Source: Mobula hypostoma (Eukaryota). Taken from it: a stretch of DNA of 64,000 bases. The stretch is taken from contig NC_086097.1 of NCBI RefSeq assembly GCF_963921235.1, forward strand, positions 125,924,001 to 125,988,000. The letters are read 5' to 3'. Positions 1 through 64,000 of this stretch are shown in pieces. Each line of letters opens with the position of its first letter. Within the stretch, counting starts at the first letter, position 1. The notes beneath the pieces were generated by a model that was given only the letters and a program-made list of their open reading frames with translations, was not told the origin of the DNA and did not search any database. Both the position numbers and the translations under genes were made by a program.

Positions 1-1365
1 GTGGTAAGCCATTGAGATTGCGTCTGCCATTGACCTATTGTGGCAATAGGCAAATTGCAATGGGTCCAGGTCCTTGCTGAGGCAGGAGTTCAGACTAGTC
101 ATGACCAACCTCTCAAAGCATTTCATCACTGTCGATGTGAGTGCTACCGGGCAATAGTCATTAAGGCAGTCCACATTATTCTTCTTAGGCATTGGTATAA
201 TTGTTGCCTTTTTGAAGCGAGTGGGAACTTCCGCCCATAGCAATGAGAGGTTGAAAATATTCTTGAATACTCCTGCTAGTTGGTTGGCCCAGGTTTTCAG
301 AGCCTTACCATGTACTGCATCGGGACTTTCCGCTTTGGGAGGGTTCACTCTCTATTTAAAGACAGTCTAACATCGGCCTCTGAGACGGAGATCACAAGGT
401 CATCAGGCGCAGCAGGGATCTTCACAGCTGCAGTTGTGTTCTCCCTTTCAAAGCGTGCATAGAAGGCATTAAGTTCATCTGGCAGTGAAGCATCGCTGCC
501 ATTCATGCTCATAGGTTTTGCTTTGTAGAAAGTAATGTCTTACATACCCTGTCAGAGTTGCCGTGCATCCAATGTCCCCTCCAACCTTGTTCGAAACTGT
601 CTCTTCGCCCTTGAAATAGCCCTCTGCAAATCATACCTGGTTTTCTGGTACAGGCCTGGGTTGCCAGACTTGAATGCCACAGATCTAGCCTTCAGCAGAC
701 GATGTACCTCCTGGCTCATCCATGGCTTTTGGTTTGGGAATGTACAGTAAGTCTTTGGGGGCACACACTCATCCACACAGGTTTTAATGAAGTCGGTAAC
801 AACTGCAGCATACTCATCTAGGTCCTCACTGCTTGTGCTGCAGTCTTCAGTCTCTGCCTATACTCAGAGTAGAAGTACAGCTAGGTGTTCAGACTTCCCA
901 AAGTGAGGGCGTGGAACAGCAGGCATTCTTGATGGTGGTGTAGCAATGGTCCTGTGTGTTGTTTCCTCTGGTATTGCAAGTGATCTGTTGATGGTAGTTG
1001 CTTAGTAATTCTTTCAGACTGGCCTGGTTAAAATCTCCCAAAACGATGATGAAGGCATTAGGGTGAGCTGTTTTATGCATGTCGATCCCATTACTCAGAT
1101 CATCTAAAGCCTGAGATGGAATGTAAACTGGTACCAAAATGACCCCAGAGAACTCCCGTGGCTGGTAAAAAGGACGGTACTTTACTGCTAGATATTCCAG
1201 GTCTGGTGAGCAGAATTGAGACAGCACGGATATATTTGTGCACCAAGAAAAGTTGATCATGAGGCATACTCCCCACCTCTGCCTTTGAGAGTCTATAGAT
1301 CTATCCTGACGGTGTATAGCAAACCTGTCAATCTGGATCGCTGCATCTGGTACAGAAGGGGCTAC

Positions 1366-2215
1366 TTTATACTTTATAGTCGCCAAACAATTGATACTAG
1401 AACGTACAATCATCACAGCGATATTTGATTCTGCGCTTCCCACTTCCTGGATTACAAATATTAAGTATTAAAATATTAAAAATAGTTTTTAAAAAATTAG
1501 TAAATATTAAAAATTTAAATTATAAATCATAAATAGAAAATAGAAAAATGGAAGGTAAGGTAGTGAAAAGAAACCGAGAGGCAGATCTGGATATTTGGAG
1601 GGTACAGCCCAGATCCGGGTCAGAATCTGTTCAGCAGTCTTATCACAGTTGGGAAGAAGCTGTTCCCAAATCTGGCCATACGAGCCTTCAAGCTCCTGAG
1701 CCATCACCTGGAGGGAAGAGGGACGAAAAGTGTGTTGGCTGGGTGGGTCGTGTCCTTGATTATCCTGGCAGCACTGCTCCGACAGCATGTGGTGTAAAGT
1801 GAGTTCAAGGACAGAAGATTGGTTTGTGTGAAGTGCTGTGCTGTGATCACAATCTTCTGCAGCTTATTTTGGTCTTGGACAGGACAACTTCCATACCAGG
1901 TTGTGATGCACCCTAGAAGAATGCTTTCTACTGTGCATCTATAAAAATTAGTGAGGGTTTTAGGGGACAGGCCAAATTTCTTTAGTTTTCTCAGGAAGTA
2001 AAGGCGCTAGTGGGCCTTCTTGGCAGTGAACTCTGCTTGGTTGGACCAAGTCAGGTCATTTGTGATATTGACCCCGAGGAACTTAAAAGCTTTTGACCTG
2101 TTCCACTTGCGCACCACCAATGTAAATTGGGTCGTGCGGTCCGCTACTCCTTCTCAAGTCAACAACCAATTCCTTCGTCTTGTTGACGTTGAGGGATAGG
2201 TTATTGTTATTGTCA
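1366..2215 (-). mobile_element. 5'-truncated Rex1/Babar-type LINE 3' end with 3' UTR, inserted in the older copy's APE domain
   Basis: Highly similar to 47932-48730; splits the APE reading ESWLT | PSVPDAAIQ; TTTATACTTTAT tail. Confidence 0.8.
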
Positions 2216-2920
2216 AGGGATACGTTAACCAGGATTCCATGAAACAAAGGACACACGCAGTCCTAATGTCCCTCTGATTCAGCACCCTGGCTCTGAGATC
2301 ATCGATTTTATTCACCGGAGACTGCCTGTTCACCAGCAAAATAGTCAGTATAGGAAGTTTAAAACCCTGTTTCCTTAAACGTACTTGTAATCCTGATCTA
2401 TACCCATGCTTCCTCCGAGGTGTCCTCCATGGGCACTTTCGACCACAATCGGTGTTGTTTCCATCGGTTTTAAGCAGCAATAGTTTGTTTAAATGCATTA
2501 AGACATCTTTGTTGACTGTACTGACCTTGGAAGCAGTTGTGCTTTTTAGCTGTACAGGTGTCCCTCGCTTTCCGAACGTTCGCTTTACGACATTTTGCTT
2601 TTATGAAAGACCTACATTAGCACCTGTTTTCGCTAACCGAAAGTGGATTTTCGCTTTTACGAAAAAAGACGCCCACTTTAAACTTGTGTTTACCCTGAGA
2701 AAGACTACCATGACCATGAAGCCTTGCGCAGGCAGGTGTGTGCGCATGCGTGTACGTGCCGATTTTTTTTCTACAGATCGGTTTTGGCTCAATCTTCCCC
2801 GGTTCTGGTAAGTGAAACTACACTGTACAAACATTATTTCTACTTTATATAGGCTGTGTATTTATCATCAAAGTTGCTGGTGAACGCAGCAGGCCAAGCA
2901 GCATCTATAGGAAGAGGCGC

Positions 2921-2956
2921 AGTCGACGTTTCAGGCCGAGACCCTTCGTCAGGACT
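2921..2956 (-). ncRNA. Minimal type I hammerhead ribozyme (mirror copy, UBR5 sense)
   Basis: Exact reverse complement of 2974-3009. Confidence 0.85.
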
Positions 2957-2973
2957 AACTTAGTTAGTTAGTT

Positions 2974-3009
2974 AGTCCTGACGAAGGGTCTCGGCCTGAA
3001 ACGTCGACT
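2974..3009 (+). ncRNA. Minimal type I hammerhead ribozyme
   Basis: AGTC-CTGACGA-AGG(GTCTCGG)CCT-GAAACGTC-GACT: CUGANGA and GAAA core, stems I and II, GUC cleavage triplet ending at 3005. Confidence 0.85.
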
Positions 3010-4629
3010 GCGCCTCTTCCTATAGATGCTGCTTGGCCTGCTGCGTTCACCAGCAACTTTGATGTATGTTGCTTGAATTTCCAGCATCTGCAGAATTCCT
3101 GTTGTTTGTATTTATCATATCATTTTTGCTTTTACTGTATGTTAGTGTTATTTTAGGTTTGTTGTGCTATTTGGTAGGTTATTTTTTTGGGTCTGGGAAC
3201 GCTCAAAAAATTTTCCCATATAAATTAATGGTAACTGCTTCTTCGCCTTACGCCATTTCAGCTTACAAACGGTTTCATAGGAACGCTCTATCTTCAGATA
3301 GCAGGGAAACCTGTATCAGGCTGAAACAGGAATATTTAATCGTATCCATTGAGAGTACTGTTGTTACTTGAGTCTCGCCTAGGCGCCCCAGAAGATTTCC
3401 TGATATAAATTTATGGTTCTTTCCTCTTGGGTCTGCCATTGTTATCACCTCCCTCACAAGTTAACCAATACACATCTCCTCAATGCTTGAGCCTTCCAGT
3501 TTATTTCTTTAGCTCAAGCCAAGCTACATTTCATTCACCATCTCAATCCCAACAACCTGATGGCCTCCTCTGTTGCAGTGACAGATTGGATCTCAAAGAC
3601 AACAAAGTATTCTTCAAGCTGTCCATAGCCTGCATCACTGTCGATCAGATCAATGCCCATCTGGGCACAATGACATTCCATTGATTTGCTTGTTACATAC
3701 ACCTGTTAGGGTGCATTCTCCAGTTACCTTATAAGGTAACCGTAGCCTTCAGCCAGGTACCCAGAATATAGTCAGAACTACCTGCAACAATTCACTTCTA
3801 TCATCAGTAGCTTCCCCCAAGGGCCTATACTTGCCACCACACAGCAAAGCACAGAAAGTTTCTTGGCAACTCCTAACCTTCAAGCAATCAATATATTATT
3901 AGATTGTTTGTGCAATCTTCAAGACTACATAAGCAAATTTCCTTGAAGTATCAGCAAGATCAAACTCGTCAACTTCAGATGCCATAAACTCGGGTTTTTT
4001 AGCCACCAACTAAATCCTGATAGCTGCAACTTAAAGAAATGCCCTTGACTTTGACATCTTGCTTCATTACGAGATGGCCTTGGATGCCTAGAAACATTCA
4101 CTTAGTTCCACCATTTAATAATGCCTCCTCCATTTCCTTTGCTTGTAAACTGCTAACACTAATTCATGCCTTTGTTACCAAAACTTTTGACAATTCAAAC
4201 CTAACCAACGGTCTCTTTACTCCACCTTCAAACTCCAGAAAAAACAAAATTCTTGTTTCATCTAAATTCACTGTGCTCCCATCCATCTGTACCATGCTCT
4301 CCTGATTTTATTATAGCTCTGATGCTGAAGTTTGCTTGGTCATATTTTTGTGATTTAGAATATATTATTATGTCAACAATGTCGTTGAATTAACTGTTGT
4401 AAACATTTAATCTTCATACTTCAATCCTCAAGTACAATATCAAGTTGCAATTTTTTGTGCATGTGCAATTCTAAAATAGAAAAACGTGAAACGAACCCTT
4501 AAAATGCAGTATTCTGAAGATACTAGTAACAGGTGTATGTTTGTTATAGGAATGTTTAAATAAGGAAGCAACAATGCTATACTCTATACCAAATCTTAAA
4601 ATTAACAAGGCCCTCACTTCCTTTGCAAT

Positions 4630-4750
4630 CCTGAAGGAGGATCTCGGCACAAAACATCAACTATCCACAGTATTCATTTCCAGAGATGCTGCCAGACCTG
4701 CTGAGTTCCTCCAAGATTGTGATTTTGTGTTGCTTTTGATTTCCGACTCT
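4630..4750 (+). mobile_element. Degenerate Penelope pLTR remnant
   Basis: GATGCTGCCAGACCTGCTGAGTTCCTCCA motif; hammerhead core is mutated. Confidence 0.55.
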
Positions 4751-7700
4751 CTCGTATTTATGATTTACAAGACCAACTAGACACAAGAAATTTTAGCACA
4801 TATAGGAGTGAATTGACTGGGTTATGAGAGCTGATTGCTTAAATGAGATGATCAATTTAGAAATCAGAGACCATTTCCTGTCATCACAAACATTTCATCT
4901 CCCCTTCCCCCACAAGGAACAGAATGGAATACTGTCCAAACTCATGTCCCAATCGCCTGGTCACAGCTATTGCACTGAATAATTGTGTAGACAATCCTCA
5001 CTGATTTATATGATGCAAATGTCACATTTCACTGTATATTTCAATGTACATGGGACAAATAAAGCTAATCTAATCTTTAATCTTTAAAAATCCACCGCTG
5101 CACTCAGGTGTTTCTGTAACCTTACTAGCTGTCCAAATGGGGCAACTTCCAAATGAAGAGGAAATCCTGTGCACAGTTTTAAGAAATCATTGAAAAACAT
5201 GTTTTAAAAAATGAGAATCTTGATTGACTAACACATAAAATGCATTGGTATATCAACTACAAATTACTATACAAATTATTTGAATCTTTTCAGGATTATC
5301 TTATTTCTTATAATAAAGTTCTAACTTAATGAAACTCTATATAAAATTCCAAAATCACCTTATGAGAAATGGAACACCTGGCTTATTAATGGCTAATCAT
5401 GAAAATCTACAGTTGAGATAGCTTTAATTAACTGTCTGAACAAGACTTTCCACCCACACCATCTCCAAAATACAGTGGCACTCAATGTCTTGATCAAAAA
5501 TTAACAAAATTCAGAACTTTGGAAGAATGTTAACAATACCTCCAATATTTCAATAGCCATCTCTTTCAATTTCTTCTAAAATTCTGGGAAGGCAACGACT
5601 GTAACTCCATTATTTAAGAAAGAGAGGGAGAGAAAAAAAAATGACACAACAAGCCTAACAGTAGTTTTAGGGATGATTCTAAAGTCTATTACAAGGGATG
5701 TGGTATCAAAAAGATTATAGACAAAATCAGCATGGATTTATGAAAATGATAAACAGACCAACAAGTTTCTGAGGATGCGACTTTTGGTACAGATAACAGA
5801 AAACAAGACAATGTGGTTAATTTGCTGAGTATTTAAGGACAGACAAGTATCTGGACACATAAGGCATTAAGCAATATAGGAAGAAAGTGGAAACAGAAGA
5901 TTCTATGGAGTAATGACATATGCTTCTATGGCCCACTCGTTTCTATTTTCTATATTTTTAGAAGTTACAAAATCAAGAGGACCGAATATTATGTACTTCT
6001 TAAGAAATCAAACCACCACGACCTCATAAAGGAAACTTTACCATAATGGATAACTTGTTCTACCACTGAAGTGAACTGAAAATTACTAATCATGTTGAAG
6101 GTAATTCACAATTTATGCCCATTCACACTACACATCATCCAACTGAATGTCTTTTCATTAAATGTCACTGAAAGACTTCAGACGTTTCAACCAGTACTTT
6201 TTTACTGCAGCATTCCCAAAATTACAAGCAACTTCTTTCTGGTGCAAATGTTCATTCAATAATTTAAATGTGACAGACAAAACATGCCATAAAAATTTTT
6301 CTTCTAATTATGAATAATAGTAGCAGAGTAGCAATGAACTGATGCATCCACACAAAAATTTAACAGCTAGTTTGAAAGGAAAACCCACAAAAGACATTAA
6401 AAGAAACTTGCACTCACATAATAATCTACTACTTTGAAAATCAAATAAAACCCTAATGATTTTAATCTACTCATTACAAAGCAATATGCTGGAAATCAAT
6501 TCACAACAGTTATCACGGTCACTAAATCCTGCAATAAGACTAGAATGCAAAGGGGCAAAATCGGTACTTGGTCCACCTTTCAAACATGGCTAAGTTTTTT
6601 TCCGCTCATCCTCACTCTCCCCTTAACTCTTAACCGCTCTGCCAATCCAGAATCTATTCATCTCCACCTTAAATACACCTAACAACTTGCATATGAATTC
6701 CACAGATATCAACCACTAGATGAAAAAAATCCTTATCTGAGTTCTAAAGGGATATCCCTTTATTCTGAAGCTGTTCCCTTGATTCCTAGACTCTCCTACT
6801 AATGAAATTATCTTCTCCATCTCCACTCTATCCAGGCCTTTCGGCAATGTATGCCTTTGCTGAAGTTTCAATTAACAATAGAGCAAAATTCATCTCTGAA
6901 GCAAACTTGTCAAATGATCCATAATTAGCAAAATCACCAAAGAATCTCTCTAGTTCACTAATTTCAGCCAAATGGTAGGAACAATCTGTAGTTCAAACAG
7001 GCAGAGAAAAAAAAATACTACTACCCAAATGACCACTAATGGAAGCTAGAGAATTCTAGAAGTGGAAGATGGATTTGAAAGCTTTCATTCTGCCTGCAAC
7101 CAAGCATACCATGAGGATGTACTGGTTCACAATAATAACCCTTGAACAAGACACCTAGTGAAATCCTATAGGCCTATAATATAGCCACATGTATTGCCTT
7201 CAGAAGCCACAGAAGTTTTTAAAACAAACACATGCCAATTTGAGTTAGCTTTCAAAGTTTTAAATAGTAGCACTATGATTCTTTTGTATTTTTTCCATAT
7301 TAAAAGCATCAACTTAATTTTATACCCATCTGCTAAAATCAGTTTGGACATCTCAATTATTAAAGCAAGTAGTGCTCTATGATAGTATGATGAATATATC
7401 TTGCATTTAAAAATTTATATTTAGGACAAATTTAACATGTGCCACAAGGCCTCTTAAAAACAAAATATTGACAAGGATCCAGTCACTACACTAATTGCTC
7501 TTAATATTACGAGGTTAAGTATTCATCTCAAATATTTTGAAATCTGTTGATTTTTCATTCTTAACACTTCTAAATAGATCAAAGTAAAAGACTGTTTTGA
7601 CCCTATTTCAGATACTTCATTCCATTCTCAGCCTCACACATTTTTGGACCCATATCTAAAATTATGAATTTCATTTTTCACCCTCAAATGACATGTTTAA

Positions 7701-7809
7701 GTTTCTTCAAGTCTCATTACTCCAAATATCAGGGCACCATAACTCCTAATATTCCATTCAATATCTAATTTAACATCAACTCAATATATATGCCTTAACT
7801 ATACCAATC

Positions 7810-8345
7810 AGCTTATGAACGTGGCTCTCCACTTGGCATTGGACCGCCAAGACCATCAGATTTCAAAACCTGGGCCTCTGTACCTACACCCCACCCCCAC
7901 TTCTACAACTGGGTCCATGAATTCCTCATCAGGAGACCATATTGTGGATCTCCTTGCTGACAATCAACATAGGCACAACACATGGACGTGTGGTTAGCCC
8001 AATGTGTAGTGAGGCTCAGTTCAAACACCATCTATAAATTCACCATTAACACCAATGTTGTTTGCTGAATCTCAGATGGTAACAAGGAGGCACAAAGGAA
8101 CAAGGCAGATCAGCTAGTTCAGTGATGTCACAACAACAACCTTGAACTCAACGTTAGCAAGACCAGGGAAATTATTGCGGACTTCAGGAAGGGGAAGTTA
8201 GGAGTACACACACCAGTGTTCATTGAAGTGTCAGTGGTTGAAAGGACAAGCAGCTTTAAGCATCATCAGCATCTCAGAAAATGCTGCCACAAAACAAGAA
8301 ATTTCATGACTTGTCAGTAATAATAAAGCCATTTCTGATTAGAAT
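7810..8345 (+). mobile_element. Old Rex1/Babar-type LINE fragments
   Basis: AACAACCTTGAACTCAACGTTAGCAAGACCAGGGAA (NNLxLNVSKT motif) and a 3' tail resembling other copies. Confidence 0.55.
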
Positions 8346-8835
8346 ATAGGCATCCTGACCCGGAGATTCAACTCTGCATTTAATATTACCTCAGTTCTAC
8401 AGTCCCATCTTAGTAACCCATATAAAAGTGCTACCAATAGTAAAGCTATCCTAATTATAATACAATAAATGACTTATTTTTACTTAAACAATGGATTATT
8501 CAGGAATCCTATTTACATAGAGAATTCTGCATTACAAATGTAAAGAAATGTTTATTCCTTTGACATCATCCAACCTCTTTCATATGTGGCACTCTTCTTT
8601 TACAATCCTTTTAGGATATCTTGAAGGTGCAAAGCCCATTGTAAACAAAACTCATATCAAGGCACTAGTCAAGGTTGCTTTGCCTTGCCTCTGTAAAGGA
8701 GAAATTACTAGCACCAATTATTTGCTGGGTGCTGCCTCAGTTATATTTAAGAAAAGAGACCTTTTTGGCATTACAGTTAAACATGCCAGTGTTAAAGACA
8801 AAAAAAAAGCTATTTTTTGAGCTGGGCTACTTTTT

Positions 8836-9680
8836 TTTTTATTTTATTTTTATTTGGATAAGGAATTCACAATTATCATGTACTTTTTTCACACATATAA
8901 CCTTTTCCATTTTTTTATATGTATAAAACTACAATTATTTATACATTCTTAAGTACACATTGAGATGATATAAAAGGAAAATAAACATTTAAATAGATAA
9001 CTATGTACTGTGGTAAATCTAACCTATTAGGCTAAGTTGTTAAGAAAAATGGTAATAATAGTTTCCATACAACCCTTCTGGACCATTTCCACTGGTCCAA
9101 AATGTTGCATACAAGCCTATATACCAACCATTGTAGGTGTTTATATCCCAATTTGTTCGTGCTTGTTCCTGCCCGCAGACATAATTATCCAATCCCTATG
9201 TACTTATTTACTTAATTTTTTCATTTTTTTTTTTATCCCTTTCCCAAATCTTTCCCTTTACTTGTGTTAATTCTCTATTTTCCAAAAAAAAACAAACATT
9301 TAGACTAGGGGTGCTTACGTTAGCAATATTACTGTGTTGATGAGAAGAGCAATATAAATCATTAGGAGAGTCATCTAAAGTCTGCTCGCATTGGGGTTAT
9401 ATATTCAATCCATTTATTCCAGATTTGATAAAATGTTTCTTTTTGAGTTCTCAGGGAGTAAGTCAACTTTTCCATTTTAAATACTTCCAAGATAATTTTG
9501 TACCAATCTTCTAATGTAGGTGGTATTGGATTTAGCCATTTTCTAGTGATTGATTTCTTACTTGCCGCTAAGAGGGCCTGCAGCAACTTTATATCTTCCT
9601 TCTGTTCAAGGAACAATACATGCTCCAAATAGAGCGTCTCAAAGTTCAGAGGTATCTGGGACCTAAGTACCTTAACTAAT
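8836..9680 (-). mobile_element. 5'-truncated L1-clade LINE (ORF2 C-terminus, 3' UTR, polyA)
   Basis: ORF 9371-9628 ending KKSITRKW..PPTLEDW..MEKLTY..IWNKW; AATAAA plus A tail; 16-bp TSD AGCTGGGCTACTTTTT at 8820-8835 and 9681-9696. Confidence 0.88.
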
Positions 9681-10524
9681 AGCTGGGCTACTTTTTAAGA
9701 ACATTACATTTTTAAAGGAGACCAAAAATTGACATGTTAAACACAAGAACTTATCTCAGAATGATGAAAATAACATTTCCAACATTCTCAGAAGCTTCTC
9801 TTTAAGCTTTCTACTCATAATCAAACTGCTTTTTTCCCCCTATAGACATGAGCATTCCTCCAACCCACCTTTTCAAACCAATGTGCAAAGCAAATTGGGT
9901 CTGAACCAAATGTACCCAAAATCAAACAACCTGCTTTAAATATTCACCTTTGGTAGTATGGTCTGCCCTTCCCTTGAGATAAATACTGCAAATTTCCCAT
10001 TCTCCTTTGGTGTTTTAAATGTTATGCCAAATTTCTGGACTTCAAATGAATTTCAACCATAATGAACCCTGCAGCCAACCTTTGTCAGCCAAATCCACTT
10101 TGTTCCAACTGTCTACAGACATTCCCTCCACCCCCCCCCCCCCCCCGCAAACAGTTCTTCGAAATCAGGGCTTAATAAGGCACTTAAAAAACTTCTAAAT
10201 CTGGGTTAGGAAGTGAAGATTAATTCTAAAAGATAGTCAAAAATAGGTTAAGGATATTTCTGCTACATGTTTGTAAAGTCTCTGAAGTGCTAGTGCCTTC
10301 CATAACAGAATGTCAGCTGATTTCATTCTAAAATTCTTCCATCATTCCTTTTCTTTGCAGTTGATCATATGCAATTATCTATCCATTTTTTTTGGCAATT
10401 CCTTTCATTCAAGCTAAACACCCAACCTAAAAATTTAATACATTCAAAAATCATTGTCATGAGGATGAAATCTCAGTGTGATTATTATTTATCTGAAAAC
10501 TACACTTGATTCAACAACTCCATA

Positions 10525-11000
10525 TGTGACCATCCTGAATGGCTGTACCACTGCCTGGTATGGGAACTGTACTTCATTGAATCACAGGACTCTGCAGAGA
10601 GTGGTGCAGACACCCCAGCGCATCTGTGGACATGAACTTCCCACTATTCAGGATAGTTCCAGTGACAGATGCGTAAAAAGGGCCTGAAGGATCATTGGGG
10701 ACCCGAGTCATCCCAACCACAAACTGTTCCAGCTGCTACCATCCGGGAAACGGTACTGCAGCATTAAAGCCAGGGCCAACAGGCTTGAAGACAGCTTCTT
10801 CCACCAGACCATCAGAATGATTACTTCACATTGACACAATTGTATTTCTAAGACTGTTCTGTTGTATCTTACTGTACATACTACTTATCACAAGTTACTA
10901 CAACTTGCACATTGCACATTCAGACAGACGTAACGTAAAGATTTTTACTCCTCACGTATGTGAAAGATGTAAGAAAAGTCAGTTCAATTAAATTCAATTC
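10525..11000 (+). mobile_element. Rex1/Babar-type LINE 3' end
   Basis: ILNGCTTAWYGNC..LQRVV peptide and ATTCA-type tail. Confidence 0.7.
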
Positions 11001-11729
11001 ACAAATAGTCAACTAGAATTGAAGGGGAAAAAATATCACGGTCTTCCCAGTTTGTCCCCAAACTGCCTTCGTAAAGAGATCGGACACAAAAAAATGCTGG
11101 AAATACTTAGATGCTCAGGTAATATCTGTGGATAGGGAAAGTTATCCATTTACAGCGTTACTGCCAGATGAAGGAAGGATCAGAAAAATAGAAACAATGC
11201 TTAAATACAGAAAGACTTCAGAATACTGCTTTCGAGGGGATCTAAGAGAACACAGAGATCCCCTCTATAAAGGTGACACTTGAAGGATACAATACAATAG
11301 GCAGTTCAGAAGTTCACAAGATTTATACCCATGATAACGGGGTAGACATGCACTCAAGACTTTACAATGGCACCTTATGTTACTGAAACACGAAACACTG
11401 AAGTCTTAACGTTCATGCTCAGAGGAATTTAAAATTTGGTGGGGTGGTTGGAATGGTTAGGTAGGTAAAGTGCTCAGAAATAAGGAGTCATCCATTTAAA
11501 CTGGGATAAGAAATTTCTGTGGAATTCTCTCCACCACAGCTATGAAGACTGAAAATCACTAAATATATGTAAGCTGAGATGGCTAGAATTATAATCAACT
11601 GTGAGGTCAATGGATATAAAGAATATACAAAAAAAAGTGAAGCCAAGATGGAAAAAAAAATCACATAATTATCTAACTAAATGATATTGTGTTCAAGGAA
11701 TCATACATAGCCTATTTTGATTTTAAGGT

Positions 11730-12210
11730 CAATAACTGCTATGCAATAAATATCAAAAATATGAGTTGAGTTCTGGAAGGTAAGTCCGTAGGCTGTGTGT
11801 TCGGTGATAGGGCAAGTGAAGTTGAGTGACATTATCCTTACTGGTACAGGAGCCTGATGGGTAAGGAAGCCTGAGGTTCTGGAAATGACTGTTCCTGAAC
11901 TGGTGGTGCAAGTCCTGAGGCTCCTATACCTTCTTCCTGATGGCAGTAGTGGGGGTCCATGATGATGGATGCTGCTTTCCTGTGACAATACTCCATAAAG
12001 ATGTGCTCAACAGTGGAGAGGTCTTTACCCGTAATGAACTGGTCTGTATCCACTACTTTATATAGGATTTCCATTCAAGGGCATTGGTGTTTCCATACAG
12101 GCTGCGATGCAGCCAGTCAATATACTTGCCACCACAGATCTATAGAAGTTTGTCAAAGTTTTAGATGTCATGGCAAATCTTCACAAACTCCTGAGCAGAG
12201 GTGCTCCCGT
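11730..12210 (-). mobile_element. Rex1/Babar-type LINE 3' fragment
   Basis: LPSGRRYRSLRT and CHRKAASII peptides. Confidence 0.65.
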
Positions 12211-12622
12211 GATTCCTTCAAGGAATTAGAGATTTCAGAATCATAGCCTGAAACTGAAGAAATTTCAAACTAAAACAAGCAATTTTCCTCAGGTGCATCT
12301 TGAAGCAAGGACAGACAAGAGAGAATTATTTTGAGGTGGAAGACAGAAGGAACCAAATGAGATGGAGGTATGGCATGGGGGAAGAATGACTGGGAAAAAA
12401 AAATGGTACATTGATAATGGGATAAATTAAGAATCTGTTCAATTCAATGATAGAACTGGATAAAATCTTTCCTGTTCCAACGAAAGTTGGGAAACAGCGT
12501 ATCAGTTTTTTTTTTAAACAAGACACAGGGGCTAACAGAAGTAAAATGGAATGTGTTCTGCAAAGCTGTTACTCAAGCTACATCTAGCCTTCCCTTTGGG
12601 GAATGAATCTATATCAGCAACG

Positions 12623-12698
12623 TATAGTAAACTGATGGAAATATCCCTGCTCCATATCTTTATAGTAAACTGATGGAAATATGCCTGCTCCATATCTT
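12623..12698. repeat. 38-bp tandem duplication within a degenerate Penelope-like remnant (~12250-12980)
   Basis: TATAGTAAACTGATGGAAATAT(C/G)CCTGCTCCATATCTT twice, one mismatch. Confidence 0.9.
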
Positions 12699-14258
12699 TG
12701 GATTAGCATGTCAGTGAGGAATTAGCCCTTTAGAAATGCATGAAATGGCTGATGATGCAGTGGCCAGAGCGCTTGGTAGAGCTGCTGGAGGTGCCAGAAA
12801 TCTCAATTAATCTGCTTAATGTGAAGGCTGTTGAAGTGAAAGTTGAAAATAAGGGCATCTTCAACATGTTGCAAAGAGGAAGGGACAAGAGCAGACATGC
12901 AGAAAAGTAGAAAATGATTTGTTCTCTAGCATTTTGGTTTATTCTTTGGTCACTCAAAAACATTCCTCCCATTCCCAATTAAAGATTCTTGTTGCTACAC
13001 TCAAATTCATCAACCCACCCACCACATATTGTTGCAATAAAGCAAAACTCAAATTTTTATCTTGACTTGACATTTTAGTATTCCAAGTTCAAATGAGTTG
13101 AGATTCAGTTATTAATTCTTTTATTTACATTCACATATTTTGCTCCTTTACATTTACTATCACAAAGCAATTTTCCAGTTTAAACTTTGTTTTTAACTTG
13201 TTAAACACCTTTCCTTTCCATCCGTAACAAACGTACACACTTCTCTACACAGTTAGAACCTTCTACATCTGACTTTTCCTAGTTCTTATAAATGCAGAAG
13301 CTTTAATTCTCTTCCCCAAATCCTTCTTGCTTTTTCCATAATGCCTTTTAAGGACCTTGCAAGATTTTCAGTTCTGATATATACTCTTTTGGGTAAAACA
13401 TCAACTGTTGTAACAAAAGCACCAAGTTTGATTAGGTACTAAATAATAGATTACTGCAAAAATAAATAGTCAAGGCACCAACAGCAGTACATTAGCATGA
13501 CCAAGGAATGCCTAACCTACAGAATAGGACTAAGTTGGGATAACGTCGCCATTTTCAGGTTAAGTTACATCCAATGTGGAGCACAAACACCAATGCTATG
13601 GCTGAACTATTTACATTTTTTACTAATTTAGATGAAAGGACTGCAAGTTTGCTATAGCTAAAGTCACTGACAATAAAAATAGATGGAGAAAAAAAGTTGT
13701 CAGGATAATGCAGTGGATCAACAAAAAGAAAAGTACCCGGACAGCATACATGTTTCTCCATTGGGTGAATCCGGAACTACAGAGCATAGATACAAAGTAA
13801 GAGGTCACCCATTTAAGACAACCAAAGAAGAATTTCTTCAGAGGTCATAAATTTTTAGAATAGTCTATCTTAGAGAGTCATGGAAGCAGAAAATTGACAT
13901 ATATCCACGTGAAAGATAGATCTTTTAATCTGGTCGTTATGAGCAACAGGAAGAAATGTCCTTATGAATAAGAGCATTCTTAAGGAACCACAGAATCCTA
14001 AACTTGACAAAGTACAAGAAATTCCAATAATACACTTAGATTCAGAGAATTTGAGGCTGTATTCAGGATAACATGATGGTGATTATATATACTTGCACCT
14101 TAATTTCTACTGTCATTACAAATTTCCAATGACTAACTTCAAGAATGTGGTGTTATTTTCGGATTTGTTTCAAAGTACAAAACTCCTCAGCAATGTTTAA
14201 TACACACGTTATCACTTACTTAATCATTTAATATATGTTCATAATAAATATACGCTAC

Positions 14259-14340
14259 CTCCAGAAGAAATGCTGCATGGTTTGGTCCAACCACGCACTG
14301 CTTAATTGTAGCCTGTTCCAAAACATTCAGAGGTGGGTGA
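14259..14340 (-). CDS. UBR5: UBR5 coding exon 3 ((S)HPPLNVLEQATIKQCVVGPNHAAFLLE)
   Basis: TTTTTTCCAG acceptor, GAG|GTAGCG donor, 82 nt, phase 2-0, in frame with exon 2. Confidence 0.95.
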
Positions 14341-17300
14341 CTGGAAAAAAAATTATGAGGTTACTCAACATTTAAAATATAAAGTACTTAAAAATATAAC
14401 TAAAGAAGAAAATGCTGAAAATATCTAGTCAAGGAGCAATCTTTGCCGAAAGACAGTTCGTACGTAAGCTAATGACTTAAACAGCACTTCACATTTTATC
14501 TATGACCACTTCCACTCTATTCCTCTCTGTGGCAAACTGGAGACAGACTCCCAAGCCCTCAATGTTACTTACTACAAGCAAGCACCCAAAGATGCATTTT
14601 ATTTTGGCTCCCATTTTGGCATAGTTGCACAAAATGAATCGAAGTAGTCACCTGCTAAATGTATAAACAAACCAATATTCTACTTCTTCATAGAGAATTC
14701 CAAACTCTTCCAGTATTTCTGAATTTGCAGGTTAAGTTGTCAAATGACAACTATCTCAACTAATTTGGACTTGAACCGAGCATATCCACAGGGAAAGAAA
14801 GTTCAATGGAACAGTATCACTTGAGGTTGTACAGTAACACTAACGCAACTTATACAGTAACACACGTTATTATGCGGCTTTCAAAGCTCACATTAATCAA
14901 AGCACATTAGACTGTGCAAGAATATCATGTTAATTAAGGCTCTGTCAACATTTAAATAGATAAGTATTTAAAATTGCCAGCTGGACCAGTCTCTTATGAG
15001 TTAATCAATGATTTTCAGATTTTACAACTGCCTGTTATGGCAATTCTGCTTTTCTAACGAAACAGAAAATATTAAAAATATCTCTGCATAATTAAGCTGC
15101 AAACTACTAGTCTATTTCTCTCCTCAATCTAAGTTTAGCAACTATCTGTCAAAACTCTGTCAACAGTATTTAACATTAACCATTTTAATATCAAATCTAT
15201 GCACTATTGAGATGTTACTAGCTTGAATATTTAAGGAAGTACAATTGAGATGGGAGTGTATAATTTTCAAAACACTACCTAATTCAACATTCAATTGCCA
15301 CTATATAAAATCAATGACAAATATAAAAAGATACAAGGATATAAAATGATAAATTTGGATAATCACTGTTTAAAATACAAATTTCCAGCTCAAAAGGGGA
15401 AGCCTTATTTTTCTTTAAAAAAGTTCAAAACTAAGACTTGGATTGACTTTATGTTATCCAAAGTACTGCTTTAAGTGCAGTCATTGCTGTAATGCAGGAA
15501 ATACGGCCAATCTCACCACCAATTCCTTAAAAAAAAAACAGAAGTAATGATAAAAGTCCAAATTAAAGTCACAGGTCAATGCAAATAGACAGTTTAAATG
15601 CTTTTGGCATGGACTCGATGGGCCAAAGGACCTGTTTCTGTGCTGTATTTTTCTATGACTCTATGGGCATTTCTAATGGTCAGGGGCTTAAATATAACAG
15701 CCAGGAAAAATTATTCCACTTGTTATCAAATAGTGTTGTGCTTTTTTAATCCATCTTACGAGCTGGTAAGTTAACATGAAATTCAATGAATAGTAATCAA
15801 TGAGCAACACTCTTTTACATTGGAATTGAAACTAGACATAACCTGACAGGAAGGAACCATGGAATTAACTAAAACATTATATTTAAACCAACCTTTTTGC
15901 ATTGTTCAGCAAATAGCATTCTTCAAAGTAAACTGAGCTCCTCTTTAATTTTAAAATGTCCTTATTAAACCAATAAAATCACTTACTGACACTAGCACCA
16001 AAATACAAGCTATGGTTCCAGCAGCCTAAGCAAAAATGGGAGGGAAAAATAACTATGCTAGCTAAAACTAGATTTTGAAATGTTCCCTATGAGATCACCC
16101 ACAATTTACCATTGAAGGTAGATCTGATAAAGGGAGGGTTCTGCATATGATGTTTTTCTTTTATTAAAATAACAGTTGATACTACACGTCTCAAAGAGAT
16201 TTACATGGTATCGCAGGTCTAATAGCATTACCTGCCATACTAAACAAAAAAATAAGAAAATGTGAAAACTTAGCAAGTTGCATCTTCAAATGCTACTCTT
16301 GGACTTGAGGAAATAAACTGGTACTTCAATTTGACACCCCCAGCAAAATCTGTTCAATATGAAGTATCCAGTCAGAACAAAGCCCTATTGTCTAATTTAA
16401 TAAACAGGCCCTCCAGATTCCTGCTTTCATATTAATTTTGCACAGTTCTACTCACAGATGTTGGCCCATACATCTAATGTACAGGCTTTCAAACTTGGAC
16501 CAGACAATATCTTTGTAAGATCAGACATAATCGCTTCCATAAATCTATTTATAGTGGGATAATGAATAAATATTTGAACCATGTTTTAGAACCAAAAAAT
16601 ATTTTAGGGAGTGTGCTTTTACATCTACCAGCACATTTGACTGGCAAAACCAAAGGTTGCACTAGAAATTGCAACACATCCAAATATAACCCCTTCACAA
16701 TTTTTTGCCCTCCTCAACCCACCTCCAATTTAATGGTAGCAAAACATGAATGGATTTCCTGTCATATTACTTTCAATATGTTAGAACTGAACCACTCCTT
16801 TCAGTGAACAATACTGTTTTTCTGAATGCTAGCCATATGACATTTTGACAAAAAAAAACTTTCACTGGAGCTGTAATGCAGAAGGAGAATTTGAGACTTT
16901 GCGCGTCGAACTTTTTGTATTGCCTCTATTGTCATCAAAACTAATATAAAACTTGTAACTCACTAAACTAAGTCTAAATCACCTGAAATTAATTACAATG
17001 ATGGTGGGACACCAGTATTGGTCCAAGATGAAAGTACTGTACCAGAGATCTGTACAATTAAGCTACATCCAACGTAACTAAAAATCTTTGAAAAAGTAAT
17101 TTGGATTCTACATAATCCAGATAGCACTCCTTAAACAGGGAACCAGTAGAGTCAGTACGGTAGTTTCATATTTGAAAGTCTTCGTAAATACCACTGGGAG
17201 CTTAATTTTCACACATCCAAGCCATGCTAGTTATTTGCATTAATTTAATGTTATTTTTACAAGAGCTTTAATATAAAAATTCCGAAACCTCCTCTTTCTT

Positions 17301-18719
17301 ATGCAGTTGCTGGAGATCAAGGATACCTCGCTTATACTATGGTTTTGCAGGTTGTTAAATGGCTAATGAAGCCAATGTGGGAAATGCAGATATTTCCACA
17401 AAGGGCAAATGTATGATGAGACAGACAACTGGGCAGTTTGAGTAAGTGCACACCTTACACAGGGCTTCTTGTGTGCTCCCAAGATTCTCAGTTCCATCCC
17501 AAATTCTCCTCCACTTTAAGCTGTCATGAGCCAGATTCCAATGAGGGTGTGGGAAATTCCCATTTCTTCATAGTACTTCACAGAATCTTTCAATCCCTCA
17601 AAAAAAAATGCTTTCCATATATCCAAACAAGATGTCAAAAAGCTTGAACAATATGCCAAGTTAATAACTATCTTAGGACAGAGGAAAATGATGGAGAGAT
17701 TCATGAACCCCAAAGCAAATGGCTGAAAGAGCTGGAGAGGTTATCAGTAGTGGCATTTGAGGAATAAAATTCTTTTAAAAGGTATTGGAAGATGTAAGAG
17801 ACAGGGAGAAAGAACATGGAGAGACCTGAACACTAACAAGATTTAAAATCAAACTAGCAGTGGACCACAAGCAGATGCAAGTCAGCATGAACAGGAAAGA
17901 AAATAGATGCGTTTTGGGCAGGTAGGCCGTAGACCAGCTGAAAGTTATGAAGTGTCTAACATTGGTGATCATAAAATAGAGCCCTGAAGCAGCAAAGACA
18001 GGAATTACAAATGATTTGCAGCAGAATAAAGTAGAGAACTTTAATTAGGTGGAAGAACATGCCTTTGACAGGTAGAATATGGCTAGAACTTTGTCAACAG
18101 GATGTTGAGGATGTTGTTGAAGTTGAAACAACAGGAAGTTGTTGACAGCCCATGGCTATGTGAATGGAAGGATATTGAAACCCATTAAAGCAGAAAGTAA
18201 GAGACTCAGTAGTTCAGGAATAGCTATGGTAACAGACACTTCAGATAAAGTCAGCTGAATCTGCCAAATTCTATAGAGTTCAGAGGGATTCAATGTGCCC
18301 AGACAGAAGATGAGGTACTGCTCAAGCTTACATTGGACACTTATAATACTGCAGCAAAGCACAGACGGATCAGAATGCAGGTGTAGAGAAGAATTAAAAT
18401 TTCAAACTGTGTGCTGCAAGCTGCCTCTGAAATGAAGACAGGTGGCCACACAATCTACAAATGGTATAGAGAACAAAGACATTAGCTTTGGCTATCCCAG
18501 TGCTTGATTACAACCTGAGGCTACTTAGCCCATCAATTTCATGTCAGCTCTCAGCAGAGTAATCACATCAACGCAATTCTCCTTCTGCCTTCAACCCTAC
18601 AACTTATTCTTTCTCACATCTATCAACTCTTTTAGGCTATATACCACTTCCATAAACCGAGTTAACAATAACCAATTAATCCACCGGTGTGTCTTCTGAA
18701 GTTAAAGAAAGAAAATGCA

Positions 18720-19055
18720 GCCTCCACCTGGGTAGCACCAAGCTGCTCTCTGGAGTTATGGGACTGGAGCACAAACCATAACTCCGCCGTGAACGATCCC
18801 AAGCCCAGCTGCAAAAGGAGGATTGGGCATTGTGCCAGCAACCCCATCCCGCAAAAGCTAAGAGCTACAGAACCACCAACAGAAGTTCCAAAGACCTCAT
18901 CGCTGAGAGGGATCTTTGCCTCGAAGACATATAAAGTTGTGTGATGAATGCAGAAGCCACAGGGGTAATCAACCTTCTGCCCAGGACAGAAGACTCTAGC
19001 GAGCTGCAGTTGGCAGCCCATGCCCCAGTAGGGATGATGGGCTTAAGAAGAACTA
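18720..19055 (+). mobile_element. Probable RTE-derived non-autonomous retroposon
   Basis: GGAGGATTGGGC..CAACCCCATCCCGCAAAA 5' motif and CCCATGCCCCAGTAGGGATGATGGGCTTAAG 3' end resemble RTE termini. Confidence 0.45.
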
Positions 19056-21662
19056 ACTACATAACACCTGTTTAAATTACTTACCATTTGAATCGATTCA
19101 AAATGAGCAACCTGACTCAGTATTTTGAGAGGAAGGTCTAGCCATCACTTTAAAATTACATTACCAAGGGTCAAAGAAAAATGTGATGGCCCAGATAGGA
19201 CTTCAAGGTGCAACTGAGGACATGTTTACATCTGGATGATAGCAAGCTGGAGTATCAAGATGAGCTTCTGGAAGGGGATATTGTGATTAATTCTATCACA
19301 AGCTTTAGAAAGGCCAAAGTACAAGGTAGAATGATATATGATTATAAATGCAACTTATGATGACCCAAGCTCATTTTCATGCCAGAGCAGTTAAAAAAAA
19401 AGCCTGATTGGAAAGGAGCAAATCTTGTATGGAGGGAAAAGATGGGCATTGATTAGAAAAGTGATAAACAGGGGAGCTGATTTCAAGATGTAAATCCATG
19501 GTGGATCTTTTAAATCTAAAGGGGATTGAGCTATTTTTTAAAAGATAGATAGTATTTGAGGAAATAAATGTTATAGCCACAACTCTTTCAATTTTTTCAT
19601 CTCCCCTCTCAATATTTATAAATAAACATTATTAGTTTTGGATATTAAAAGCAGATAGTTTTGAAATACATTACTGCTAACCTATATACTTCATATATGT
19701 GTCGTCCTAATTATAACTTAGGATCTACCACCCATGCAGAATGCTGGCTTTACAGAAATCAATGTGACTATTTACTGCCAGTCATTAGAACACCAATAAA
19801 TTACAATTTATTCCCAGTCTGGCAAACAAAATTAATGATGCTCAAATTTATCTATCAGTATCTCAAAGGAACTGAAATTCCATAGATCTTGCAAATAAAA
19901 ACAGACCTTTTTTCCTTGATGAATTACCTCAACTTGCCACCTTCCTTCCCATACTTTGGGCCAAAATTCATTTTCTTCTTGCGTTGTATAAAGTGATCTT
20001 GGGAGCATGCCTAAAATTTACTAATTTAAAACCGGGGCTAACTTGACTCAACTTGGCCTTAAAGAAAACAGCAGCTTAGGCTCTGCTCTGCACAGGCCTC
20101 GACATTAATGACTGCCTTTCTATCTGTAGTTTAGGCTCCTCACTAACTAAACTTTTAGCAGAAGATACATTTTCTCTCTCTCTCTACATACAATACAACT
20201 GACTTATAAATTGATGTAATTTCTGTATGTGCTCAAATTTAGCAAGTAATATGGACTGATTCCAATCTGATGTGTTACTAGTACATTTCTGATGAAAAAC
20301 ATGACCTGGCAATATATTTAATTGTCAAACTTTAAATAAGATTCTCAGGGGATATGCAGGTAACACAAAATTTAGAAATGAGAAACTAATACTAACGCAA
20401 ATTAAACTAAAAATCCCATTTTAAGAATTTATCACTGGATTTCCAAACTTTGCCAAAAATAGGTTAAACATGCATGGCAACTGATACCATCCTCATTACA
20501 GTTTGTTAGTAACACCACTGGATTCAGCTGCAGCCCAAGTTGCTGCGCTTTTAAGTTAGCATTGTTTAAATAATGAACCACTGCATCTTCACAAGATTAA
20601 AATAAAGGAACAAATGCTCAAACCTACTGTCCCCTCTTCCCATCTACTTAACCTACAGACTGCTCTAATCACTTACTATAAGAATGTTACCTAACATAAG
20701 TTATGGTCACATTACGTGCTTGCGACATCCCAAACTATTTTACACCTTTAAATTATGAGATCAAATTGCACTGTCATTAAGGCAAAAGTTCCACAAATAC
20801 TAAATGAATTGAACATTTAAACACTTTTATTGATGATCGTGCTGAGGCAGGAATATTGAACCAGGAGGAATTCTCTCAATGTCATGGAATGTTTTATATC
20901 TGCCTGAACCACCAGCAATAAGTTAAACAAGTTGGAGTTCAGGTCCAATGGCTACCAAGCAAAACCAAGTTAGAAATAATATGGGGAAGATATTAAACCA
21001 TGTCAATGGAAAAGGTGACGTCTGCAGACAATCATAGGATTCTGCCATTTCCATGGCTAACTTGGCTGTAGTTACATATCAATACAATTTTAATTCAATG
21101 GCAGTATTTTTAGATGACAGCCATTGAAGACACATCTAACATTTAATGGAAACCATTCAAATCAACTCGATATAGAAAAATCTGCTCCTTTGAAATCCTC
21201 TAGTGGATTTATCATTCAGAGTAATTAAACAAATAACTGCAAAACTCAATCCGGGGCCACAAACGTTAAATATACACAACATTAAAGTATCAGCAAAAAG
21301 AAATAAACCCAGAAATGGTGATGTTTAGAGAGCATCAATGCTCTATTCCCATATACACTAGATAGCTGTGAACAACAGATCTCTACATGTGGAACAAAGA
21401 GCAAAACATTCTTTACTACTCCAAATTCCAACATTTAGTGCTACAATAAATTAATTCCAGTTAGTTTTACACTTAAAACACAATTTTCTATCTCCTACAG
21501 AATAGTAAAAATAAAATTCAGGCATATTTAATTTTTACAATATCCATCAAGTACTTACTTACTTTTGGCCAAACTAAAAACAAGCCAGAAAGTAAATTAT
21601 TTAAAATTCTAAGTACCAAGTACGGTGGTAAAATAAAAATGGAAGTTAAATATTCACAATAC

Positions 21663-21707
21663 CTGCTAAGATTGAATTTGTTGAGTTTTTCCGATACTTC
21701 TCGTAAT
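21663..21707 (-). CDS. UBR5: UBR5 coding exon 2 ((R)LREVSEKLNKFNLS(S))
   Basis: TTTGCAG acceptor, AG|GT donor, 45 nt, phase 2-2, continues exon 1 in frame. Confidence 0.95.
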
Positions 21708-23034
21708 CTGCAAAGAAACAAGTCTAGTTGAAGCAATGCAATAATAATATTTCAGTTATTTAATGATTTTCCAGCATCCTCTATACAAATTCTGTCTTTC
21801 AGCTTCAATGTTATCTCCCAATATCACATATTATAGTTACATCCACTAATGTTAAAATCATGGAAATTTTTAAACACTGCATGAAGATGCTAAATACAAA
21901 CTTTTCTTCAAACATTACTTTGCTACCATACTAACAATTAATGATTAAAAAAAAATTCCAGTTTTATTTCAAATTTGAATTCTGGACAGGTTCAATATAA
22001 CACTTTTCTAAAAACACACCTAATATTGGAAACAGAATAGTAAAATTAAGTAGCAATGCTTCAATGTTTTTGATCAACTTGGTGCTATAGTATGGCACAT
22101 GTTAACCTCAAGATAAACTTTGCACTTTGTAATCTACCTTTGCAGTAGCCATGAAAACAGCTCCAGTGTACGCTCACCGTACTGTGAAGTAATCCAGTGG
22201 TCCTCAACCACTGGGCTGCGGCCCGGTACCGGGCCGCAAAGCATGTGCTACCGGGCCGTGAGGAAACAATATGATTTGGCAATATGAAACGATAGGAGTC
22301 AGCTGCACCTTTCCTCATTCCCTGTCACGCCCACTGTTGAACTTTAACGCACGCGAGGTCATCAGTGACCCAAGACATGCAAAGGAATGGGTCCGTGGCC
22401 CATTTGTGAATGTTTCCAGTGAATCTTCCATGTCAGCACGGGAAAAAGATCAACTCCTCGAGCTTGCAAATGACGGTGGGCTGAAAAGTATGTTTGACAT
22501 AACATCTCTGCCTGCATTCTGGATCGAAGTCAAGGCTGAATATCCTCAGCTAGCCACGAAAGCACTGAAAACGTTGCTTCCATTTCCAACACCATATCGC
22601 TGCGAAGCGGAGTTTTCTGCAATGAATGCAACGAAAACTAAATTGCGGAATAGACTGGACATAAGGAACCCCCTTCGAGCATCGCTGTCTCCCATCACCC
22701 CTCGATGGCACTGTCTTGTTGCAGGAAAACAAGCCCAGGGCTCCCACTGATTCAGCGATATTGGTGTGTTGCAATGATTTTATATGTTCGTACGAGGAAA
22801 ATATGTGCTGTGTTTAATATCCAAACTTTACTTAAAATGTTATGATGCTATTGACTTATAAGTGACTTATAATTCAGTGGTCCCCAACCTCCGGGCCGTG
22901 AAGAATGCAGCAGTACAGCGGTAGCTGGAATGCACCCAGCACATCTTTAAGAAAAAAGCCGAAATAAACAAGCTACACACATAAAAGTTGCTGGTGAACG
23001 CAGCAGGCCAGGCAGCATCTCTAGGAAGAGGTGC

Positions 23035-23070
23035 AGTCGACGTTTCAGGCCGAGACCCTTCGTCAGGACT
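23035..23070 (-). ncRNA. Minimal hammerhead ribozyme in the Penelope pLTR (UBR5 sense)
   Basis: Identical 36-mer to 2921-2956. Confidence 0.85.
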
Positions 23071-25581
23071 AACTGAAGGAAGAGTGAGTAAGGGATTTGA
23101 AAGTTGGAGGGGGAACGGGAGATCCAAAATGATAGGAGAAGACAGGAGGGGGAGGGATGGAGCCAAGAGCTGGACAGGTAATAGGCAAAAGGGATACGAG
23201 AGGATCATGGGACAGGAGGTCCGGGAAGAAAGACAAGGGGGGAGGGACCCAGAGGATGGGCAAGAGGTATATTCAGAGGGACAGAGGGAGAAAAAAGAGA
23301 GTGAGAGAAAGAATGTGTGTATAAAAATAAGTAACAGATGGACAGATGGGGTACAAGGGTGAGGTGGGGCATTTGCGGAAGTTAGAGAAGTCGACGTTCA
23401 TGCCATCAGGTTGGAGGCTACCCAGACGGAATATAAGGTGTTGTTCCTCCAACCTGAGTGTGGCTTCATCTTTACAGTAGAGGAGGCCGTAGATAGGCAT
23501 GTCAGAATGGGAATGGGATGTAGAATTAAAATGTGTGGCCACTGGGAGATCCTGCTTTCTCTGGCGGACAGAGCGTAGATGTTCAGCAAAGCGGTCTCCC
23601 AGTCTGCGTCGGGTCTCGCCAATATATAAAAGGCCACATCGGGAGCACCGGACGCAGTATATCACCCCAGCCAACTCACAGGCGAAGTGTTGCCTCACGT
23701 GGAAGGACTGTTTGGGGCCCTGAATGGTGGTGAGGGAGGAAGTGTAAGGGTGTGTGTAGCACTTGTTGCGCTTATACGGATAAGTGGGAGATCAGTGGGG
23801 AGGGATGGGGGGGACAAATGGACAAGGGAGTTGCGTAGGGAGCGATCCCTGCGGAATGCACGGGGCGGGGGGAGGGAAAGATGTGCTTAGTGGTGGGATC
23901 CCGTTGGAGGTGGCGGAAGTTACGGAGAATAATATGTTGGACCCGGAGGCTGGTGGGGTGGTAGGTGAGGACCAGGGGAACCCTATTCCTAGTGGGGTGG
24001 CGGGAGGATGGAGTGAGAGCAGATATACGTGAAATGGGGGAGATGCGTTTAAGAGCAGAGTTGATAGTGGAGGAAGGGAAGCCCCTTTCTTTAAAAAAGA
24101 AAGACATCTCCCTCGTCCTAGAATGAAAAGCCTCATCCTGAGAGCAGATGCGGCGGAGACGGAGGAATTGCGAGAAGGGGATGGCGTTTTTGCAAGAGAC
24201 AGGGTGAGAAGAGGAATAGTCCAGATAGCTGTGAGAGTCAGTAGGCTTATAGTAGACATCAGTGGATAAGCTGTCTCCAGAGACAGAGACAGAAAGATCT
24301 AGAAAGGGGAGGGAGGTGTCAAAAATGGACCAGGTAAACTTGAGGGCAGGGTGAAAGTTGGAGGCAAAGTTAATAAAGTCAACGAGTTCTGTATGCGTGC
24401 AGGAAGCAGCGCCAATGCAGTCGTCGATGTAGCGAAGGAAAAGTGGGGGACAGATACCAGAATAGGCACGGAACACAGATTGTTCCACCAAGTTTTCCAA
24501 CAAAAAGGCAGGCATAGGTAGGACCCATACGGGTGCCCATAGCTACACTTTTTGTTTGGAGGAAGTGGGAGGAGCCAAAGGAGAAATTATTAAGAGTAAG
24601 GACTAATTCCGCTAGACGGAGCAGAGTGGTGGTAGAGGGGAACTGATTAGGTCTGGAATCCAAAAAGAAGCGTAGAGCTTTGAGACCCTCGGGATGGAAG
24701 TATATAGGGACTGGACATCCATGGTGAAAATAAAGCGGTGGGGGCCAGGGAACTTAAAATCATCGAAAAGTTTAAGAGCGTGAGAAGTGTCACGAACATA
24801 GGTCGGAAGGGATTGAACAAGGGGGGATAAAACCGTGTCGAGGTATGCAGAAACGAGTTCGGTGGGGCAGGAGCAAGCTGAGACAATAGGTCGGCCAGGA
24901 CAGGCAGGTTTGTGGATCTTGGGTAGGAGGTAGAAACGGGAAGTGCGGGGTGTGGGAACTATAAGGTTGGTAGCAGTGGATGGGAGATCCCCTGAGCAGA
25001 TAAAGTCGGTGATGGTGTGGGAGACAATGGTCTGGTGCTCCTTAGTGGGGTCACGATCGAGGGGTAAATAAGAGGAGGTATCCGCGAGTTGTCGCTGTGC
25101 CTCGGCAAGGTAGAGGTCAGTACGCCAGACTACAACAGCACCCCCCTTATCGGCGGGTTTAATAATAGGGTTAGGATTAGTGCGGAGGGATGGAGAGCAG
25201 AGCATTCCGAAGGAGTGAGGTTGGAATGGGGACAAGGTGCAGTGAAGTCGAGACGGTCGATGTCCCGTCGGCAGTTAGCGATAAAGAGATCCAGAGCAGG
25301 CAGAAGACCAGAGCGGGGTGTCCATGAAGAAGAGGAGGGTTGAAGACGGGAGAAGGGGTCATCGGTGGGGGTGGAAGAGTCCTTGCCGAAGAAGTAGGCT
25401 CGGAGACGGAGACGGCGGAAGAAAAGTTCCGCATCATGGCGAACACGGAACTCGCTGAGATGTGGGCGAAGGGGGACAAAGGTGAGGCCCTTACTGAGGA
25501 CAGAGCGTTCTGCCTCCGACAGTTGAAGGTCAGAGGGGATGGTAAAGATCCGGCACGGATGAGAGCTGGGATCGGGGGGCG

Positions 25582-25972
25582 GGGGGGAGGCTGGGGGTGT
25601 CAATGGAGAGGGGAGGGTTGGGGTGAGAGGAGGATGGAGCCTCTGAGGGCCCAGGAGCTGACGGTCAGATCTGGGGGAGATGGGATTGCAGAGTATTGCT
25701 GGGGGAAGGGGAGATGGGAGTCACAATAGCAGCACATAAAGACCCGGCCTGGAGTTCAAGGCTGGAATCTTGAGAGCTGGGGTGGGAGGGGGGAGGCTGG
25801 GGGTGTCAATGGAGAGGGGAGGATTGGGGTGAGAGGAAGATGGAGCCTCTGAGGGCCCAGGAGTTGATGGTGGGATCTGAAGGAGACGGGGTTGCAGAGT
25901 GGTGGTGGGGGAAGGGGAGACGGGAGTCACAACAGCAGCACATAAAGACCCGGCCTGGAGCTCAAGGCTGGA
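25582..25972. repeat. 206-bp-period tandem duplication in the Penelope Pro/Ser-rich linker
   Basis: ~25582-25766 aligns to ~25788-25972 at a constant offset of 206 with scattered substitutions. Confidence 0.9.
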
Positions 25973-27146
25973 GTTGCAGTTGGTGGTTGCGCAATCACTT
26001 TGAATGTGTCCATGGTCGTTGCTGGAGTCCAGATTTTGAATATGCCCTGAGGTGTTGGAGCCGGCGAGATCAATGGCAGGGGCCGCAATCCCAAGTTCAT
26101 GCCTGCTAGTTTCATGGCCAGCAGGCTCTGGAGTCCGTAGATGTATGATCTTGCGATCTTTGCCTAACATGACAAAGTCAAAAAAACGGCGATTGCAGGC
26201 GTGAATCCGACGGAGGATGAAATAACGGGTGGGACCATTACAGATGGCGAAGAAAGTGTCCCGAAGGTATGGAAGGGTCTGGGATAGGGACACCAAGTAC
26301 CTCCTCATGGCGGAGAGAGTTGCCTTCAGAGCTTGATGGGATAAGCGGCGAGAGGCAGAGTCAATAAAATGTGAGTACCTGGGATCCTCAGAAGGTCCAA
26401 ATTGAGAGGCTTGGAAACGAATCCTAAAGCCAACTGGAGTAAGTTGGCGACGGAGGCACATTCCAAGAAAGGATATATGGCTGTGATAGCGAGTCCGAGT
26501 CAAAGTGTGGTCGAAAAGTTGAAGAGCCGAAGAAATTACAGATGGGGAGCAGTGAGAGATGGTTTCACTGAACTCCTGTCGAAGAGAGGATCTAAACTTC
26601 TTCGGTGTAGGCATCACCGGAAGATTGCGTCGCCTCTGATCTGGGCCGACATTTACATGCCGGGTAGCACCTAATCAACTAGCTTGTTTATTTCGGCTTT
26701 TTTCTTAAAGATGTGCTGGGTGCGTTCCGGCCACCACTGTACTGCTGCATTCATCGTGGCAATGTATCAGTCCGCGGCCTGGAGGGTTGGGACCACTGTT
26801 ATAATCCACTTATCACTATATTCATGCGAGGAAAATATGCGTTGTGTGTTTAATATTAAATTTGTTAGATAAATCCTTTTAGAAACGAAATTGAGTGTAT
26901 TAGCCACTTATAAGAGACTTATAACCTATATTCCAGTTGTGTCCAGTTGTGATTAACACCTACCCCACCCCCCGGTCCAAAAATATTGTCAATATTAAAC
27001 TGGTCCACGGTGCAAAAAAGGTTGGGGACCCCTGAAGTAATCTGTATATTTGAATATTTAGATTTCATCTTACACTTTTCCTTTATCAAATTAGAGGCTG
27101 CTCCATGTATAACATGACATTGCTAAAATATCCCTGTTAAAAATAG

Positions 27147-28337
27147 CTAGACAACTGGGTAACCCGTTGGGGCACCCTTTGAGAGAAGGGTAGTGCAGTC
27201 TGATGTGACCACAATGAACATCAAATTTTCCTGAATGCTATTGGTATCACTTTGCTTTGGAAATTGAAGAAGGAAACCTCAGTTTATTAAAGAAGAACGA
27301 CGCGTAGCAAGGCAAATATAGCTCCTCCTCATTTAACGAAGGACACTTTTGATGGCATCATTTCTGGTTGATCTGCCACCTTTGTGTCTCTCATTGTCAT
27401 TCTGGAGAAGTGCAGTCCTTTCATCCACCGTCTCTTCATCTCTTCTGCTGTTTATTCTCTGTCTCTGATCCTGGAGACGTGCATTTCTCAGCTCCTTTGT
27501 CTCTTCGTCTCTCCTCCTTCTATGCCAGTTGTTGTCGCTTTGGAGACGTGCATGCCTCTCTTCCCCTGTCTCTTCTTCTCTCATCTTTTTTGTCCTGACT
27601 CTTTGATCCTGGAGTCGTGCAGCCCTGGCCTCATCCGATTCTTGTTTCTCCCTCTCCTTGCCGCTTCCCGATGACGTTTGGCATCATCTCTTGACCATAA
27701 TGTCCCCCTTCTCTTTCCACGCGGCATAATTAGGCTGACCATTTTTTTTTACCCTAAAGCTGTATAGAAGATACGAAGCAGTAACACCAAAGCCTCCAGG
27801 ATGCTGATTATTCTTCATGATGTGGTTGGCGCTCTCCTAAATGGACGTGACATAGTCACTGCTGTCCTCTGAATGCAGCAAAGCGTTTGATGGGTGTCTT
27901 GAAGTTCATCATTACAGTAAGATTTAATTATCTCTCATTGATAGGTCTCAGTTTGATCTGTCCCAATCCTGCACATGCTGATGGTGATTAGCAGAATGTG
28001 ACCGCTCGAAATAGAGCTGCACTGCCCTTTTGCTCCGGTTGGTGTCGCTGCTGTGAGCATCGTGAGTCGCTTCTGAGGCTGACCGTGCACATGCATCATA
28101 GTGTCGCGTCACGGTTTCCAACATAGCTGACATCGGCTCTTGGGTGAAAGCGGGGCGTCTGATTTTGGCAAGTGAGTAATTTTGTACGAAGATATAACCC
28201 TGAACTCTGCCTGCATTTGTAAGTTAGTGCATTTTAAGTCGATTTAGCCAAAAATAGTGCCGCAGTAATGCACTGTTTGCGCTAACTGGAGGTCACAAAC
28301 AGACAAACAGAGCATGAGAGTTTTAGTAGTATATAGA
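27147..28337 (-). mobile_element. Non-autonomous Helitron with 23-aa repeat coding remnant
   Basis: Minus strand starts A|TCTATATAC and ends CTAG with a subterminal hairpin at 27157-27177; no TIR or TSD; frameshifted ORF 27727-27333. Confidence 0.85.
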
Positions 28338-29000
28338 TTGTGGCAGTGCAACCTTACAAATTCTGTTTTTATTTAAAAACCAAAGCAGAACATCTTGCTG
28401 CTTCACAAATCTGTGCCTACCCTGCCATTAACTGCATGCTTCATGACCAATCTAATTTTCGTCCTGTCCATAGTAATGAAAATGTCGAAATTCAAAAATG
28501 CTATCCTCTCCAATTGTACACAAGGTGGCGTTTCCTTTCCTCCATCCCCTTCTGTCAACAGCTGTAGACAACTACGATGACAACGTCCTCTACATGCCAG
28601 CTTAGTACAACTAGTTCTCTACCCATTACAATCACCCATCATTCCTAGAAACTCTCAGGCTGAATAGACTGATTGCAATCAACCAGCATATTTGATCTTG
28701 AACAAAACATCAAAGTCAGGTGTCCTTTTATAAAAGAATATCTATTTTCAAATTTTTCATATTTTCAGGGGTCAACAATGTGTTACTATTACTAAGGGGA
28801 AAGTTCTTGGGAAGCTGAAAGGTATGACAGTAGATAAGTTACTTAGACCAGATGGATGGACTACACTTCAGGCTTCTAAAAGAAGTAGCTGAAAAGATTC
28901 TGGAGGCATGAGCAGTGATTATTCAAGAGTCACTGGATTCTGTAATGGTTGTGGAGGACTGGAAATTTGCAAATATCACTCCACTATTTAAGAAGGGATA

Positions 29001-29223
29001 GCCAGCTGGTGGCATAGTGGCATCAGCGCCGGACTTCAGAATGAAGGCTCCAGAGTTCGAATCCAGCCAGCTCCCTTGCACGCTTTCCATCCATGCTGGG
29101 TTGAGTGTCAAGCCTCGTAAACTCAGCCTCGTAAAAATAAGAAAGCCTGCTTAAAAAAAATGCCGTCATGACGGCATCCTGATAACTCCACTCGGAGTTA
29201 AGGGCTTTCTTATTATTATTATT
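29001..29223 (+). mobile_element. tRNA-derived SINE
   Basis: A box TGGCATAGTGG 29010, B box GAGTTCGAATCC 29053, (TTA)n tail; interrupts a CR1 with approximate TSD AAGAAGGGA / AAGAAAGGA. Confidence 0.8.
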
Positions 29224-29959
29224 AAAGAAAGGAGGGCAGCAAAAGACAAGAAACTATAGGCCAGTTAGCCTGACTTCAGTGGTTGAGAAGATGTTGGAGT
29301 CAATTATTAAGTGAGTGTGAGAAGTAAGATAGATTAGCTGGTTGTGTGGTATTGTAACAACAACCTTGCACTGAACATCAGTGAGACTGAGGAAATAATT
29401 GTGGCCTGTCCTCACCGAGGGATCAGCAGTGGAAAGGGTGAGCAGTTTCAAGTTCTTCAGAATCCACATCTTTAAAGATCTATCCTGATCCCAATATACT
29501 GATGCAATTACAAAGATGGCACAACAGAGGCTAAATTTCATGAGTTTGAGGAGACTTGGTATGTCAGCAAAGACACTAGCAAATTTCTACAGATCAACCA
29601 TGGAGAGCATTCTAACTGGTTGCATCACTGTATGGCATGGAGGGGCCACTGCACAGGATTGAAAAAAGCCACAGACATCTTCAAAAGGTATTGCCTCAAA
29701 AGGACAGCATCCATCATTAAAGTCTCCCATCACAAAGTATATGCCCTCTTCTCATTGCTTCCATCAGGGAGAAAGTGTGCCTGAAATAATATACTCAACA
29801 TTTTAGACACAGTACATCCACTCTGTCATCAGATTGCTGAATGGATAATGAACCCATGAACACTAAATCACTTTTTTTTTTACTTTCTGCACTACTTTTT
29901 TTTAACTATTTCTTATTGCAATGTACTCATCGTTCATTTGTTATGTGCTGTGCTGCATT

Positions 29960-30245
29960 TGATCCATCACCATGTCTGCTCTTGGCAAAATTTTCTATAT
30001 TAGTGGTTTACCATTGCCTTCCTCTGGGCAATGTGTTTACAAGATGGTGACCCCAGCTATTATCAATACTCTTCAGAAGTTACCCAGCATCAGTGGTCGC
30101 ATAACCAGGACGTGTGGTATGCACCATACACCTGCTCCCATAGTTTCACACGCTATACCATGCCCAAGGCTGACCTGCAGGCTAGCAGAGGGAAGGAGCA
30201 CCTTACACCTCCTTTAGTAGAAACACATCTCCAACTTGCCACCCT
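29960..30245 (-). mobile_element. SINE with RTE/BovB-like 3' tail
   Basis: AGTGGTTTACCATTGCCTTC is the reverse complement of a BovB-type GAAGGCAATGGYAAACCACT motif. Confidence 0.45.
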
Positions 30246-32679
30246 GCAATGTACTGCTAAAGCAAGGCAGCAAATTTCACGATATATGCCAGAGATGTTA
30301 AACCCGATTCTGACGATGTGGTTTTGGGATACTTGGAGGCACAAGAAAGATAAAGTAGGCAGAAGTCAGCATGTTTTCCTAAAGGAGAAATATTGCCTGA
30401 AAAATCTATTTTAATTGCGGAAATTATAGGGAGAACAGACAACGAGTCAGCGGATATTGTTTACTTGGATTCGCGAAAGGCCTTTGACAAAGTGTTTATC
30501 AAAATAAGAGCCCAGGTATTAAAGGAAAGATTCTAACATGGACAGACGATTGGTTGACTGGCAGAAGGCAAAGAGTGGGAATAAACTGGCCTTCTCTGGT
30601 TGGCTCCAGTGACTAGTGGTGTTCTGCAGGATCAGTTTCAAAACCTCTTCTATTCACATCTTATGTCAATTATATAGATGACAGAATTAATGGCCAAGTG
30701 TGCAAACAAAACAAAGATTGATAGTAGGGCAAGCAATGTTGAGGAAGCAGAGAGTCTGCAGAAGGACTTAGATTAGAATGGGCAAAAAATGAAATATAGT
30801 GTAGGGGAATGTATGGTTATGCCCTTTGTTAGAAGGAATAATGGCACAGACTTTTCTTTAAAACGGGGAGGAAATTCAAAAATTGAAGGTGCAAAGGGAC
30901 TTGGAAGTCCTCGTGTAGGATTCTCTAAAGCTTAACTTGCAGGTAGAGTTGGTAGTAAGGAAAGCAAATGAACTGTTAATTCATTTCAAGAGGACTAGAA
31001 TAGTAAAATGAGGATGTAGTGCTGAGGTTTTATAAAGACCGCACTAGTACTGTAAACAGTTTTGGGCCCCTTATCTAAGAAAGATTTATTCACTACTGCA
31101 GTACCAAGTTAACCAATGAAAAACCACTCATTCACTTAATGCAGAACAAATAAACTTACAGAGCTTTCCAGAATTATACTTTGTATATCCACTAGAGGCA
31201 TATTAAGACTACTTAAAATACAAGCAGAAAATTACCTGTGACACTGCAAAGAAAACAATAGTATAAATCTAAGAATTAAACAGTTGGATCCAACACCTGG
31301 AATTAAAGGGTTAACGTGTGAGGAGCATTTAATGTCTCTGGACCTGTACTTGCTGGAGCTCAGAAGAATGTGAAGTAATCTCATTGAAATCCAAACACTG
31401 AAAAGCCTAGATAGAGTGGATGTTGAGAGGATGTTTCCAATAGTGGGGGAGTCTAAAAGCAGACAGCACTGCCCTAGAATATGTTCCTTTAGAATAGAGA
31501 TGAGAAGAAATGTCTCTAGTCAGATGATGATGAATGTGTGGAACTCACTGTCACAGATAGCTGAGGAGACCAAGTCATTGGATACATTTAAAGTGGAGGT
31601 TGATAAGATTTTTTGATTAGTAGGGTTGTCAAATGTTACAGAGAGAAGGCAGGAAAAAGGGAAAGCAAATCAACCATGATTGAATGACAGAGCAGACTCA
31701 GATCAAATGGCCTAATTTTGATCTTCTGTTATATGGTTTTATGCTCTTATGCTCTATTATCACATTTGGCTTTGCCATTTCCAATTGATTACTTTCTGCT
31801 CTAATGAAACGGTCTTAAATTTCCACAAACTGTAACTTGTTCACTATGTTGTCACCCATATTACTTGTATTAAATCCCACTCATGTTAGCCACTCCCACT
31901 TATGGTTTCAATTGTCATCTGAAAACTTCTCCAGTATTCATCTCTCCAGCTTTGGCATCATGCATTCTATACTACCTTGCATCACCATCACTGGGTGCAC
32001 CTTCACCTGTTTAAGCCATGAATTCTGGAATTCCCTCCCTAAATGTCTTCATTTAGAACCCAATCTTTGTCAACTGTTAGCCTATTTTCTCCGATAAAGT
32101 GTATTAAAGTGTTTCAATTAAAAATTAGTTTTGAATACAAGTTACTATATTCCATGTGAAAAACCATCATACCAAAACTGCTGCGAAAAATAGGTTAATT
32201 GGAAAAAGGCTTCAGTATTAAATCTCAAACAGCAATCATCCTTGAACAAGGAGCACATTATTGTTGGTGAAAGAATATTTAATGTCAACTGCTCAAAGTA
32301 AATCATAAACATGGGACTGAAAAGTTAACTACTGCACAATTTTAAATCTTCCTTCAGCTTAATATCACGACCAATATACTCCACAAAGCTAGTAATTATG
32401 CAACCTGAATACTCCACTTTTAATTCTCTTCAACAAGGCTTGCAAGCAGACCAGTCTTGTAGAAATGACAGAAAATCAAAGAACACCAATTCACTTCAAA
32501 ACAGACCAAAACAAATTATCTCCCCCCCCCCCAAAAAAACAATTATCTTGAACAACTTCTTGCAACCTGCATGTACCAATTATAAAATGACTACACCGGT
32601 TTGAAACTCAGCATAAGTCAAGCCTTAATCATGGAGATCAGAAAAAAATCTTTCAAAATTCCTGTGATGAAGCTTCCAA

Positions 32680-33160
32680 AGTTCAAAGCAAATTTATTAT
32701 CAAAGTGCATATAGGACATCATAACAACCTTGAGATTCATTTTCTTACAGGCATTCATAGAAAAAATACAGTAGAATCAACGAAACACTACACTAAGTCC
32801 AACAAACAACGACAGTGCAAAAGAAACTGCAAATACAAAAATAACAATAATAAGTAAATAAATAATAGTGAGAACATGAGTCTTTGAATTTGAGTCCATA
32901 GGTTGTGGAATCAGTTCAGATGAGGTGACTGAAGTTACCCATGCTGGTTCAGGAGTCTGATAGCTGAGGGGCAATAACTGCTACTGAACCTGGTGGCGTG
33001 GGAACCCAAGGCTCCTGATGGCAGCAGTGGAAAAAAAGAGCATGGCCTGGGCACGGGTGTCCTTGACGATGGACGTTGCTTTCCTCTGGCAGTGCTCCTT
33101 GTAGATGTGAACAATGGTAGGGAGATATTTTCCTGTGATGTACTGGGCTACATCCAATAC
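32680..33160 (-). mobile_element. Rex1/Babar-type LINE 3' end
   Basis: Same 3' UTR family as 60065-60530; TTCAAAG-type tail. Confidence 0.6.
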
Positions 33161-33199
33161 TTTTTCAGCTGCTCACACCCTAGCCATAATCATTATTGT

Positions 33200-33440
33200 T
33201 TTCATTTGGATACATTGCAGAACAGGCCCTTCTGGTCAAATGAGCCACGCTGTTCAGCAACCCAACTATTTCACACTAGCCAATTACAGGACAATTTACA
33301 ATGACCAATGAACCTATCAACTGGTACGTCTTTGGACTGAGGGAGGAAATCATAGTACCCAAAGGAAACCCACATGGTCATGGGGAGAACATAAAACTCC
33401 TTACAGACTATGCCAGAATTGAACTCCTAACTCCAATTAG
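33200..33440 (-). mobile_element. V-domain SINE (HE1-like)
   Basis: Reverse complement of the CAGTCCAAAGACGTACCAG and TGTGGGTTTCC core at 45690-45750. Confidence 0.65.
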
Positions 33441-36114
33441 ATTTACAATCAGATAAATCTAGCAGACTTCTCCAGATATTATTCTAAATAAAATCAAAGA
33501 TCAGGTTTTGCACAAATGCACATAATCCATCAAAAACTTCACTAAACTACAATCTTGATTTCAATGTCAACATATTATGAAACTTAAAACTCAATTACAA
33601 TGGAATTGGCAAGTCTGGTGCTCATAATGGAAAGACATTTCAGACCTTTTAACTTGTCAATCATTTCCAAAGACACGGTGCTGATGATATTTTCAAAAGT
33701 TTTACACTCAATTTAAAAGGTCTGAAAGATAAAGAATAGAACTCAATTTGTCCCAAATTCTATTATTTCAAAATACAGGCCAGTAACCACTGAGAGTCAT
33801 TTAATTCACTGTGCCACAGTCTTGCTTTATCAACTAATACAATTAGACGCAACTTCATTCTTCGCCTCTTAAGTACATTGGAACTTTCCAAGGGGCAGAA
33901 TCAAAGCCTTAGCTTTTTCTCCCTATTGAGGCAGTAGTATTGTTTTCTTTGATAAGCAACAAATTACATGTACTAAAATCACAAACACTTGAATGTTATC
34001 CATGTTAACATACTTTCATGTGAATTATATAATCAAGCTGCACCAAGCATATTCTTTGCTGAATCAAGAGAAAATATAGATAAATTGCACAGTGAATTGC
34101 ATTTGGTGTGTTGAGTGATTGGTAATCAGGCTGGAGTTGAAAATCTGGGAGGGGAAAATGAAAAACAAACTGGATTAATGTGAGATTAGTGCAAATAGGT
34201 GGATGATGGTTGCCACAGACTCAGTAGGCAAATGACATGCTTCTGTTCTGCATGCCTGTAGGATAATGAGAATCAAACCCAGTGTATATCAAGTCAAGAA
34301 CAAACCAGTAGACCATAGATACATTATTTTTCTCCAATAAAATGCACCAGTGGCCATAGATTATACAAATGATGTAACTGGCAAGACAATTTTCAAATTA
34401 TTATCCTCCAAAGTTGCATTAATTTACTCAAAGGAGAAAAATCAAGTACAATTATCATAATTGCATAAAGGGGTTTATAGGGATTTTGAGTAACATGGTT
34501 ACTCAACAATAATGATGAATGTTTCTGTAGTATTCTTCACCAGATAATATAATTTTATAGCAAAAAACTCCTAATTGTAATTTACAAATTTAATCAATAC
34601 AGAGCAAGGTTGGCTATTTCCACTGGAGATTAGTCAACTAATTGGCCAAGATTCTACTCATCTGTCAATATCCCGTCATTTCACCGTGAAAATGACAGCA
34701 AATTCTACAGCCCATAATCTCACAGAAATTCAAATCTATAAGTTCTTGTCAGTGATTCCCTGCTCTTCGACTGCCTGTTGTCTTTGGCAGCCAGTTTCAA
34801 AATAATTTCCAGGCTTAAGTGACCTATAAGAACTATTAGTACTCATCGTCTACTCCCACCATAAAAATTCTGAAAATGCTCACTGAGTTACCTGAAGCAT
34901 AAATAGGTTTAGTGGCAGACTAACCATGATGACAGCTTCACCACTTCTTTCACTACATAAAAACTACGTTGATCATTCCATGCACAATTTAAAATCCAAT
35001 TAATTTTGATCAAATCCACCTTCTTTAATATGTCAAAATATTCTCTGACTTATTGTTCTATGAAGAATTACAACTTATACCTTGAACTTCCCATTTTGCT
35101 GTACTGAAGATCATTCCAGTGAGTTAGCACTTGAGCCAAACCTGCTGCTCATGTCGGAGCTTCCTACAATTGACATCTGAAGTGATACCAGAAAATGTCT
35201 CAAAGTCCACAGAGATCACTTGATCTTTGCAGACCTCCAAATTTCAAGATCAGTTGATGTCTCAAAGTGCAAAGGTAGGGTCATAGAAATAACCAACTTC
35301 ATGCCAACTGAAACTTCAAATTTATGATCATTTCATAAACTTCAGTTGTCAACAAATTTCCCCAACACTGAAGAGAGTAAAACCCTGAATATGCCGATGA
35401 AACCTGTTTTCCTACAGCAACTTCAGAGGTAACATTTCAATAAATCTGCAAAATAGGCATTCACAAGGAATTTGTTACAATATGACTACACAAGAAACAA
35501 ATGTATGATCCACTTAGTATTAAAGTTGTGCAAAATACACTTCCACTAAAACTTCCAATGCATCCAACTTTATTGTATTCAGAAAGCTCCTTGAAATACT
35601 AAATTCAGAAATAATTAAGCAAATCAAATAAAATGGCTAAGTGAAGTCCCAAACTCATTTGCACTGTCAGAAGAGGGCTCACAAAGCTAACACAATACAG
35701 CACAGTTACTGAGCAGTATTAAAGAATGTGAGCCACAGAATACCACAGCAAACATGTTGTGCTAATTTTTTCCCAAATTATAGAAGTAACATCACAACTT
35801 GAATATAATTTGTATCTCACATCTACTACAGCATATGCATTCAGACAATATGGAGCACAAATCTACTGATGCACGGTATGCAGGATTAAGTATAAAAATT
35901 CATATGCCTTATTAAATTAATTGTTATATGCACAACTGTCACCTTCTTACAATGGAATCCCTGTACCATGGCTTGAACATGATTAGTTTTCGAATTCTAA
36001 TCACCGCCATCACTCAATTCTACTGTTCTACTGACTGAATTGCCCAACAGTGTTTCTTTGGGATATAACTGCCAAGTAACAGCAAGATAGGAATGCAGTG
36101 AGGGAAAGAGATTG

Positions 36115-36640
36115 TAGTCATACATTACAATACAGGCCCTTTGGCCCAACTCATATATTCTGACCAAGTTATCTACTTGAGCCAGTTCACTTGCCTGCCT
36201 TTTGCTCATTTTCCTCTTAACCACTCCTACCCATGTACCTATCTGATTGTATTGCCTTTAAATGTAGCTGCCTCAAAAGCTTCCTCCAGCAGCTTGTTTC
36301 ATTTACCTACCACTTTCCATGTAGAAAAATTTGCCCCTCAGGTCACTTTCCCTCACACTTTAAACCTATGTTGTTTAGTTTTAGATTCCTCTACCCTGGG
36401 AAAAAGATTATGACCTCATCTATGCCCTTCTGGATTTTATATACCTTTATCAAGCAACCTCTCAGACTCCAGACAAAAAGATTCCCAGTCTATCAAACAT
36501 TCTCTTACAACTCAAGCTCTCCAGTGCCAAATACAGCCTTGTGAGTCTTTTCTGCACTATTTCCAGCTTAATGACATGCCTATTGCTGGGCAACCAGAAC
36601 TGCACACAATACTCCGAGTGTGGTCTCACCAACAACTTGT
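36115..36640 (-). mobile_element. CR1 3' fragment
   Basis: LVRPHSEYCVQFW peptide. Confidence 0.75.
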
Positions 36641-39600
36641 ACTTGAGAGAAATAAAAGTAACCCATGCAGCACAGACAGGCTTGGAGCAAGAACGGCTAC
36701 AGAATAGCTTTACCATGTTGCAGTAGAGAGTGAAATCAAATTCTAAGATGAAGCAGAAACACAGAAAATCAGTTTTACTCTGTTAAAGATATATGAACAC
36801 CTCAGCCACAGAGTGTAAACAATTCCAAAGCATTTCAAAAACTGGAGTGAGGTATGAAAAATCCCATTAATATTCTGCTTAATTCACTATTTGCACATCA
36901 AGCATACAGATACAGCCATGTTTAATACAAATTTAACCCATTTTATTCAGTTGAATTAAAGCATATTTTATAACATCAAATATAGCAAATTTAACAACTC
37001 TGGCAGTAACATTTTACCACATCAATAATATTAGCTTCTTCAAAATGTGACCTTGGTTGACCACAGTGAGTATTCCATTCAAGGCAAGTTTAATTATAAA
37101 ATGGTACTACAATGTAGTCAGTGTTCCTTTTTTTTGCCTAACTTAACAGTCAGGAGTTGAGGACATTCTCTTAAATGTATGACATAAAATCAGAACTCAT
37201 GTAACAATTTGGAAGAAATGTCCAAACCAGATCAAACTAAAAGATTTACATTTATTTTAAACAGTAAACAAATTGAAACACCAGAAATTCAAGTTTTTCC
37301 AATTACTTAAAGGACATGATTAACATTTTTGCTTTCATATTAGGTTGATGCAAACACAATTGTTCAATAATAGAATTAACTTGCTTTACAGCAAGGCTAC
37401 ATATACTTGCCACCAAATTTATTTCTCTTCTCATATAACTACCTAACATAATGAATTCTGTTTCAAAGAGTACAAGTTCAAATGGGTAAAAATTCTGGAT
37501 CTTTAACCTCAGTAACCAGATTTTTTTTATATAGCCATGTTGAGGGAAAGGAAGAGCAAGAAAACAAAGATCTCTGGAGGAATGTTCTGCATTTTGACAG
37601 CAATAATTTGCTACTTTAAAAAAATCTGTGACACTCTGCAATGGAGAACCGCAACTCTGAGCAGGAAAATAATTCATAGAAGACCAATCATATGCTCAGA
37701 CAGTTGTATTTTCTTTATTACAAGGTGCCGATGCAATTATAAACACAATTGGGAACAAACTCCACCTACTCTGAAAGAGGAGAGCAAAATATACCCAAGT
37801 GCAAGAACTGTCAATTCATTTAGCGATTGAACAAAAGTCCTTGAGAACTACAAATATAGATTGGAGGTTTTGTAAGTAGGAGACCAGCTGCAGATATATA
37901 TGGCATAGAATATGAAAGCTTGTATTTCCACAGCAACAAGGACATAGGATAAATATTACAATACAATAACTGGAATTGCAAATAATGGTAAGCAATGAAT
38001 GCATTGAAGTATTGCAAACCATTATTTGACAAAATGCAAGAAAGGTTTCAGATGAAGCAGTAAATAATGCTTCAAATAAGTAGTTCTGAGAGTGGAATGC
38101 ATGTGGAGTCTGAGGTTTAATTGTGCATTATCATTAAAACAGAGTAAAGATATCTGATAGAACACAATCAAGGCACAAGCAATGCAGCACAGTTCTTGTT
38201 GTACAAGCCTTATACCAGACTGAGCAGCTGCAAGGGTAATGGCAACACTGGGCATTGTCAAAGATATTGCATGCTTTTAAGGAGAGGTTTCGTAAGATGC
38301 TGCCTCTTGGTCTTGATTCTCAGTTTGTGCTGAACCAAAAAGTAATCATACTCACGATGCCACCACTACGGTACTTTTCTATGTTCCCTTCCACGTGTAT
38401 AATACACATCCAACATAAATGAAGTAATTTGCATCTCTTCCTGTTCGATTTTCTGACCACTTTACTGCCGAAATTGATCAGTTCAAGATTTAATTTGATT
38501 TTAACTAATTTGTCAAATTTTCCCCAAAGTGTAATGAGGCTCTACTGTAACATACCAGCATCTGATATTATGTCCTTTATTGAAGTGCATGACCAAAAGA
38601 TAATATACCACCCATTAGACCTCACTCTCAATCCAGCAAATCTCCATGTTAAATCTGTTGCTATCACTACCATTCCTCCAATCAAGAAGGCAATGATGTT
38701 TATTTTGTTCCCATTTTATCTCTGAAACAATCTCTTCAAAAGACAGTAGCTCTTCCATTCTTTACTAAATTGTTTTATTCACTTGATAGCAAGAACCAGT
38801 TAATTAAACAATACCATTATGCAGAGATTAAACACAAAAAATTTGAAGCACTATCTCCCTCCCCCCCCCAAAAAAAGGAATGGTGGTCTTATGATTTTTC
38901 TTTTGACACTAAACATGCATGGCAAAAGTTACAAGAGTGCCCAATAAGAATAACTAAATACGGGGGCATCTTCAAACTTGCCCTATTTTAGATACTGAAT
39001 ATATTTGAATGGCAGTAGGAAAAACATGTTTTAAAAAAACAGCTGGTTAAATGGTCTGTTTTCCAAATATATATTACAAACCACGTTTTACTTCTAAATC
39101 TATGTTACTTCGTACCCAATTGGTTTAGACTATTAATCTCGCATTTTAATCCAAATTATACTTCCAATATAGTCACCGAACTGCCATATGACGTATTAAA
39201 ATTCATTGTGAACATCCTACAGAACTAACGCAAATCCCCATAATTTAGGGTATTTTGATCCATGTGTGTATTACAAGTTTATCTATCATAGACAAGATAT
39301 AAAATCACAAATTGATTTCTAGTTATGGGGGTGAAACATTCGGCAGCATTAGCAGAACAGCTCAAACAGAATCAAATTTAAACTCAAATGATATTCCTTC
39401 AACACTTGTCGAGATGTCACACATCAGAAGAATTTACAACTAAATGAACAAATGTTCTCAGTGGTCAATATGGAGCACATTCACAGCTCAACAACCCAAC
39501 CGAGTCGGGGCGAGAAACAATCGTTCTACAAATGACGCATCGACTCACACAAATCCGTTCCTTAGTCACCCTGAGATAAACCGATACTCTCTCTCGGTCA

Positions 39601-39879
39601 CCCTCACTCAAATATTACACAAACATGTGCTTCATGTGTCATGCCTCAATAAAAATAAATTGCATTAAAGTAGCGGACTCTTCCCCACACGCACCCAGCC
39701 CAATCCAACCCCAGGCCCAGGCACTGATCGCGATGAGAACAAGAGACAGACACAAAGCACTGTGCTCCAGTCCTTTGCTGCAGAAGAGAAATCAGAGTAA
39801 TCATCCCCCACCTTCCGATGTCTCTCCATCCGCTCATCACCCACCTTTGAAGCCGCTTTGTCTCGTTAACTTTTTGGCC

Positions 39880-40560
39880 CAGCCACCCATCAGGCCCAGC
39901 AAGCCTCGGCGACGAGCCACCTCGGCGCAAACCAGAGCAGTTCCTTTGTGAACCTCCTCCCCCCACCCCCACCCCTTCCCCTTCCCCTTCCCCCTCCCCC
40001 GGGCCTGAGTGCGCACTGCTCACCTGTCGTTGAGCTGATCCTCGGTGCCCGGTAGGGGATGCACCACGAAGTGAATGGACGTCATCGTCGGCTGGAAGGG
40101 GAGAGTAACCGGCCGAACCCGCGCGGCGCTAGCCTAGACTAGGGGGAAAAGAGACCGAAGCAGGGGCCCAGGGAGCGAAAACAAATAGATAAATCAATGC
40201 TGAATGAAGTTAATTCCTTTGAATGTTTTTGAAGCTCCCCAAACGTTTGTAGCCAGACGGCTTATTCTTTTTTTTGGACACCCGCCGCTTCAGCAAGCAG
40301 TCGCCGCCATCTTACTGTTGATGAGCCCTCACAATAAAAGCTACCTCGGTATTGGTTGCGCTCACTCGCCTAACTGCCGCATCTAACAAGCTACGCGATT
40401 GGTCACTGCTGAAGGCGAGTGAAGGAGAAGACGAAAAAAACATTGGGCGCAGTTCAGGTGACGCGTAACTGGCCATGTGACTGCGGGTCAGCCGACGGCC
40501 ATTGTTAGGGGCGGACACATGACAGAAGGAGGGCCTTAAATATCAACTTCAAAGCTCCCC
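39880..40560 (-). promoter_or_regulatory. UBR5: UBR5 CpG-island promoter and 5' UTR
   Basis: CpG-rich against an AT-rich background; YY1 motif GCCGCCATCTT 40303-40313; three CCAAT boxes on the minus strand (ATTGG at 40351, 40398, 40442); CRE-like TGACGC 40459; GC box GGGGCGG 40508. Confidence 0.85.
40024..40085 (-). CDS. UBR5: E3 ubiquitin-protein ligase UBR5, coding exon 1 ([20 protein letters not shown] + AG)
   Basis: Manual translation matches the vertebrate UBR5 N-terminus as I recall it; 62 nt, ends phase 2 at AG|GTGAG donor; lies in a CpG island. Confidence 0.96.
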
Positions 40561-41029
40561 GGTGCCATACACGATTTATGCATCTGTCAAAAATTAATTT
40601 GTTGAAGCAGTCACTCATTAGCAAGTGAATGTTAAAAAGAGCAATTTTAAAAATCTTTCAGAAGGAAGTATGTAATTAGTTTTTGATATCCTTGATAGAA
40701 ATCAAAATCATGTTCATTATCACGGGCATATTGTGTGTGGTTTGGCATCAGAAGGGTGATAGAGGACATTCGGGGTGTTCCCATACTGGAAGACCTGCTG
40801 TCTAATGAAGTCTATGTCTGCAGCATTCAAATCAGGTGATACAAGAAATCGAGATAGGCCCTCCATAAACTATCGGAGATGCTAAGTGGCAACACCAGTA
40901 CAGATTGAGTCCCAGACGAACCATCAGTTGTAGTATCTAGTAGACTACAAAGCAAAGTTGGACAACACATTTTCTTCAGCAGTTTGAACAGGGTACGACT
41001 GTGCAAACGCATGGAGGTCGGCCAGTGAG

Positions 41030-43503
41030 AATAGAAGGGAGAATTTGAAAAGAAGACAGATTTATAGAACGGGCGTCAGAGGAGCGGGAAACAGAGTAGG
41101 AAGGCTTTGGCTCAACGGGGCTTCGGCGATAAAGGGTCAAGGCCAGGTAGGTTATCTGCTTAGAATACAGACAAGATATGTGCGTGAGGCCAGTTTTCTG
41201 TGCTCGGTGTCAGATGTGGGAGGTCCTGGAGACTCCCAGACGACCACATCTGTACCAGGTGTGTTGAGCTGCAGCTCCTTAGGGACCATGTTAGGGAACT
41301 GGAGCTGCCGCTCAGTGACCTTTGTCTGGTCAGGGAGAGTGAGGAGGTGATAGAGAGGAGTTTTAGGAAGGTAGTCAACCCAGGACCACAGGAGGCAGAG
41401 AAGTGGGCAACAGTCAGGAGAGGGAAGGGCAAGAAGCAGGTGCTAGATAGTACCCCAGTGGCTGTCCCCCTTAACAATAAGTTCTCCTGCTTGAGTACTG
41501 TTGGGGGGGATGGCCTACCTGGGGGAAGCAACAGTGGTCGCACCTCTGGCTTAGATTCTGGCCCTGTGGCTCAGAAGGGTAGGGAAAGGAAGAGGATGGC
41601 AGCAGTGATAGGGGACTCAATAGTTAGGGGGTCAGACAGGCGATTCTGTGGATGCAGGAAAGAAACACGGATGCGCTTCCCAGGTGCCAGAGTCTGGGAC
41701 ATTTCTGATCACGTCCACGATATCTTGGTGTGGGAGAACAGCCAGAGGTCGTGGTACATATTGGTACTGACATAGGTAAGAAAAGGGAGGAGGTCCTGAA
41801 AACAGACTACAGGGAGTTAAGAAAGAAGTTGAGAAGCAGGACCGCAAAGGTAGAAATCACGGGATTACTGTCTGTGCCACATGACAGCGAGTATAGGAAT
41901 AGAATGAGATGGAGGATAAATGCGTGGCTGAGGGATTGGAGCAGGGGGCAGGGATTCAGATTTCTGGATCATTGGGACCTCTTCTGGGGCAGTTGTGACC
42001 TGTACAAAAAGGACGGTTTGCACTTGAATCCAAGGGGGACCAATATCCTCGCAGGAAGTTTTGCTAAGGCTATTGGGGAGAGTTTAAACTAGAATTGCAG
42101 GGGGATGGGATCCGAACTGAAGTGACGGAGGAAATGGAGGTTGGCTCACAACTAGAGAAAGCTTGGAGATAGTGCGAAAGGGAGGATAGGCAGGTGATAG
42201 AGAAGGGATACGCTCAGACCGATGGTTTGAGATGTATCTATTTTAATGCAAGGAATATTATGAATAAAGCAGATGAGCTTAGAGCGTGGATCAGCACTTG
42301 GAGCTATGATGTCGTGGCCATTACAGAGACTTGAATGGTGCAGGGGCAGGAATAGCTACTTCAAGTGCCAGTCATTAGATGTTTTAGAAAGGATAGGGAG
42401 GGAGGCAAAAGGGGTGGGGCCATGGCACTGTTGAACAGAGATAGTGTCATGGCTGCAGAAAAGGAGGATTTCATGGAGGGGTTGTCTACGGAGTCTCTGT
42501 GGGTGGAAGTTAGGAATAGGAAGGGGTCAATAACTCTGCTGGGTGTTTCTTATAGACCACCCAATAGTAACAGGGACATCGAGGAGCAGATAGGGAGACA
42601 GATTCTGGAAAGGAGTAATAATAACAGGGTTGTTGTGGTGGGAGATTTTAATTTCCCAAATATTGATTGGCATCTCCCTAGAGTGAGGGGTTTAGATGGG
42701 GTAGAGTTTGTCAGGTGTGTTCAGAAAGGTTTCTTGACACAATATGTAGATAAGCCTACAAGAGGAAAGGCTGTACTTGATCTGGTATTGGGAAATGAAC
42801 CTGGTCAGGTGTCAGGTCTCTCAGTGGGAGAGCATTTTAGAGATAGTGAACACAGTTCTATCTCCTTTACCATAGCATTGCAGAGGGATAGGAACAGACA
42901 AGTTCGGGAAACATTTAATTGGAGTAAGGGGAAATATGAGGCTATCAGGCAGGAAGTTGGAGCATAAATTGGAAACAGATGTTCTCGAGTAAACGTACGG
43001 AAGAAATGTGGCAAATGTTCAGGGGATATTTGCGTGGGGTTCTGCGTAGGTACGTTCCAATGAGACATGGAAAGGATGGTAGGGTACAAGATCTGTGGTG
43101 TACAAAGGCTGTTGTAAATCTAGTCAAGAAGAAAAGAAGAGCTTACGAAAGGTTCAAAACACTAGGTAATGATAGGAATCTAGAAGATTATAAGGCTAGC
43201 AGGAAGGAGCTTGAGAATGAAATTAGTAGAGTCAGAAGGGGCCATGAGAAGGCCTTGGCGGACAGGATTAAGGAAAACCCCAAGGCATTCTACAAGTATG
43301 TAAAGAGCAAGAGGATAAGACGTGAGAGAATAGGACCAATCAAGTGTGTATGGAACTGGAGGAAATAGCGGAGGTACTTAATGAATACTTTGGGTCAGTA
43401 TTCACTACAGAAAAGGATCTTGGCGATTGTAGGGATGACTTACAGTGGACTGAAAAGCTTGAGAAAGTAGATATTAAGGAGGATGTGCTGGAGCTTTTTG
43501 GAA
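41030..43503 (+). mobile_element. CR1 LINE 5' half: ORF1 (Zn finger, SGNH esterase), ORF2 APE and linker; RT missing
   Basis: HICTRC, VIGDSIVRG, HIGT, DGLHLN; YRPPN, GDFNFP, LDLVL, NPKAFYKYV; several stops and frameshifts. Confidence 0.93.
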
Positions 43504-43627
43504 AGCACTCTGTTTGTAAAAAACATCTCTGACTTCCCCCCATAGAGTACTTCCTTCAAATCACCATAAAATTATTCTCCCGCATACTGAACGTTTCCAC
43601 GTTGGGAAAATGACTCTGACTATCCTT

Positions 43628-43990
43628 GGAATGTAGAAGATTAAGGGGAGGTTTGATCGAGGTATACAAAATTATGAGGGGTATAGATAGGGTAAATGCA
43701 AGCAGGCTTTTTCCATTGAGGTTGGGTAAAAGGTGAAAAGTTTAAGGAGCACATGAGGGGAAACTTCTTCTCTCAGAGGGTCGTGAGTGTGTAGTGAGCT
43801 GCCAGCACAAGTGGTGTATGTGAGCTTGATTTCAACATTTAAGAGAAATTTGGATAGGTACATGGATGGTAGGGGTATGGAGGGCTATAATCCCAGTGAA
43901 GGTCGATGGGGATAGGCAGTTTAAATAGTTTGGCATGGACTAGATGGGCCAAAGAGCCTGTTTCTGTGTTGTATTTTTCTCTGACTCTAT
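43628..43990 (+). mobile_element. CR1 3' end nested in an opposite-strand CR1 fragment (43505-44090)
   Basis: RRLRGGLIEVYKI reading and TTTCTCTGACTCTAT tail; the minus-strand fragment resumes on both sides. Confidence 0.7.
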
Positions 43991-44339
43991 CCACTCGATC
44001 TACGACTCTCACCATCTTGTATCAACTTGCCTCTCAGCCTCCTTTGCTCCAAAGGTGGGTTTGCTCAATCTATCCTCATAAGACATTCTAAAAATATATA
44101 CTTGGAGCGCTACTGTTTTGAATAGAGTACTCTATCAGCTCCAAGTCAAGGTCGAGTTTGTTGCCATATGTACGAGCACATGTATGCATGGATGCAACGA
44201 AAAACTTACCTGCAGCACCTTAGGAGGCTCATGTAAACCATGCAAAGCATCTGAATCAGTTTCATAGAAGTTTTGTTGAAAGTTTGATACCCGAAGACAT
44301 CATTAAGTGCTCAAAATGTCTGTGAAAAGAAAAGGTAAG

Positions 44340-44990
44340 AAAGAACAATCACAAAATTCTGGAGGAACTCAGCAGAACAGGTAGCATCTATGGAGGGGAA
44401 TAAGTGGTCAACATTTTGGGCTGAGACCCTTCATCAGAACTAGAAAGGAAGGGGAAAGGAACCAGAATAAGAAGGTAGGGGATGGGAAGGAGTACAAACT
44501 GGTAAGTAATCGGTGAAACTAGGTTAGGGGAAGGTAGGTGGGAAGGCTTATGAAGTGAGAAGCTGGGAGGTGATAGGCAGAAGAGGTAAAGGGCTGAAGA
44601 AGAACAAATCTGACTGGAGAAGACAGTGGACCATGGGAGAACGGGAAGGGAGGGGGGTACCAGATGTACAGTAGGTGATGGGTAAGTGAGGACAAAAGAA
44701 TGGGTAAGAAGAAAGCCAGAATAGGGAATGGAAAAAGTGAGGAGGATGAGGGACAGAAATAACAGAAGTTAGAGAAATCAATGTTCATGCTATCAGCTTG
44801 TAGGATACACAGAGGAATAAGGGGTGTTGCTCCTCCAACCTGAAACTGACCTCATCGTTGCAGTAGAGGATGAGCATGTTGGAATGGGAATGGGAATAGG
44901 AAGTGGAATTAAAATGAGTGACTACCAGGAAAACTCAACTTTGGAGGCGGTTGGAACAAAGATGCTCGTCGAAGTGGTCTTCCGATCAGT
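44340..44990 (-). mobile_element. Older Penelope 3' fragment with decayed hammerhead (~44407-44440)
   Basis: Homologous to 22980-23600 (MNIDFSNF); core reads CTGATGA..CAAAATGTT in place of GAAACGTC. Confidence 0.8.
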
Positions 44991-45597
44991 AGATAGTAGC
45001 AATGAAGGACTGCAGCTATGAAACTAGAGGTTCAGGAAAGAAATTCTCAAATTTTGGGACATAGGGGGCAGCTGCCATGGTGGAATAGGAAAAATCAGGA
45101 TGTTCCAAAGAATAAATTTTAAGAAACTCAGTTGTGTAAGATACTTGAGGGATTGGAGAAATTTATAATGATGTGTGCTATGGGGAGGGGGGGGGTGACA
45201 TGAAAAATTCAGATAGATTAGTGACATCTATCTGAGTGGTAAATAACGTATTAAAGTACAAGCAACATATTTTTGAAAATGTATCAACACGTGAGAAATA
45301 GCATGGAAACAGAACTAACCAAAACACTTTTCCTAAGAACCATCATAGCATTTCCCTCTTTTGTACTATATCATTCTAGGGTTCTATGAGTTGTAGGCTG
45401 CATATTAAGAGATCAGTAATATGGAAACCAAAAGATATTGGTCAATTGATGTGAGGACAAAATGCAGATGGTACAAGAAAGGATTTTGAATGCCCTGAGC
45501 ATAATAAACTGACATGAAGGAACTGAAATGTAAATAACAAAACCTATGAATACTGTTATTTTCCATTCAGACAGTAGTAATTTATATTTACAGTATA

Positions 45598-45885
45598 TGG
45601 AGCGGCAAAGTAGCACAATGCCTTACAGTACAGATGACCCGGATTCAATTCCTGCCGCTGCCTTTAAGGAGTTTGTACTTTCTCCCCCTAACTGTGTGGG
45701 TTTCCTCTGGGAGCTCCAGTTTCCGCCCACAGTCCAAAGACGTACCAGTCAGTAGGTAAATTGGTTTTATTGTAAAATTGTCCCGTGATTAAGCTTGGAT
45801 TAAATCAAGGGATTGCTGGGTGGCGTGGCTCAAACAGCCAGAAGAGCCTATTCCATACTATATCTCAATAAACAAATAAATATTT
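45598..45885 (+). mobile_element. V-domain SINE (HE1-like)
   Basis: B-box-like GGATTCAATTCC, then TGTGGGTTTCC..GCTCCAGTTTCC.CCCACAGTCCAAAGAC core and AAAT-type tail. Confidence 0.75.
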
Positions 45886-45894
45886 ATCAAACAT

Positions 45895-47720
45895 TAAAAC
45901 CTTAGGACATAGGAGCAGAACTAGGCCATTTAGTCCATTGAATTTGCTCTAACATTCAGCCATGGCTGATTTATTTTACTTCTCAACCCCATTTTCCTGC
46001 CTTCTGCCTACAACTTTTGATGCTGTTACTAATCAGGGACTTCTGCTTTAAATCTGCTCTATGACTTGGCTTCCACAGCTGTCTCCAGCAATTAATTCCA
46101 CAGATTCACCACCCTCTAGCTAAAGAAATTCCTTCTCATCTCTGTTCTAAAGAGACATCTTTGTATCCTGAGGCTGTGTCCTCTGATCCTAGATTCCCCC
46201 ACCATTGGAAACATCCGTAAGCCTTTCAATATTCAATAGAATTCTATGAGATCGCCCCTCATTTTTCTAAACTCCAACGAGTACAGACCCAAAACCAACA
46301 ATGCTCCTCATATGTTAATCATTTCACTCCCAGGATCATTCTTGTGAACCTCTGGACTCTCTCCATCCTTTCTTACAGTAGATATGGAGCCCAAAACAAT
46401 GCTCCAAATATGGTCCAAACAATGCCTCATAAAGCCTCAGCATAACATTCTCACATTTATGTTCCAGTCCTCTCAAAATGAATGCTAACATTGCATTTAC
46501 CTTCCTTACTACCAACACATCCTGCAAATTAACCTTTCGGGAATCCTGCACTATGACTTCCAAGTTCCTTTGAACTTAAGAACATACAAAAAAGGAGTGG
46601 AAGTAGGCCATTTGGCCTGTCGAGCCTGCTCCGCCATTCAATAAGATCAAGGCTGATCTTGCCATGGACTCACCTCCACCTAACTGCCTTTTCCCCATAA
46701 CCCCTAATTCTCTTGCTATACAAAAATCTAGCCAACCTTGTCTAAAATATATTTACTAAGGTAGCCTTCACTGCTTCATTGGGCAGAGAATTCCACAGGT
46801 TCGCCACTCTCCGGCAGGAGGAGAAGATGGCGGCGCGACACAGCGCACGCAGCCTCTCCGGTGAAATGATATTGTATTTGTTAAATAGGGTACCGTGCAA
46901 AATTCTGATTTGATGGAGACAGCTGTGAGAAGCACAGAGGAACATCTGGAGAAACTTCTGAAATGCCCGGTTCGCTGCTGCTGCTACTGTGCGATCGAGA
47001 ATCTCCGGAGGGAAGGCCTCAAAATCCTCGGCTTTGCCTGCTGCTGGCGGCCGGGGCTGGGGTCGAAGAGCTCGGCAGAGATAGTGCTCGGTGCTCCGTG
47101 TCGGAGGGCTGGTTGGAGGCTCAAAGTTTACAGACGACTCAGAGTCAGACTGTGGTCGGGCATGGCAGGGAGAGTTTTCTTCCTTCTCCCGTCTGCGTGA
47201 GGTGTGGGACTTTTGAGAGACTTTGAACTTTTTATACCATGCCCATGGCCTGTTCTTCATCAAGTTACGGCATTGCTTGCACTGTTGTAACTATACGTTA
47301 TAATTATGTGGTTTTTGTCAGTTTTTTGGTCTTGGTCTGTCCTGTGTTTCTGTGATATCACACCGGAGGAATATTGTATCATTTCTTAATGCATGCATTA
47401 CTAAATGACAATAAAAGAGGACTGTGTGTCTAATCTAATCTAATCTAATCTAATCTCTGGGTAAAGCAGTACCATCCTAAATCTACTCCCCCGAACCATG
47501 AGGCACCTCTGATTTCTGAAGAATTAGAAGATAGTCTACATCTTTATTCCTTCTACCAGCAAGTATGACCATGTTCTTCCATACACTGTATTCTCTCTTC
47601 CATTTCTTTGACAATTCTCCTAATCTGTTTAAATCCTTCTGCAGACTCCCTGCTTCCTCAACACTACCTGTCCCTCTACCTGTCTTTATCTAATTGGCAG
47701 ATTTGACCAAAAACCATTAA
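45895..47720 (-). mobile_element. Stacked CR1 3' fragments
   Basis: NAMLAFILRGLE and RVANLWNSLP peptides. Confidence 0.7.
46812..47455 (+). mobile_element. Non-coding ~640-bp retroposon with (TAATC)n tail
   Basis: Starts GGAGAAGATGGCGGCG, CpG-rich, ends AATAAA..(TAATC)5; interrupts a CR1 at CCACTCTC|TGGGTAAAG. Confidence 0.7.
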
Positions 47721-47931
47721 TACAGAAATATGTACCCAAAAGCTTCAGAGCTTCAAAGCTTCATTATTAGGCAACACTGAATACTGAGCCACACCAAGAG
47801 ACTAGTGAGAGATTGGCTAGTTGAGAGAATAATCATGAAAACATTGAAATCATTAACCCAAGAGGTTAATTTTAAAAAATGAATGATAGTATCAGGAATA
47901 ATTCAGCAAAGGCAGAGTCAAAAAATAAAAC

Positions 47932-48920
47932 ATTATACTTTATACTTTATTGTCGCCAAACAATTGATACCAGAGTGCACAGTCATCACAGTGATGTTTG
48001 ATTCTGCGCTTCGTGTTCCATGGAGTGCAGATTGGTAGTAAATATTAAAAATTTAAATTATAAATCATAAATAGAAAATAGAAAAGGGAAAGTAAGGTAG
48101 TGCAAAAAAAATCGAGAGGCAGGTCTGGATATTTAGAGGGTACAGCCCAGGTCTGTGTCAGGATCTGTTCAGCAGTCTTATCACAGTTGGAAAGAAGCTG
48201 TTCCCAAATCTGGCCGTATGAGCCTTCAAGCTCCTGAGCCTTCTCCTGGAGGGAAGAGAGATGAAAAGTGTGTTGGCTGGGTGGGTCGTGTCCTTGATTA
48301 TCCTGGCAGCACTGCTCCAACAGCGTGTGGTGCAAAGTGAGTCCAAGGATGGAAGATTGGTTTGTGTGATGTGCTGTGCCGTGTTCACGATCTTCTGCAG
48401 CTTCTTCCGGTCTTGGACAGGACAACCTCCATACCAGGTTGTGATGCACCCTAGAAGAATGCTTTCTACGGTGCATCTATAAAAATTAGTGAGGGTTTTA
48501 GGGGACAGGCCAAATTTCTTCAGTTTTCTCAGGAAGTAAAGGCGCTGGTGGGCCTTCTTGGCAGTAGACTCTGCTTGGTTGGACCAAGTCAGGTCATTTG
48601 TGATATTGACCCCGAGGACCCTAAATCTTTTGACCTGTTCCACTTTTGCACCACAAATGCGGTCCGCTACTCCTTCTGAAGTCAACAACCAATTCCTTCG
48701 TCTTGCTGACGTTGAGGGATAGGTTATTGTCTTCACACCATGCCACCAGGTTCTTAATTTCCTCTCTGTACTCAAACTCATCATTACCTGAGATACGGCC
48801 TACAATTGTGGTGTCATCAGCAAACTTATGTATTGAGTTCGATGGAAACTTGGCTGCACAATCATGGGTGTACAGTCAGTCCAAGGACGGAAGATTGGTT
48901 TGTGTGATGTGTTGTGCTGT
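47932..48920 (-). mobile_element. 5'-truncated Rex1/Babar-type LINE (RT C-terminus and 3' UTR)
   Basis: ORF 48158-48784 with KKAHQRLYFLRKL..FYRCTVESIL..WYG; KFADDT motif near 48810. Confidence 0.88.
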
Positions 48921-49129
48921 TAAGAAATGCTTATAAGGTCCTTATAAACCAACGTGACGAACAGCATGGTTCAGTTAACACGATGTGCCCCTTTGTGTTT
49001 CTTCTTCTTCATGATTTTAAACATTGCCATGATATCACTTCCTTTCCCAAGTGGCACTGAGCTGTGATCTCCATTGAGACTGCTGCTCAGATTTAGTCAG
49101 TTTTTAGGTTTTTCTTATGTTTGTAGGGA

Positions 49130-49680
49130 TGATCATGGGCACTAGCCTCCCCAGCATCGAAGATATCTTCAAATAGCGATACATCATTAACACAGCATCC
49201 ATCATTAAGAAATCCCATCACCAAGGACGTGCTGTCTTCTCATTGCTGCCATCGGGGAGGAGGTACAGGGGTCTGAGGAAACACACTCTACGTTTTAGAA
49301 ACAGGTTTTTACCGCCTCCGCCATCAGATTTCCGAACAGGCGGTGAATCCGTGTACCACACACAAAATGCTGGAGGAACTCAGCAGGCCAGGTTGCAACT
49401 TTTGGGAAAGAAACCACAGTCGATGTTTCCGGCTGAGACCCAGCATTGTGTGTGTGTTGCTTGGATTTCCAGCAACTGCAGATTTTCTCTTGTTTGTGAA
49501 TCCATGTACACTACCTAACTATTCTGTTTTTACAGCTTTCTTTTTGACCTAGTTACTTAATTTAAATTTTTATTATTACTTTTATTGTAATTTATAATTT
49601 TTAAAATTATGTGCTGCTGCTGTAAAACAACAAATTTCAAGACACATGGCAATGATATTAAGCCTGATTCTGATTTTGGC
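49130..49680 (+). mobile_element. Rex-type 3' end carrying a small Penelope pLTR insert (~49357-49497)
   Basis: LPSGRRYRGLR peptide; insert flanked by GTGAATCC(G/A)TGTAC direct repeats. Confidence 0.65.
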
Positions 49681-51569
49681 AGAGAGGGGAATTAGAGATT
49701 GGGCTAGGATTTAGAGGCAGGGATGAAGGGAAAATTACAGGACAGGCCCCAAATCTGCGAATCTGTATGTCTGTTAGAGAAGTTCGGGCCCGGTTACTCC
49801 GAATCCACAGAGCACTGGAGGCTGGAAACCGAGGATGGCCTCTCCTGTGGGATTAGAAGACAGTTTATGTGCATGGGTGGTTGAGAAGGAGGAAGAATGG
49901 GGCTGGTTTTGCTGTTGTTGCTTTTTCACTTGGTGCATGTTGTCCTGTTATTGTTCTGCCAAGCATCATGGGCATGCCATGTTGGCGCCAAGATATGTGG
50001 CGGCATTTGCAGGCTGCCCCCAGCACACCCTTGGGTGTGTTGGTTGTTAATGCAAATGCCACATTTCGCTGTATGTTTCCATGTACTTGTGATATCTGCA
50101 CCTGAATCTGGGGTCACACCTCACCTCACCATTTCCATAATCTAATCCAAGTCAATAACCTATGAATTCCCATTATTGGCCTTTTGCACACCCACTATTC
50201 CCTTAACTTTACCACTGACAGCTGCACCTTGAACTGCGCATACAGTAAAATTCCCTTGCTATACCTTTCCAAATTATATTTACCAAACTATAAAATGATC
50301 ACATTACAGAAAGAAGCTATTTCTTTCTGACCATCAGAATGGATAGTCAGTTAGGAGGAGATGGTTTCCTCAGTGATTGAGGTCTGCTGATGAGGAAGTC
50401 GAGTATCCACTTGCTGAGGGAGGTATATGTCCCCAGGCCTTGAAGCTTGATGATGAGGTTAGATGGGATGATTGTGTTGAAGTTTGAGCTGTAGTTGATG
50501 AACAGCAGATGAACATACAAGTTCCTTTTGTCCTGATGGTCCAGAGGAGAGTTAGAGTCAGAGAAATTGCATCTGCTGTTTACCTGTAGGCTAATTGGAG
50601 GAGATCCAGGCCATCTCTACAGCAAAAGTGGATTTGTGCCATAAAGTCGATAAATGTTCCATCAAATCTATGCAACCTCTAGCAGAGCACTCCCTTCCAC
50701 CATAGCCCTGCAAATTACTTTTGCTCAGATGCTTAACCAATCGTCTTCCAGAGGTCATACTTGATTGTATTTCCATGACACTTACAAACTGTGCATTCTA
50801 GTCCCAGTTATTCTGAGTAAAAATGTTATTCCTTATAATTCTTTTTCCATGGAATCTGTGAACTGTTGTCCATGAACTCTTTTAATGAGAACATCTTCTC
50901 TCCACATACCCTGTTTGAACTAGTCATGATCTTATGCACCTTGATCAAATCTTCTTTGCTCAGAGGATTACAACTTAGCTTCTCCATTTTCCTGTCTTAC
51001 AGCTGCAATTCCTAAACCAGGGAAGCATATCGCCTCTGTTGTGGTTTAGTTCTGAATGATCTTTGTTCATGTTTCTGCATTGATGCTTATATAAACATAT
51101 CAATACTGTGTAGATCAAAAACAATTTGTAAAGTACTTTTGAAATCTTTGTTCATCACTTGTAACAATTTTCTCTTTTTTCTAGTTTATGCATCCTTAAA
51201 AAAAGTCCTTAAAACCTTTCCTCATTGAGACAAAAGTTATCAGGCTTGTAAATACTCACTTTAACTCTGTTTATCTTTTATAAAGCGGGTATTCTCTTTG
51301 GCACAAATCCAGATTCAACAGAGCCTTTAAGTATAACATCTAATTCCTTTCAATTTACTTCCAGATCTTTCAGACCCCTAGGAAAGATTCCACACAGCCC
51401 TGCCTTGGAGTTGAACCAGTTTATTAGATGATATCGTTCATCTCACTCTGCTGCTTTCGAGTTCACCTCTTCTCAAAAAATCTTTATCATTAGTAGACAC
51501 CACTGCAAAATGGCAATTTAATAGTTGTTGCCATTTATTCTTTGCTGGTACTCTGCAATCTGAAATTCA

Positions 51570-52330
51570 TAGAATATAGAAGATAACTGCACAGTACAGG
51601 ACCTTCAACCCACAATGTGTTGCAATCTTTTAACCTACTCCAAGATCTAACACAAGAGGGCACAGTTTTAAGGTGCTTGGAAGCAGGTACTGAGGAAATG
51701 TCAGGGGTAAGTTTTTTACGTGGAGAGTGGTGAGTGCGTGGAATGGGCTGTCAGTGACGGTGGTGGAGGCAGATACAATGGGGTCTTTTAAGAGACTCCT
51801 GGATAGGCACATGTAGCTTAGAAAAATAGAGGGCTATGGGTAACCCGAGGTAATTTCTAAAGTAAGTACATGTTTGGCACAGCATTGTGGGCTGAAGGGC
51901 CTGTATTGTGCTGTAGGTTTTCTGAGTGCTATGTTCTATCAATTTAATCCTTCCCTCCCACATCGTCCTCCATTTTTCTTTCAGCCATGTGCCATTCTAA
52001 GAAGTTTCTTCAATACCTTAATGTATCTGCCTGTACCAAAACGCTTGGCAGTGCATTCCAGTGTATAAAAGAACCTACCTCTGATATCTCTCCTATACAG
52101 TACTTTCATCACGACATCTTAAAGTTATGCTCTTTGTATTAACCATTTCTGCCCTGGGAAAAAGTTCTGGATGTCCACTCAATCGAGAGGTGTATCAATT
52201 TGTACACCTCTATCATCACCTCTCAAGGTCCTTCACTCCAAAGAGAAAAACCCTAGCTCGCTCAGCCTATCCTCACAAGCCATTCACTCTAATCTAAGCA
52301 GTATCCTGGTAAATCTCTTCTGCACTTCCT
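51570..52330. mobile_element. Nested CR1 3' ends in both orientations
   Basis: Plus-strand 51650-51940 (TRGHSFKV..RVVSAWN) inside minus-strand CR1 tails. Confidence 0.65.
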
Positions 52331-52954
52331 CTTAGTGTTGCCATTTTTCTTTAATTGTTCTTTTTACTGCTCTGTAGGTAAAATAACTTGGTGATTTGTA
52401 AAATATCTTACAATATTTTTCTTTCATATTTCCATATCTCACTCTTCACCTTATTTCCCATTGATTCGTGTATGCTTTGGGGTTATTGTGTATTGTGAAT
52501 TTTCTGAATATATTATGTATTCCTTTCCAAGCTGGCTTCAAACTGAGGCTTCATTCTTTTAAGGAATGTCTCCTGTATTGAATTCATCTGTAAAATGTAT
52601 GTCTTGCTATTAAACCACCAAATGCTGTGATATAAGCAATGGATTGGCTAGTATTTGAGAGGACAGATTATAATGACAGGCCAAAAGATGCTTTATTCTG
52701 TTCATTTGAGCCAAGTTCAAAATTCAGAAAGTATTTTGAATTGTAGATCAGTAGTAATATATTCCAGCAAACATGACCACAAATACATTTCCTGTAAATG
52801 TCTGCAAGAAAATTAATCTCTGGGTAGTATATGGTGACATATAAGTACTTTGATAAAAAATTCACTTTGAACTTTGAACTTTGATTTAAATTGCTTTCTC
52901 ATTAACAATTTGATGGTTCATTTAACGTTATTTAATGGTGTTGATCATTTAAAA

Positions 52955-54126
52955 CAGCGGTCCCCAACCACCGGGCCACAAAGCATGCGCTACCGGGCCG
53001 TGAGGAAACAATATGATTTGGCGATATGAGTCAGCTGCACTTTTCCTCATTCCCTGTCACGCACTGTTGAGTTTGAACGCATGCGAGGTCATTACCTGCA
53101 TGTCATCCATGTCAGCGCGGGAAAAAGATCAACTCCTTGAGCTTGCAAATGTCGGAGGGCTGAAAAGTATGTTTGACATAACATCTCTGCCGGCATTCTG
53201 GATCAAAGTCAAGGCTAAATATCCTGAGATAGCCACAAAAGCACTGAAAACGTTGCTTCCATTTGGAACATTTTTCTGCGAAGCAGAGTTTTCTTCAATG
53301 AATGCAACAAAAACTAAATTGCAGAATAGACTGGACATGAGGAACCCCCTTCGAGTATCGCTGTCTCCCAACACCCCTCGATGGCACCGTCTTATTGCAG
53401 GGAAACAAGCCCAGGGCTCCCACTGATTCAGCGATATTGGTGTGTTGCAATGATTTTATATGTTCACACAGGGAAAATATGTGCTGTGTGTTTAATATCC
53501 AAACGTTACTTAAAATGTTATGATGCTATTGACTTATACGTGACTTATATAACCATATAATTACAGCACGAAAACAGGGCATCTCTGCCCTTCTAGTCCG
53601 TGCCGAACGCTACTCTCACCTAGTCCCACCGACCTGCACTCAGCCCATAACCCTCCATTCCTTTCCTATCCATATACCTATCCAATTTTTCTTTAAATGA
53701 TAATATCGAACCTGCCTCTACCATTTCTACTGGAAGTTCGTTCAACACTTACTCCAAGCTCCCCTGTCCTCCCTTGATAATGAAATTATCTGTATATTCA
53801 TGCGAGGAAAATATGCGCTGTGTGTTTAATATTAAATTCGTTAGATAAACCCTTTTAGAAACAAAATTGAGTGTATTAGCCACTTATCAGCGATATTCCG
53901 GTTTTGATTAACACTCCCCCCCACTGAACAGAATCACCAAAAACGATTTGCAGAAAAAAAATCGGCAGGTACACATGGTTATTGTAGTCTTTCTCGTGGT
54001 AAACACAACATATTGATTGCAACTCTTGTCCGTTGGCAACCCTACCCCGCCCCCCACCCCCCAGCCGGTCGACCGGTCCGCAAGAATGTTGTCAATATTA
54101 AACCGGTCCGCAGTGCAAAAAAGGTT
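52955..54126 (+). mobile_element. Second Charlie/Buster deletion derivative, right TIR truncated, with a CR1 3' end insert (~53543-53750, minus)
   Basis: CAGCGGTCCCCAACC left TIR; ORF 53013-53426 closely matches 22271-22750. Confidence 0.9.
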
Positions 54127-54302
54127 TAAAAGTTTTGTTCAAAATGTCATTTTAAAATTAAGCATCTCTTAATCATTTCCATTTTATTTTAAATTCTTTA
54201 TAGATATCTATATATTTCTATGTCAACGATCCTTAGAAACATTAAAATTTGTTGACAGCTGTCAAAATCTTCCAAACCGCTCTCTCTTCCATCTCCTAAT
54301 GA

Positions 54303-57300
54303 GGCCTGTGGAAGCGGCCAGTGAGTGAGTGGCCCAGTGAAGGAGTGGAGCTTTGAGGCTTTGACTCGAGAGGCTTCGACGAGAAGAGGTGGAGGACGAG
54401 CTTGCTCCCAGTTAGTCTTTACAATGTCTCCTGAGATGGTGATGTGCTTCTCATGTGAGATGTGGGAGTCTTGGGGGAACACCCCTCTCCCACAGAGTCA
54501 CATCTGCCAGAAATGCATGCGGCTGGGCGATCTGGAAGACCGTGTAAGGAATCTGGAGCAGCAGCTGGATGACCTTCGACTCATGAGGGAGAATGAGGCA
54601 GTCATAGATGAGAGCTACAGGGAGGTAGTCACACCTAGGCTGTCGGAAGCAGGTCGTTGGGTGACAGTCAGAGGGGAGAAAGCGAAGGGGAGCAGACAGG
54701 TAGTGCAGAGCACCCCTGTAGCCATTTCCCTGAATAATAAGTTTACCGTCCCGGATACTGTTGGCAGGGACAACCGACCAAGTGTGAGCCACTGTGGCAG
54801 GGCCTCTGGCACTGAGTCTGACCCGGTGGTGCAAAACATGGGATGGAGAAGAGGAGAGCTGTTGTCATTGGAGACTCTATAGTCAGGGGAACAGACAGGA
54901 GATTTTGTGGACGTGAGAAGGACACCCGCATGGTTTGTTGCCTCCTGGGTGCCAGGGTCCGGGATGTCTCTGACCGGGTGCACGACATCCTGGTACGACA
55001 GGGAAAGCAACCAGAAGTCATGATACATGTTGGGACCAACGACATAGGCAGGAAGAGGGATGAGGTCCTGAAGTGTGAGTTTTAGGAACTAGGCAGAAGG
55101 CTGAAGAACAAGACCTCAAGGGTGGCGTTCTCAGGATTGCTGCCAGTGCTACGTGACAGTGATGATAAAAATTGGAGGAGATGGCAGTTGAATGTGTGGC
55201 TGAGGATTTGGTGCAGGGAGCAGGGTTTTAGATTTTTGGATCATTGGGATCTCTTCTGGGGAAGGTGGGAGCTGTACAGATTGGATGGGTTGCACCTGAA
55301 CCCAAGGGGGAGCAATTCAGGAGGGTTTGAACTAATCTGCAAGGGGGATGGGACCCGGAGCGATGGAGCAGTGAAAGAAGTGCATGGAGTAAAGCCAGAT
55401 CTAACATGTAGAGAGATTTGAGGAAAGAGAAGCAGAATAAACAGTGTAAAGACAGTAAGGTAGAAGGGCTGAAATGTGTGTACCTCAATGCAAGAAGCAT
55501 CAGGAACAAAGGTGATGAACTGAGAGCTTGGATTCATACATGGAATTATGATGAAGTGGCCATTACAGAGACTTGGCTGGCACCAGGGCAGGAATGGATT
55601 CTCAATATTCCTGGATTTCAGTGCTTTAAAAGGGATAGAGAGGGCGGAAAAATGGGAGGAGAGGTGGCATTACTGGTCAGGGATACTATTACAGCTACAG
55701 AAAGGGTGGGTAATGTAGCAGAATCCTCTTTTGAGTCAGTATGGGTGGAAGTCAGGAACAGGAAGGGAGCAGTTACTCTATTGGGGGTATTCTATAGGCT
55801 CCCTGGTAGCAGCAGAGATACAGAGGAGCAGATTGGGAGGCAGATTTTGGAAAGGTGCAAAAATAACAGGGTTGTTATCATGGGTGACTTTAACTTCCCT
55901 AATATTGATTGGCACCTGATTAGTTCCAAGGTTTTAGATGGGGCAGAGTTTGTTAAGTGTGCCCAGGACGAATTCCTGTCACAGTATGTGGACAGGCCGA
56001 CTCGGGGGAATGCCGTACTAGATCTAGTACCAGGTAATGAACCAGGTCAGGTCACAGATCTCTCAGTGGGTGAGCATCTGGGGGACAGTGACCACCGCTC
56101 CCTGGCCTTTAGCATTATCATGGAAAAGGATAGAATCAGAGAGGACAAGAAAATTTTTAATTGGGGAAGGGCAAATTATGAGGCTACAAGGCTAGAACTT
56201 GCGGGTGTGAATTGGGATGATATTTTTGCAGGGAAATGTACTATGGACATGTGGTCGATGTTTAGAGATCTCTTGCAGGACGTTAGGGATAAATTTGTCC
56301 CGGTGAGGAAGATAAAGAATGGTAGGGTGAAGGAACCATGGGTGACAAGTAAGGTGGAAAATCTAGTCAGGTGGAATAAGGCAGCATACATGAGGTTTAG
56401 GAAGCAAGGATCAGATGGGTCTATTGAGGAATATAGGGAAGCAAGAAAGGAGCTTAAGAAGGAGCTGAGAAGAGCAAGTAGGGGGCATGAGAAGCCTTGG
56501 TGAGTAGGGTAAAGGAAAACCCCAAGGCATTCTTCAATTATGTGAAGAAAAAAAGGATGACAGGAGTGAAGGTAGGACTGATTAGAGATAAAGGTGGGAA
56601 GATGTGCCTGGAGGCTGTGGAAGTGAGCGAGGTCCTCAATGAATACTTCTCTTTGGTATTCACCAATGAGAGGGAACTTGATGATGGTGAGGACAATATG
56701 AGTGAGGTTGATGTTCTGGAGCATGTTGATATTAAGGGAGAGGAGGTGTTGGAGTTATTAAAATACATTAGGACGGATAAGTCCCCGGGGCCTGACGGAA
56801 TATTCCCCAGGCTGCTCCACGAGGCGAGGGAAGAGATTGCTGAGCCTCTAGCCAGGATCTTTATGTCCTCGTTGCCCACGGGAATGGTACCAGAAGACTG
56901 GAGGGAGGCGAATGTTGTCCCCTTGTTCAAAGAAGGTAGTAGGAATAGTCTGGGTAATTATAGACCAGTGAGTCTTACGTCTGCGGTGGGAAAGCTGTTG
57001 GAAAAGATTCTTAGAGATAGGATCTATGGGCATTTAGAGAATCATGGTCTGATCAGGGACAGTCAGCATGACTTTGTGAAGGGCAGATCGTGTTTAACAA
57101 GCCTGATAGAGTTCTTTGAGGAGGTGACCTGGCATATAGATGAGGGTAGTGCAGTGGATGTGATCTATATGGATTTTAGTAAAGCATTTGACAGGGTTCC
57201 ACACAGCAGGCTTATTCAGAAAGTCAGAAGGCATGGGATCCCGGGAAGTTTGGTCAGGTGGATTCAGAATTGACTTGCCTGCAGAACGCAGAGGGTTGTG

Positions 57301-58318
57301 GTGGAGGGAGTACATTCGGATTGGATGATTGTGACTAGTGGTGTCCCACAAGGGTCTGTTCTGGGACCTCTACTTTTCGTGATTTTTATTAACGACCTGG
57401 ATGTGGGGGTAGAAGGGTGGGTTGGCAAGTTTTCAGACGACACAAAGGTTGGTGGTGTTGTAGATAGTGTAGAGGATTGTCAAAGATTGCAGAGAGACAT
57501 TGATAGGATGCAGAAGTGGGCTGAGAAGTGGCAGATGGAGTTCAACCCAGAAAAGTGTGAGGTGGTACACTTTGGAATGACAAACTCCAAGGCAGAGTAC
57601 AAAGTAAATGGCAGGATACTTGGTAGTGTGGAGAAGCAAAGGGATCTGGGGGTACATGTCCACAGATCCCTGAAAGTTGCTTCACAGGTGGATAGGGTAG
57701 TTAAGAAAGCTTATGGGGTGTTAGCTTTCATAAGTCGAGGGATAGAGTTTAAGAGTCGCGAGGTAATGATGCAGCTCTACAGAAGTCTGGTTCGGCCACA
57801 CTTGGAGTACTGTGTCCAGTTCTGGTCACCTCACTATAGGAAGGATGTGGAAGCATTGGAAAGGGTACAGAGGAGATTTACCAGGATGCTGCCTGGTTTA
57901 GAGAGTATGCATTATGATCAGAGATTAAGGGAGCTAGGGCTTTACTCTTTGGAGAGAAGGAGGATGAGAGGAGACATGATAGAGGTGTACAAGATAATAA
58001 GAGGAATAGATAGAGTGGATAGCCAGCGCCTCTTCCCCAGGGCACCACTGCTCAGTACAAGAGGACATGGCTTTAAGGTAAGGGGTGGGAAGTTCAAGGG
58101 GGATTTTAGAAGAAGGTTTTTTATTCAGAGAGTGGTTGGTGCATGGAATGCACTGCCTGAGTCAGTGGTGGAGGCAGATACACTAGTGAAGTTTAAGAGA
58201 CTACTAGACAGGTATATGGAGGAATTTAAGTTGGGGGCTTATGTGGGAGGCAGGATTTGAGGGTTGGCACAACGTTGTGGGCCAAAGGGCCTGTACTGTG
58301 CTGTACTATTCTATGAAT
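54303..58318 (+). mobile_element. Essentially full-length CR1 LINE, inactivated
   Basis: ORF1 CFSC..HICQKC, GDSIV, HVGTND, DGLHLN; ORF2 APE (YLNARSI, ITETWL, GDFN), RT (SGVPQGSVLGP, FSDD), C-terminus and ATTCTATG tail; frameshift ~56500 and TGA at 57271. Confidence 0.95.
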
Positions 58319-58436
58319 TCTAACCCAGTGTCACTCCATTCTTTGGTCTGAGTCAAAAGTAAGATTAAAATTCCATAACTGGCTGAGCAGAAATCACAGG
58401 TGCTTCAGTAAAATCCAGGCCTCTCATACTATTGTA

Positions 58437-58602
58437 TGAGTCATTTAAAGTTAAATTGGACAGATATATGGACAGGAAAGGAATGGAGGGTTTTGAGCTG
58501 AGTGCAGGTTGGTGGGAATAGGATAGGGTAAGAGTTTGGCACGGACTAGAAGGGCCGAGATGGCCTCTTTCCATGCTGTAATTGTTATATGGTTATATGG
58601 TT
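58437..58602 (+). mobile_element. CR1 3' end with (GGTTATAT)n tail
   Basis: Same family as the insert at 53543-53750. Confidence 0.7.
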
Positions 58603-59304
58603 ACTATCTCTTCCAGGTGACCTCCCAAAATTACATGGAAAGTTATATAAAGTAATTATAATGTTTTTACTGCTGATTAGAATCATCGCCACAGTACTGT
58701 GTACCAAATAAATTATTCTGCAATGTAAAGAGAATCAAGGGTCCAATGTATCTTCAGATGGTAGATTTAAAGAATTGGCCAGCAATCAAATAAAACTTAA
58801 ATCACCCCAGTTACTGATGCTCTTTGGTTACTGGCCAGCTCTACATTTGTTAGGTATTTTACCCGTTATACAAGAAAGATCAAATAAATATGTGGGATTA
58901 ACCTTGAAATCAGAAACATCACGAAATATGTCATAGGGAATTTGGTGGTCCAGGACCTGTACTCACTGGAATAAATGAGTACATGCCCAGAGCGAATTAG
59001 AGGAATGAGTGGCGGACTCATTGAAGCCTGACTTTCAGCACTCTTCAACTTTGATCTGGCTCCATAACCCAAAGGCTAACTATAAAAGATTCTACAAGTC
59101 AAAGTTCTCAGTATTATTTATTTATGCTTTTATTTTTTTTATTTGCACGGTTTGTCTTATTTTGCACAATGGTTGTTTGTTCACCTTTGTGTGTATTTCC
59201 TCGTTGATTCTATTTGTTCTACTCTGAATACCTGCAAGAAAATGAATCTAAATGAAATTGTGAATGATATGTACTTTAATAATAAATTTACTTTGAACTT
59301 TCTA

Positions 59305-59680
59305 ACCTATCAAGTATTAAAAAGCCTATATAGCATGGACGTGGTGAGGATGTTTTCTAGAGTGGGGGAGTCTAGGAGCAGAGGGCACATTCTCAGAATA
59401 CAAGGACATCCCTTTGGAACAGAGATGAGGAGAAATTCCTTTAGCCGGAGGGTGCTGAATCTGTTGAATTCATTGCCGCAGAACGTTGTGGAGTACAAGT
59501 CATTGGGTATATTTAAAGCAGAGGTTGATAGATTAATGATTAGTAAGAGTGTCAAAGGTTATGGGGAGAAAGCAGAAGAATGGGTTGAGAGGAATAATAA
59601 ATCAGCAATGATTGAACAGGCAGAGCAGACTCAATCTCCGAATGGCCTAATTCTGCTCCTTAGTCTTTGTGGTTTTATGA
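59305..59680 (+). mobile_element. CR1 3' end
   Basis: RMFSRVGESRSRGH..RRVLNLLNSLP peptide. Confidence 0.75.
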
Positions 59681-60064
59681 TTGAAACTCTGCCTACAGCC
59701 TGTTAGTAAACTTACCAGTATGATTAAAAGTCTTACATCCGATCTGCATCTGCAGAGCAATGCACTTCCGTGCTGAAATATAATTCTGGATCAACTAGCC
59801 ATTCTCACTTGGTGAGTAGAGTTTACTCAGTCACTAGGGTACATAAGCTCATCACAGCTCACTTGAGTTCAGTAGATTATCAAACAAAACTCACTTCCAT
59901 TAAATGAGCTATTAATCAACAGTCAGAAAAAATGTAAATATTTTTTATTTATTATTAACATAAAATTGTCCACGCACTATTGGAAAGCAAGCCAGTAAAA
60001 ATTGGAAATAAAAAATGCACATGCCTGAAACTGAAATAAAAACAGAAAATGGGAGAAACATTCA

Positions 60065-60530
60065 AAGTCAAAGTAACTTTATTATCAAAGTACTACTCTG
60101 GGATTAATTTTCTTGCAGCATTTATAGGAAAATAAAGAAATACAGAAGAATTTATGAAAAGACTGACAAACAATTTGCAAAAGAAGACAAATAGTGTAAA
60201 TAAAACAAACAAATAAATAAATAATACTGAGAACATGAGTTGTAGAGTCCTCGAAAAGTGAGTTTGTAGGTTGGGGAATCAGTTCGGTGTTGAGCGAGTG
60301 AAGATATCCACGCTGGTTCAGGAGTCTGATGCTTGAAAGGTGATACCTATTCCCGATCCTGGTGGTGTGGGACCTAAGGCTCCTGTACCTCCTCCCAGGT
60401 GGTAGTAATGAGAAAAGAGCATGGTCTGGAGGCTGCTTTCTTGTGGCAGCACTGCTTGTAGGTGTACTCAATGGTGGGGAGTGCTTTGCCTGTGGTGGAC
60501 TGGGCTATATCCTACACTCTTTGCAGACCA
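60065..60530 (-). mobile_element. Rex1/Babar-type LINE 3' end
   Basis: HALFSLLPPGRRYRSLR peptide. Confidence 0.7.
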
Positions 60531-61597
60531 CTCAGTAGTTCAGACAACATATGTGGAAAGATAAACCCTAACCTTTAACTAGTAAGGTGGCTACTGAGAG
60601 TACGTTTGTGGTCTTCTGTTGCTGTAGCCCAACCATTCAAGGTTAGATGTGTTGTGCACTTCTGCACACCACTGTTGTAACACGTAGTTATTTGAGTTAT
60701 GTCATCTTCCTGTCAATGAACCAATCTGCCATTCTCATTAGAAGGCCTTTGGATCTCACTGTTGATCTCATCCGCCCAGTCCACTGGAGCAGACTTAATG
60801 TGCTAGGACAGGGATGTCCCTATCTCACTGGGGTAAGAGGCCCGCTAGCTACACTCACCCTGATGAAGTGGTGTGACCGCTGTCGCATGCAAACAGCTAG
60901 TTGGAGCCACAGCTGAGACCTGAGTGTCTGATGGAGACAAAAGCTGAATGAGCTGTCACAGAATGGACACAACATGCCCCTTCTCCAGAGGTGCTACCCC
61001 TCCCTGGACACCCCATACACCTAACCCCCTTGATATACAAGCTGTTCCACTTTATTTTTATTTATTCCATCACAGGGCATAGACATTACTGGCATTATTG
61101 TCCAGCCTAATTGACCCAAATAAGGGACAGTTACACTGTATGCTCTGGAGTCACAGTGGCCTGATCAAGCTAGAATGACTGATTTCTCTTTCTTGAAGGA
61201 CATGAGTAAACTGATTGCTTATTTTATGACTATACAATAATTTTAGGATCAATGTTATTGAGGCTAGAATTGTTTAAATAAAAAGAAAATCTAAGTTTAC
61301 TCAATTATTCAAAATCAAATCCCCCAGCATGGTATTCAAACATATGTCTCTCAGTTAAGACTCCAGAACCCCAATCTCTAGCCCAGCAACCATTGTGTCT
61401 ACTTGCTTACTTTGGGAAAATGAATGCTAATACTGAACATAAACCAGCCTGATATCAAAAATTGTAATTTTGCTTCCTAAATACTTCTGGGTATATCTTA
61501 TGGACTTGTGGCTGCTTATCTTGAAAATCACCATAAAATTTCCCTATCACACACCATTTTATTTTGTATTTGCTTCTGTTTGTTATTTCAATTCATA

Positions 61598-62255
61598 ATT
61601 CAAGTCAGATTAACTCATGCCAAGATTAAGGGAGGCATTTTTGTTGGTCCACAAATCAAACAGGTCATCAATGACAGGCAATTTGAAGAACTTTTAGAGG
61701 GATCAGAGAAAATCACATGGAAGGCATTCAAGGATGTTGTTGAAAATGTTCTTGGCAACTACAGAGCACCAAACTACGTGCAGCTGGTTGACAACATGTT
61801 TCAAGCATACAAAAGCTTTAATTGCAGCATGTTACTAAAGATTAATTTTCTGCATTCCCATTTAGGCTTCTTCCCTGCAAATCTTGGCGTTATCAGTGAC
61901 GAACATGGTGAAAGGTTTTACTAGGACATTGCGGTCATGGAGAAACACAGTATCAGGGTAAATGGAATCCAACAATGTTGCTGATTATTGTTACATACTT
62001 AAACAAGAAGCCTCAGACACTGAGTACAAATGAAAAGCATCAATAAAACATTTTTAGCTTCATTGAACTATTGCAAAGTGCAGCACCGTTATATAATTAA
62101 TGGCATTATATTCAATAAAAGTTATCCAAATTTTTCTATTTCTCCAAATTCCTATGTGATGCAAGTAGTCTGAAATCATATCTGCATTCGGGTCTATCAT
62201 AAACAAAACACATTTCTGAGTAAGCAACACTTTCAAAAAAAATTGTTGTCCAGTG
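61598..62255 (+). mobile_element. Chapaev3-like DNA transposon 3' fragment
   Basis: AKIKGGIFVGPQI..FLHSHL..SDEHGERF peptide; terminus reads CACTGGACAACAATTTT on the minus strand, followed by TTA. Confidence 0.75.
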
Positions 62256-62918
62256 TTACCTTTTCCTTGTGATCGAAATGCAGTTCTTATTAGTTTAATG
62301 TATGAAAAAATTAATCTACAATCATTTAAAAATTATGATAGATAATTTAACCACTCTACTACTGTCCCAATTGTAAAATAAACTCTTTCTGGACAATTTC
62401 CATGGCATCTTCTAACTGTTTCAGGTTCTTCTATTAAGAAGAAAAGCCTAAAGGACTTTGGGAAAAGCAATTAAGTTATTTCCTAAATATTTAATTGCAT
62501 TTGTTAAATGTGAACGTAGTCTATTTCTTCATTTCCTTGTTCATTTAGGGTTAGTGAGTTGAAGGCATGCTATAGAAACATCGGAAGCGTGGCGACACTT
62601 ACAGGCTGCCCCCAACACAATCCCTGTTAATTTGACCCAATGGACACATTTCACTGTCTATTTTGATGTTTCAATGTATATGTGACAAATTAAGCTAACC
62701 TTTACTCTCTCTAATTGAATGGGCAAAATCATGACAAATAAATGCAGAAAAATTGGAAATTGTCTATTTTGATAGAAAGAAGTTGAAATAGAGGGTACCT
62801 TTTAAGTGTGGTGAAATGAAAAGGTGTTGGTGCACAACAGAACCTATGTGTGTATATACAGGGACATCAAGCCACTCAGAAGACAAATGGTATGTTGGTT
62901 TCTATTGTTGAGTACAAA

Positions 62919-63505
62919 TGTAAAATCATCTGGTTCTGTCAGCTGTGTAAGTCTAGGGAAGACACCCTCTGGCCCCGTCAAACGTGAGATTGAAGTGCAA
63001 GCCCCTCAAATCCCTCTGTTGAGTGGATGCTGCGTAATTTGTTACCCTGTTACAAATAAGTACCACAAAATAACAGACCGTACACTGCATACAATTAAAA
63101 GATTTAGCTTTATAATTCTTAATTTGATAAAGGGTCAGTAAGGAAAAAGCAAAAAAAGAAAAGTGCCCATTTTAATGAAACAGTCTAATGTGCAAAAGTT
63201 GGAGCTCACAATTTCCCTTTTGCTGATCCTTCTTCAATTTCCCTGGGCTTCATCGAATCACAGCCCCACTCTGGATCAACTCCTCCGACTTCTTCTCTCT
63301 GCCGTCTTCTCTCTTCTCCCCTCTCTAAAGCTCCAAGCCCAACCTTAGTGTCCCTCACCAGAGAAACCTCTCCTGAATCCGTTCATCCCAATTGGATGGC
63401 TCTCCTATCTCTTATCTTCAATAGTAACCCAAACATGCAGCTTACACAGAGAACACGAAAGCATAACAGAGAAAAAATATGAACCATGTGAACCAAGGCA
63501 TTACA
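62919..63505. mobile_element. Possible solo LTR inserted in a CR1 fragment
   Basis: TGTAA...TTACA ends; CR1-like sequence on both sides; no matching TSD. Confidence 0.35.
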
Positions 63506-64000
63506 TATGTTACTGCAGTTAGATAGAAATCCAGTAACACCACTCCTATAATATTTTGTGCAGGTCGGTCTCCATACCTAACACTTGTGATAGAGGAAGT
63601 GCAATGAATTTCACCAAACTGATTGTTGGGAAAGGAAATTTAGACCATAAGACATACAGTAGGAGCAAAATTAAGCTATTCAGCCCAAAAGGGCTGCTCC
63701 ACCATTCCTGCTAATTTATTATCCCTCTCAAGCCCATTCTCCTGCCTTCTCCCCTTTGACACCCTTAATACTCAAGAACCAATCAACCTCCAATTTAAAT
63801 ATACCCTTTAAGAATTGAGAAATGATTAAGCTAGTACTCAGAAGCATGAGAGGTGACCTTAATGAAACAGGCAGTATTTCTAAAACAGGGCAAAAGAAAA
63901 GATAACATCTCTCTAAGCTGTTGGGCTTTGAACTAGAGATCATAAACTCAAGATAAGGGGTAAGCCATTCAGGGCATTTTAAGAAAAGAAACTGCTTCTC

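What the first reader, a model, noticed from the sequence alone, without database searches (positions are those of the whole stretch)
2866..3064. Perfect palindrome of two back-to-back hammerhead ribozymes in a UBR5 intron
Seen: 95-bp arms without mismatch, each with an intact CUGACGA/GAAAC-GUC core and stems I and II, bounded by a clean 12-bp TSD and with no coding sequence. Known: Penelope-like elements carry minimal hammerheads in their pLTRs and often insert with an inverted partial pLTR. Inference: this is a very young insertion, or a mobile non-coding ribozyme unit. Either strand yields one ribozyme plus its perfect antisense, so the transcript could self-cleave during transcription or fold into a 95-bp dsRNA hairpin (ADAR/Dicer substrate).
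Basis: partly seen in the sequence, partly recalled or inferred. Interest (0 to 1): 0.8.

Follow-up and report, generated by a model that had tools for sequence, protein, structure and literature searches.

The report
Mirror-image Penelope retrotransposon stub
This 238-base DNA palindrome, likely in an intron of the UBR5 gene, matches the ribozyme-bearing end of an abundant Penelope-like jumping gene and has that group's known 'inverted copy plus one-sided tail' layout, and its ribozyme motifs are predicted to be locked in a hairpin and inactive, so it is ordinary transposon debris.

Summary
The palindrome is real: 95-bp perfect arms, a 9-nt spacer, a 42-nt tail on one side only and an 11-12-bp TSD, confirmed by empty sites in paralogues of the host MITE. 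It is not a separate ribozyme element. The same unit (100 of 106 nt identical) ends a decayed 3.65-kb GIY-YIG-encoding Penelope-like element (PLE) in this window, and an older insertion at 49.4 kb has the same layout with other breakpoints. Inverted pLTR, one-sided tail and TSD, and opposite-strand minimal hammerheads 100-700 bp apart, are published PLE features. The hammerheads are the dimer-only minimal type. On either strand the antisense arm is transcribed first, and forming the ribozyme stems costs a predicted 57-74 kcal/mol, so self-cleavage is very unlikely. UBR5 reads the minus strand, so C3005 is on the wrong strand for its pre-mRNA. A 95-bp intronic dsRNA is predicted but untested. 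Identical arms do not prove youth. Likely origin: both cut target ends prime reverse transcription at two internal sites and the cDNAs are joined head to head. The scan's earlier notes report the same kind of insertion many times, in this and other genomes.

The parts
2857..2868 (+). Target-site duplication, left copy (11-12 bp; last 3 nt also read as the outer end of the inverted arm)
   Evidence: paralogues of the host MITE carry it once (tables 5 and 7)
2866..2960 (-). Inverted, tail-less copy of the PLE end unit (unit nt 1-95); sense in the UBR5 transcript
   Evidence: 91 of 95 identical to the long PLE end
2921..2956 (-). Minimal hammerhead motif, copy on the UBR5 strand; C17 is opposite G2925
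   Evidence: sequence; mirror of 2974-3009
2961..2969 (+). 9-nt spacer: T plus two extra AGTT units, absent upstream of the unit in the long PLE; likely slippage at the junction
   Evidence: covered exactly by contigs 2942-2992 and 2942-2989
2970..3064 (+). Direct copy of the PLE end unit (unit nt 1-95)
2974..3009 (+). Minimal hammerhead motif: stem I 2974-2977/3006-3009, core 2978-2984, stem II 2986-2997, GAAA 2998-3001, palindromic ACGU 3001-3004, C17 = 3005
   Evidence: sequence, numbered against PMC4209133
3065..3106 (+). One-sided 42-nt PLE tail
   Evidence: 39 of 45 identical to the tail of the 49.4-kb insertion
3107..3118 (+). Target-site duplication, right copy
2555..3313 (.). Host: a roughly 510-bp TA-flanked MITE-like repeat with terminal inverted repeats, split by the PLE insertion (superfamily Tc1/mariner-like, recalled)
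   Evidence: ends; high depth; joints 2549 to 3311 in 4 of 4 runs
22969..26620 (-). Decayed near-full-length PLE of the same family: frameshifted RT-like frames, degenerate Cys linker, GIY-YIG endonuclease, then the same hammerhead unit; 5' boundary set by eye
   Evidence: (PF01541, 23.6 bits, cut-off 22.6)
49343..49509 (.). Older insertion with the same layout: 13 of 14-bp TSD, inverted tail-less arm 49357-49441, direct tail 49446-49495
14259..14339 (-). UBR5 exon 3 coding part (human residues 37-63); ends in a GT donor 11.1 kb upstream of the insertion in transcript direction
40023..40085 (-). UBR5 exon 1 coding part (residues 1-21)

Best explanation
This is a 238-bp head-to-head insertion of the hammerhead-bearing end of an abundant Penelope-like retrotransposon, likely built during integration when both 3' ends of a staggered cut primed reverse transcription of the element's RNA, and its ribozymes are predicted to be inactive inside a 95-bp hairpin. 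Shown: identity to the end of a GIY-YIG-encoding PLE, inverted tail-less arm, direct arm with a 42-nt tail, TSD. Inferred steps: (1) the PLE endonuclease cuts AT-rich DNA in a MITE with an 11-12-nt stagger; (2) one end primes at the distal internal start site (unit nt 137-138, giving the tail) and the other at the proximal site (unit nt 92-95, no tail, 3-nt microhomology); (3) both cDNAs stop at unit nt 1, 8 nt before the hammerhead core, probably the RNA's 5' end, and one slips on the AGUU repeat; (4) the two cDNA ends are joined and filled in. In the UBR5 pre-mRNA the insert would form a passive intronic dsRNA hairpin, possibly edited by ADAR, with no evidence of function.
For: Unit is 100 of 106 identical to the 3' end of the 22969-26620 element, which has a GIY-YIG domain and 103 homologues at E <= 0.001 among 129 candidates, with named ones from a skate and a stingray. 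A second insertion in the window has the same layout, a 13 of 14-bp TSD, other inner breakpoints and an outer arm end within about 4 nt of this one relative to the tail. Empty MITE paralogues show the TSD once (loose ends at 2868 in 4 of 4 runs, at 3107 in 2 of 4 as listed). The exact centre is covered at depth 11.1 and 7.7, against 9.4 for a unique flank contig in the first of these runs, while 12,328 contigs match the 270-nt stretch exactly in that run. The 15 listed inverted joints (of 174) all differ, and all 15 have one side within unit nt 1-22. Forcing hammerhead stems I and II costs 57-74 kcal/mol at 14 of 14 transcript lengths tested, against 4.6-8.8 in the long PLE without an antisense arm. 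Published: inverted 5'-truncated copy and 30-40-bp one-sided tail (PMC8557442, passages); inverted pLTR, 31-bp tail and 9-10-bp TSD (PMC3846280, passages); both strands cut and extended, two internal RT start sites bounding the tail, hammerhead inactive without protein and not needed for insertion (PMC11167929, parts 1-2 of 4); single minimal hammerheads do not cleave (PMC4209133, parts 1-2 of 4).
Against: The two-primer step is not shown: identical arms fit a single-cDNA fold-back just as well, and the centre can also be parsed as a 1-nt-loop hairpin plus an 8-nt duplication. The matching outer end rests on 2 insertions. The 15 joints are a tool-chosen subset, visible only when both sides fall on my stretch, and may include library chimeras. 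The loop contigs have under 31 nt on each side, below the tool's bridging rule, and both runs are one sample that may be the assembly's source. The RT-like frames got no Pfam or PDB hit. Folding is equilibrium at each length, not kinetics. The tail (42 nt) is slightly longer than the published 30-40.
Confidence: 0.88

Rival explanations
1. Same PLE origin, but the mirror arm is made by self-priming: one cDNA (or an antisense template) folds back at the AACT/AGTT palindrome and copies itself, then joins the target through the 3-nt microhomology.
For: The centre holds a short palindrome; the arms are identical; PMC3846280 (passage) reads head-to-head junction palindromes as self-priming on an antisense template.
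Against: The outer end of the tail-less arm falls at nearly the same place in 2 of 2 inverted insertions in the window, as expected for the second RT start site of PMC11167929. A fold-back copy has no reason to stop there.
Confidence: 0.3
2. An independently mobile, non-coding two-ribozyme unit (retrozyme- or MITE-like) that is copied as a whole palindrome.
For: Clean TSD, no coding capacity, intact motifs; flanking centre pieces reach depth 22-46, so a few other loci share parts of the AGTT-rich centre.
Against: The full centre is at about single-copy depth; listed junctions differ 15 of 15; the tail lies outside the inverted repeat; the copies are opposed, not tandem; a coding master element with the same end is in the window.
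Confidence: 0.05
3. The ribozyme cleaves the UBR5 pre-mRNA during transcription or in trans and affects UBR5 expression.
For: Core nucleotides are intact; PMC11167929 shows that a PLE hammerhead cleaves when the PLE protein is present.
Against: Dimer-only stem III; one sense copy per strand; antisense made first; sense-antisense duplex -97.9 against double hammerhead -8.3 kcal/mol for 45-mers.
Confidence: 0.03
4. Assembly or library fold-back artefact.
For: Perfect palindromes of a high-copy repeat are prone to such errors; no laid contig spans the whole insert.
Against: A TSD that restores the empty MITE sequence, a one-sided tail, return to the right flank, an aged second example with the same layout, and exact centre k-mers in two runs.
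Confidence: 0.04

Closest known systems
Endonuclease-bearing PLE insertions with inverted pLTR, tail and TSD (Pen2a_Av and others, PMC3846280; Fig. 2 of PMC8557442; passages read)
   Same: Head-to-head inverted 5'-truncated copy, tail at one end only, short TSD, palindrome at the junction.
   Different: No ORF body at all: only 95 + 137 nt of the end unit, both arms stopping at the same nucleotide; tail 42 nt against 30-40; TSD 11-12 bp against 8-10.
Minimal hammerheads of metazoan PLEs (PMC4209133, parts 1-2 of 4 read)
   Same: Type I core, 4-5-bp helix I, extra nucleotide after A9, palindromic 15.2-16.2, no loop 3; the paper already notes pairs 100-700 bp apart on opposite strands.
   Different: Helix II is short (3-4 bp) and opens with G-U rather than the usual G-C; the two cores are only 25 nt apart and fully complementary.
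Poseidon of Anolis carolinensis, PAc (PMC11167929, parts 1-2 of 4 read)
   Same: AT-rich target, both strands cut and extended, tail equal to the stretch between two internal RT start sites.
   Different: PAc is Penelope/Poseidon clade; relatives of this family carry the Cys linker of Neptune/Nematis. The inverted-arm step was not reconstituted there.
Non-LTR retrozymes (PMC7229834, search listing only; bioRxiv 10.64898/2026.07.22.740005, listing and passages)
   Same: Non-coding, type I hammerhead, PLE-related.
   Different: Retrozymes are tandem, same-orientation repeats; this is a single opposed pair.
L1 twin priming (recalled; not read here)
   Same: Second target end primes internally on the RNA and gives a 5' inversion.
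   Different: In L1 the two segments cover different parts of the RNA; here both copy the same stretch.

Membership tests
EN+ Penelope-like element insertion | Sequence belongs to the terminal repeat of an element encoding a GIY-YIG endonuclease downstream of RT | tested here: met
   100 of 106 nt identical to the end of 22969-26620; PF01541 above cut-off
EN+ Penelope-like element insertion | PLE-type reverse transcriptase in the master element | tested here: inconclusive
   No Pfam hit for 4 of 4 upstream frames and no PDB hit; a YIDD motif is visible (role recalled); 1 of 103 homologues of the endonuclease frame carries PF00078 and 2 carry PF26215. No RT tree built.
EN+ Penelope-like element insertion | Inverted 5'-truncated copy adjacent at the 5' end | tested here: met
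EN+ Penelope-like element insertion | 30-40-bp tail at one end only | tested here: met
   42 nt, right side only; same in the 49.4-kb copy
EN+ Penelope-like element insertion | Target-site duplication, single in the empty site | tested here: met
   empty paralogous MITE copies (the orthologous empty allele was not seen)
Neptune/Nematis clades of PLE | CX2-5CxxC linker before GIY-YIG | tested here: inconclusive
   Window copy keeps 1 of 3 Cys; 11 of 11 aligned homologues (11 of 103 chosen by rank and length) keep all three
Minimal hammerhead (min-HHR) of PLEs | Core C3-U4-G5-A6-N7-G8-A9, G12-A13-A14, A15.1-U16.1, H17 with helix I and helix II | tested here: met
   sequence 2974-3009
Minimal hammerhead (min-HHR) of PLEs | Palindromic 15.2-16.2 and no loop 3 (dimer requirement) | tested here: met
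   ACGU at unit nt 32-35
Minimal hammerhead (min-HHR) of PLEs | Extra nucleotide after A9 and G10.1-C11.1 pair (usual, not in the published descriptor) | tested here: inconclusive
   Extra A present; the pair is G-U in that register, A-U in the other
Minimal hammerhead (min-HHR) of PLEs | Self-cleavage | not testable with these tools
   Predicted blocked in this context
Non-LTR retrozyme or other independently mobile unit | Tandem same-strand hammerhead monomers | tested here: not met
   One sense copy per strand
Non-LTR retrozyme or other independently mobile unit | Many loci with the same whole structure | tested here: not met

The most novel reading that the evidence does not exclude
The family is mobilised mainly from a short RNA that starts 8 nt before the hammerhead core (not at the cut site), and each insertion is built by two cDNAs primed from the two target ends at the two internal start sites and joined head to head. 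Stubs like this one would then be a genomic record of the unsolved second-end step of Penelope transposition, and would seed host introns with perfect dsRNA hairpins that trap the element's own ribozyme.
Probability: 0.4. Interest if true: 0.45.

Novelty: new member of a known kind. Interest (0 to 1): 0.17.

Why it matters
As a single locus it matters little: it is one stub of a very abundant PLE family in a published layout. Its value is as a clean specimen. Both ends, the TSD, the empty site and both stop points can be read, so such stubs, counted genome-wide, can test how PLEs make inverted pLTRs, a step the in vitro work (PMC11167929) left unvalidated. It also warns that intact hammerhead motifs in a palindrome do not imply cleavage, because the antisense arm is always transcribed first in head-to-head insertions.

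Tried and rejected
No whole genome was held, so no genome-wide count was possible. Rfam: no hammerhead model matched; the MIR6136 hit (63.2 bits, gathering 99) is hairpin-driven and was rejected. Isolated arms fold no better than shuffles and the MFE is not the hammerhead. Exact 31-nt core pattern in metagenome contigs: 0 hits. Scan notes by sequence: 0. Sequencing runs: no RNA holder listed, so expression and editing are untested. The left flank junction (2853-2860) had no exact cover in any of 4 runs, and no loop-crossing contig was listed for organism B; the tool warns that holes prove nothing, so presence or absence is undecided. Summed depth over the variant-rich part 3015-3023 is far higher relative to single-copy depth in organism A than in B, a hint of a recent subfamily, but summed depth is not a copy number. 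Joints next to the cut site (2924 to 2980; 2952 to 3006) could reflect cleaved templates, but C3005-G3006 is a CpG and 4 nt fit both sides, so I did not use them. No TSD or inverted arm was found for the old copies at 4.6 kb and 44.4 kb. Paper search 'Penelope' + 'twin priming' gave 3 papers, none about PLE mechanism by title or abstract start; a search on Penelope in cartilaginous fish genomes gave 7 (6 listed), none on these stubs by title. The library lacks most subscription journals and I read no supplements, so absence from print is not established.

Full report
Observation. The inverted repeat is exact: arms 2866-2960 and 2970-3064, 95 of 95 complementary, 9 nt apart, folding as RNA with z = -31 against 200 shuffles. 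The only direct repeat of 7 nt or more between the two ends is the 12-mer at 2857-2868 and 3107-3118. The insert is therefore 2869-3106 and includes a 42-nt stretch (3065-3106) outside the palindrome, on the right only. Each arm carries a type I hammerhead motif with a 4-5-bp stem I, the CUGACGA core, a short stem II, GAAA and C17 (C3005 on plus; the C opposite G2925 on minus). Stem III is only ACGU, a palindrome with no loop. No Rfam hammerhead model matches.

Host gene. UBR5 exon 1 (40023-40085) and exon 3 (14259-14339) are identical to human UBR5 residues 1-21 and 37-63 and lie on the minus strand. Exon 3 ends in a GT donor 11.1 kb before the insert in transcript direction. Recalled motifs for the next exons found nothing between positions 1 and 14,200, so intron 3 is inferred, not shown. 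The pre-mRNA would carry the minus-strand copy, not the C3005 site.

What the unit is. The 138-nt unit (2970-3107) matches 22969-23074 on the minus strand at 100 of 106 nt. That is the 3' end of a 3.65-kb frameshifted element whose last frame hits GIY-YIG PF01541 just above the cut-off. Its four upstream frames got no Pfam hit and the 256-aa one no PDB hit, although a YIDD motif is visible (role recalled). The endonuclease frame has 103 homologues among 129 candidates, with named ones from Leucoraja erinacea and Hypanus sabinus, which fits a skate or ray host (inference). All 11 aligned homologues keep the CX2-5CxxC linker that marks Neptune and Nematis in PMC8557442 (passages); the window copy keeps 1 of 3 Cys. 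Three older copies of the unit lie at 4.6, 44.4 and 49.4 kb. The 49.4-kb one repeats the layout: 13 of 14-bp TSD, inverted tail-less arm, direct copy with tail, other inner breakpoints. The other two showed no TSD or inverted arm.

Real insertion, single locus. The insert sits in a TA-flanked MITE-like repeat (2555-3313). In public contigs, paralogues of that repeat run from the left flank through one copy of the 12-mer into sequence like the right flank (loose ends at 2868 in 4 of 4 runs; at 3107 in 2 of 4 as listed; joint 2852 to 3107 in one run), so the repeat is a true TSD. At 100% identity, contigs 2942-2992 (depth 11.1) and 2942-2989 (depth 7.7) cover the centre in two runs of one sample of organism A; a unique flank contig in the first run has depth 9.4. 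They have fewer than 31 nt on each side, so they do not meet the tool's bridging rule, and the sample may be the assembly's source. By contrast 12,328 and 14,331 contigs match the 270-nt stretch exactly in those runs. Of 174 joints, 15 were shown; they are head-to-head junctions of the family, all different, and all 15 have one side within unit nt 1-22. That subset is tool-chosen and may include chimeras. Together this argues against both an artefact and a unit copied whole.

Can it cleave? PMC4209133 (parts 1-2 of 4) reports that such minimal motifs are built to work as dimers, that a single motif showed no cleavage and dimers only little, and that pairs 100-700 bp apart on opposite strands occur. 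PMC11167929 (parts 1-2 of 4) found a PLE hammerhead inactive without the element's protein and not needed for insertion. Here each strand has one sense copy, and on both strands the antisense arm is transcribed first. At 7 transcript lengths per strand, from the moment stem I is complete, the core is paired to the antisense arm with probability 1.000 and forcing stems I and II costs 57-74 kcal/mol; in the long element, without an antisense arm, it costs 4.6-8.8. A double hammerhead of two 45-mers scores -8.3 against -97.9 for the sense-antisense duplex. These are equilibrium predictions. The hairpin is the expected product; whether it is edited or diced is untested.

Age. Zero differences in 107 paired sites (arms plus TSD) has probability 0.34 at 1% divergence and a 95% upper bound of 2.8%. 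At 7x10^-10 per base per generation (epaulette shark, PMC10587355, passages; another species) that is up to about 2x10^7 generations. The insertion may be young, but identity does not show it.

Mechanism. PMC8557442 and PMC3846280 (passages) describe inverted 5'-truncated copies, a 30-40-bp tail at one end and 8-10-bp TSDs as typical. PMC11167929 shows cleavage and extension of both target strands at AT-rich DNA and two internal RT start sites that bound the tail. The simplest reading (inferred) is a staggered cut whose two 3' ends prime at those two sites, giving one tailed and one tail-less cDNA in opposite orientation. Both stop at unit nt 1, where the long element continues with different sequence; the spacer is T plus two more AGTT units, as expected from slippage at a template end. 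The rival is self-priming fold-back, favoured in PMC3846280; the centre allows it. The similar outer end in 2 of 2 inverted insertions favours two priming events, about 0.6 to 0.3. The idea that the stop point is the RNA's 5' end I took from earlier scan notes and tested only partly.

Prior art and verdict. The layout and the motif are published. The scan's notes list 8 similar findings in other genomes and 8 shown of 1,692 matching notes in this genome; these are unchecked AI notes, not support. I found no paper on two-ended priming in PLEs in the held library, which is incomplete; supplements were not read. Verdict: a real but ordinary PLE stub, new member of a known kind, interest 0.17.

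Noticed in passing
window 49343-49509: Older head-to-head PLE insertion with a 13 of 14-bp TSD, tail-less inverted arm and tailed direct copy; hammerhead core lost.
   Followed up: yes
window 22969-26620: Near-full-length frameshifted PLE with a 206-bp internal tandem duplication (25560-25972), lacking most of its tail, sitting inside a repeat with long inverted arms that is itself within a DNA-transposon-like remnant; the right part of that host's centre is missing.
   Followed up: partly
window 2924/2980 and 2952/3006 (joints): Family junctions at depth about 170-215 fall next to the hammerhead cut site; could be cleaved templates, CpG decay or microhomology chimeras.
   Followed up: no
window 3015-3023: The exact internal variant has summed depth 488,222 in organism A against 22,546 in organism B although single-copy depth is 9.4 against 53: a hint of a lineage-specific subfamily burst.
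   Followed up: no
window 44365-44920: Older, diverged 3' fragment of a related PLE (endonuclease end plus hammerhead unit, 72-78% identity).
   Followed up: partly
window 6831-6992, minus strand: Stop-free frame with a stretch that resembles a small-GTPase G5 motif (recalled); possibly a pseudogene fragment or chance.
   Followed up: no
window 54325-58260 and 41188-42967: Two decayed LINE-like elements with AP endonuclease and RT frames (Pfam hits for 55412-56500 and 57274-58257).
   Followed up: no
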